Positions 1 to 64,000 of a stretch of 64,000 nucleotides of DNA are shown in pieces. The notes under the pieces are model-generated. The model saw only the letters and a list, made by a program, of their open reading frames with translations, searched no databases and was not told the origin of the DNA. Position 1 is the first letter of the stretch; every line of letters starts with the position of its first letter. The stretch comes from Lingula anatina (taxonomy: Eukaryota > Animalia > Brachiopoda), in NCBI GenBank assembly GCA_051362555.1, contig CM120644.1, forward strand, positions 11,926,567-11,990,566, in the 5' to 3' direction. Both the position numbers and the translations under genes were made by a program.

Positions 1-294
1 TAACCGTCTTCATTTGTAACTAAGAACATTACATTGTTTATTATATTTTTGTATATTTGTATAATTATACATATATTGGGGGAAGGGGGGGCCGCTGCCG
101 CTGTTCGCTGGGGGAGCGAACACTCCCCCCCCTCCCCCCTCCCCCCCCCCCCCAAAAAAAAAAAAAAAACAATTAGAAGAGAATTATGACGTTTTTAAAA
201 GAAAAATCATTTTGAAAAAAATCGATTTTCAATAGTTTTACATATAAAATATCAACAGGACGTTAGCTGAGAGTGGTATAAATTGTCAAATCGC

Positions 295-380
295 TTTTAT
301 CCGGGAGATTCGGTTACCCGTACGAGGTTCGTTCTGTACCCAGAAGACTACCAGATTATCCGGGAGAGTTGACATGTATG
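295..380 (-). mobile_element. Probable terminal fragment of a DNA transposon (hAT-like end)
   Basis: Reverse strand reads CATACATGTCAACTCTCCCGGATAATC. TTATCCGGGAGA occurs twice (about 297 and 356), like subterminal repeats. The other end is not seen. Confidence 0.35.
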
Positions 381-430
381 ATGCCCTTCCATGTAGCTTA
401 TCATTGTATCGACCATTTTATCTTTTTTAG

Positions 431-514
431 GGGGCAACTGTGCCACCCAGCGACAGGGAGGTTGGTGGTGGAATGGATGTGGCGGGGCGCACATGTTTGG
501 TCCATTTAATATAG
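431..514 (+). CDS. Fibrinogen-related domain (FReD) protein, penultimate exon; 5' part of gene lies left of the window
   Basis: Acceptor tcttttttag and donor G|gtgagc; phase 1-1, 84 nt. Translates (G)GNCATQRQGGWWWNGCGGAHMFGPFNI(G), matching the NCA...GGWW.N.C motif of the fibrinogen C-terminal domain. Not in the ORF track. Confidence 0.88.
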   Translation, partial: GATVPPSDREVGGGMDVAGRTCLVHLI

Positions 515-1399
515 GTGAGCGAAGGAATGTGTATTGCGGCGGTTGAGATTCCCGTTGAACATGTGCGATTGCGTTATTTATATAGTGATTGTGGTAGTTG
601 AGATTCTAAACGGAGACTGTGATGGCTGCAATGTGCATTTTTTAAAAACTTTTGTGTTACTCGTATCCATTGCATCTACCCGTCTGACCTGTTTAAGAAT
701 AATGTGGCAGACAGCGTACCAGTTCATTTGTAGAATGAGGCAGATTGAATATCCTTAAATATGCTGAACAAGTAAATCTACATGATCAGGTGCCATGCTG
801 TGGTGATATACTGTATGAAAAAAACTACAGGATATGAGAATGGTGTTTTGATTTTTCTCCTAGCCTTTGTTTCATATTTTATTGATTAATTCAGAGGCAG
901 TGTCAATATAAATAGTTCACTGCATTTACTAGATTTATTAAACGGATAACAACTCCTCATATGAAATTCAGAATTCTACATTAAATGCAGTGTAAACAAC
1001 ACTTAGAAATACGGCGGTTATCGCAATCATTCTGAAATCTGAGCTCGCCATCGGACCACGTGGACCTTCATAGATGGCTCCCCTACCTTCTGTAAAGATA
1101 TCAAAAGACATTATTACAGAAACATACCTTTTTCAAATTAAAAAAAAAACACATCTACTAACTTTAATTGTAAAAACGGAATCTTTAACCATTGTGAAAT
1201 TGTCTTTTACCCCGAAAAATCCGTTTAATGGCGCTTTTCCTGCCAAATTGAAGAGTTGTTATCCATTCAAATGACAGCTGTCTATTATATTTTCATATCC
1301 AACTCGTCTTTTATAATGATAATACAAAAACATTGCGTTTAATTCACTTTTAAGTATCTTTGATTTGCACGTTATTATCTTTGAAATATTTGCCTCCAG

Positions 1400-1500
1400 G
1401 TGTTGATGCCGTAGATGGAAACTTCTATTGGAGAGGTTTCTATGGCAACAATTACGTGGGACTGCAGGCCGGTACCATGAAAATAAGAAGAGATGTGTAA
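1400..1500 (+). CDS. Fibrinogen-related domain protein, terminal coding exon
   Basis: Acceptor ttgcctccag, phase 1, continuing 431-514. Translates (G)VDAVDGNFYWRGFYGNNYVGLQAGTMKIRRDV*, with the FReD C-terminal W..(W/F).G and MKIR motifs. AATAAA at 1807-1812. Confidence 0.88.
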
Positions 1501-1916
1501 TGACGTCACTTCCTGCCGGTGAAATTAGTCGGCTCAAGACAATTACTTATGACTTGACATTCAAACATTCAAGGCAGTGTTCAAATGATTGATTTTGACT
1601 ACTTGTGATCTTGTGTCCCCGTCCTGAAGCCGTTGATTTTGCAATTATATTATTTAAATCATGTTTTTTATATAAACTTAAATGTCAATTTTACCCCAAT
1701 TTCACCAAAATCCTCTCACTCCAAAGATGGTCTAAACATTCGAACTTTTACTATTACTTGGTCTACACCAGTTTAAGATTAAGCCATACCAGACCTACTC
1801 CACTGAAATAAAGTCCCTGTTGCTCTAAAACATTGGCTGATTTCATTAAATAACACTAGACCATTTCTGTTTTATCTTGGGTCAAAGTACCCGTAGACTA
1901 AGGCCCCATTCTCTTA

Positions 1917-2132
1917 GACTGCATTCCCACAGATTTAGATCGATCCATCTGGATCAACCTAACTCCCTGGGGGTTCACGCTAAATTGCTGTCAGCCGAGC
2001 GCGCACTATAGTTAATTACCCCCTTACAGCTTCTAGTAGGCGGGACAGATATTTAAGCCGGTTAAGCTGACACCAATCTAGTGAGACTCCCCACAGGGAT
2101 AGGTCGATCTAAAAATCTGTGGGAATGCAGTC
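1917..2132. mobile_element. MITE family A (PIF/Harbinger-like), nested in an older related element (about 1902-2325)
   Basis: Perfect TIR GACTGCATTCCCACAGATTT / AAATCTGTGGGAATGCAGTC, flanked by TTA on both sides. Internal sequence is shared with the other family A copies. Confidence 0.85.
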
Positions 2133-2523
2133 TTAGACGACATCGGCTACGTGGATCGACCTAACTCTACGGGGACTCTCGCTGAGTGCAATGAGCTTAA
2201 CTGACTGACACTCTTTCTCCAGGCGAAGAATACAGAAAAACGGGCGATTGTACGAGTAGGTTAGAAACAAGAGTTGGGTCAATCTATATACGTAGACTAA
2301 TGGTGTCTTGGATGGAATCCAAAATTATGCTCTGAAATCCACACAATTACATGTATAGCTGTATTTCACTTTATGAAAATATCATTGCTAATCACGACGA
2401 TTCAAACTTCAGCGTTGTACTTGAAGAAGCTTTGTGTTGATTACCCAGTGTTGTCAGTGTTATCTGTAATTTAACGAAGAATAAAATAACTGAAGTTGCT
2501 ACCATCTCCTTACCCTTCTAGTA

Positions 2524-2759
2524 GGGGAGACCGGGGCTAGTTGGACCCCGGGGTAAGATGGCCCCCATCAAGTCTATTTAATAAAGTTACTTTAAGATGC
2601 TAAATTATTTCATTTTGACTCACAGCCGACGCCTTCTTAGCACTATTGGATACGGTCACTTTACAAAATGATGTGACCAATTTTTTTACCCCATAGTTAC
2701 TTTGTCATAAATTGATGGGGGTCATCTTACCCCGGGGTCCAACTAGCCCCGGTCTCCCC
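2524..2759. mobile_element. MITE with near-perfect TIRs of about 48 bp and TA flanks (Tc1/mariner-type target)
   Basis: GGGGAGACCGGGGCTAGTTGGACCCCGGGGTAAGATGGCCCCCATCAA and its reverse complement (1 mismatch) at the other end; TA on both sides. Confidence 0.85.
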
Positions 2760-4120
2760 TATATCCGACCGCAGCACATGTTGATATGGTAATTGAAATC
2801 ACCATTTATGAACATCATATTGATAAACGTTCTCCATGCACGGCATGGTATGTGTAACAACATTAATGCTGCATTGTTCAATAATAGATCTAATAAAAGC
2901 TTTTACGTCTGAATTAATGGACTTGTGGGGAATTCTCATTGATACTGTGTTGTTTAAAGGGGAGTGGTGCGATATACAGACCTATATTTGGCAGAACAGC
3001 ATTTGAATTTTCCCCCTGATTTCTCTGTGTAAAATATTCATCTAATCCCGGGAATATGTGTCATATAAATGAACACTTTAGACCAATAACTCCCTTGTCT
3101 GTTGTTGTATTCACCATCCAACTCGCTTCTGCACTTAAGGTGGTCAAGCGTTCATCGTCAATTTTGCTGCTTTATAAATAAGCGTGAGACGCTGTGATCG
3201 GTTTCCGATGTAACTCTGTATCCAATTAAGCTTTTATCATAGAAATTGGCATGATGTGAACTACGGTGTGAGCTACAAACGTTCACTAGCGTTTGATTTT
3301 ATATTTTTCGTTTCCTTGATGTAAAAGCCCTAATCACGGTGTTTCATTTTACAAATGCATTATAATATTCCGCCTCTTTACTGATCAAATCAAACCTTTC
3401 AAGTAAATTGCCAGGCACCGGAATATTGTGATGAAATTGGCGTTGACAGCTGTTCAGTTGATGAAGACCTGTTTGAAATCGATATGACGGTTTTCATCCA
3501 AAAGCAAAAACGCTGCTGTTTCGTTATCAGCTTAACTTCGCAAATTCACCTTGATGCCCTTTTATGTGACAACATTATCTGATAACATGACAATGATTAT
3601 TTCCGTATTATTTAAGCGGATATGAAAATAGTTCCTAATGTATCGACCCCCAAGTTTAGTTTAAAGCTATATACAAGTTTGTATCATTCAAAAAAATGCC
3701 TATTAAATATTCCATTACCAAGAAACTCCTGTATCTCGTTAAACCGTTTTACCTGAGCATTTTAAGATGAACGCATTAAATTACTTGAATAAAGGACATG
3801 GATTTGCATTAAGTCTTTGATGTATTCCTTTTTTACACCTTAAGCTGAATTTCCATCTGACAAAAGGACAGAGTCTCCATCGTTCTTCAGAAACTCTGAC
3901 GCATACTCAATTTTACGAGTAGTTCGTTTTTGGTTTAGGATTGTCACCATCTAGTAAACAGACCTCTAGACATCCATTTTTCAAGGAACCTTCCCTACAT
4001 TATACATCATGTACCTTATTCAGAGAGAATAATTCCCTAGACAGTCACCCAAGATATGTAAATGCACAACACCTAAACACCCTCTGATATAGGGGCCTTC
4101 TAAATTAGTATTTAAAAAAA

Positions 4121-4180
<60 letters not shown>

Positions 4181-4231
4181 TTTTTTTGTAACAGACTACT
4201 GGCGCACCCTGTGGTCAGAGAGAGAGAGTAA

Positions 4232-4481
4232 GAGACTATTGCCAGAGCTTATCGTACTAAATTAGGATCAATCTATCTCCAAGAGGATTCTCACTAAATT
4301 GCTTTCAAGTTAAGCGGCTTAGATGTTTCGCACGCTCACTGAAGCTGTAATGGGGATAATTAACTATCGTTTAGCGGCTTCAATAGGCGTGTCAGACATC
4401 TAAGCCGCTTAAGCTAAAAGCAATTTGGAGATGGATCGATCCTATTGGATCGATCTACTCAGTAGGTATGGGAACCCAGTC
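4232..4481. mobile_element. MITE family A, diverged copy
   Basis: TAA on both sides. Contains TCTCACTAAATTGC and GATCGATC motifs. The right end GGGAACCCAGTC resembles that of the 34032-34279 copy. Confidence 0.65.
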
Positions 4482-5118
4482 TAACACTGAAAGGCCATGA
4501 ATAATTATTTCGTCTTCATATCAGACCATGTCGGCCAAAACCATTCTTAGCTGGATTGCACTACCTGCTGTGCACTGCCTTTGTAATTCCAGGGGTAAGC
4601 AGTCCTCGCAAGGATCACGAAGAGTACAGTTGCGTAGGTCTGATTGCAATCAAGCGTTTACTTCCTTGAGCTAGGATTTAATCCGTTAAAACCACCGTTA
4701 AAACCAATTTGGACGCGCTGCTCAAATTGGATGCTCCTTAGTTTGCATCAAATCTCCCTTTCCACTAGATTAACAATGTACTTGAAAGTAAAAGTGGCAC
4801 ATAAATAGCACTGGTACTGAAAGACAGATAGGCGGATAAGGTGGTGGCGTTCAGCCCCCCCCCCCCCCCCCCCCCCCCATTTTTTTTCATTCTATTGGGG
4901 TAATCACTTCATTCGTTGTTAAGGGAATATTATGGCTACAGTAAACCGACAGCTATCGAATAAGGCCAATTTCATATTACCCCCCCCCCCCCAAAAAAAA
5001 AAAAAATGCATCACAATTCCCAAGCTACCTCTCTCAGCAAGGTACCCTCTCCGAAATCTTCTAAATCTGTCGGAGTATAAATATTTTTTACTTTAGTTGT
5101 GTGATATCTTGGTTTATA

Positions 5119-5329
5119 GCTTTGTTATATCCATCTCCAATGTTTCTACCTGTCAGGCCACGAAACAATTTAAAAGAGTAATAGTGCTTGCTTTGTTATG
5201 CCCATATCCAATGTTTCTACCTGTCAGGCCACGAAACAATTTAAAAGAGTAATAGTGCTTGCTTTGTTATGCCCATATCCAATGTTTCTACCTGTCAGGC
5301 CACAAACAATTTAAAAGAGTAATAGTGCT
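5119..5329. repeat. Tandem repeat, 71-bp unit x3
   Basis: Near-identical GCTTTGTTAT...CCAATGTTTCTACCTGTCAGGCCACGAAACAATTTAAAAGAGTAATAGTGCT units start at 5119, 5190 and 5261. Confidence 0.95.
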
Positions 5330-5916
5330 ATTTAGCTCTTTGTTTGAGTGGAATCTGCCATCTCTCAGGTTGAAAGGAAATTCATTTCTCATCAGTTAAT
5401 AAGGAAAGCACGAACACAAAAGCTATGGCCGCATTCACAAACAAAGTTGATCCATGGACTTAGATCCGAGGATGAAATATAGCTGACCCAGTTGAAAGCT
5501 TACCTCGTAGTCCCCACGGGGAATCTATTCAGTGTCTATTAGGGAATTATGCGACAAGTTTTTAAGTGGGTCTGCCATATTTGATCCGCGGATCTGTTAG
5601 TCCGCGGATCAACATGTTCTGAATGCGCCCCTATGATACATGTATTCCATGGTTTCAGTGCTGGGTAAGATGTCTCGCGACCTTTCCATCGTACTTTAAG
5701 AGTATTCTCTTGGCTATCGTATTTGTGCAATTGAACAGACCTGCTGGCTCTTTTGACATAAATAGTCATTAATATTTATTACACTGCATTACATTAATGA
5801 GTATATATATTTTTATTCATTTTATCTGCGTGTACTGTCTTTGCTGCTTTGACATAACTCCGTATATTAATTCATTATAAATTAAATCAAAATGTAGCTT
5901 AATTTGCTATAATCTA

Positions 5917-5953
<37 letters not shown>

Positions 5954-6414
5954 ATAACGAAGTAATGGCTGCACATCTAAAGAAATCATTTATAAACGAG
6001 ACGCCGTACAGCTTTTCAGGAGTAAAAAATAGACCCCTCATTTCGACGTTTGGTAAATTGCACGATTTATCAAACATTTGGAAATGGAGCTGTGGAACTG
6101 ATAAGTTGCCGTCATTACACCAGTAAGAAGATAAGACTGCTTTCATTTATCTGAATCATTGTTGAATTATAGTGATATATATTAAAGTGTAACGAATTAC
6201 ACAATGTACACTGTTGCAACCGTTGAAGTCGAACGCATTGCTGTTTCCTGTGACATGCTGCACTATCAATCAAATATCTAGAAACTGAACAATGCACATT
6301 GTGTACAAAGGATAATCAAATCGGAGAAAGATACCCAGAAGGACAGGTGCCTCATTCCGACAAAATTTTATTGGGTTATGAACGCAGCTTCATGCAATCC
6401 CATTCATTCTTACC

Positions 6415-6416
<2 letters not shown>

Positions 6417-6449
<33 letters not shown>

Positions 6450-6506
6450 TGTGTGTATGTGTGTGTGCCTGTGTGTGTGTATGTGTGTGTGCATGTGTGT
6501 GTGTGT
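6417..6506. repeat. Imperfect (GT)n microsatellite
   Basis: Direct reading. It explains the spurious ORFs 6299-6547 and 6390-6596. Confidence 0.95.
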
Positions 6507-7122
6507 ACTTACAAATGGTGACTGTCTGGTACCCGAAAGTGGCGTAATTTTAAACACATAGGATACCATCAGGTTATTAAACAGAAAACGGGGCATTAGC
6601 TTCCAACTGACATGCCTTTTAGGAAACGAGTCTTGATGAAACGGGAGACAAATGTATAGAACTGATAACTGTTAAAGATACATGCGGGAGCCTGGTTAAC
6701 AAATTAATGTTATAAAGGCTGCGTGTTCTATAGTTTCCACACTCAAAACATGCGAACCTCACGTGCTTGATAACCCGGTAAATGCCCTGGAAGCCTCGTA
6801 AATTGCATGCTTATTCCTTTTAATCTAAATGCATGCCATAAAACCAATAGTTGTTGATTATTGAGATTGCTTATTGATCCTGAAGGTCCTTAACCTGTTT
6901 CAGAGTATGCCGACTAAAAAGGCACTAAAGGCTGAATAAAAAGATTGTCTTTAGTAATGGATTGTTAACAATATCAATTTCTTGATTGGGTTTTGCTAAG
7001 GTACCTCTACACCCCTCGCATCAAAGGGATCCAGGTTCGACTTTTGCTGAGTGCCCGGTGTGATACTGTGTTCTGGACATGCCATCTAGCGCGTCAGGTG
7101 GTTCCGGCGTTCAGGACACTAA

Positions 7123-7336
7123 GACCCCATTCCCAGAGATTAGATCGATCCAAACTAGATCGACCTAACTCCCTGGGGATTCATGCTAAGTAGCTGTCAG
7201 CCGAGCGGGCACGAAAGTTAATTACCCCCTTACAGCTTGTAGTAGACGGGACGGACATTTAAGCCGGATTATCTGACAGTAATCTAGTGAGACTCCCCAC
7301 GGGGATAGCTCTATCTAAATGTCTGGGAATACGCCC
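7123..7336. mobile_element. MITE family A copy
   Basis: TAA|GACCCCATTCCCAGAGATTAGATCGATC ... GGGAATACGCCC|TAA. Nearly identical to the reverse complement of 17446-17659 and 50124-50337. Confidence 0.9.
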
Positions 7337-7412
7337 TAAAACCAAAGGGACTGATTGCCCTTTCATTGCTGTGACAAAACTTAAACATGTTGCCAATCGC
7401 ACTGTGTACAAG

Positions 7413-7828
7413 ACACTGGGTATAAGTGTGGAAATCTGGGACATCGGGTACCGGAACGGGAGTCTAGGATCACAGGGCACCAGTATAGGATTCTAGAAAT
7501 ACTGGATATCAGTACTAGGGTCTATTCCCACAACTTTAGATCGATCTATCACCGCGGGGAGTCTCACTAAATTACTGTCAGATAATCCCCCTTAAGTGTC
7601 CGTCCCCGCCTACTACAAGCTGTAAGGGGTAATTAACTTTCGTGTCCGCCCGGCTGACAGCTATTTAGCGTGAACCCCCAGGGAGTTAGGTCGATCTAAA
7701 GTAGGTCGATCTAATCTATGGAAATGGGGTGCTAGTATCGGGTTCTGGGAAGACTGGATATCAGTTTGGGACTCTAGGAAAACAGGGTATCAGTATGGGA
7801 TTATATGATCACATACTTGGTATCAGTG
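7413..7828. repeat. Degenerate minisatellite of about 29 bp, interrupted by a family A MITE
   Basis: Recurring ACTGG(A/G)TATCAGT...GGGATTCTAGGAAA-like units lie on both sides of 7518-7731. Confidence 0.6.
7518..7731. mobile_element. MITE family A copy, inverted relative to 7123-7336
   Basis: CTA|GGGTCTATTCCC ... GGAAATGGGGTG|CTA. Near-identical to the reverse complement of 23688-23902. Confidence 0.9.
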
Positions 7829-8587
7829 AAGGGCCGAAGGCTGTATAGGGTCTCAAAAATATGTCTATCAGCGTAGCGTTAAATATTGCCTGATAAGAGC
7901 ATATGGTATGCTACATTCGCCTACAACAACGACAATAACGGGGCTAAAACACGTTTTTGCATTGCATCATCATTATATTGTGTTGTTTGATAAAATATAA
8001 TTTATTGCATGTTCCAGTGGCCTTTAGAACATGTCATCTTAATCATGAGATGTTGCCTTGATGAACACGAGTTACTTTCATTGTGAACATGAAAGAAAGC
8101 AATTATGAAATACGCACATGTAGTGGTGGTATTCATTTCCTGCTTACCTACGTCTTACCGACGGTTACATGCAGTCTGTTTGCCAGTCTTTTATCCTTTT
8201 TGTCTTTGTCCGTTGTTTTGACTATCTATAACCCTAACATGATTAAAACTTATTTAATCTGAAAGTGGTGCTTAAATACGAAGTTGGGAAACGCATCGCC
8301 TGTGTTTAAAGGGGCCTGTCCTTACAACCAAACAACCGTGTATGTTTGGAGTCCGCCCAAAACAGAGATCTTTTAAGAATTTTTCCCAGGTTTCAGTTAC
8401 TGTAATGTCCTTCAGTCGGGTAACTTCTTCCCTGTGAGGAAAAGGAGAGGCTCTTGGTTACGGATTGTTTCTCTAAGGTTCAGAACTGTGGCAAGTTAGA
8501 ACATCTGACCCCCCCCCCCCCCAAAAAAAAAAAAAAAAAAAAGGTGACCCCACTTCCTGTTTATATTTATGTGTTCAGACGAGGTCT

Positions 8588-8800
8588 TCCTGTTACCGAA
8601 ATCGAGCTTAAAATCTATACACCTCCCATAATTTTAACATGACAGAGTGCCCCATGATGGAGAGTCCGTTTCCCATTCATTTGTACAGGCAAGACTCGCC
8701 CTAGATTTTGACCCACTTAGGTTAGGCTTAACCTGACCATTATAACTAAATGGAGGGCGGACTTTCTGTTACGCGGGCCCTCAGTTTCGTTTCACCGGGA
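8588..8800. mobile_element. Degenerate palindromic element related to family C
   Basis: Ends CCTGTTACCGAAATCGAG / TCAGTTTCGTTTCACCGG. The internal ATTTTGACCCACTTA...CTTAACCTG recurs in reverse at about 25695-25735. Confidence 0.5.
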
Positions 8801-9591
8801 ATGTAACTCCCCAATGCAAAAAAGATCTGCGCTCTTTTCTCCGTTTGCTGTTTTTTTTAATGCGAGTCCGACTTTCGTTCGAATAAAATTCTTGTCTGAA
8901 CGTGTCACCACTGGTCGTCTGAAGACAGACGTGTGTGTTTTTTAGTTCAAAACACCATATTTGAGAAAAAAATCTTTATTCCATTAGAAGAGCAGACATT
9001 AGTTTGATGATAAACACGATGGACATTGAGGTAAAATATCATATACAATCAGTGTCGTAGCTTGGTGCACAAAAAGAAGATTACGCAACAAACTGTGCAT
9101 TGTGTGGTGAATGAATGAATGAATAAAATCAGCCGTGAAAGTACTGACACCATAAATAACATGACATTTTGAAAAGCAGAGTCTTGAGGGAAAAATTAAA
9201 AAACACCCTGAATAAACACAATCGCACTCAAAGAAAATAGTAATGAACGTCTATGTAAATGCCAAAGATATAAATTGGAAACACCCTCTCTTTGAATTCT
9301 ACTTTACTATTGCAATCTTTAATGTTAGCATCTTTCCCTGTAAATGCATTGTACCCTATCTACATATAGTAAAATTCTTCGGGATATCCGGTCGTCTAAA
9401 TTATTATATTCTTGTGTTCCTATTTTCATGTACCCGAATTATACTGATACTATAACCCCAAGGGACAATCCAGAATTCCCCAGTATAACCCACACGTCAA
9501 AGAATGAGCAAAATGTATACTTCAATGTCTTGAAAAAATTCCATGGTATCGTGGCGGTATCGTGCAGTCTGGATCCATCTCCTTGGACAAA

Positions 9592-9893
9592 GGGAGCATT
9601 CACATCGAGAAGAGCCGAGGTCTAGTAAGGCCGCCACCTAAATATGGCGGACCTACATGAAAGGAAGACCGCTAATCCTGTTAATCCTCACCACGCGTCG
9701 TCCCTGCAGGAGCACAGTAATTAAATCTCAGCTCAATTCAACCGGTCAAGGGACAACGCGTGGGGGGTTGGGGAGGGGGGCGTGTTAGAGGCGGAGAGAC
9801 CATTAAAGATTAACGGTCTTCCTTTCATGTAGGTCCGCCATATTTAGGTCGCGGCCTTACTAGACCTCGGCTCTTCTCAATGTGAATGCTCCC
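9592..9893. mobile_element. Foldback MITE with TIRs of about 90 bp
   Basis: GGGAGCATTCACAT...GAAGAGCCGAGGTCTAGTAAGGCCGCCACCTAAATATGGCGGACCTACATGAAAGGAAGACCG is mirrored at about 9813-9893. AAA on both sides suggests a 3-bp TSD (Harbinger-like). Confidence 0.85.
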
Positions 9894-10587
9894 AAAGACA
9901 CTGGCTCATTCCGCTATCTTAATTGTACGGGATTGTCGAAACAAAATAAATAAACTTGTTTAAAATGAAATAAAACTTAGCTCATCAACTGATGTAAAAT
10001 AAGCCGAAGTTTATATACAAAGATAGTATATAAGTACAACATATGGAGAGAGGACATAGCCGAATATCCACTACCTCATGGCAGGCTGGCTGCATTACAG
10101 TATATCCGTGCGTTTCCTCTTTGCTAAGGCTTTGGTTGTACAATTGACATGTTTGCTTCGCCCGCATTTTGCATCATTGTGTGTGCGAAATATCTATCTA
10201 TCTGTATCAAACTGTCTATCGTCTTACAGCTCTTTTTATTTCTATAAAAATGTTGGCTTTGTCTGAGGCCAATCAGCTTTCTATTATTTTGCAGTCTTCA
10301 GATTTTTATCGACCGAGGTTTGAATCGGTTCTAAAGCTTTCGAAGAAATGTCTTGCTCTTAGGTAGGTAGATTACTTAAGCTCATTCAAGCGTGTTTTTA
10401 TTTAGCATTTCAAAGTATACTGTGCTCTTTTCTGTTGTTTCTTTCCTCTTTCAAAACTACCTTAAATGCCCACTCGTAGGCGTTTCTTCCTATATGTGCA
10501 AACGGTTAAATACTCAATTTCAAAAGTTGTAGAATGAACGATCATGCAGATAACAGTCTTCACTACCGAATTCTATTGTCCAGTGAC

Positions 10588-11706
10588 TTAACACAGAGAC
10601 CGGGCACTCTCGCCACATCCACTTCTTACGGGAATTCTTTCCGTCTGTTCTTTAGACGCTATAAAACCCATGCACTCTTGCAAATTTATAGCACTGTCAA
10701 TGCTTACTTTAGTCTTGGTGCTGGACATCTTCCTCGATCGTCGTCTGTTTTTCCTAGTCTTGCACGTGTTAGAAATAGTCAAACGAAACGATTTTCGAAA
10801 CTCTTTTGAGGCGAAGTTGTAAATGATGGGATTTAGACACGAGTTCGAGTACGCTAGAAATAAAGCACTTATATTAAGAATGCCCATGACCTTTTGGTCC
10901 CCGCCACCGCCGCATGATATATAGACGAACAGGAAATTGAAAGGCCCCCAACAGACGACAAAAACTCCCGCCACTGCAATAGCAAGTGCTGTCACCTTGC
11001 GACTATATCCATGAACCAGCAAAAGTTGTTCCTCCGTCGAAAACTTACACTTCTTGACTTCTATTACGATTACGACTGTCGCTATGACAACAATTGCCAC
11101 CGGAAGTAGAAAGTCGACTCCAACCATCAAACTTAACAGAAGCACGAATTCCAATTCAGTGGCAACCTCGATGCTGCAGCCGATGCGTTCATTGTAATAC
11201 ACGGCAACCGGGGAGTTGACGGCCAGTATGGTTACCCAAATCACCACGGTGGTTGACAAAGAATGGCGCGTGGTAAGGAACTGAGACGCCCGAATCGGTG
11301 ACACAACAGCACGGCAACGGAAAACGCATATTGCCGCCAGCGAGTATGCACCAACAGTCGTGCACACGAACGTGGTGTATTTCAGCATTTTGCAAGCAAG
11401 GTTACCAAGTTCCAACTCGTACTTCGTAATGACGTAAGCCGCTTCGAGCGGGATGCAAAACACAAGGAACAAAAGGTCCGACACGGCTAAGTTCAAAAAC
11501 AACATATTTGCGCATGTTCGCATGTACTTGTTGGCCAAAATAACATAGATCACCATGGCGTTTCCAGCGACACCTATGAGCAAAACGAAGGCATATAAAA
11601 CTGGAATTAAGATGGAATTCGTCTCAGCCAGAACGAGAAAAAACGCGGGGGCGGTTCTGTTCAGCGCGGTCGTTTCGTCTGAAGTGCTGTTTCCATCGTC
11701 ATCCAT
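10588..11706 (-). CDS. Rhodopsin-class neuropeptide-type GPCR, allatostatin-A/galanin receptor-like, 372 aa, intronless CDS
   Basis: Seven hydrophobic segments with GN (TM1), LAVSD (TM2), Cys at the start of TM3 and in ECL2, CWGP (TM6), NSCLNPIIYNF (TM7) and helix 8 SKEFRKSF. N-terminal N-glycosylation sequons NST and NRT. The family call rests on motif resemblance only. Confidence 0.93.
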   Translation of the reverse strand: MDDDGNSTSDETTALNRTAPAFFLVLAETNSILIPVLYAFVLLIGVAGNAMVIYVILANKYMRTCANMLFLNLAVSDLLFLVFCIPLEAAYVITKYELELGNLACKMLKYTTFVCTTVGAYSLAAICVFRCRAVVSPIRASQFLTTRHSLSTTVVIWVTILAVNSPVAVYYNERIGCSIEVATELEFVLLLSLMVGVDFLLPVAIVVIATVVIVIEVKKCKFSTEEQLLLVHGYSRKVTALAIAVAGVFVVCWGPFNFLFVYISCGGGGDQKVMGILNISALFLAYSNSCLNPIIYNFASKEFRKSFRLTISNTCKTRKNRRRSRKMSSTKTKVSIDSAINLQECMGFIASKEQTERIPVRSGCGESARSLC

Positions 11707-13043
11707 GATGCCTGTCTCGGGTCAATAGCCAGTTAAGGTGTGTCACTTGTAATTATGTTTTTTGTTTCAATGGAATAACATGGACTTTGATCGTCAAAGG
11801 CGGATGATCAGTTTGATTAAGCATATCACTTGCAACCAGTTTAAAAAGCGAAGTATCCCTGCTATTGAATATGGTGGAATAGTTCACGTGTGTGAAAGTC
11901 GTCTGATCACCTAATCCAAGCAGACGTAAACCGATATCCGATTTTTATGTTTCGAATGTCATTTCGAAGCCCCAGACTGGAATCATTGCTGCAGCATCAG
12001 GCCTCATCTTCTTTGATCGACTATTTGCTACCTTTTCGAAAGCTGAATCAAAAACTAAAATTGATCTTTTTCTTTTTGTGCCGATTGATTCTCTGACAGT
12101 TCACGCTTTAGGTAGAAGACGTCCAAGCAGTCTTAATGGCAAAAATTCCACCACTCAACGATATATATCTCTATAACGTACGCCTCTGTGTTTACCCGTC
12201 TATGAAATGAATCAAACGACCTAGAAATTGAAAAAAAGGAAAATGTGGTACTGCGCCACTCTACTGTTTGAGCATTGATTGGTATTCTCGCATGCGGGCA
12301 CCGCCAGAAAAAAACGTACGAGTATGTCGCTTTCTCTGTTATATGAGTAATCAGTAAGGAAAACCAATTATTGTAACATCTTATGTTTAAATACTCTTCA
12401 GTTTTCCACATTTCTTCATTAATGGCAATGGAAGATTCTAAGTGCTTACTTTTCTCTGCGATGCAATTCCACCCTTATTACTAACGTCCAATAAGCTACA
12501 TCATTTATATAGATGGCGCTGGCTTCGGGCAACGTGGGAACATCCTTGTGAACCTGTGAAAAAAAAATGAAGAGTTAATGAATTGCAATGTTTTAGATGA
12601 TACGTTTCCCACACACATTTGCAGTAGTGTCATGTTCAATCGATTGTTTTATTGATTCAATTGATCTTGCTACAGTTTTATACTTTCTCTTTACACCCTT
12701 CTCTCTCTCTCTCTCTCTCCAGATAATTTCCTCGAGCTCTGTCAGCCAACCATTATTAAGTCTGATGGAAAGTTGACTTCTGCTTTTATTAGATCGCAAT
12801 TACATTCCACTGTTCTACCGCAAATTAGCTAACTGAAAAACACGAGGTAATTTTTGCAAATGCAGCTTCTCAACCCATTCTATGTGTCGTTACCTAGCTG
12901 GCACTGTAATTTTAAGATGAAGGTTAGTCGAAACTTTATTTCATTTACGTAGATACACTGTACCAGTATATCCGTGACCTGATTCATACTTTTACATGCA
13001 TTGATTTTATACTAGTTCTTACATGAAAGGGTTTCTCCCCTGT

Positions 13044-13190
13044 TACACCGGGCTTGCGACCGCTTACGGAACGAATTTTAGTCCATTCTCACAAATATGT
13101 GGCCAAAGATAAGATAATTGTCAAAGTTTCAACTCTGAAGGGAGATTTGGGTAACTATGCGTTCTCCAAGGAGCCGCAAGCCCCGGTGTA
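13044..13190. mobile_element. Short palindromic element (MITE-like)
   Basis: Imperfect TIRs TACACCGGGCTTGCG ... CGCAAGCCCCGGTGTA. Confidence 0.55.
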
Positions 13191-13328
13191 GAACTTGGAC
13201 ATATTCGTTATTATGTCCAAGTGTAGAAGGAACTTGAGTGGAATCAGTGACCTTCACCTGTGTTGCCTTAAAATCACAGGGGCAGAGAGCAGCCACATGC
13301 CGGAACACTGGACCTCAGGACATATGCC

Positions 13329-13658
13329 AGTAGAAGGGGGTGGGGGTGGGTGCGGGTAGGTCGAAACAAACGCTCTTTCGGTTGGAAGAGTAGCACTCTG
13401 AATCAAATTGCATCTGTAATCCATGTTTTATACATGTGATTCCTCTAGTTGTGTTAAAAAAGAAGTCAATATAATACGAAGCGAAAGAGGGCGGTTTTGG
13501 GGTGGGGGGGGGTTGGAGGGGGTCGAAAGCACCACTCTTTCGGCCGGAAGAGTACCACTCTGAATTAAAATGTATCTTTAATTCATGTTTTATACATGCA
13601 TTTCCTCGAGTGGGTTAAAAAAAGGGAGGTAAATATAACACAAAACGCATGAGGGCAG
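13329..13658. repeat. Diverged tandem duplication, about 162 bp x2
   Basis: A G-run followed by GGTCGAAA...CTCTTTCGG..GGAAGAGTA.CACTCTGAAT.AAA...CATGTTTTATACATG starts at 13359 and 13521. Confidence 0.85.
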
Positions 13659-14454
13659 CGAATATCAAAGACAAGAGACGCAAGTGTAATATCTATCTCA
13701 ATATCTATCTCAACACGCAATGAATGAAAGCTATGCGGCTGTGGTTAAATCGGTTCCCACAGTCGTTGGCTTATTGTACAGCTGAATCATGCCTGCCATA
13801 TATCTTATGTCTTATTCATGATCTGACTACCAAGGGGACACTCGTCATGGTGTGATGATTCTTTAATGCTGTGATTTCATAAAAGAAAAGAAATACCATG
13901 AAGAAAGACAAGTCAATGGCAAGAAGACAGTTTGTATAGTGAAAAATATTTTGAAACTTGATTGCCCGCAAAAGAACATGCATAAATATTAACAAGAAAA
14001 CTCTTGGCTATGGATACGAGTCAATTAGAATGTTCATATTCCTATGTGCATTTTAAATGAATTAAACTCCCTTATTCGAAATCTCTGCGTAAATTTTGAA
14101 TACAGAAGAAACATCAACAACATTATTTTTCAGTCGTGCAGAGATCTGTACTTACTGACACATATTCTATTTGACGCTTTCCTTTGTGGAAATAAAGGCT
14201 TTTCATTCTAATGCTTCCTATACAGGAAAAAAAACTAAGTCCGCTCCCGAGGATAAAGTTAAATTCACTTACTAAACTTAGGCATGAAGTGATGAACTAG
14301 AATCCGTAAAAAGTAAGCTGACATTCTCAAAGAGCTCTCTAAGCTCTCTATTCGTTTCTTTTTTTATGCTTTGCTCTCTGTAAATGTTATAGAAAATCTA
14401 GAGTTCAAACATTTCCCTGTCGTTCAAAGGAATTCTACCATGAACCTACATTTA

Positions 14455-14664
14455 AGGTTTCAGTACAAAGCTTCGGCGCCTCCAAACGTGGCGTGTATCA
14501 GTACACACTTTGAAGTATCAGATGTGGCACCCTCTTGCCTGGCACGCGTGCCGCGTCTGATACTTCGAAGTGCGTACTGAAACACACCTTGAAAACCGGT
14601 AGCGTGATCCGATCTACGGTGAAATCTGGATCTTCCCGTACCGCGTCTGGTAGTTGGTAGGCCT
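14455..14664. mobile_element. Partial copy (right arm) of long-TIR element family B
   Basis: GCGTACTGA..CACACCTTGAAAAC..GTAG..TG.TCCGATCTAC...TCTGGTAGTTGGTAGGCCT matches 23498-23593. Confidence 0.8.
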
Positions 14665-16913
14665 GATATAACAGCAAATATGAATATTTCATTGTAATAG
14701 TAAACCTTCGACAATGCAATGTGAGGTCAGTCAAGTCAGAAAAAAAGACTGTAACAATCTCTGAATTGTTGCTTTTTTGCCCTCGTTTGTTGATACTAGG
14801 TCCTTATATATTGCTACTTCTTTATTGCTAAAGCTAATGTACACAGCTGGTATAATGGGAGTTTGTGTTCTCTTCTGACATTATTTGAAAACCAATGAAA
14901 AAATGTATAAAGTTTTAAAGACACTATGTCCGTTGCTGCTGTTTCAAGCCCAATATCTTTAAAAACTGATTTTTCTAAACTATGCTTAAGTAAATCAAAG
15001 AGTATTCAAACTAACAACGGTGTTTTACTTTTTATACGATTTCAACGGATTTTTTTTACCTTTCAAAAGTATCAGTTTACATCAAGTTACGACCATTACA
15101 TGTATATTTTAACGAACGTGTCGAAGGAATCAAGATGGGAGATATTAATGGATGTCATGCATTTACAGTATATACAGAGAGGCGAGTACAAAAAACACAT
15201 AGGTGTTACAACAATAGTATCATCTATAGTACTTTCCACTACTTCTCGGACTTATCTTTGTCGTAAAAAACAGGTTTGATAAAATATCTTCTATAATAAC
15301 CACGTGACACTAAATCAAAATTCAAGATATTCATAGCACACTCTCTTAATGAAATTCAACTCATTGTAGGGTTTCATAAAAAAATTCACGATTAAAAAGT
15401 ATGATTTTTAAGTGCAGATAACCCTAGTACATAGTACAATATGGTGTTTTCTGATGCATGGCCAAATGCGTTTTTTAACTGATTCAATTCTACACCGCAA
15501 GAACTAAAATCGATGTCTTCGAAATCGTGTTCTTCACATGAATGACTTCGATTAACTTATGTTATTTATCTATTTGTGTTTCATCATAAATCCAAGAACA
15601 CACTGTGACAATATTCAAATCAAGAGATGCAAATTAAGTAACAAGAAAAAAATCACTATTCCTGCCTTTTAGTGGCATCAAAAAAGACAATATCAAGATA
15701 TCCAAAATTGTGTACAAGTCATGGTGATTGACACAAATAATGATCGAACTGAAATTACAAAACCAATCGAATCACTGAAAGCTCGAACAAAATCAACGTT
15801 TCATTTAATTAACAATAAACAGACGACATGCAAACTTACCTTCTAGCAAGGGCACAAAACAAGCTGGCGCCGCATGAGGTAAGAGTTGCGTCTCCTAGCA
15901 AAGAAAATGTCAGTTAATGTCAGAAAAGTCTGCTTACGAATCTTTTATGTAATGTAGCATCACCGCAGACCACTGTAAAATCGATGTGCAATATTCGCAA
16001 GATTCACAGTAACTATCCATAACAGAGATAAATGGAATCATCCGAGGCGACCCAAGGTCTCGCGTTTTAAAGCAAAAGCAAGTGAGATTTTGCGAGATTT
16101 GGAAGAGAATGTGGTCAGAAACAACAGCTAGATCTACTACGGCGAGGCAACAAATATAAGCTATCAGAATTTATCTAGGTTTTTTTGTTATTATTATTAT
16201 TTATTTTAATTTTTTTTTTTTTTTTTTTTTTGGGGGGGGGGGTAATCATGTTCTAACGAATGACAGTCTTTTGCACTATACCGATAGTGTAAATCTAACA
16301 TGTGCTGCTTGTTCCTTTGCTTCTTTTTCTACAAAGATTTTTTTAAATTCTACGAAGATACTCGCGGCGCATATACAGTTGCACAATTATCGCCAGAAAA
16401 AATTAACCCGACCTCTGGCGGAATCTTGCAGGGTTTTTTTTTTTTTTTTTAGTTTCGAGCGAGGTCATGCGCCGCTGCCTACATCGTTTAAGACTACTGG
16501 TATATCGGGTGATTTTAATTAAAAACCTACAGGCTCCCTGTGAATGGAGAATAATTTTGTCTAATTCATGTGTATATAATGAAGAAGGCGTGGAGAACTT
16601 TATGTCTGGTATATGTAATCAGCATTTTATATCTAGAAATTTTATTGAGAAGGAGGAGGACAGGAATTCTAAGTTTAGAACATGAAATGAAAAGGAGTTG
16701 AAGAATTTTGTATTCAGGATTTTCCTCCTCGTTAAATACAGACGTTTATAATTAGCTCAAATGCCAAGTGTACACATGTTGTATTGCATTCATTCAGTGT
16801 TTTTTTTTCTGTGGCACTGCTTAAAAATAGAAACATCGAGGTTATTTAATTATTGAAGCATATAATATAAACTGTGATCATACACGATAGTAAAGGTTTG
16901 AACGATAATCAAG

Positions 16914-17084
16914 CCTGTGTGGAAGGTATGGTAGTCCGCTGGGAACCGTAGTCCGTCTCCCATTACTTTGTACAGGTGGCATTCGCGCCATATACTAACC
17001 CCAATACTCCAACTAACCCTAACCTGTACTTATCATATGGGGTCCTGGACTCCATTCCTAGGACTACCATTCCTTTCACATCGG
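16914..17084. mobile_element. MITE family C (short TIRs, internal CTAACCCTAACC)
   Basis: TIRs CCTGTGTGGAAGGTATGGTAGTCC / GGACTACCATTCCTTTCACATCGG. Internal sequence is homologous to 25478-25640. Confidence 0.7.
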
Positions 17085-17445
17085 GTTTTTCAACCGTTCA
17101 CGCCATTCGAGATCCACAAATGCTGCTTCACACAGTAAATTGACTTATTAAACTGGTAAAATTACTGTAGCTAACATTTTATACATTTAATTTGCTAAAA
17201 TAATTCCCTATGCAAGATAGGGTCACCTCTCATTGGCTGTGAAATGTTTCTCTGCCACGCCAGCGGGCCTGTAGTACACACTCTATAGCCCTGTCAGCTC
17301 AAGACATAAATTAATCTGATTACCCGGCGGATTCTTTTAATTTGAGAACGTAACCACAAATTACGCAATAAGTCAAGCCAGAAAAAAACTTGAATGCAAA
17401 CTTCCCCTTAATGACATATCACTTGGTATGTTCGTCTGAATGTTA

Positions 17446-17659
17446 GGGCGCATTCCCATAGGTTTTAGATCGATCTACCCCCGTGGGGAGTCTCACTAGA
17501 TTACTGTCAGATAATCCGGCTTAAATGTCCGTCCCGCCTACTACAAGCTGTAAGGGGGTAATTAACTTTCGTGCCCGCTCGGCTGACAGCTACTTAGCAT
17601 GAACCCCCAGGGAGTTAGGTCGATCTAGTTGGATCGATCTAATCTCTGAGAATGGGGTC
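17446..17659. mobile_element. MITE family A copy
   Basis: TTA|GGGCGCATTCCC ... GAGAATGGGGTC|TTA. Confidence 0.9.
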
Positions 17660-18515
17660 TTAGGGTCAAGGTTATTGTTGATTAAGCAGACAGATAAACG
17701 ACCAGCTATTTGTCACAAACCACTGATGATACGATATTGAAACCCTCGATCTTTACCTGTCTGTCTGAAACTTTGAAAAATAGCATAGTTCGACTTGTTT
17801 TCGATAATATGATACACAGTCACTGAAATGCACTTTAGTGCTTTCTTGCCGTTTAGAGTACAGACCGTTGCTTTGAAAAAGACAGTCAGAAAATGACTTT
17901 GATTTTTTTTCTTTGCGACAGATCTCAATGGGGTTTTATTCGTAGAACAGTGGCAGAGAGACAACCTCCAGTGCATAATCTCAGGCAGTTCCTGCGAGAA
18001 ATAACTGACTAGTGGAACAGGCTCCCAATGCAAGCGAAATGGAATCTGGTGACGATGCAATAATCTATAACGATAAAAATATATTTACTTTCAATCTGAA
18101 ATTCAATTATAATGTTCAGTAGACTTTACATAAAACAAATATTTAAGAACACAATTATCAAGATATATAAAACTAAAAAATTATTGTAAACATATTGAGA
18201 TTCAAGATAAAAACAGCCTCGTCCTCGCATAAAACCAAGTACAAGTACAAGTAAGATAATCAATAATACAATTTCTTGAAAAGACATGATTATAACTCAT
18301 ACTTAAAGATATCATTTGACTCAATTGAGCGAATATTAATTGATAGCACATTTCCTTAACGCTAAATATCACTATCCAGTGGCAAAAAAATGTTATGCTT
18401 TACTCGACAAGAAATGAAAAGACTGGAGTGTTTTATCAACATTGGATACTGCTATCTGTGTAGTAAATCAGACAATCCATCGAATTAGACTATCGAGTGT
18501 GAGAAGGGAAAATAA

Positions 18516-18763
18516 GAGCTCTTTCCCAATGAAACTATCGTTCTATGTAGATCGTTCCAATCCGCGGGGACTCCCGTTGAATACAATCAGATCAACAGAT
18601 TAATTCGCCTCCTCCTGGCGGTGAGTAGAAAACAGAAAAGCTCGTGAACAGAAGAGCACGTTGGAAAGTAGAGGAGGCGTGCTAATCTATTAAACTGATT
18701 GCATTCAGCGAGAGTCCCCGGTGAGTTGGTTCGCTCTACGCTCGTCTCATTGGGAATGAGCCC
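18516..18763. mobile_element. MITE, family A-related subfamily
   Basis: TAA|GAGCTCTTTCCCAATGA ... TCATTGGGAATGAGCCC|TAA. The internal CGGGGACTC motif is shared with the outer element at 1902-2325. Confidence 0.75.
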
Positions 18764-18880
18764 TAAATCTGCTGTTTTGCTGATACAATGTAACAGCGAT
18801 CAATGCAATATGCCAAGCTTGACATTAAATCATGTTATTTCGCCGAAACAGGCTGTTAAAGTACAAGAAGGCAATTAAGT

Positions 18881-19056
18881 CAGGGGCGGATTTAGGCCGC
18901 CTTCTAGGTCTTCCGGAAGACGGTCGGATTTTCAAGTTTACATTGACAAGTACTCAGTATCTAATTTTTTTCTGTCGGAAGACGGTCAAAAATGGAGGAT
19001 GGATCAATAAAGATAATTCGGAAGCCTGACAGAAATTATCTCTGGATCCGCCCCTG
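18881..19056. mobile_element. Short non-autonomous DNA element with CAGGGGCGGAT TIRs
   Basis: CAGGGGCGGATTTAG ... CTGGATCCGCCCCTG, with internal repeated CGGAAGACGGTC. Confidence 0.7.
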
Positions 19057-22000
19057 TTAAGCATAGGCAATTTTTAAAGATACAGATTAATAAATACTAA
19101 ATTGAATTATACAAGTGCTGAACTATATAACAGAATGAGAAAAAAACAGAAACATGAACGTTACTGATAGCAATTGACTTTTTAGTACGAAAAATTAACA
19201 GTACGAAAAATTAACTTATCAACTGAGGATGAATATTGGACCGATTTTTTTTGTCCGTCATGCGCTATTATTTTTGTTCTTCCAACTTATCTTTGACAGA
19301 AAATGCATCTTGGAGATTGGTAATAAGGATGAAGGCTGGAAAAAACTTTAATATTACACTCCTCCAAAGGGAAAAGGCCTTAGAAATGAGCATCTGCCTA
19401 TAGGGTTCGCCATGTTCTGATATGGAAAAAGTAAAAAGTAAAATCACGGATTAGATGTGTTTTTAGTTTTTTATTCTTTTTTTAATAGTTTAACTATTGT
19501 TGTTATTGTAATTTTTCTTTCTTTCTTTCTTTCTTTTCTTTCTTTCTTTCTTTCTTTTTATATTTCTTTTTATTTATTTTTTGTTGTAGGTGCCCGAAGA
19601 AGACATATAACATTATATTCAACTTGCACTTTAAGAAAGCAGGACACGTCCACAGTAAAGAAATGGCAGGGAGAAATATACCGTACAATATCCTGTCGAC
19701 AACGATTGACATGAGATGTTATCCGATACAGGAACAAAAGAAGACGTCAATTATAATGAAGTCAAAGACTACGGAAAATAGTGGTTATTTGATTTGATTA
19801 TCGGCATGAATTGTGCAACGAAAGCTTGTTGTAACAGATTATGAAAAAAAAACGTGCAAACGCAGTAGGAAAACTGTTGTGAGAGGTCACGCAGACGGCT
19901 GTTGCAGTATACACGAAGGCCTACGGTTGAATTTTATTGGGGACTACTAATTTCTATAAAATATTATCATATTATCTTAAGGTAATAAATAGGCCAAAGA
20001 AAGCGTTTTTCTTCACGCTATATTCAATGTTTGTTATTATCAAAGATTCTTAAAACAAATCGAAATTATGATATGTCTGCGCCAATTTTTTTATTCTACG
20101 CGTTTCATATTCTCATTTATAAAATTACATAGCCTCGTTATCAATATTTCAGAACTAACTGTCAAAATCAAGACGGTAAGTTTAAAAACATTATATCGGG
20201 TAATTGGCGGCTAAACAAAATGTTTTCAATGGACCTTTTCTGTATTTTACATTTTTACCAGTTATAACCGACTTTGCAGCCGAAAGTCTTTTTTTCCTGA
20301 GTGAAGGGGGGGTGCACTCTGGTTGGAGAGTACCTGTCACTCAACAAACATTGCAACGTTTTGCAGATCACGCGTTTACTTGCTTTCCCTTACTTACGTT
20401 CCCTGCTGAAAATACAATCGTTATGACGGTGGTTTTGAAAATCTCATCAGAAATATGACAGATTCAGATAAGCAGAAAGAGTATTTGGAAGAAAAGATGT
20501 ATTTTTATCTATTCATCTAACCACAAGTCCGTTAAATTTCCTGTAGCTGGGAATCAGCGTGGCAATAACAAAGTGTGAATAAGAAAATTTCCAAGAAATG
20601 AGGTTGTTTGTTTTTTCTTGCTAACACTACAACTTAACCTGTTTTCTTCAAGTAAGTAAAAAGAAAGAAACACACATGAATACTGCTGTCCAAAAACACT
20701 GTTAAACCTTCGGGTGTTTCCAATTTATATATCTATCTTTCCTATCTATTACAGGGTATACGGATTTTATTTACACGTGTCAATTTCATAAAGAACAGCA
20801 TAGAATATTGTTTTAACTTAGATTTTTCAATACGAAATGTATTGCTGCATATACGAATATTGATGTTAAGTGTTAAACCTAAATTCAGAGCTTTCTCAGG
20901 TGCACTACCAGAATTGTTGGAAGATTTTTGGGTAGCGGTTATCATTAGCGTCCGGCCTTTCGTGAAAAGGATGGATGAAAAAGTTATACAATAAAAATAA
21001 TAAGTAAGCAAGAAGCGATTCCCGGAGTTAAATAAAATAAGCTGATTGGATTTATGTCGTTCATCACCTTTAAAGGAACTTGAGGGGTGGAATAAACGTA
21101 AAATTTGTGACGTAGGGGTTGGAGTTTGTCTATCGTTTTGGTGTGGTGGTCAAAAAGGTATAAAAAGGGACTGTCCGCTCTTTAGGGTCACTCACTTATT
21201 CACTGACGTAAATGGCACTTCCAGGCAGATTCACAGAGGAATCCTTTAGGAGTTTGGAACAATGTTAACAAAATAAAGTCACTTTAGAATGCAGAAATTA
21301 GACTTGTTCTTAACACTCTCAACATGTCAGTAGTCAAAATCAACCGCAATATAAAAACTCCGTTGATACAATGTATACTGTATGATCTATAGTGTCTGTA
21401 GTGCAAGACAAAGTATAAAGAACCCAAGACCGACACTTGATCACGGCTGACACAGGCTATGATCATGGAAGCGGCAGCCATTGTGTTCTTTTGCTGTGCA
21501 GATGGCCCTGGATATGTGGCGTTTCCCCGTGATCGATCAATCTGCGATAGAAATGACAGTCGCTCTTTGCAGGTACGCTGGGACCAAATGACACACATCG
21601 TCTGAAACCCACGGCTAATGGGCTTAATGGTGAAGCGTTGTGCTCAGTCTCCTTGCAATAAAGACACAAAAAGGAGACTAATGAAAACTCTGATTGTTGT
21701 CATAGCGGTGTAGTCTCCTGTTGCTGCTCCTTACTACGGTAAATGCTTGCTCCAATCGGAGCAAACATTTCTCCCTTAACATTTTTCTAGTTACTAAGCA
21801 GTGCATTTGAGCGATGATTTCAAGGTTTCCAAAAGCGCGGACTATTTCAGTTTTTGTGAGTAACGAAAATGAATATATAAATATATAGATTAAAATATAT
21901 TTAGATAAAATTATAAACCATAAGATACAGAAACACTGGAATGAGTGAAGTGTTTGAATTTGGTGAGTAATCACCGTACGCTATTTTTTCCACGTTGACA

Positions 22001-22532
22001 GATCGTAATTGGAGAATGGCCTGAGAGAATGAATGAACGAATAATAATATCTTTGATCTTCTTCAAGGTTGACAATATTAAGACAGCTATTATTTTTCTC
22101 TTCAATTATCAAGTGAGTATTACGTTAATGACTTGGTTTGCTGTTCAAAACTGATAAAATCACAGATTATTATGATTTTATATAATCTGGTGAGGACTTG
22201 GAGAACTTGCAATAAAGATTTAAGGATATAAATATTTTTTTCATTTTTCAATAAGAATTAAGGACCAGATATAAATCTTAAATTGGACGTCGACGTAGCC
22301 TAAAGACACCTTTTTAGTCAGTCCATATGAACCCGAAGCCCCATCCCCATCAGGGCTACTAGCCAGCTCAGTTCTATTAAATTTCAAAATTTCATTTCCA
22401 AATGTTGGATGTCATAACAACGTTTTCTACATTTTTTGTATTTGTTGTATATTTGTGAAAGTTAACGTTTACAGACCCTCCCCCCCCCCCCCCCACACAC
22501 ACACACAAAGAGTTGGCACAAGTGATATTTTA

Positions 22533-22573
<41 letters not shown>

Positions 22574-23048
22574 CGTGTATAGACCCCAATACAGTAAATA
22601 TATATCAACACAAGTGTGGAGTGATTTTCATCACTAGTAAAATATAGGAATCTGCCTCTGTATTCGACCTTCTGCGTTCCGCTTGATTTGTCTTACTTTT
22701 TACATGTAAAAGTGTGATACGTTTTTAGAAACCAAATACTGGAGTACAACGTGATTATGGGATTTCACTGATCCACGTGATTGGTGTGAATTTTTAAAGC
22801 GTGATGTGTGATTTACCCTCCCAAATCTGAGTGATTCTTGGGACTATAGCATTCGAGTTATAGTAATTTTGGTCAAGGACTAATTGCTTTCAATTCTTGC
22901 TGATTGAGTTGTTTTAATATTGGCGATTGGTAAACCAAGAGGGTATTCCCCACCTCTTCCCTGGATGAAGTACACCTACTGAGACGCGAGTGTGAGATAG
23001 ACGACTGAAAACGCAGCTCTGTCTCTTAGCATTTCGGTAACTACATGT

Positions 23049-23593
23049 AGGCCTACCCTACCACCATACTCGACACCGAATGATCCCGAATTTACCGGTA
23101 GATCGGACCACACTACCCGTTTTCAAGGTGTGTGTCAGTACGTATTTCACAGTATCATACCTCGGAGTAAATTTTGAGATGATATGCACTACTTTCCAAC
23201 CCCGCTCAGAATAGTCGCTATCACATCGCGTACTAGGCAAGAGCGGTGTCGCGTCTAAGGGTGCTTTCCCAGAGATTTAGATCGATCTAAAGATTAAGTT
23301 TTAGATCGACCTAACTCCCTGGGGGTTCACGCTAAATTGCAGTCAGCCGAGCGGGCACCATAGTTAATTATCCCCTGACAGCTTTTAGTAGGCGGGACAA
23401 ACGCCTAAGCTGGCCAAGCTGACAGTAATCTAGTGAGACTCCCCACAGGGATAGATCGATCTAAAAATCTATGGAAATGGGGTGTAATACTTCCAAGAGC
23501 GTACTGACGCACACCTTGAAAACTAGTAGTATGGTCCGATCTACTGGTGAATTCAGGATCGTTCGCTGCCGAGTCTGGTAGTTGGGTAGGCCT
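23049..23593. mobile_element. Long-TIR (about 100 bp) element family B carrying a nested family A MITE
   Basis: AGGCCTACCC...GTAGATCGGACCACACTAC..GTTTTCAAGGTGTGTGTCAGTACG is mirrored at about 23500-23593. Confidence 0.8.
23259..23484. mobile_element. MITE family A copy nested in family B
   Basis: TAA|GGGTGCTTTCCC ... GGAAATGGGGTG|TAA. The uninterrupted site is visible in the family B copy at about 14552-14580. Confidence 0.9.
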
Positions 23594-23687
23594 GAACATT
23601 GCTTATAGAAGCAACTGTTATTAAGAACTAGAAATCAAACGTGGGTGGAGCTTTCTTTCTTTAATGCATTTTTTTTTCAGAGACTAG

Positions 23688-23902
23688 CACCCCATTTCCA
23701 TAGATTAGATCGACCTACTTTAGATCGACCTAACTCCCTGGGGGTTCACGCTAAATAGCTGTCAGCCGGGCGGACACGAAAGTTAATTACCCTCTTACAG
23801 CTTGTAGTAGGCGGGACGGACATTTAAGTCGGATTATCTGAAAGTAATCTAGTGAGACTCCCCGCGGGGATAGATCGATCTAAAATCTATGGGAATAGAG
23901 CC
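23688..23902. mobile_element. MITE family A copy
   Basis: TAG|CACCCCATTTCC ... GGGAATAGAGCC|TAT. Same orientation as 23259-23484. Confidence 0.9.
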
Positions 23903-25477
23903 TATGTATCTTTCCAAGTAACGTTATGCATAAGATAAACTCGTGTCTTAAAACAACTGTACTATCGTAAATGGCGCAATTGACGTCATCTGACATTTAA
24001 ATATTTTTTGTATGTGAAATAAGGATTCACTATGCTGCAAGTAAAGTTGCATAACATTCATGTAATTACTCATCAGGTTTGTGACAGAGTAGGTATTGGG
24101 CTCCTGCGAGGAATGATACTTAAGATTTGGGAAATTTCAATATCCTGTTGTTAGATAACGTGATTTATATGGTGAAAGACAACACAAAATAAATTAATCC
24201 TTTTTGAAGTTTCCGTCACTGCCACGTCTTATTTTGAACCAGGCTTTGCGTCCCTGACACATTACTAGTAGGCCTACCTGATTGAACAGTTGATTTGAAG
24301 GTCAGTTGAAGGTCGTTTTAGGTGTGCATGTGTAGGTAACTCTGCAATTGCCGTGACTGCTGAAGAATATACATTTCTGTATTCATCTTTTTTCTTTCAC
24401 GATGGAAGTTGACAACTTAATTAAATTAAAATTCGGGACTAAACATTTGTATAAAATGTGCAAATTCTATCAATTATTTATCATATTTTGAAAATCTTGA
24501 AAATTGAACACCGCTGTAAATGATTAAAGCCTGAGGCAGAAGTCCAACCTAGAGAGCAGCAATAATAACGGAAATTTGGGGGGGGGGGAGTATACAGATA
24601 TAATACTTGGATTGATCCCGCTTTTCCTCGTGTAAATTATTTGCTTGTTCTTTTGGCAGACGAGCCACAGCCTGTCCTCTTTTCATAAACTAAAGCGGGG
24701 ATTCGGGTCCCTTGTTTCTCAAAGGGAAGAAAATCTGCATTATGTTTATAGAATTACGTCAGAATTTCCCAAAAGAAGCATTTCTTTTAAATAAAGGGAA
24801 GCGTTTTTTTAAGGCCTGTATCCGCAAATGGTAAAAACTCCGGAAAACAAAAATTGATTTTGCTTGTCGTTGGTCATGTTGTCCCTCGATCTCAAAGCTC
24901 ATTGTGCTCGGCGCTTTATCCAGGGACACAAAAATGGAAAATAATCATTTGCAACCAAACTGCTATGATGGTGCCTGGAGTTTTTTTTTAAGCTTTCGAG
25001 TCGCAACCTGGAAAGGCTGAGTTACTTATCAGTTTTTTTTATCTCGTCTCCAAGACTTTTTAAATTTTCGTCTCCGATATTGATTTATTATTAACAACTC
25101 GCTATTATCAATATCCCTGAGCAACAAATGATATGAGATAAAATAAAATGTGATAAAATGAAATGAAATAATATTAGTTAAAATGAAATTCAATGAAATA
25201 TAAGAGATATTATACACAAAAATGAAAGACAGTTAAAAAAGAAAAGGCAAAAATGTTCTCGTCTCACTCTCTTCCTGTTATTTATCACAGAGTAGTAGGT
25301 CTCACACTGCTTTCAGCTAAAACGAACCAGAGGCGGCGTGGGTGACGACAGGAATTCTAATTGTAATCAAGTCGGTGTCAGAGAACAATACTCCAAACAC
25401 TGACGTGTGGATATAGAATCAATTGCAAGGTTTTGATTAACTTTTGATTAAATTGATGCTTTACCATACAGGAAATG

Positions 25478-25640
25478 CTGGTGTGACAGGAATAGAAGTC
25501 CGCTAGGAATCCGTTTTCCATTACTTCTTATACCTGTAGGTGACATTCGTCCCGTATACATGTACTAAACCCAACACCCCAACTAACCATAACCTGTGCT
25601 AATCATATGGGACTCCAGACTTCCATTCCTGTCACACCGG
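25478..25640. mobile_element. MITE family C copy
   Basis: TIRs CTGGTGTGACAGGAATAGAAGTC / GACTTCCATTCCTGTCACACCGG; homologous to 16914-17084. Confidence 0.75.
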
Positions 25641-25865
25641 CTTGGGGAACCAGGGGATCCGCATAGCCGAGACTCTCCCCTCCTTTACGTTCATACAGGT
25701 TAGGGTAGCTAGATGTAAGTGGGTCAAAATGTAGGACGGAGCTCAACTGTTCAAATTACTCAAAACCAGGCCCACCTTGCATTGACCATACTCGGTCTAT
25801 TTCATTTTAACTTTAAAAAGTGTGCATAAATATATGTACGAAAAACTAGCTTGCTTTATATGAAG

Positions 25866-26017
25866 ATCGGCAGACAGTGCATATCATGCTATACTATGAT
25901 CCAATACAATGTAATGGAAGCTATCGTGAAACGGCGTGAAAACTATTATCGGCACACAGTGCATATCATGCTATACTATGATTCAATCCAATGTAATTGA
26001 AGCTACCGTGAAACTAT
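25866..26017. repeat. Tandem duplication, period 82 bp, x2
   Basis: ATCGGCA.ACAGTGCATATCATGCTATACTATGAT.CAAT.CAATGTAAT.GAAGCTA.CGTGAAAC at 25866 and 25948. Confidence 0.9.
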
Positions 26018-26297
26018 AAGCGCGTTATTTCAATTTTTCCTAGCCTCAGCCATTTTTGGTGAATTCTCAATGATGTGACTGATGTAAGCAAGTGTGATGG
26101 CTGAGCTATGCTACATTGCGCCCCCCGTCCCCCGCCTACTTCACACACACACACACACACTCACCATAATAAGTTAATGAATTTCCAGATTCTCTACTTC
26201 GTCCTTGAAGTAGCCCTACGACGCCTTATCCATGCAACCAGAACGCAGCCAGTGTAATTTCCTAGTCAACAAAAATGACAAAGTAAGAAAAAATCAG

Positions 26298-26342
<45 letters not shown>

Positions 26343-27659
26343 GAATGTGGTATTTTGAAGTATGAGGTACACGCTTCCGTGTGTCTCATATCCGCCTTTT
26401 CCGACATCTGTCTAAGTCAATTAACAGAAAAGTTCTCACGAAAGAATAGAAATATTGATTCACAGTGAACAAAATGAAGTCAGAGAAGAATTTCATTAGC
26501 TGTGTTATGTTATAAGAATGATGTATTTTTTCTTCAGTCAACATCTCAATATTAGCTGCTGACTGAAGAAAAAATGACATTCTTTGAACGAAATCAAGGA
26601 GTTATAACCCCTTGACGAAATGAAGCGCGGACCTTCATTCCGACGTCAACGATGGAGGAGAACACATTCCAAATTTTAGGCACAACTAACACAATGAATT
26701 GAAGAAACCAAGCATCACATCACCGGAAGTGGAGCTTTCACTTGACAAAAAGTTGTCTATCGGATATGACATTTAAAAAAAATTAGCGTTTGTATTCTTT
26801 AATCAATTCATTTCATTTCGTTTATCTATTTAACAATTTCTTTTTTTATTCCTTTAAAACTCAGTATCATCTTCCTCGCTTCTCGTGTATATACTCTATA
26901 CTAAGATCTAATATATCCGTTTATTAGATCTTAGCTCTATATCAATGGAGGGCCCTGATACATGGTGTATATGTATAAAGGTTTAATAACCACAGCACCT
27001 AAATTTAGCCTACAGAACTATAATTCGATGAAAAGTTAATTTATAAAAACCACATTGCTATAGAAGTTGAAAATTATAAATAGTCTCTGGGGGTTGATCA
27101 GTCAAACCATGTTTTCATTTTTTCGGTCGTTTCTTGTCAAAGTAAATGTAAAGATTGGGTTTGAAGCCATGGTTTCCTGATATCAAATGGCATAGGCCTA
27201 CAATGCGCGTTGGCCGTTAACATTGCGAAAAAATTATGGAATTTCTAGAAATTTCAGTACCAAGGTTTTTCCATCCAACCCTTGTTTTTGACTCGAAATT
27301 TTCTCATTTCCAACGTCACCAGAGAAATTCAGTGGCTATCTCTATTATGATAGTGCCTCAAAAATTAGAAACTCAGAAACTTCTTTATGGATAGTAATAC
27401 TGATAACGGTTTTGGATTTGGTATACGGAGAAAAAGGACAAATATCCAGGAATATTGAAATCTTTAAAGGTGTAACACTCATCATTATGTGGCTTTCAAA
27501 CTGTTAATGGAAGCACTGTATCGTAAACCGCAAATTCTCCCATGTTAGACAAAATACTTCATGCTGGAAAGATCCAACACTAGCCACATCCCAACACAAC
27601 CCGACAACATTTCTACAAACTGAAATTCTCTCATATAACTTGCACGGGATAAGTGTCAC

Positions 27660-27833
27660 ATCCACCGGTGACGCGGCGCTTCTTAGCGGAACCGGGACGG
27701 GTGCAGCATTGACCCCTGGATGACGTCATTCAAATTTGCAAGTTGACCCACTGCGACTCTAAACAAGAACAACTGACTGGAGAGAGACGCTAGTGCTGCG
27801 ACTGCGACTGCCAGAATCACCTTGATAATCATC
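27660..27833 (+). promoter_or_regulatory. Probable promoter/5'-UTR of the Ly6 gene with a full CRE
   Basis: CpG-rich patch immediately before the ATG. TGACGTCA at 27721-27728 is flanked by two TTGACCC motifs (27710, 27744). Confidence 0.5.
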
Positions 27834-27882
27834 ATGAAATCTCTCGTATTTGCCCTCTCATTCCTCGGCTTCCTGTCTGTGG
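27834..27882 (+). CDS. Three-finger (Ly6/uPAR, quiver-like) GPI-anchored protein, exon 1 (signal peptide)
   Basis: ATCATG start, MKSLVFALSFLGFLSV(G), donor G|gtaagt in phase 1. This is the typical Ly6 signal-peptide exon. Confidence 0.85.
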
Positions 27883-28667
27883 GTAAGTTGACTGATCTCT
27901 GGGTATTTTTTAGACGCAGCTAAGGACGCTCTGTAGCGAAGAAGGACTGAGATAGGTCCACTTGAACGTTGAAATCTACAAGCAAAATGTACGTAATTTT
28001 CGTGACCTCATTTCCATCCCATGTGCCTGTGTAATGAAATCAACAGGTTGGTTTGAAAGAGTATGGGGTTAGATAAGTTCAATGTGCCACCTGGGCGTCG
28101 TAACTTTCACAACACATGAGTTTTATATTCTAGATTTAATATAGTCACAACCAATATAAACTAGTTCTAGTCTGTTACGATAGCGAGTAAGTCCTCGTGA
28201 TAATGTGGCTTTATTTCTGATGATGGACCTCGAAAGGAAAAGATGACTGATGTAGTAAGTTTTTGTGTATTTCACCGTCAAAATATCATGGATTTAAATC
28301 ACAGGAAGAAGTGCTCGAGACATCGTTTAAGTATTCAGCTTGCATTTTAGTAACCACGACAGAGAATGAACCTAGTAAAGTTTCTATTGTAAGTGCTGAG
28401 ACCCTTGTGTTTGTTTTTAATAAACTAGTCGGGCCTCTCGTTGTATGGTACACGTTGGTTAACAGTCCACGTAGCATGCTAAAGAGAGTTCAAGGTCTTG
28501 TTTCACAAGAGAAATCTCAGCTCGAAAATTGATCTAATATCTAAGACAAAATTAAGTCTACTTCACTTCATAACAAAGCCTTAGTTGTCTTATGTGATGT
28601 AACCATAGGCCAGAAATATTAACGGCTTTCTTGTTATAAAACAAGCACACTATTTTAACTGGACTAC

Positions 28668-28965
28668 CGGTGTGACTGAAATGCGCAATACAGCGCAACA
28701 CAGTGCAATACACTTCAAAAATCAAATCCAGTTGCAATTACACAAAAGAAATGACCATTCCCAGCAAAGTAGGGTGATATAAAAACAACCTATATTACTG
28801 GGTAAGTAATATTGTTGATATAACTTAACAAATCAGCAAGACTTTAATATTGCCCAGTTGGCAGCCAAGTTGGTGAGTGGCTCTTCTTGGATATATTACT
28901 GGCCAAGAAGAGCTACTCGCCAACATGGCGGTTGCAGTGTATTGCGCATTTCAGTCACACCCCTG
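28668..28965. mobile_element. Non-autonomous DNA element (possibly hAT-like) in Ly6 intron 1
   Basis: TIR GGTGTGACTGAAATGCGCAATACA / TGTATTGCGCATTTCAGTCACACC. GGACTACC is repeated at both flanks. Confidence 0.75.
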
Positions 28966-31900
28966 GACTACCACTGCTTGAGCTTGGATCAAAGAAAACT
29001 TTAATTTTTTTGTGTAAAAATTTATATTTATTTAGACCGAAGTTATGCTGCATATGCCATTGTAATGCTGAAAATATATTATAAACCGATGTAGCAATAT
29101 ATTTAAATAGACTACCATTGCAGCCTTGCTTAATATATGAGATATATATATCTAAATGACCACTGACTGAGAAGTCTTATTTGCAACTCCCGTTTGTGGA
29201 TATTAAAAACGCAGTCCATTCACAATTCGTGGATACAGTGAAAGTTAGTAAAGACAACATTGATGTCTGCACACCCCCATTAAACAGCATTCAGTTATCA
29301 CTGAGGCCTATGACTACAAACCAACTCTATTCATAACTAACCCTGTTTATTTATCAAACTTGCGTTATCATTGTCCACTTGATTTTGGTTTATTGCAGCC
29401 CATAAATTTCTTTTTCGCCTGTATAACTTCTAATGAAATGGCTCAGTATTTTTATTTTAACCGGAATACGACAAAAACACTGGACCAAAAAACTGTCCGT
29501 GAGAGTTAAACCAAATTCAACTTAACTCCATGTTGTGTTTGCAAGTATCTTAACTATTCGTATCCTTATCAAAGTGGAGCGACTCTCAACTTTTGGCTTG
29601 GCGACGCTACTCATATTGAACAACCGATAAACGAAACCCTTTCCCATTTTGCTTGTCCATTTGAACGTGCTGTTGGGAGACAAACATGAGACTATTCCCA
29701 TTGTCTGTGACAGTCTGGGCCCGCTCAAGCGGTTAAAAATTCTGACTGATTGTAATGGCAATAGTTCTCCAACTGGAGTGCACTTTTTATACAGAAGCAG
29801 CAGTATGCGTGTTGACACGTAACGCTTGGGGTCTCCCCAAACAATATAAACTGACCAGAATGTTACATCACAAAGTCTAGCCCTATATTTTCAAGTGAGA
29901 AATGACCGCTGGGGTTTAGAGTGTGAAGTTAATTGTATGTAATTAAGTTCAATTGTTCACCATGTCTACCTACCTGCGCTGTATAATGTTATTCCAGGCG
30001 GGGTACTGGTGACGTGAAAGTTTATTACCTGTTCTTTGTAACAGGTGTGTAAAAATGTTTGCTTAAAGACCGCAAAAGAAAGAACCTATTAAAGGCGTTG
30101 TTTAATGTAAATAGTCTTGACAGCTTGATACAGAAAGCTGAAGGTGAAATTTAATTCGACTCGTTTAAGACGCAATGTAATGTTTGGAAAATTTGGAAGA
30201 GACACGTTTTCTAGACACGATGAACACTTCTGACATTTGAACGCAGAAATATATCGCACTATTTTCAAGTCATTTTACCGAATGATTTATGAAGAGATGC
30301 GCACGGTGTTCATGTGGTCTGTCACGCCAGTGTCTGGAATACTTTATGCAGTTTATCATTTATGCTGTGCAGAAACCTCTCTTATATCATTTATTTACCT
30401 TTGTGTATTATTTGACTTTTTTCGAAAGCACTGTTTGAGAGAGAGAGAGAGAGAGGGGGGGAGAGGGAGAGAGAAAGGGGGGTGGGGGGTCCCATCACTT
30501 TAGACAATTTCTACAGAGCGTGCTTTCTTATTTAATTTTTGAACCCATTCCCACACATTTCTCCTGGCCACGCACTGATATATGTCACCACAGATAGCAG
30601 AGAGCCGGAGGCAAGGAAACACGCGATAGTCGCAGTATTTATTATCTTCTGTGTCAACAACATGGCAGGTACCCGATACTATACCATGTGTACTGAGCTA
30701 AATATTATCTGTCCTGTTAACATATGTAAATGGCCATGTAGGACGAGGAAATTAGAACATTTAGCGTTCATTGTGGGGGCTATTTTAACCCAATACAAAA
30801 CGGGTATGGGTCATAGAATAAGATGCACTTTAAATATCGATGTTTTATTTGTCTGAATTTCCTTCTGATCTAAGAAAAATATTTTGAGTTAAAAAAAAAA
30901 ACAGGTTAAGGGATATTGAACAGATATCAATATTGAAATAATTTTCGCAACTGGGTCTTTTTAGTCCCCCGTCCTTTTGTCATCATAAGTAAGTGACATT
31001 GACGAGAGGCACATTCATGTTTTCTATTTCTTTTGCCTTGAGATTCAAGTGTGATTTTGTTTATATAAGCTGGGGCTTCGGTTGGATACAAAACGTCTGT
31101 GAAATATTGTTTACATACTACATGTAGTATAAATGTTGGTTTCAGCAAATGAAGCAATCGCTCTCACTCGTGATAAACACCATGAATACATCAACGCGGG
31201 TTCCCTCTTTTTCGTCGTCATGTTTTTGTCTTTTATGTATTTATTTAAACGATTATTAACAAGATTTTTATGTCGTCAATATTTAAACGCGGAAAGGGTT
31301 TAATTGATAAATACTACAACTAGCACTCCTACAAGGTTACGCGGTTTAAGAAATTCCACAGTCTCGTCTTACTATTCTATCTTCAGTCCTTTGCCCTTCC
31401 CTGTCGAGAAACAAAAATGTAAAGGTCCTGATTATTTAGCATAAATTTGGGGACAAACGGATGTGCTAAAGAAAGAGATGAAGGTACTGACACAACACGC
31501 GTATAGCATCAAGATTCAACGTACTAGTTCTAGGAAAATTGCCTATACGCAGACAAAGGCAGGGGTTTGTTGGACTTACGTCGTATTCATCTCGAGGACA
31601 CAGTCAAACATTGGAGTACCCGGATAGAGATACAATGTTTTGAGTATGTTCAAAAGTAATTGCCTACGCTGCTTATATCTTCATTTTAATTAGCTGGAAA
31701 CAAGGATATTTCAAACGCTCAGGATTGTGCGTATAATCCGTGTCACAAACGATACTTCTTTATGCTAGGAAACAGATCCTTAAAAACGAACTGCGAAAAT
31801 GATTACCTCTGCGTGTTCACAATGCGATAGTTGCGACAAACGTCGCATTTCTATTAGAATGGGAAAACTGAGGTGTACCCTAGTGCTATGGTATGCCAGT

Positions 31901-31995
31901 AAATACTAGAATACATAAAGACAAAAAATACCCCTATATATATACTATATCTCACCTGTGAAATACATAATGATATCAATATCTTTGCAATACAG

Positions 31996-32142
31996 GGACC
32001 GCCATCAAATGCTACGTCTGCAACAACGGCGACCCTAACTGCGGTGAGACATTGGCGGCTACAGCAGACGACCCTGCTTACGTCCAAGACTGCCCCAACA
32101 CCAACGGCTGCATGAAGATCGACGCCACCCACATTGGAACTG
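31996..32142 (+). CDS. Ly6 protein exon 2 (constant N-terminal half of the LU domain, Cys1-5)
   Basis: Acceptor tttgcaatacag and donor G|gtacgt; phase 1-1, 147 nt. Translates (G)TAIKCYVCNNGDPNCGETLAATADDPAYVQDCPNTNGCMKIDATHIGT, with the IKCYxC and CMK motifs. Confidence 0.92.
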
Positions 32143-33543
32143 GTACGTGCTGACTATTTGAACCGGTGCTATAACTTACTTGTTGGGGGCCTGTTTGGCA
32201 TTGGTTGTGGTTAACATTAAATATTACGCTTTGCAGATGTTTTAAAATGTGATAATTTTATAGACTTTGCCAGTAAAATAGATACAATAGAAATGATATT
32301 CACAATTTGGATGCTTAAATGGGTTTTGGTTAATTTTGTACGGTGTTTATCTGACGGTCATAATTTCAGATATTTTTCTTTAATTGTTTATTTGTTAAAT
32401 GACATTTATTTGTTAAAATGACATTTACTTTGACATTGTATGTTTAGATAGATTTTTTTTCTCATAAGTTTTATTCTAACTTTATATAATTAAGTTTTGC
32501 TTCATGCTTTGCTAACTAACATACTAACCTACACTTCATGCCCTAACCACGATGCTAATAACTATGTTTATGTACGTACTCTTTAGCGTAGTGCCTGCTT
32601 CCCATTGGCTACATTTAGCATGATATTACTCCGCAAAATGCTGCTCTTTGCCTAAAGACTCCTCAGTGAATATTCTCACCTTTTTCACTGCCCTGCTGTA
32701 ACCTTGGAGATAAACACCATGTACTCGGTTCTAAACGCCATCGCCTCTTTTTGTCACTTTCCTAGAGTCTTCCTGCAGTCTTTTCTAGTTTGAAAAACGT
32801 TATTAGTGTAGTTTGACCTTGACCTGTGATTGACTTTCACGCAGCCCTTAACCCCATTGAGAGCTCGAAGTCTTCAAGTTGGAAGTAAGTTTTAACCCGA
32901 GAGGTTTTCACACGTGTGCTGTTTATCGTTTGCTGTTTGACTACGTGAACTTGCGTGTTTTCACTGTGTGCTCACATTCGTGTCTTAAAAATGCTGGTGC
33001 TGCCACCTAACGGAAATGCCGTCAAATGCGGTTTTGATCTATTAAGGTACCTTTTTGTCAAACACTCCTTAGAACAAAAGCTAAAAATAACATGAATTGT
33101 TTAAAAATAATAATAAATTGAATATCATATTAACTTGCATTAAAAAGAAAACAAACCAGCTTACTCTTTGCGTTTGACATTTACGTAGATTTTGAATCTG
33201 TCTTCTTGTTTGAAGTGCTGTTCGTATTTGCAGTGAGCTTAATAGCAACATAAATTAAAAGCAAATGTGTTTGCGTATTATGATAGCAAATGAAAACAAA
33301 CCGTTATTCTGTTTAGCTACTTGTACAATTCTTCTTCGGAAAATGTGGATTAAAGGAAATCATCACAAATATAAATCTTTCGAACTGAGGATATCTGGGT
33401 CATTTAGTACAAACCAGAAACGAATTAAATGAGAATCAAGATATTCTGAGTCAAGCAAATTAAAAAACGGTTGGTTTTTGTTGTTGCGTATAGTGAGGCG
33501 TGTACCGGAAGTAGTAGAACTCACGTGACCGTGTCGTTGTTAG

Positions 33544-33764
33544 ATAAGAAGACCCAAGATGCCAAGAGGGTGGTCATCCGGAAGTGCTTTTACACAGTCA
33601 CTCCGCAGACGGACACTTGCAAGGTCTACACTCAGGGAAATCTACGGGGAATCCACTGCATGTGTACCGGAGCCCTCTGCAACTCCGGAAGTGGCGTCAA
33701 CACAAACCTCGTAGTGCTGGCTTTCTCAGTTTTAGTTGCTGCTATTTTTAGTCGTCTTATCTGA
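33544..33764 (+). CDS. Ly6 protein alternative terminal exon 3a (138-aa isoform)
   Basis: Acceptor ttgttag, phase 1. (D)KKTQDAKRVVIRKCFYTVTPQTDTCKVYTQGNLRGIHCMCTGALCNSGSGVNTNLVVLAFSVLVAAIFSRLI* has 5 Cys, the CN motif and a GPI signal. An in-frame alternative AG precedes 33559. AATAAA at 34802-34807. Confidence 0.9.
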
Positions 33765-34031
33765 CTTTTGTCACTGTATTTCGGCCAACTGGTTTTAAGA
33801 GGGCGATATTGTTATGTTTTTTCCTTCACAGGAATTGTTCATCAAACACAGATTGAAAAAAATACAGCATTGAATAGATGTCACAATTTTATCTCTATGC
33901 TCCTACACATAGTTTTGATGGGAGTTGTAAGCACCGCAGTATATCATTGGCACAATGAGTCTTAAAGAATATGTATCATATACATGACACATTCAACATC
34001 CACGATATCTTCTGTATAAATGCGAAACTGA

Positions 34032-34279
34032 GGGACCATTCCCACAGATATTTGGATCGATCTATCTCCCTGGGGGTCTCACTAAATTGCTGTCATCTTT
34101 TTTCACGGCTGAAATGTCTGTCACGCCTAGAAAAACTGTTAAGGGATAATTATCTTTACCCCTTAGCTGATTTGATAGGTGTGGCAGATATTAAGCCGGT
34201 TAGTTCATAACAATTTAGTGAGACTCCCCAGGGAGTTAGATCGATCCAGATGGATCGATCTATGTATGGTAACCCAGTC
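34032..34279. mobile_element. MITE family A variant in the putative 3'-UTR of exon 3a
   Basis: GGGACCATTCCCACAGA...GATCGATCTATCTCCCTGGGGGTCTCACTAAATTG is mirrored by CAATTTAGTGAGACTCCCAGGGAGTTAGATCGATC. Confidence 0.8.
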
Positions 34280-35798
34280 AGAGGCTGGTAACTACCTTGA
34301 AAAAGAACTAGGCCTACCCAACGTTGGCGTCACTTCTGTCTGGTGCTGAGCTGTGGATTTGTGAGCTAATTAATGACAAGGTTTATGGTATACTATACGC
34401 GTGTACAATGTCCCAAATTCTTATGTATTTGTCAAAATACTTTGTAAAGCCAGTTATTACATCTTAAATTCAGAGCGTTAAAAAGATAAAACCGAAGTTA
34501 TATCAGAAAGACATGATGGTCTTAATGATTTGTTTAGAACATTAGTTTTTAAATTAAGACTTCCAGCCATGCAGGAAAAGGTCGAGCAATTATTTCTGAC
34601 TAGGAGAAGATTGCCTTTTTTCTCGTTAAAAATTAGGTTTGGCGCAAAAAAAATCCGTATGGTGGACTTTTAACAATAATTGAGTCACAGCGTGGTAGCT
34701 CGTTTTTTTGTTTTTTTTACAACCTGTCAGAACACATGTTGTTGTTGGCGTATATTTTCACATTTTTGTGATGGACCCCACTTTTATACACCAAGTACTA
34801 AAATAAATTATTTGGTTGTTTTATCTTTGTTCCTTCAAATTTAATCTTGAATGGAAAGGTCGGGGTGTGGAGGATAAGTTTTACCACTGCCTAATTTTAC
34901 AGCGGTATCGTTTATGTGCAATATGACATGCGCGTTGTGGTGTTGGACGACACGTGGTGTTTTAAATGTAATAAGAGCATGCACTGCAGGGTTTGTTTGC
35001 ACGTTCGGCATGGGCATGATTTTATTCCCCGGCGTAAATTCTGGAATTCTGAATGATGTTAAAAATGAAACCAATGACGCATTGTATTTGCATGATGGGC
35101 ATGACTTTAGACCGAATAATCCCGGCGTGATCGCATTCGCATTTGATTTGAAGGCCTTATTCCCAACCCCTCCGCTTACACATACAACTGTACACCCAAA
35201 CACAAAAATGGTCCGAATAATCCCAACAAGAAAAAAATTCTTTGCCATAGATATCATTCATGACAGTGCTTTGTTATATTATAATACTCTGCTACTTATT
35301 TACGACAAAGCTTATTAGCATATCGACACCATTATAAGGCGATATCCTGTACCAAAGTCAATCTTATTTTCTGAACTTCTGTGCCTTACTGTCCTTTGTA
35401 TTGTAACAACCTTACCCTAGGGCTGAAGTGGGAGGGGGACACGGATTTGCATGCATGACAAAAAGCATTGGCAGATGCAGGGGAGGAGAGTGGGCCAGGG
35501 GATGGGGAAGTTCCCAAAATTGGGTTCTCGCTCCTTTTAAAGCCCCGGTCCAAACTTAATAGTTTTGGAGAGCTACTGTATTTTATGAAGTACATTCATA
35601 ATTATATTCACCATACATTTACATGAGATTTTAGGCTTTCACGAGCATTTATCACTATCTTGAGATGAAGACATGCCATCGGATTGCATGCAAACAGCAT
35701 TCACGAACAAGTGAATGTTGAAGTCAATATAAGTCCAAAAATGTATATTGAAAAAAAAAATGCAATTCATTCTCAGCACGTGTACATTTATCCTGTAG

Positions 35799-36004
35799 GC
35801 AAACGTGTTATTCAGAGAAAATGTTTCTATACCACGACCGCACAGAACGAGAAATGCGACAACTACCAGCAAGGCGACCTCAAAGGATCCCAGTGCTATT
35901 GTAAAAGCGGCGATTTATGCAACACCGGAAGTCACGTGGCCCTCAACACTCTCCTCCTTATGGCGGCTGCGGTGGCAGGAATGATTTTGAAAAGGGTTTT
36001 GTAG
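35799..36004 (+). CDS. Ly6 protein alternative terminal exon 3b (133-aa isoform)
   Basis: Acceptor tttatcctgtag, phase 1. (G)KRVIQRKCFYTTTAQNEKCDNYQQGDLKGSQCYCKSGDLCNTGSHVALNTLLLMAAAVAGMILKRVL*. AATAAA at 36510-36520. Confidence 0.9.
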
Positions 36005-37509
36005 ACTTCACGATGGATTCTTACTTTATAATGTCACTATTTGGACGCTGTACGAAAAGAAACGTGTAGCTTCTAAGAACAGTTGTGAAATAGAAAAAAA
36101 GGAAAATTGAAATAATGAAGTATTATATTTTAAAAGACAGTGCAATCACACTATGTGCGATAACTGGATTCATTGACGTATTGTTTCGATCAAGGAATAT
36201 TTAGTGAAAAATTCTCAGAGAGTTTTTCTCGTTTTCAGTATTAACTTTATCTATCTAATGTATGGTCAAAGACCACGATCAGGCCATTTTTGGTCACAAT
36301 GTGTTGTGTAGTATTTATGACTTTAAATTCAAATGTGAAACATTCAAATTGTATTAAGCGCGGCCAATTTATGACCATGTGGAGTTTTTTAAAGTTATTA
36401 ATAGTTGACAATATTTATAATTACCATTACACATATTTTAACAATCAGAAAGCGCATGCAGAATTTACATCGATAACACTACTTGTGGAAAACAAACATA
36501 GGCATTTCAAATAAAATAAACATATACCAACGCTTAATTTAGAACAGAAATACACATTGATTTTCTGCTTTTCTAGAATAATGTGTTATGATTGTTTTAT
36601 TTAAGAAACAAACGTATTGTTTCTTCAAGATGAAGGACAAATTAGGAGCTGGAAAAATATTTTATTGACAAGAAGGGTCTATTATTGTCAGGGGGCATTC
36701 TGGTAAATTGTTGTTACCTCCCTTCCAAAATAAGAATCTAAAAATTTAAAAATTGAGGCAAACTCTTTGAAACTCTTGCCATATTTCACTCTAGACTGTG
36801 ATGTGAGCCGATTATTCAATAACGAAATCAAGAAGGTTCTCGCTCTATCTGATATCACGTTAGGCCAAACTAAAATTTAATGCCCAGAGATACCATATCG
36901 TCCTCAGTGGAACAATGCGCACTCTGGCACTCTGGCGAGGATAAAAGACGGTAGAAGTGTCGGGAAAGATAATACCATCACGACATTGCAGCCTCGGGAT
37001 CTACGGTAATTATGCATGTGTTCTCGTGTATTTTGAAATAAAAAGGAAAACCTTTTACTCGTAGAACATAATCTACTCGTGTGTATATGTGAACTTAATG
37101 TGGTTGTGGATAAACTAATAGGAATGGCACGAAGGGACGGTAAACAGACGACTGTTGAAGGTGTGAGACGCCGTCGAGAAACCTTCAGAATGTTCTGCAA
37201 TAGTTCAACAGTGGCAGAGGGAAGGATAATACCATAACAGTAACCACAGTTATACAACTTAAATACGTCTTTCTGCTTTAGCCTTCTAGAGGTTTCTGTG
37301 GCTTTAAAGCTTAACGAAGTATTCGTAGTCGGCGCAAACATTGGCCTTTTCCATCAAAATAGGCTTTTTTGACGCAAGCTGGTTTTTGGTTCAGGCTTTA
37401 CTTCTATTAAAATTTAAAAAAAACTGGTAAAAACTTTACTTTAAGACGCATATTCCTGTAATAAAAGGCATTTAATGCTCTGTCTGTAGTTGAAACTTTA
37501 TTTTCATAG

Positions 37510-37706
37510 GACACCGTATGATTATCAGAAAGTGCCTCTATACTACGACTGAACAAAACGAGAAGTGCGCTGTTTATCAACAGAACCAACTGAAGGGTCA
37601 ACATTGTTACTGCAAGGACAAGGACCTATGTAACGCCGGAAGTGGCATGTCCTTCAACTTCTTCATCACTATGGCACTAGTGTTCTTTTCGAGATGGCTC
37701 CTCTAA
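37510..37706 (+). CDS. Ly6 protein alternative terminal exon 3c (130-aa isoform)
   Basis: Acceptor ttattttcatag, phase 1. (G)HRMIIRKCLYTTTEQNEKCAVYQQNQLKGQHCYCKDKDLCNAGSGMSFNFFITMALVFFSRWLL*. AATAAA at 38194-38199. Confidence 0.9.
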
Positions 37707-39322
37707 ATAATGATGGCGTTAAAAGATTATTAGTCTTGTACAATGACATTCTGCAGCAGTGAGAAAAAGAACATTTACTGACAGACGCTGCTATGCAGTG
37801 AAAACCTTTAAAGCTAAAAGTGGATGTGAACACTAGATGCAGATTTTACCCTGTTAGAGGAGGAGTCTGTAACGAGGCTGGTGTCCTGTATTAACAATTT
37901 AATTGTCTTATTTTCGGACATGTGCGACCACAGTGATTGGAAACGGAACGTCTCTCTGTTGTTTTAAACTGATAGAAATTGCCTGTATGGCTAGACTACA
38001 GATGAAGTACGAAAGTAGATTGTGTGGGTGTTTTTTTCGCACGATTTTGTTTGTATCTAGATACATATACTTGTATTTTGAAATTCTTTTTTATGTAGTT
38101 AGTTTTTACTGTATTACAAATTTGAAGCACTGCCTCTAAATTATGAGCATAAACGCTTGAGGATAAAAAAACTCGTTTTTTCGTTGATAAACCAATAAAA
38201 ATGCTTTTTATTATGCTCAGCACACATCTGATCAGATAAATGAGTTTTATAATTGACATTTAGACGCCCAAATAAACATTTCTCACAAAAAATGCAACTT
38301 TTTACTTTGATAGTAGATCTCGCCGCTGTGTTTATAGGAATATATCTAACAACTTAGTAACCAAACACAACAAGAATTTGCCAGGTGGGCCATTATAATG
38401 GCCTCCACAAAAGCAATCATAAAACATCTGGAAAGCCGATATCTCTCAACTGAAGCAGTCTCCTGGTGAACTGATCAAATAATAAAATCTCAAAACACTG
38501 TTAGTGGATTTAGCTACAAGGCGATGAAATGTGCTACGGAATTTTTGTATGTGGACGTTTCTCATCAATAAGAAGCGATGCGTTTGTCGTTTTTTTTTTA
38601 ATTGTAATTTTATGGAATATTTGCAAACGTGCAAGACACCCCGCCCCTCTTTCCACGCTGGAAGTTTTATACACCCTACAATATAATCCCTCCCACCCTA
38701 AACCATCAATATGTTTTATTCCTTTTGACCCATTGGCCTTTTCACCAACAGGAAGACGGTCAGTGGTGTTATTCCTTCTCCACAATGTAGTGCAGAAACT
38801 ATGTGTCCATCTTTTTTTCTAAGGTATCTTCTTCTTTTAGGAAGGCCTGTTCTAACGCTACTACGCTCCTAACATAGAATAACTGGTTTGATTTTACCTT
38901 TGATCGGCCGTCTAACTAGATTTGCTAAGTGGAAACAGCTATTGCTGAGTTTATTGGAACTGAGCTTAGATAGTTACGAACTGATGTTATTATTATATTT
39001 GGGTAATTTAAACGGGTCGATAGGCTTACATACTCCTCACCGTGCGTCTGTTAGTAGGCTAGTATGCCCGGCGTTGATCACCACCCCGTAATCATATTTG
39101 AAAGTCTCATGCAGAGCAGAACCCGACGTCTCAACGCAACATAACTTCAGTAGAATCACCCCATCTGGCGAATGACGGCGAGCAAATAGGGGGGCTTATC
39201 CTTTCTTTCCTCGTTCGAAAGTGCAGATTCCCGTAGCCTTCCCGTAGCGTAGACCTAACATTAATTTAACAAAAATAATGTAGCTGTCGGACACGTTTTA
39301 ACTATTGACTACCAATTTTTAG

Positions 39323-39522
39323 GTCACACGATCGTACAGAGGAAATGCTTGTACACCACCACAATGCAAAATGAGAAATGTAACGTCTACCAACAAGGAA
39401 ATCTGAAGGGTTACCAGTGTTACTGTAAGGGGGACCTATGTAATTCTGGAAGTCACATGACAACTAGCGTCGTCCTGATGACCATCATGTGCGGGATTAC
39501 TATATTGCTGCGATTGTTTTAA
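39323..39522 (+). CDS. Ly6 protein alternative terminal exon 3d (131-aa isoform; missed by the ORF track)
   Basis: Acceptor caatttttag, phase 1. (G)HTIVQRKCLYTTTMQNEKCNVYQQGNLKGYQCYCKGDLCNSGSHMTTSVVLMTIMCGITILLRLF*. AATAAA at 40627-40632 and a cluster at about 40969-41000. Confidence 0.9.
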
Positions 39523-40772
39523 TGCGGTTTTAATTTCATTTTTAGTTTGAAACAGAAATTTGTTTTTTATTTTCATGTCCTTTTTGAAACACACAACATT
39601 AACTTTGGCAACTGCACAAAGTTGAGTGGAGGTAACTATTGCCACTATTTGGATATGATACTCCTCGATTTTGACAAAAGTATTTCACTACATAAAATGG
39701 TGTGATGTTACAAGTTTTAATAAGCTAGTCAGTTATGGCTTACATTTGTTATTTTTCCTCTGATAGGCTACGACCTGTCATCCAAATCTTGCTCAATGCT
39801 CGAAGGATTAATAGAGTTATTTCAACATTTTAATGATTTTATGGGATCAACTATGCAACGGCAAGTATATCGTTTATATTGACACATATTTTTAGACATT
39901 TGCGCAATAATTAATGTGAACCTTTTAAGGATGGCGGCTTATTTCAGAATGAAGAATGTATCATCCCTCTCTGATATTTCCGTTATCATTTATAAATGCA
40001 AATATCCGCCCAAGGGGATTATGTTATATTGACAACAAACATTTAAAAGCACAGTGGTGTTTGTATAGCTTTTTGTGCGTAAACATATGGGAATAACTAG
40101 AAGTTAATTTTTACTTACATCAAATGATATATTGATGAATAGATACATATTTACTCCAGGTAGCTAGTTAAGCCTACGACAACTTTATAACTTAACCTTA
40201 ATGATTTGCACCTGATGTATTTTATTGATATATGCTTAGAGGGGCTTCACAAAACCCATGTCTTCCATTCGTGAATAAGCAAGGATTGTAATCTGTTTAT
40301 CGTCAACCCATTTCAACATTTCAGATAGGTATAGAGACACTATCAAATCAGCTGTTCTTGTTTTCTTTTGTGCGCCCTAATGATCACTAATCTATGCAAG
40401 GTTTGAAGGATAGGATTTTATACCTATTTTTAAGTTTTAAGATATACACATACAACGTAATAGTTTTTGCACGAAATAATGTTCAATTGTATACACGGTA
40501 GTGTAGCGGCAGGAGAAAGGTGTTTAGTGTTTTATTCAAGTGACAGTTTTAGAGACGCATATTTAGGGAAATATTTTAACGAAAATCGCAACAATCTTTG
40601 TCTTCCAGTTGTTGTACATAGATTTGAATAAACATTCAATGCTAATGAATTATATTTCAATATTCAAGATTTAGTGTTGTCACTTAAAATGGATATCAAC
40701 GGAATTCCTTATTTCAATTGGTTTCTCACAATGTCAGGCCTGTATCCAACATAAACAATTGAGTGCGGGCTC

Positions 40773-40803
<31 letters not shown>

Positions 40804-40814
40804 ACAAAAAAAAG

Positions 40815-40854
40815 ATGGAGTAGGATTCAGTCTCGTGACTGAATCCTACTCCAT
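40815..40854. repeat. Perfect hairpin, 18-bp arms with a 4-nt loop
   Basis: ATGGAGTAGGATTCAGTC-TCGT-GACTGAATCCTACTCCAT. Confidence 0.9.
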
Positions 40855-41674
40855 GCCAGAGACGTTGGTCGTTGGGTTTCAATTGTAAATAATGTTCAAA
40901 AGAGATAGAGTTTCGGTATTGTTTTATTGTAATTAATAGTAAGGAAGACCGTGCCTTGCTTCACAGCAAAATAAATAAATAAATTATAAATAAATAAAAA
41001 ATAATGAGTTTGATCAAATTGTCATAACTGTAAGCGAGTGCGGTAAACCATAACATTTAACGTTTATTTTGATGACTACGCTTTATTTATTGGAACAACC
41101 AAAAAATCTTTTAAGGCTCTACCAGTAAGCCCTTCAACAAACTTAATCACACAAAGGAAGCACGGACATTATTGTTAATTGTGAAATTTCGCCGTTCCTC
41201 ATTTGTTTGACAAAAAAAAAAAAAAGAAAAAAGAAAAAAAAACAAAAACAAAGCACTATATGCTATCTGGATCTTGCAGATCGTTTTCATTCTGGTGTTT
41301 GATCACCATAGCATAGCAACTAGATAAATCTCACTATTTTTCCTTTTACATCACATATTGGAATGTGTAACAAAAACCATTTAAACAAAAAATTAACGTT
41401 AAGTTAAAATAAAAATTACCCTGAGTAAGTGGTAAAAAGTACCGGTGCAATTTAATGAGCTCATTTTATCCCTTCTGACGCCTTTTATATTAGTTTTTCG
41501 GGTCTACACTGACGCCTCCATTGAATCAGGCTTACGTTAGTTGACCAAGCAATGCGTAGTGCGGTTTAAGCTGTATAGAGAAACGCCTTTTGAACAACAT
41601 GATCCATTTCGCAGACTTTTGGTTGAGACTGGCAAGGGACTGCCGCCTTCATAAGACCTTGACCTTCGTTTGTC

Positions 41675-44600
41675 CTAAACCCATGTCACCCAAAGTTGAT
41701 TTCGTTTCTCTGGAACCTCTTCGGCTTCAAAACATTTCCCAGAGCATGACGGCACTTTTCGTTCGTTTTCGACAGTTGAACCGTAATCAGGAGGTTTTTG
41801 ATCATTTTCCACGTGTCCATTTGATTTCTTTGGTGTCATCTCGTCACTGGTAGCATCGACACCTGAAGAGGGTACCAAGTCAGGAGCAGACGATTTATGT
41901 ACCCGAGCGTTATTAATAATTTCAGGAATCTCTTGTTCTTTTGGATTCCTCATAACGATAGAGAGAACTACCGGAAGCACAATTAAACCATGCCCCGCCC
42001 CCAGGACGACAACCAATAAAATCATTTTAAAGAAGGTGCGCATTAGATAAGCGTTGGATGCGCTCAAAACAATCACTGCAAGAATCGTCGATATTGCACC
42101 TTGGGTAATTGGAAGGCCAAGAAAATACATGGCTTTCCTTGTTTTTAATTTCCTACTTCCCTCCGCACTGACAAAAACATATGCCATATGTGCCGAAAAA
42201 TCTATAGAGAAACCGATGCATATGATCAAATTTATCATTGTTGTGTAATCCAAACGAACGTCCCATAGAGTTACGTAACCAATGACGCCCACCTCGATGG
42301 AAGCCACGGACAGTGCAACCCAGAAGGAGCTGATTGGATTAGGGATAAATAATAAGGAGACCAATAACATCGCTCCCCACGCGATTCCCAGATTCATGAG
42401 CGTGTTTGGAATGACGGAGAGATACTGGTCGTAGTAAATGAAAGCTGGATGATAAACGGTGACAGACAAGTTGCTTTTTTCGGCTATATTCCTGGCAAGT
42501 TCCATCATCCTCCTTTCTCTGATGGAAGAGTTGATATTTATGGCCTGTATGAAGAAACGTGTGGCGATGATGTCCGTACCTTTTTTGGCATCGAATACTA
42601 CATCTTGTTTGTAACGTTCTTCCATGGAAAAATACCTATTTTTCAACAAATTTGTGAAGGCACCGCTGCTAGTGTTTTTGGTAAAATTTGGAGCCAATTT
42701 TAAAAATCCCCACAGCCAACATTCAGAATTTTTCTCATCAAAAAAGTCAGAATGGCTCAGAAAGTCATCAAACAGGCTACGATAATCTCTTTGAATGGCC
42801 GGTTCCCAGTAGTTCATTTTCTCCTCAATGATGATTTGTATCTTTGGCCCAAAATGACTGAAGAATTCTTCTTCGGACTCGTAGAACACAACCGTTTGAG
42901 AATCGTCTGCCGCGAATGTTTTGAACTCTATTCCTTCCTTTACTTTGGTACATCCCCATATTGCTCCAGTCAAATATGCGCCATAGCACAGTAAAACTAT
43001 GATTTTCGTAGGAGTGAAAGATATCAGTTTAGCGTAATAGTCACGGAAGAACATCATGAGGAAATGTGGATTGAGGTCGTCTCTTTCACGAACTACCTTT
43101 GGTGTTCCGCTTGCGCAGAAGAACCAGTAAGCTTTATTTTGCTTTCCTGGAATGGAGAAACACAGGAAATTTAAACTGGGTGCTGAAAACTTTTCAATTT
43201 CATTGTTGGAATCAAGAGGTCTAATTTACATGTAATCAGCTACGGTAAACATAGTTAAACTAAGCATTCCCCCAAAATATATGCAAACTTTTTCTACTTT
43301 TCCCAATATAATTTAACATAATATTCCAGGAAAACTTTTTTATTAAAATTATTTCTAGCCTTGATCACAAGAATAGTTGCCACAGTTTGCTCTGGTTGGG
43401 GCATTATCAAGAGCACGAAAGCTACGGCTGTATGCGCGATTTGACACAATAACATCTGTCATACATATATTTTCATATATCAAACAAACACACGTTGAGC
43501 AGTTTCATTAGTTACGTGTTTTTTAATAAGCAAATTAAGTTTCAATTTGTCAATAACTAAAGAAAATTTAACTGAGATTTACAAGCAAATATTTCGTCTC
43601 CCAACAGGAAAACTTCTACTTCATAACTATAATACCTATAGGTGGCAATACCTATCACAGCCCTCATTTCCGTGACAGTTACTTTTTCTATAGCTATTTA
43701 CAAATGAAACTTTATTTGTTTATGGAACAAACACAAATTCCTTACCTGTCGTTCCTCTTGGCTTTACTTTGTTAAAAGTCAGGCAGTGTCTGCTGGCATT
43801 CTCACGATGCCCAGTGATGACCATGCACGCGCCAAAGAAGGTCAGTTGGTAGAGGTATGTGAAAAGAACTGCGACTCCTGATAAAAAAAGATAATCTGAG
43901 TCTCTTCAGGTTCTTGTAGGTTTTTTTTTTAATCTAAGAAAACATACATCAAGGGTATAGCCTATAGGCACTGTCGTTAATTGAAGTTAACGTAAATATT
44001 TCTTAATGATAAAAATTGGCGGACTTTAAAATTGAATGTGACTTTGCTAAAATGAACCATAAACTCTTTGTCCTTGGTTTCACTTTTATTTGCAATGCAA
44101 CGCAATCATTACGGTAAATATAAAGCTAACGACATGCCAATGTCATTTACCCGAGTACAAACAGAAAACTTTCACCGAAGGAAAATCGGTCGAAGCGCCA
44201 ATGGCAAAAGAAATAACGTCAGTTACGGTTGTTATGGTGATGGAAATGGCGGCATCTGCGTACGTCAGTCCAAGACGCTCCTCCACGGATTCCCTTGGGT
44301 CCGTCTGCCGCCAGGTGGCTATCATGATATACATATTGTCCACTCCAGTCCCTACGTGAAACAATGTGATTCTTTGAGAAGGACCTCAACCTAGTAGGTG
44401 TTAACGCCACTTATTTAAGATACTCTATGACATTTATTGCATTCTGGACTTTTTTTAAAGACCTAGATCTAGAAGAAATTTATTCAGTTAAAAGTCGAAC
44501 GAAACATAGGTTTTTGAATTTTCTGTAAATCATGTCATAAGGACTTTATACTATTACATCTAACAAACAACTTATGTAGAAGTGTAATAAAACAGAAGAA

Positions 44601-46633
44601 TTGCAATGCATTGCGCAAGCAATTTAAAATTAAGGAAGAGCGTCGTCATTTGGAGGAGGAGGGAGGGGCAGAGAGAGACTTGCGTCTAAAGATACGCATC
44701 GTGTTTTTTATTAACTTACCCAGCACGAGAAAGGGCATGGAGGCCACAATATCGTTGAAAGGCACGCCGATATACATGAACAGGCCAAAGGTGGACAGTA
44801 CTGCCAGACCCGCACACATCACACCCAGCAGCCCCAGCCATGGTTTGCTACGAACCCAGTCCTGAAAGAAGCAGACGACAAATGTATCTAAATGTAGGAA
44901 CCATGGAACAATGTTATTTCGTTGGTGTGAATTAGGCTAAGTAAATCTTGCTTTTCGCGCATACAGCGCTATTCTGGATCACTTATCGAATTGCACGCGA
45001 CATTTGACGTCATATGGGTAACACCTGACGGTAATTGACGTCATATGGGTAACACCTGACGGTAACTGACGTCATTGGGGTAATACCTGATGATAAATCG
45101 ACCACGCTGTAGGACGTGCTGTTATAGAAATTTGGAGGGGGTTCCACAGCGCTGGGAATGGGCAATGACAAATAGCGCGGTGTAACTAATGGCTGATTAA
45201 TTTCAGTGCGGAGCGTAAATGCAAGAAAAACTAATTGACTAATTTAATTAAGAGAAAATGAAAAGAAAAGAAGAAAACGAAATATAATTTGGGTTGAAAA
45301 TCTCATTTTTTAGATGGAATGTATGCGTAGCCGATCGGGGGTAGGGTCACTCTCCAGTCCCCCATTTCATTTTGTGGATTAGCCAATGTGCGTCTAATAC
45401 CAATTTTAAAAGAGCTATCCACATCACAGAGCACTGTATAGATATATTGATTATATTATTAACATTAGGATGCAAAAAACAACGATTATTGATTGTTTCG
45501 AAAGTCTTAAATAAACAACGATGCGTCTACTCATGCTTAGCGCTGTTAAAAGTGATAATGGTGGACCGACTTCCAAGGCGATGAACTAGTAATCCCCGGA
45601 TAATTTTTGCACTAAAAGCCAAGTGCCCATCGTACGCAGGAAAAATAAGAGTTTTCTCTTTTTTCTTTTTTGATACATCTTGAATCCGCCAGTGCTGCTT
45701 TTTTACCAATTGATACAAATTCGCCAATGAAAATACCTGCGTCATGCTGGAGAGCATAGAGAACGCAATCAACAGTACAATGGTGATGCGGAACAGCGGC
45801 AGTATCTGCTCTCTATTGTGCTCCAGCTCCGTCTCCAGGGTATGTGACGTAAAATAAGTTATATCGATTCTGGACAGATTCCACCAGCTAATGCCGAGCG
45901 TCAGCTGCTTCTCCCACGTTTTCCCCAGCTTCGGGTTCAGGTCTTCATTGAGGTAGTACACTAACTGAGCTGCAGCGCTCGATATTATGGAGCCGCCGGC
46001 ATCCAGCCTAATCCCTCCTAATGAGTTGCCTAAGAATAGCGGCCGCCTTTCGGTGTGGTATATTGTAGAACCGTTCGGCAGTGTCACATGGTGCGTTGCC
46101 GTGATTTGGTGAAACGGATAGGAGAGTCTTGTTCGATCGATGTTGGATGAATTGTACCCAATAGCGTAAAGAAGTGGGTTCGTTTCTACGCACTTGCCTT
46201 TCCATTTGGCACATAGGTCTTGAAATTTGTATTTCTGTTCGTCATTCCCATACACAGTGAAATTGAAAACTTGGTTGTGAACCTCCAATATCTCCTCCAA
46301 AATGCCTCGATCTAGTATGTTCGTTTTACCTTTGGGTGTTATAATAAACCTCACATAGAGGCCGGCTTCGGTGTTTCTGACTGGGTCGAAATCTTCCGTT
46401 CTGGGAAACAGTCTCCGCGCCGTGTCTCGCTCCGCCTTTGCCCTACCGTGTTCCGGCGTAAACAAATATTCCACGTCCAAAATTTGCTGGAATCTATAAA
46501 AACCCGTCCCAAGAATCCCAGTCACCAGAAGGGGGCCAAAGAACAGGAGCAGGGGGTGCCGTGCCACAAAACGACCCAGTCGCGCAAACAAGATGCTCAA
46601 CGGTTTGTCGATGCAGGTCCATTCGCAGCGCAT
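41675..46633 (-). CDS. PTCHD3: Patched-domain (patched-related, PTCHD3-like) sterol-sensing RND-type membrane protein, 5 coding exons, 947 aa
   Basis: Exons 46633-45737, 44861-44720, 44351-44151, 43877-43746 and 43146-41675. All introns are GT-AG and phases fit (total 2844 nt). Motifs: EYLFTP, DLCAKW, DWVRSKPWLG, MPFLVLG, SITITTVTD, SASNAYLMRTFFK, IGFSIDFSAH, GAGHGLIVLPVVLS. An in-frame stop lies upstream of the ATG. The symbol indicates family resemblance, not proven orthology. Confidence 0.93.
45003..45095. repeat. 31-bp tandem repeat x3, each unit with a perfect CRE, in PTCHD3-like intron 1
   Basis: Unit TGACGTCATATGGGTAACACCTGACGGTAAT; TGACGTCA at 45005, 45036 and 45067. Confidence 0.9.
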
Positions 46634-47140
46634 GTTCGCCTTCTCCCGGTGGTTCGCCCTGCCCTTTCCGCCTGGCGATGGGGTTCAGTGATGTTCAGGA
46701 ACGGTTCCTCTTGGACGACTGAACTACTGAAACGTCATGAACCGCAGAGTGGATGATGAGCCTCATAATGCAAGGGCTGGTAACGGTGAATCAATGATAC
46801 GGCAAATGGGGCTTTTGAGAAGGTGCCAGAAGGATCGACGGAGGCAGGGAGGATAGCATTACGTACACGTATAGAATTCTGCGAACTGATCTTATACTGA
46901 TCTCTTAATTAACCCCTTTTTTATTTTAAAAGAATATATGTTTCATGGACAGACTAATCAAAACCAAGTTAAAAATCCTAGCCGAACAAAAACTTTTTAC
47001 ATTTTAAATATTAAAATATTCATAAGATATGGTATTATGAATTATAAATCGATTTAAAACATCACAAAAGTTGCAAAAACCTTTTATAGCCATGATGTCA
47101 TTAATGCATTGGTCCATTTCTCCTTCCCTTCCCTCCCCTT

Positions 47141-47157
47141 TGGCACCCTCTAGTGTA
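47141..47157 (-). promoter_or_regulatory. CTCF-like motif between the NOSTRIN-like 3' end and the PTCHD3-like start
   Basis: Reverse strand ACACTAGAGGGTGCCA resembles the CCACTAGAGGGCGC core. Motif match only. Confidence 0.3.
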
Positions 47158-48357
47158 CGACACCGGTCATACTCAACTAAGGGGAAAATCTATGGCCAGC
47201 TGAGGTCCTTGTATTCATTTGGCAACCATGTTTTTCGAGCGAATCATGGGTGGGATTTATTTTTCTATTGTGATTATCATGTTTACTGATCATAAACGCA
47301 GTAACATCATCCACGTCAAACTAAAAACATAAATATTGTAACATATTGGTGAAATGACTCAGTACGTGCAATTTGTTTCAATAAAGTCATTTTTATTATG
47401 ATATTTTTCACATTCGTCATTATCTTTCACGGAGTATAATGCTTTGATCATTATGCTGTCATATGCGATCATGGACAGATTCAGGGGGTGGGGTCTCCCC
47501 CCGTTTCAAAAAGTCTTTCCATCCCTCCCCCCCTTCCCCCCCGGGACCCGAACATTCGAAAAGATAATTTACAACTCATGCAGAGGTCTATGAAACCATT
47601 TTTTTATGCATCAAAGTATTTTTTTTTGTTTGTTTTTGGGGAGATGGGGGTGGGGGTGGTGGTGAATATGGACCAATTTTCTTGAGCTCAATCTCCATCA
47701 AATATTGGATATGCAGCCAGCGTGAGTAAATATCATTCAGCATGTGACGAGGTCCCAGCGCACGTTACCGGCGAATGATCGACTGAAAAGTTTTCCAGTT
47801 GTCGTTTTCTCCGTTTGATTGTGCTCGTCACTATACACAATTGAGGATCTGATAATATTATCGGTTTTACCAGTGTCCCAAATCACGAATTATCTAACAC
47901 AATTGTTAATTTACCTTTTTGTCATGACGTCTGAAAGTGTACGAGGACTTTTTGAAAATGTCTCAATTTTTCTCCACTTTTAAGGCACAATAAAACAGCC
48001 ATTTTTTATAAAAGGAAAGTTTTTTTTAAAAAGACTTCAGAAAAAAGACTAAAACAACATTTCAAATGTTTTTATTAATTTTTCTAAGCACAGTCTTCCA
48101 GACTGTCATATACATGTGTTTGCAGATTTACAACAAAACATTAACAAATCTTCTCGAATAAATATCTACAAACCGAAATATTTGTGGGATCGAGTACGAT
48201 ATATACACTTTTTGCCATAGTTAATTTTATTCTACCTTGCATGGAATCACCTTGTTTGTCACTCCTACAACAAACAGTTATCACTTAGTATCATGTAAGG
48301 TGTTACTTATTCAATTTTATTTATGAACAATTTTATGTCATTGCACATCCGAATATA

Positions 48358-48399
<42 letters not shown>

Positions 48400-50123
48400 A
48401 TTTATGACGATTAAAAAATCTCGACACATTTTAATCTACTTTCATCTAACATCCACCTGGAATCACTAGGAGTTTCAGAGTTTTTTTTTTTAAGAAACTC
48501 ATCTCAAATGCTACAGTTTATCATTGAGGAGGTTCTGGCAAGCTAAGAAATCCCATTCCGACTCAAGTTTCAACAAAACTGGCTAGACCTTGGTCCTTAA
48601 ATCATGACTAGAGTGACATCTGGATTGATTTAAATTACTTGAGTATTTGCACTGCATATGTTGAGGTTATAACGTTGAATTTATGACTTCTACCCTCATC
48701 CATGGCCTTGCATTGAGACAGCACTACAATCCCGAAATGTGTAAACTTAGGAGAAACTTAAAAGCTGTTTTAATTCAAAACAAATTTATATTAACTCATC
48801 AAATATATCAAGGAAATGAATAATATAAAACTTCTGTTCAGAAAGTTAATAGGTGATTATGTGACATATTTATCACAATATATTTTTGAACATCATCTGA
48901 ACTCTAACTGAATATATTTCCAATAGTTACAATTGACATATGCTAGTGTACTTACAAAATGCTAAAAAATTTTAAGTAAAATTCATCACTCATAAAAATC
49001 TGTTTAACACAGTGTCCACAACTAAATGGAGCAGCCAACTTACATTAATGGTACCTATGGCATCTCTTTTACTCACAGAGACATTTCCTTGATATCAATG
49101 ATGAATACCAAACCCTAAATTCTTAACTGCTATCTGCTTATTCCAAGACTGGTGTGTTATTGCTAAGATTGATGACCATTTAATGTGGAGACTTACTTAT
49201 CAATCACTATCAGGTATAATATCAGACTACATGTAATATTAATACCAGAACACAATGATGAATCTGCACTGCCCTTAGCAAAACATTGCCGATATTCTTT
49301 ACGTTGTGAAATTCAACAACTTATTCACACATGATATGAAATAACACAATCCCAGAGTAAATATATTGCTTCCAATTAAGCCCTATGATGAGCTCTGTAT
49401 CTGTAGCAGTTATCTAGTTATTACAACAGCAGTACCTCACTACCATCAGCTATAGAATATATTTTACCAAGCGTCTTATTAGTGGATTTTTGGTTTCAGT
49501 GCACATTTTGTCCCCAAGACAGTAGATGTAAAAAGCTGAATACTCTCAGAGTGAGAACAAGAGGTTTTTCAAAGGACAGCCAAGATCTCATTGTTGACCA
49601 AAAATATGAATATAATGCCAACAGAAAACTATACTTTTTATATTCTTATCAATACCAACATTTCTCTACATTACTGAAAAGCATAAAATGTCAAATCACT
49701 TTTATCTTGCTTTGTGGCTCCATCTAGTAGTAAATCTGCAAAGTCACTTAATTATAGGCTATGCAGCTTTTGAGCAATATCAAAATAACCAAAAAGATAA
49801 TATAATGGAAAATAACAACCACTATAATATGATAAATTGAATGAAATACAATGATTTTTAATCAAAATATTTAGTAAGACATTCACAAATATTTGTTTCC
49901 ATAATGTATATGAAACACAAAATTGACTAACTTTTGACTAACTTTTTTCATTCTCCTGTCAATTTGAAATTAATAGTACAGAAGAAGGAAATATCTGCAT
50001 ATAATGGACTTGAGCGTTAAAACTAATTAAAAATACAATTATCCAGACATTTAGAGCCCAAATAAATGTCTAGTGAAAAATGTGCAAGTGTTGGCAGTTC
50101 GAAAACCTAACCATAAACTCTTA

Positions 50124-50337
50124 GGGCGTATTCCCAGACATTTAGATCGATCTATCCCCGTGGGGAGTCTCACTAGATTACTGTCAGATAATCTGGCTTA
50201 AATGTCCGTCCCCCCTACTACAAGCTGTAAGGATGTAATTAACTTTCGTGCCCGCTCGGCTGACAGCTATTTAGCATGAACCCCCAGGGAGTTAGGTCGA
50301 TCTAGTTTGGATCGATCTAATCTCTGGGAATGGGGTC
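50124..50337. mobile_element. MITE family A copy in the putative NOSTRIN-like 3'-UTR
   Basis: TTA|GGGCGTATTCCCAGACATTTAGATCGATC ... GGGAATGGGGTC|TTA. Confidence 0.9.
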
Positions 50338-51722
50338 TTAGACTATATCCTGGTCTAAACCAAGTTTGTTTAAACTTTGTTCATAATGAAAGATGTTTTT
50401 ATAAACAATGTAAACAAACTCTACAACAAAATTTCAAGATCTGGTTTTCATTTGACAAAAGCACCCAAGCAGTTATCAAAGAAGTCAGCAGTTGCAAAAG
50501 TTTCAAACACAATTTATCATACATGAAGCTCTTGAGGATCTTTCCTCAAATATTCAGTTTCTCCATCAAAGCCAAAAATCATCAAATAATCTATGAAAGA
50601 CTTTAGTTAGAAAAGTCACATTAAATACACAAAATATTAAGAAAAGCCACCAGCTTATAAGTGAAAGACTTCAATTTGTCAAGTTTCAAAGAGATCTTAA
50701 TAAAAATTATGTAAATTTATCAAAGTTGTAAGTGACCCTTTTCAAAAGACACCAGTTGAAATGATCAATAGGAACTCTATCAGGATATTCAAAGAAATTA
50801 GAAAAAAAAAAAAAGAATAATTCACTGAACCAAGGCAAGTTTATACAGGAATGGCAATAGTTACATGTAGATATATGTATAAATGCAGCTGCCAACAGGT
50901 ACCATCAGCCTTCTGTGCTGATAGTCTTCAATCCATTCTACAGAAGTAAATCATCCACGTCATAATTATATATATATATATATATATAAAACAGTCCTTC
51001 CATAGGCCGAGTCTTCCTCAATCAATACAGAAAACACACCGTTAATTTTATAATATATGACAAAACCTTTTAAAGTTTCTGAGGGTTTTCCAGAACGGTT
51101 TTGTCCTTTACCAACTGCCTGTCCAAAGGCTCACTGATTTTCAAAGTTTAGCATACGACACAATTGCAGTTGTGCCAGCAATTATTTTTTCCAATTATAA
51201 AGGGACTGAAAACATAAAGTATGTGGTCCCACAAAAAAGTTATCAGCTAGGTAGTCACTGCTGCCAGAGGTAGTCTCCAGCCCCTTATAATAAGGCATAT
51301 GTTACAAGCATCCAATCCAATATGTTATTGCTAGAGTCTATCATCTTGCTTGAGGATCCCACATTGTGATTATGCCCATTCACATACCCATGAGTTCTTT
51401 TGGTCATATGTTCCACCTTAGACTAGTCTTTTGGGGGCAAAGGTGGCACATTTAGTTCCATGGTACACATGCAGCCAGTGTTACCAACTTTTAAACATTT
51501 CATTGTTGAAAAGATGCTGAAACATCTCTTCCAAAAACTTCTTGTTTCTGGACCACGTGATACTGTCACACCCAGGAATTTCATTGCCAGGGAGTTATCA
51601 CTGTGCAGAGCTGGTAATAGTTCTAGTGTCCAATAAGCTCTTCTTGCCAACAGCGCCACCTTTTTATGACATAATTACTTCCCACTGTGCTTTGCATTAT
51701 GTGGAGCACAGAACCAGTGGCG

Positions 51723-53993
51723 TTATTGTACATATGTGGCTGGAAAAATGCCCACTTGTCCATTGAGTTCACCCTGCCACCATCCATCATCTTGTTTGTG
51801 GTACACATTAATTGTGTCACCTTGAAAATAGAAATAAAACAGCATATATAAAGATTTTAAAATACTACAATGATTAAAAAAATTAATATGAATGAAAATA
51901 TTTAAGAAAAAAAGATATCAGTTATGAGAAGTTTATTGAGAACTTCTCCAAGATTAATTTGATTACAAGAACAGTAATGGTTAAATGTCCAGACACAGAA
52001 CCATTAAATGTACCATTAAAATGCCAATAGCCAATCATTTACCAGAGGGAAAATATATGAGATAAAAATGCCAGTTGTAACAGTTAAATGAGAATGTGTT
52101 CATATGAGTATTGTGAATACCAGTGTTTTAAGACATTTTCAAAACACAATTTCATGACACTTTGTCAATGGGCAAAATACAAAGTTAACATTAATGAAGT
52201 TGAAGTAAATATTCCTCTTGCTTTAGTTCAGCATCTTGTTTGAGGCATATTTTGTGTCACTACTGTAAATATGTACTGTAAATGCATGAGATTCTATTAT
52301 GTTAATGAGATTTTCTGTTATAAATAAATAGCTGAACTAATTTAAATAATAATTATAATAATTAACACACTACCTGGTCTAATGGTAAGCTCATCACTCA
52401 TGTTGGCTTGGTATTCATAGATAGCCTGACACGTGCATAACACTGTGGCATTGGTATTGTAATCATCAAATTCATCATCATCTACAACAAAAATATTCTG
52501 TTACAAACAACTGTCATTGGCAAAAATGAAATATCAACAAAAATAGCAAATACAAAAATTAATTTTTCACTATCATCTCCAGTGCATGAACAGCAAAGAA
52601 ATTAACTAATATTGTAGCCAGAATAAATATCAAATATTTGACATGTACAAAGTAAAGATATTCAAAAACATGTCAACCTGTTTGGAAACATGATACCTGA
52701 ATAATGATATGGTGTTTCTTGTTTTGAGCATATCTGCAAGAGCATAAGGCAAATCCATACTGTCTTGCTTTGTGGCTCCATCTAGGAATAAATCCCCAAA
52801 GTCACATTATTCACGAACAGCTATCAAAAACAACATGTTAAACTCACCAAAGTCTCCATAGGAATGTCTGTCATCATGGCCCCCGTCTGCAGACCCCCTG
52901 CCGTGACCCTGTAAGGAGAGGTCAAGGTCAGGTGCTCCCTCCATTGCTATCGAGGCTGGCAGCCGCAACACACTGCAGTTCTGACCCTAGAGATTAACAA
53001 ATGTACAAATTTACAAAGAATCAGGTGGATTCATCTGTACGGTAGCTGGTTTCATAGAGCCACTGTAAGATAACAGTTGTCACTGCAATGTTGTTCTCTA
53101 GTAAGTTACAACCTTAAAAATTGAATTACTGACCAGTCCAAGTAATCAGATATATCTGACTAGCTAAAACAGGCTTTGTGAATCCAGAAATTGGTGTGTG
53201 TGTGTGTGCGTTAGTTCCATCTTTTCTTTGTGCTCAGTTTTAACATATATATGCAAATTAGAACAAATGATGCGAGAAAAAAGCTCAGTTCTGACTTCTC
53301 GAATGTTTCTTTTCCCACAATTATCTATGCCAATATACTCATGCATATACATGCTCTTAAACATTCTGGGATAAAATACTCAACTTGGGTTTGCATTTTT
53401 GAATTTTACAAAAGTGAAAACAACATATTTGTTTTATGCAAATGCCGGCAAAGAAAATTCACAAGAACTCAAGATATACGTGACATCACTATCTTAACGT
53501 AAAAAAAGAAAAAAAATCATACACACTATAAAAGAAATTCAGTGAAAACAGAAAGCATATTTCACAAAATATTGCCATCTACAGATATTCTACCATGTGT
53601 CTCTCTCTCTCTTATTTTTATTTTATTTTATTTTTTTTACATTTTAAGCAGGTCTGTGAAAGATGCTCTCAACAGAACAACAATAATTATTTCAATAACA
53701 TTATAACACTCAAGTTGAAATCACAGTTTCACTTGAATAAACCTGAGAAATGTGACAACATAAAAGTTAATATAATTTGCAGAGGTTATTTTACTCGCCA
53801 TTAATTTAGTAGTATGAGCCATCCACTGGGTAAAAGCATGAGTTAACAATGTTCCCTTGAAATACATCACATATATATACATGTACAAGTATATTCATGA
53901 TAGTAAAGACCAAATGAACATGAAAGCTGATATAATATTAATCAGTTACTTTCTTTTGTTCTTCTTCATATTCTCCTTCTTATTTATTTATTC

Positions 53994-54027
<34 letters not shown>

Positions 54028-55084
54028 GAGGAGGGGGGGGGGGGGTCACTAGGGGGTGGTGGAAGGAAGGTTATATTTTTTACTTAGGCATTCCAAGGAA
54101 ATAATTTAAAAAATATAACACACTAGTGTGAGGGGGGAAAGAAAAGCTTTGGTGGGAGCATACTACTAAAAACCAAGGTAATACGTAATATTCACTGCAA
54201 CCTACCACTGACTTAAATAAAGAAAAAAAAATGTAAGAAATAATTTTTAGAAATCAATGAAAAATACAATGCTCTCACGGCCTTTGTTAACACTTACAAG
54301 TGGTCTTTTTCGCAAGGTAAGCTTTTTTGACTTCAGGAAAATGAAACCATGACAAACATTTAATTAATAGTGAGAAAAAATCTAGTTAAGTATTTCAAAT
54401 GGGTAAAAATAAAACACCTGTCATTTGCTTATATTAAGACAAATAAAATAAATAACTTGTTAGCAATGATAAGCATAATGTATGTGGTTGGTCTCCATTT
54501 AGTTGTAACAAGTAATTTAGCTTTGTGAAAAAAAAATAATAAAAAATGCTCATGTTAAAAGAAGCCTGCCAATATGCAACACATTCTCTACATCACTTTT
54601 ATTTTTGTTATGAATTTTTCAATGCTCAAAATGACAATTAGCAAACTTCTTTACATTACTGACAGCTTTCATTCCAAAAACTATAATTTGATAAAATGGT
54701 TGCTATGTATATACGTACATTGTACAAGTCTAGCCCAATACACAAGCAGCAACAAGCAGCATAAACATCCTGACCAGGTTATAAATACATAATATATATA
54801 ACTAACACCAAAATCACCAACATAAACCATAGACTCACATACATGTAATTTGTGACCATGGCCATGGCCATTCTGAAAGAAACAGGATTTAAATCATAGA
54901 CAGAACATATGACAAGTGCAACCTGCATTCAGTATTTTAACACTTCTTAAAAGATATAACCAAATCTTTTTTAAATATTTGGGGTCTTATTATGAGCCCA
55001 TTATCAGAAAGGCAACTTAGCCCTACCTGGACCCAGATTCATGCCAGGTCCAAAAGATTGTGACACATATTTTGTATGTGGTAT

Positions 55085-55115
<31 letters not shown>

Positions 55116-57599
55116 CAGCATCAGATGTAACCGAGAACAATAGGGACATGCTGATAAGACAGAGGAGTTTCTAGTGACCCATAAAACCAAGGGTTTGTAT
55201 GCCAATCTCATGCAGGCATTTTAATACCAAAAGTCATATTAAAAATAAAAGTCAACACATGCCATGAGGCGCGTGCCATAAAGCACATACTTGATATGCA
55301 ACAAACCACACGGCTCCTGCAAAAAGTCATGTGACCATGTGATGTCACATGACAAACTTTTAGTATATAATATTGCACACAACTGTTAAACTATTCATAA
55401 ATGCAAGATTCATGCAGCAAGTCTGGAGGCTGGCAATGCATATATGTCTTTGTACGGATATGTATGAGCTAAAGAGACCAGGGATCACAGGGTCCACAAG
55501 AAAAATCTCCCATGTCTTAACAAATAAGGCATCTATAGCCAAAACAGAGAAGTTGGAAGAAAAAAGGAGGTCTACATGTGACATCATGCCAGTTACGGCC
55601 CATGCTAACAACTCTAAGTGCTCCTACCAGGGTGTCCGAGAGAAGTTTGCGGAGAAAATGAGGAAACATGTGACGGCCATGTGGCGCCATCTGCACCTCC
55701 TGCAGAGACTAAGACGTGACAATAGAAAATGGTCATCAATTCTTGAGGAAGAGACAAGATATACTGGCACAGGATATAAGCCAAAAGTTCTGGTTACTTT
55801 CACACAACTAGGTGCAAGTAATATCATATAATATCATGTACTGAGACGTAATGTTTGCACTTGTGAGTTCTTTGCTTAAAACAGTTTAGTTCAAAAAATG
55901 TCAGCAGATGTCACCACTAAACATGAGAATAGATGTCAGAACTTAAATTCAAAGCATAGCTGTCTGTTTGAGGATTCAGAGATCTCCATGTAGTTTTGTG
56001 TATTTTGAGATCAATTTGGCTAGTTGGTGACAGGTGATTAAAAACATGTGTCTCTAATTTAGAACCAAATTTTTTCTTAACTTGTTTGAACAAACAGATA
56101 ACATCTCAGTCAAGCTCAGGTGCGAAACACTAATCAGCATAATTTAAGGATTGGTTATATCAAAATACTCACTTATCTGTTACCAGTGTAGACCAAACCT
56201 GTGTCCCTTTCTAATTTTTTTAAAACTAATTGTCTACCTCTTTGGTAGATTTATTTCAAGATTCTTTAAGGCATAATCCTACATTTTTCCTTTGTTTTTG
56301 CTGGTTCAATATACTAATTAAAAGTATGATCTGGCTAAGGTTTTCAACTTAGCAGGATAAAGACAATCTGTTGGGCATAACTATACATATTAAATATCTA
56401 CTTGTAAGTGTCCTTACCTGTTTGTCTTTGACTTGTTCAATGTATGGAGCAAACCTGTGATCAGGCTTTGGTTTCCCATTGAGCTGTGCTAAGGCACAGG
56501 ACACCTTGTAATAACTGGCTTCCAGGAAGTTCAGGGTAGCACTCACCTGGAAATCGACCAAGTTCCATGTACTTATCAAAGTTACAGAAGTGTTTAACTC
56601 ATTCCTGTTATTCTCTGCAGGATATACTATAATTCGATTAAAATTCATTATGCATCCAATTACAATTTGTTTAAAAGATAAAAAAAAAGAAATAAAAAAT
56701 ATTATAAATTTAAACTGTGAGTCTGACCGAAGGCGTGTTTCCAGTTAAAATGGGCTGACCTAAGATTGTACAGCATATATAGTGTTTAAGTGTAATTTTG
56801 GAATTTAATTTATTAAATGGTGAAATTCAATTAAAAAGACTTCTTATTGTAATTAACATTTATCATGAAATTTGTTAAAACATTCTACATTCCACAATGT
56901 GTCATCTGAAACACTCTTTGTTTATATAAGTACAATCAGTTCCTGGCCATTCTTACGTTCTTTAATTTTCTTTTAGCATCATCAAGTGCTCCCTGATCGG
57001 CAAAGTTGGGCGTATTTTTGTACACATCTAATAACTTCTCTACCCCTGAAATATGTGAATTACATGCCATATCAATTTTAGGAACATCACTATATATGAA
57101 ACAATATATAAATAATATTAACAGTTAAGTTCAAATAAAAATCATCAAATATTGGTATAACATTATAATTCATCTGTTATAATCAATCAAAATGTATGAA
57201 TATTGTAAAAATACTATAAAGTCGTCTTTGAGCAAGATGTCACTATATAATTTTGCAAATGTGAAAAGCTTTTAACCTTATAAAGCATCAACATCTATTC
57301 AAAATTTACCTTCTCTTCCTTTTTTCTCTCGTTCTACATCTTGTTGTAAATATAATAAGTAGTTGGTTAAAGCCTTCCGTCTTCTCTCTGGGTTCATAGT
57401 ATTGTTAAAATCTTCTGCCTGTTCATGGGCAAATGAAACAAAATTACAAATTAAAAGCAGGTGGTGACCAACAACAAATGTATCGGCATCTTTCTTCCTC
57501 AGTCACTACATTCTACTTACATGCTCTTTTGCCCTTCTCTTTCTCTCTCCCTTTTCTTGTACCTCCCTTCTCTGCCTACTTATCTCTCTCCCCCTATTC

Positions 57600-57652
<53 letters not shown>

Positions 57653-57741
57653 CCCCTTCTCCTCCCCCTCTCTCACCCCCACCTCTCTCCCCTCCTCTCT
57701 TCTCTCCTTCCCCTCTGTCTCCCTCCCTCCCTCCCTCTCTC

Positions 57742-57789
<48 letters not shown>

Positions 57790-59401
57790 CTCACATAGCT
57801 TTCAAATAACAGCTGTTCAGGCTGGTGTGGTCCTGTCCCCTTCTGGTCAACCACTGTGGCAAGGTCTCTCTGGACATCCACCACCAACACAGCTTCACGG
57901 AGACGATCACAAATCTGGAAAAATAAAGGAGACATATGTGGGGCAATGAGTGACAAATAAATAAATAAATTTAATAACATAAATTAATCAAATAAATGAA
58001 GCTAATAAAAATAATAATGAAAGAAATCTAACAGCTCAGAGACCCACAAGCAATTACTCCGATTGGCTTTTAATGTCAAAACAAGTTTAGTTCATAATAA
58101 GCAGAACAATTAATTTCAAGATACATCTGTAGCTGTATCGGTATCTGTTGCTGTTTTCCACTAATAGTTAAGTACTCAATGTTTAGCACAATGTATGAAC
58201 AACTGGTACACTACTTACTTGTATTAATTTGGGCCCTATTTCAGCTAAGCTATTCTGATATTTTTGTAAATATTCTAACATTTGTGATATCCTTTCCTCT
58301 TCTAATTTCTGCATCTGCGAACTGCCCTGTAGAATGTAAATTAAAATATTCAAAATTAATAGAACATATTTTTTTTTTCAGATCAGTAGTTACAGTTGCC
58401 ATATGGAAAGATACTGTATTAGCAACACAGAATGGTGTGCTGCACTAAGTGAAAAGGGTCATAGTCATCAACAGATTCATAATTTTTTCATGGGTAACAG
58501 TCCATATTCATCTCATGGAAAGCAATCCCATGTGTACAAATTAACATGCTGGTATATAGAACTTACATTATAAACCTCTGCCTCCCACTCTTGTCTCGCC
58601 ACCTCTGCTTTCTGGAAAGACTCGTGGTACTCAGTGTCTGCCTTAGCTAGTGATGTGGAGGCACTCCTACATTTCTTCTCCAGCTAAAACAGCGAGAAAC
58701 AGCAGGGAGTTGAAGGTTTGAGTTTGCTGATTAGTTCGAAAGTTGAAACAATATGAAAAATTGTGTTTGGTCAAAATGATTAACATGGTCAAAAAAAGTA
58801 AAGAAGTATCATACATATATATGCGTGCATATACATATATACAAATTCTGAAAGAAGACAAAGTTTTTGACAAAGAAGCAGGATCTGTGCTGTAAATCTA
58901 ACTATTACTCAACTGTAGTCCTGTATGTAATACTGACCTTTGTTATATCTTTGTCTGACATTTGCTTGCTTTTCCCAGCCTTGGCGTCCTGTAACTGTTC
59001 ACTGAGTTTTTCTGTCTCTTTACAGCAGGAGAAGGCATGCTTTCGCATCTAGGAATACATATACAATAAAATCAAAATGTTTACATATCTGAAAAAGGAG
59101 TGTACATATAAAAATGTTGCAGAATTTATTGTTGAAAATAAATGGTTGTTAACAAATGTAAAATATCAAACTTGCATTATAGCAAGTTATATCTATTGAT
59201 GGCTATATTATCGCTATTATCACTACTGATACAGCATATATAATACACACAACAATGATGATAATGGATCTACTTCTACCTTTTGCTCCTCTTCTCTCCT
59301 GTTCAGCAGTCCTTTAGCTGCCTTATCTACCATGTTTTCAATCTGCAATTGAGAAAAGTATGGATTTATCCACTTTGCATAATATATATATATATATGTA
59401 A

Positions 59402-59461
<60 letters not shown>

Positions 59462-60722
59462 AAGAGAGAGAGATGTCAAGCTACCCCATACTTACAGGTT
59501 TTCTTATCTTATACTGTGTTTCTGACAGAACTTTCAAAGGTTTGTAGATATCTTCTTGAAAAGATGTGGCTAAACCCCTACAAAAATGGATAAATATATT
59601 TCTGAAAATCATTTAGTTTTTGCCCATCATAACACTACATTTTAAAAACAAGATCAAAATCCCTCATATCCTGGCTTAATATTCTCTGCTATCAAAATCC
59701 AAAATGTTTTTAGATTCCCCTGAGCTTCAGATCTGATGCAAGTTAGCTCCATTTAATGATTTTTTTTAGCTTTTTATCAAAACTAAAAGCTAGCATAGGG
59801 AGTCTCCCATTTATGCCACACTAAATCACATGATCATCAAAACTAGCGATTTATTCTTTTGTAAAATACATGAGCATTATTATAAAATACAAATTTATTG
59901 GTTGCATGGGATACATTAGTTTCTAATCTACTGTATTTGGGAAATTTGAAAAAAAAAATGCTGTAACTAGCACACATTGGAGACAGAGACAACCTACCTG
60001 TGTAACTCCGCCTCGCTCTCCATCTCGGAGGCTGCTGTTCCCCAGGCTGAGACCATAGTGCTGGAAATAATTATATCGAATATAAAGAGAGGATCAAGAT
60101 ACAGATATCAATTTCTAGTAACTACTAATACATGAAAATAACTGTGACTGGTAAAAATTTAAGTAGGTATCTGGAGGCTCATGCCAATATTGTCATTAAG
60201 TTCACTGATCTTTAAAGAAACTAATGTTTTTGCCTTTTCTGTTTTCTTCCATCACTTGTCATTGCTGTAACAGTTATTCAAGATATCCACCCCCTACCTT
60301 CCAAAAAAGACTTAACACTTTGAAGGCATTCAATCTTCATAGACATAATGTCTTACTTCAAAAAAGTGACAGCAATTAATTGGGTAACCTCTATTTTCAT
60401 AGATTATCATAGATTGTCTTTAACAAATTCAAATAAAGAAGAAAAAGAAGCTGAAGTGACCCCCCACATATTCCTTATGAGGAGTGTCTACAGAGGTCAT
60501 TTAGTCCATACAAATTACAAGGGGCTAATATCTGGGTACATATGGTCAGCCCATTTCTTATCTTGTCAAGTTGTGGCCAGTAAAGTACACACCCTACCCC
60601 TCACTGTTATTTAACAAACCCAACAATTTTGGGCTAAGTTTTGCATAAAAATTTTTGTTTAGGTCATGGAGTTCAAAAATTCAGTCAAAAAGATGGTAGA
60701 GAAAGAGAGAGAGAGAAGAAGA

Positions 60723-60778
<56 letters not shown>

Positions 60779-62714
60779 TCTTTTCTTGTGATTATTACTT
60801 TTTTAATATGTAGAAAACTTCAGTTGAATAAAATTTGAAGAGAGAGAAACCACATTCTTTGCTTATGATCATTACAGTTTTACTTTTACTTTTCTTATTT
60901 GTGGCTTAAGAAACTCTTGAAAACCAAAAATAGTGTGAAAACCTTTTACTCTACTGTAATCAGATCTTATATCTCTGCCTGTCAGCCATGAATTTTTTTT
61001 AATTTGAAAATTGCCAACAGCACTGAAAAGAAACACAAATACAAGTGGTCTGATAACACAATGGGTCGATAAATTGTCTATTTCTATACTTTGTTCTATT
61101 TTTGGCACATTACTCAATAAATAATTAAAGGGATAATAACTCTTCGTTTCGGCCAAAAAATGAATTTTCCTGGAGTAAACAACAATTTTCCCATACTTAC
61201 CAATGGTTAATGAATCCATTTTTACATTCAAAGTTAGTCCCTGTTTTTTTTCTAAAAAGTTTGGTTTTTTGTTAAAATCTCTTAAGAGATTTTAACAGAG
61301 TATAGCCATCAATGGAGGTCACGTGGTCTAAAGACAAGCTCAGATATCAGAAAAAATAGCTATAACTGCCTTTTTTGTGGTAAAACAGAATATATTATAT
61401 TTCTATGAGTTATTCACAATGTTTTTATTGTGAAATATAGATCTCATACGAAGAGTTATTATCCCTTTAAAAACCATTATTCTGCTGATGTACCTGATGT
61501 AATACAAAAGCATGTATTCATGAAACACTGGTAGCAAATGTGAAAGTACAAAATTATTTCCTGGTGTGTCATTTTTATACAAACCCTCATTGTGAAAAAG
61601 GAAACTAAACACCACTCAACGCTTACACAAACATGACAGTTAACTAAATACTAGACCTACAAACAACAGCAGGTGGTTTAAAAATAAGCAAATAATCTGT
61701 CCTACTTAGAGGACAATGGTGTTGGAAGACCTGACTGAGGTCATCAAAATGTGGAGTCATCAAGTGACAATGGGTCTGTTTCACCCTGGCTTTTTGTCCT
61801 CCTCATCATCAAAAATAGTAGCCGATTCCTTAACTCACCAAGTGATAACATATCTGTTAGGTCAATAACTGGGTATTTTAGCCTCATTAAAAATTTTAAA
61901 CTCTATCAATGAAAAAGCTTAGCTAAAAATTGCATAACATTTTATATTTTCTTCTGATAAATCAGTTTGTATTAGTTTAGTTTGTATTATATTAAATTAT
62001 TCATCATCTGGCAAAAATTTATTCTGATAAAGTGAGTCCCTTTGGTAACTGTTAAGTACTACTCACAGTATGAATAATGACGTCATGGCAATATGACACC
62101 TGTATCGTGACACATGCTAAACCAAGAATTTGACTAATTTTTAACAAGGAGAATTAGGCACTGAACCAGCAATTACAAAGATGAGAGGGGAGGGGTCTTT
62201 TTCTGAATAAGTGGACCTTTTTATCCCCTTAGTTGACTGAACTTGGGATAACCCCCCCCCCCCCCCTTCTGAAAAACTTAATAGTGAGGGAAAAGAGAAA
62301 TGTCTTTAAATGATGGACATAGCTTACAACTTCTGTGGCCAGAACATCAGTAAAAATATCTAGTCGAATTTTCATTTACGCATATATGCTATACTATTCT
62401 GGGTCATCCTAACTTAGGCACTACAACTATTAATTATTCTAACAACACTAATTTTGCCATTGAATAGGATGGATATGCTTATTTCAAATAAATTGCATCT
62501 GACCTCCAAGATGTTAAGATCAATGAGGCTGTCGACCTTCAGCATTTAATTTATATGCAGATCAATATTATGATCTATGAATAAATCATGCCATTATTAG
62601 GCTGGTATAAGAGATAAATGTAGTACCAATTTATATGGCAAAATAATATGGGCCCTCTCTAGCCCTGTCTCTCTTGCTCTCTCCCATTTTCTTGTCCTAC
62701 CTTGCCTACCCCAG

Positions 62715-62746
<32 letters not shown>

Positions 62747-63478
62747 CAGACAGGCATGTCATGGATTCCTGTATCAAGGTATGCTATATTTATGCACAGG
62801 CATAGGTGTACCATTCCACCTCCACCAACATCCTCAATTATTTCAAACAAGGGCTTATGCAGCAGTTAACAGCACTCACTAGAGTCCTTGCATAGGATTT
62901 ATTAACACTTGATTTACTATAGAGGGGTGACAGTGATACTTGTGTACAGCTTAATTAACAGTTGAGTCTGGTACATCACTAGTATGGCTATATAGCCTAC
63001 TGTGGTTATCCATTAATTTAAGAGACAGGGACTCCAGTAAATGAGAGTTTTTCAATATCTCATTAGATTTTCTGCTTAGGTAAACACTGCTTTAACAAAT
63101 AAGTCAAAGTCACTTTGTGAAAAACAATGAACTGTTATCAATTTATTCTTTCACTTTGCTTTAGATTTTAATTATTTAGGGGGCATAAGATGGGTCTTTA
63201 CATTAGAAATGTCTTAGAAAGTTTGCTGGTAATAGCTTTGGAAATGTAGGTGACAGATGACAGGTGACAGATGACAAGTGACCTGTCTGGCAGACACTTA
63301 CCCTATACAACAGGCACATGCCTTGGTAAGTTTGTTACTCAGTTTGCTAAGAGACTTGGCATAGCTACTCTCTAGCTCAGCTCTGAAAGAGAGAAAAGAT
63401 TTATAAAACACTTTAGATTGGTCATGAATTCTTGATCATGGTAAAAGATGTGTTCCTGCATGTAATTGTGTGCTCAAG

Positions 63479-63568
<90 letters not shown>

Positions 63569-63845
63569 AGCACATGCTTGTGCATCCATGATCTTAAAAG
63601 CCTGCAATCATATCTATGCAAGTATGCTTTTGCTTATAACTGCTGGACATTAACAATCTATCTGTCTGTTACAATTTGCCTTCTGTTAGTCTGTCTGTCA
63701 GTCAGTCAATTTCTCATCTCTCCCTCTCTCTCATGGGACTTCATTCCAAGATGTCTTACCTCTCCTGTACAATGGCTGCCACCTCTCGACTAAACTCATT
63801 GCCTTGTTTGATGTGTTTCCTAAGTTCTTCAAAGCCATTCAGACC
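51723..63845 (-). CDS. NOSTRIN: NOSTRIN-like F-BAR/HR1/SH3 protein, 15 coding exons (500 aa) in the window; start codon lies beyond the right edge
   Basis: Exons 63845-63760, 63382-63302, 60060-59998, 59577-59496, 59342-59280, 59048-58938, 58683-58567, 58326-58219, 57914-57795, 57418-57310, 57045-56957, 56546-56418, 52986-52848, 52481-52374 and 51820-51723. All are GT-AG with consistent phases (1503 nt). F-BAR: GFEELRKHIKQGNEFSREVAAIVQERAELESSYAKSLSKL and QKLEEERI. HR1-like: REGVEKLLDVYKNTPNF. LEASYYKVSCALAQLNGKPKPDH resembles NOSTRIN as I recall it. SH3: CQAIYEY..DELTIRPGD..DDGWWQGELNGQVGIFPATYVQ*. Confidence 0.92.
55412..55831 (+). CDS. Candidate nested antisense small ORF (139 aa from the first ATG) in a NOSTRIN-like intron; unknown product
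   Basis: Longest non-repetitive unexplained ORF in the window. It is locally more GC-rich than the intron and has TATATAA at 55364. No recognisable family. Confidence 0.3.
   Translation: MQQVWRLAMHICLCTDMYELKRPGITGSTRKISHVLTNKASIAKTEKLEEKRRSTCDIMPVTAHANNSKCSYQGVREKFAEKMRKHVTAMWRHLHLLQRLRRDNRKWSSILEEETRYTGTGYKPKVLVTFTQLGASNII
57520..57784. repeat. Long (CT)n/polypyrimidine tract
   Basis: Direct reading. It produces the spurious SLSLSL/RERERE ORFs. Confidence 0.95.
59385..59472. repeat. Compound microsatellite (TA)n-(GT)n(GA)n
   Basis: Direct reading. Confidence 0.95.
60697..60773. repeat. (GA)n microsatellite
   Basis: Direct reading. Confidence 0.95.
63484..63564. repeat. Compound microsatellite (CT)n(GT)n
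   Basis: Direct reading. Confidence 0.95.
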
Positions 63846-64000
63846 CTAAAATGATAAATCAAAATAGCTTTGTTAGAAAATTCTCTTTTTTCTATTGTGA
63901 CAAAAAGCCAAATGATCCCCAATACATATTTTACTGTACTAGTACTATCAAAATAAACTATAAATAATTCAAATTCTGTTTAAGTTCAATCATTCAAAAA

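Follow-up and report, generated by a model that had tools for sequence, protein, structure and literature searches.

Alternative exons that swap half of a small extracellular domain and thereby change its binding specificity are known from FGFR (IIIb/IIIc) and from exons 4 and 6 of Dscam1; these exons are internal and belong to immunoglobulin domains of large receptors.

LU genes canonically consist of three exons with phase-1 introns, the second of which is located at the tip of loop 2 (PMC6600238). In medaka, the Ly6/uPAR gene bouncer joins a shared first exon to one of two homologous exons, and the proteins Bncra and Bncrb obtained in this way differ in function (PMC10267171). Human LYNX1 and SLURP2, formerly taken for splice isoforms of a single Ly6 gene, are now described as separate transcription units (PMC4839075, PMC6502960); they therefore provide no precedent for the layout reported here. 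Outside this family, tandem 3' cassettes were found in the Drosophila genes PGRP-LC, pipe and CG42235 (PMC6191721), and C-terminal tandem duplicated exon substitutions make up 77 of 236 human events in PMC9741552. For Drosophila Quiver, loop 2 was shown to be needed for binding of Shaker channels and nicotinic receptors (PMC4735452). A survey published in 2026, whose main text is silent on splicing, exons and isoforms, put the number of three-finger genes in Lingula at 101 (PMC13719153).

We have analyzed a locus of Lingula anatina which we regard, with considerable confidence, as one Ly6/quiver gene using three of four homologous last exons in a sample-dependent manner. The remaining last exon, 3a, is likely rare or used elsewhere, and the predicted GPI-anchored products likely differ in their binding partner.

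Structure and identity of the gene

The locus is part of a 64-kb window, i.e., the whole stretch of DNA that was analyzed, and comprises the following features, with finger assignments as predicted.

27766..27882, + strand: exon 1, with the 5' UTR from about 27766-27785, the ATG at 27834, the part coding for the predicted signal peptide and a phase-1 donor
31996..32142, + strand: exon 2, constant, encoding residues 17-65 (Cys1-5, finger I, ascending finger II strand)
33544..33764, + strand: alternative last exon 3a, RefSeq isoform X1, 138 aa, with six extra residues at the finger II tip
35799..36004, + strand: coding part of alternative last exon 3b, RefSeq isoform X2, 133 aa, with a 3' UTR to about 36500
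37510..37706, + strand: coding part of alternative last exon 3c, RefSeq isoform X4, 130 aa, with its own 3' UTR to about 38100-38200
39323..39522, + strand: coding part of alternative last exon 3d, RefSeq isoform X3, 131 aa, with a long 3' UTR covered at least to the 40318-40750 bin

The coding part of exon 1 (27834-27882, 49 nt) is directly followed by GT, and its signal peptide is predicted from the hydrophobic N-terminus. Exon 2 (147 nt) is preceded by AG and followed by GT; AG also precedes each of the last exons 3a to 3d, all four of which can be joined in frame to exons 1 and 2. An earlier note on this DNA had described a single signal-peptide exon, a single exon with Cys1-5 and four homologous phase-1 last exons. 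Coordinates and AG/GT sites were confirmed, and the same applies to the in-frame products of 138, 133, 130, and 131 aa, each with Cys6-10, a CN end and a hydrophobic tail. Three exons, phase-1 introns and a second intron at the tip of loop 2 correspond to the plan of the LU family as given in PMC6600238. A repeat with long inverted ends was observed at 34031-34279, just behind the stop codon of 3a.

Every isoform contains ten LU cysteines, five of them encoded by exon 2 (Cys 22, 25, 32, 49, and 55) and five by the last exon; N follows the tenth cysteine in each isoform, and 3d has an eleventh one in its tail. The C-terminal tails of all four isoforms are hydrophobic (23-26 aa, best 15-residue hydropathy 1.9-2.8) with small residues after CN, and the four products are predicted to be GPI-anchored proteins. 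Comparison with the Pfam family QVR (PF17064) yielded 42.2-46.7 bits for four out of four isoforms at a cut-off of 27.3, covering profile positions 1-86 of 86. Exon 2 represents positions 1-41 of this profile and each last exon positions 42/47-86; single exons reached 16-27 bits, hence neither half passes the cut-off alone. Judged by the ten-cysteine pattern ending in CN and by the family profile, this is a Ly6/quiver-family three-finger gene.

The gene is Lingula anatina LOC106180408, for which RefSeq contains four automatic models labelled 'uncharacterized' (isoforms X1-X4, XP_013419841.1 to XP_013419844.1); X1, X2, X3, and X4 correspond to 3a, 3b, 3d, and 3c, respectively. A protein search with exon 2 revealed three proteins among nine candidates, all of them 100% matches belonging to LOC106180408, and a cluster look-up gave the fourth. 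The 3a product is identical to XP_013419841.1 and the 3c product to its model, whereas the 3b and 3d products are one residue apart each. For RefSeq X3, the letter differing from the window is also present in RNA reads at position 39457. On account of these one-residue differences, the RefSeq models likely originate from a different haplotype or assembly, and this speaks against the array being an artefact of assembly.

A search among 1.84 billion representatives, by which few eukaryote relatives were reached, gave no orthologue outside Lingula, the best full-length match showing an E-value of 4e-8 and 29% identity. The same search returned 26 matches at E up to 0.001, and the 10 of these 26 that were looked up include mollusc and arthropod proteins. 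A profile search for relatives gave 10 matches among 4255 candidates; the nearest members of the QVR family are only 21-35% identical. The same layout was also searched for in other species using the four last exons as the query, with no match among 23 candidates, a weak result as few eukaryote relatives were covered. The large repeat protein P0005 was set aside as a relative; it matches the tail region only and is labelled as a contaminant record.

Use of the last exons in RNA

Reads of four out of nine RNA runs available under the species label (runs X1, X2, X4, and X7) were placed on positions 27500-40750. Conditions were such that a joint was listed with 3 reads and a 2% setting, and each junction count is the sum of two rows. 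Many RNA molecules start or end at 27766-27785. Exon 1 was joined to exon 2 (27882 to 31996, 4113 nt skipped) by 367, 390, 49, and 331 reads in runs X1, X2, X4, and X7, respectively. In the same order of runs, the reads leading from the exon 2 donor at 32142 amounted to 50, 60, 12, and 37 for 3b (acceptor 35799), 0, 0, 13, and 178 for 3c (37510), and 338, 348, 17, and 111 for 3d (39323). The skipped lengths of 3656, 5367, and 7180 nt are exactly those of the predicted introns with GT-AG ends, and one exon 2 donor serves three acceptors. Exonic reads came from a + strand transcript in the three stranded runs. Exon 2 is spliced to 3b, 3c, and 3d in sample-dependent proportions, and one gene gives rise to several proteins predicted to lie at the cell surface.

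Four tandem genes with missed front exons might be expected in a family that usually diversifies by duplication of whole genes (PMC6600238), the more so in an animal with about 101 three-finger genes (PMC13719153). However, neither exon 1 nor exon 2 is repeated in the window: among the matches listed by tblastn with BLOSUM62, each exon found only itself, with the next best at E 0.45 and 1.2, and blastn with the two exon regions found no copy either (next best E 0.19 and 0.54). The statement of the earlier note that no such copies lie between the last exons was thus extended to the whole window. Furthermore, hundreds of reads link the single exon 2 to three last exons, which refutes separate genes for 3b-3d, and the copies are far too diverged for duplicates created by assembly. 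We consider tandem genes or an assembly artefact as having a negligible probability.

Exons 3b, 3c, and 3d each showed their own block of 3' UTR read depth, which dropped behind 3b after the 36340-36781 bin and behind 3c after the 37666-38107 bin; for 3d, the 3' UTR was covered at least to the 40318-40750 bin, the examined stretch ending at 40750. The separate 3' UTRs of these three exons are deduced from read depth, not from the AATAAA motif to which the earlier note had pointed. A first AATAAA is indeed present 490-1100 nt past each stop codon (at 36510 behind 3b, 38194 behind 3c, and 40627 behind 3d), but with a + strand background of 1.16 AATAAA per kb such a motif would be expected there by chance, and it was rejected as evidence of separate 3' ends. 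A joint between two last exons was not among the joints listed for the four runs.

The choice between terminal exons claimed from the letters alone was borne out by junction reads for 3b, 3c, and 3d, but not for 3a: a junction from exon 2 to 3a was not among the joints listed for the four runs, and depth over 3a was near intron level in all four. Even if all depth in the bin with most of 3a is counted, its share is at most 1.6, 0.2, 8.1, and 0.6% in runs X1, X2, X4, and X7, respectively. Exon 3a is rare or absent in the four runs, at most about 0.2-8%. Junction reads join the constant exon to three of the four homologous last exons, as is characteristic for tandem 3' cassettes. For 3b-3d, the use of one junction only, upstream exons of their own, a lack of transcription and an assembly artefact are excluded, each of which would have contradicted the earlier claim.

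Usage of the last exons differs across the runs (chi-square 530 when reads are counted and 149, p 1e-29, when only distinct read starts are counted; 6 df) and agrees between runs X1 and X2 of the same study (p 0.52). Study, library type, and genotype vary among the runs, a large number of reads being only 90-95% alike, above all in run X7, and tissues are not given; the unequal usage therefore need not be tissue regulation. Regulation of the last-exon choice by tissue is likely.

Divergence of the last exons and the predicted fold

Within the window, the four last exons match one another at E-values of 1e-15 to 1e-22. In their LU part, they show 53-75% amino-acid identity with pN/pS values of 0.15-0.49, and synonymous sites are saturated (pS 0.66-1.02). 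The tails are only 19-36% identical, and in the flanking DNA and the 3' UTRs beyond the exons no similarity is left among the copies. Nineteen of 74 alignment columns are invariant, mostly in the LU part, and many of the substitutions that separate the copies are conservative. With synonymous sites saturated, positive selection among the cassettes was not seen. The most distant copy is 3a, which has six additional residues at the junction; as compared to the other three copies its pN/pS is 0.37-0.49, again with saturated synonymous sites. In a simulation of neutral drift, less than 1 in 100 copies kept an open frame and five cysteines at 0.3 substitutions per site. The duplications are old, and purifying selection has maintained each of the four copies, including 3a.

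The locus may also consist of three live cassettes and a recently silenced 3a which is no longer spliced in. This would account for the missing 3a junction and for the depth near background in four out of four runs, and the repeat with inverted ends at 34031-34279 is located just behind the stop codon of 3a. Recent silencing is also compatible with the data because 12-38% of simulated dead copies still look intact after 0.05-0.1 substitutions per site. On the other hand, frame, AG acceptor, five cysteines, and tail of 3a are intact and its product is identical to RefSeq model X1; moreover, 3c is absent in two of the four runs yet dominant in another, so that absence from a few samples is to be expected for a regulated exon. 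Silencing of 3a is therefore unlikely in our opinion, and we prefer to regard it as an exon used rarely or elsewhere.

Structures were modelled for two of the four isoforms (3a and 3d) using a 24-row alignment, with a mean pLDDT of 84.6 for the 3a isoform and 83.8 for the 3d isoform. Both models show six strands in three hairpins, with strands 20-23, 46-49, and 54-62 coming from exon 2 and three more from the last exon. The junction at residue 65/66 is located in the turn between strand 54-62 and strand 74-81 or 68-75, i.e., at the finger II tip. A wide fold search gave the LU proteins TEX101 and GPIHBP1 as top matches (Z 8.3; rmsd 2.9 and 2.8 over 75 and 76 aligned residues); ranks 1-38 were all three-finger structures with Z from 8.3 to 4.6, followed by a fall to 2.7. 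Foldseek indicated the same fold class at a best E-value of 0.008, with none under 0.001, and a sequence search of solved structures gave 0 matches. These models predict a three-finger fold in which the exon junction falls at the finger II tip. The cassette would provide everything from the descending finger II strand onward, including the whole of finger III, the Cys9-10 loop, and the signal for the anchor. The division into a constant finger I with the ascending strand of finger II and a variable remainder with the anchor, as put forward in the earlier note, fits both folded models.

LU domains contain the disulfide pairs 1-5 and 4-6. Of the disulfides, presumably Cys4-Cys6 alone connects one exon to the other, and the third strand, which is constant, is assumed to sit between two variable strands of the central sheet. 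The cassette would therefore rebuild most of the face named in PMC6600238 as the usual LU binding surface; the disulfides 2-3, 7-8, and 9-10 are named in the same paper.

With the same splicing, the point of the system may be regulation: near-interchangeable half-domains would then be kept for their own 3' UTR and anchor signal, with effects on mRNA stability, localisation, or anchoring efficiency. The 3' UTRs are without shared similarity and of unequal lengths, the tails have diverged while purifying selection acts on the LU parts, and 3b-3d carry an equal charge (+3) in their variable half. As many differences between copies are conservative and positive selection left no sign, the partners may be the same. 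However, 25-47% of the LU residues differ between copies, non-conservative sites occur in the finger strands (columns K/D/A/N, I/S/Q/Y, and P/A/E/M), and the finger II tip is six residues longer in 3a. We are rather doubtful about regulation as the main point and prefer isoforms that differ in their binding partner.

Proposed mechanism and comparison with known systems

Given the phase-1 intron that LU genes usually have at the loop 2 tip, the last exon would have been duplicated in tandem long ago with frame and fold unbroken; both could survive because Cys4-Cys6 would be the only disulfide across the junction and Cys6-10 are present in all four copies. Exclusive use would require no special device, because each copy ends in a stop codon and has its own 3' end. 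The choice may depend on how 3' splice site use competes with cleavage/polyadenylation while the gene is transcribed and be set by cell-type factors; a proximal cassette would be skipped whenever a distal acceptor or poly(A) site prevails over its own. The isoforms might then tune a membrane partner, either an ion channel or a receptor, in different tissues or stages. This last step is the weakest and is suggested by analogy to fly Quiver, which acts via loop 2.

Additionally, RNA pairing of the docking/selector type was searched for between 460 nt behind the exon 2 donor and 400 nt before each acceptor in this one genome. The best duplexes did not stand out from shuffled sequence, as they were matched by 3, 13, 5, and 13 of 20 shuffles. 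A 40-nt duplex between 33618-33657 in 3a and 39220-39262 in the intron before 3d (-42 kcal/mol) beat 10 of 10 shuffles; it was not counted because, among the 157 real 400-nt tiles of the window, its own came only 7th. All 10 shuffles were beaten by 5 of the 16 exon-versus-intron pairs, suggesting that the shuffle control is too lenient.

As a tentative generalization, to which we assign clearly less than an even chance, the conserved intron at the finger II tip would divide the domain into two modular parts, and Ly6 genes of invertebrates may repeatedly use such a constant/variable system, in which one promoter and one front half are combined with a tissue-regulated choice of the last exon that remodels most of the binding sheet and thereby switches the partner. 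If this is true, the Lingula gene with its four cassettes would be the largest and the first RNA-supported case, as well as a natural set of chimeras for mapping the finger which determines specificity. Since the isoforms are identical over 65 residues and diverge in a defined structural block, they constitute a ready-made test of how fingers II and III set specificity. For Ly6/three-finger proteins, the described route to diversity is duplication of whole genes; here, duplication of the last exon with a half-domain swap represents a second, RNA-supported route, and counts of three-finger genes understate the protein repertoire. The gene reveals no new splicing mechanism, and its biological reach is uncertain.

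The splicing class, the protein family, and the RefSeq models are already known, and the half-domain constant/variable layout is apparently undescribed for a Ly6 gene. The novelty claimed by the earlier note was overstated: four RefSeq models exist, tandem 3' cassettes were already an established class, and medaka bouncer a/b has been published, a partial precedent only because each of its alternative exons comprises a complete mature domain. In the literature searched, which lies outside most subscription journals, no Ly6 gene was found whose alternative last exons each encode half of the domain. One supplement of PMC9741552, which may not be its gene list, contains no Ly6 gene name.

RefSeq LOC106180408 is the same gene with the same four products; its architecture, usage, and selection were not found described in print. 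Drosophila Quiver/Sleepless resembles the Lingula gene in belonging to Pfam QVR (PF17064) and in having ten cysteines and a predicted GPI anchor. Loop 2 is the binding loop of Quiver, and in Lingula the junction would lie in this loop, half of which is variable; this likeness is one at the level of the family. In medaka bouncer, each alternative exon encodes a whole mature LU domain, Bncrb is without a GPI signal, and the gene offers two such exons (PMC10267171). In contrast, the Lingula gene keeps half of the domain constant, offers four exons, all with a hydrophobic tail, and has no exon of the whole-domain type found in bouncer. As in tandem 3' cassettes, homologous terminal exons with their own 3' ends are arranged behind constant exons and one of them is chosen. 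PGRP-LC differs from the Lingula gene in that it belongs to another family, swaps whole PGRP domains, and is steered in its choice by competing RNA pairings (PMC6191721). As compared to FGFR and Dscam1, the swapped half in Lingula is the last exon of a single-domain protein of roughly 90 residues and brings along the anchor and the 3' UTR.

RNA reads and assembly differences

RNA reads aligned over 27500-40750, the region of the Ly6/three-finger gene LOC106180408, carried many fixed sites unlike the assembly. In X7, one of the four RNA runs aligned, about half of the reads were only 90-95% alike to the assembly. Together, these differences point to very high polymorphism, or to diverged populations sharing one species label.

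Palindrome and repeats in and near the Ly6 gene

A perfect palindrome was observed at 27721-27728, 40-60 nt upstream of the apparent transcription start (RNA molecule ends at 27766-27785); it is of the cAMP-response-element type. Palindromes of this type occur seven times in the window, three of them inside one tandem repeat, and the occurrence at 27721-27728 is therefore possibly due to chance. Furthermore, intron 1 contains at 28669-28961 a pair of 31-nt inverted repeats flanking a stretch with some RNA reads in both orientations, which is probably another small repeat.

Directly downstream of the stop codon of 3a, the first of the four alternative last exons, the presumed 3' UTR contains a short repeat bounded by long inverted ends (34031-34279; self-complementarity 74% over 208 nt); it resembles a miniature transposon. 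Related pieces were found in the same window at 23049-23885, and many foreign RNA reads were attracted to the repeat.

Exon 3a and the last exon 3d

Comparison of 33618-33657 in the coding part of 3a with 39220-39262 in the intron directly upstream of 3d revealed 81% complementarity over 32 nt; this value does not exceed the real-sequence control. Residue 122 of isoform 3d (region 39490-39500) is an eleventh cysteine located inside the hydrophobic tail, and it would be lost if this tail is a GPI signal.

Further genes in the window

Genes other than the Ly6 gene
10591-11721, minus strand: single-exon ORF of 377 codons encoding a rhodopsin-family GPCR (Pfam 7tm_1, E 2e-41)
41678-46684, minus strand: gene of a few large exons encoding a patched/NPC1-like sterol-sensing protein

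The patched/NPC1-like gene lies tail to tail with the Ly6 gene, its end being located about 1 kb past the 3' UTR of 3d. The last ORF of this gene gave matches to NPC1 and Patched at an E value of 5e-30, although a Pfam scan assigned no family.
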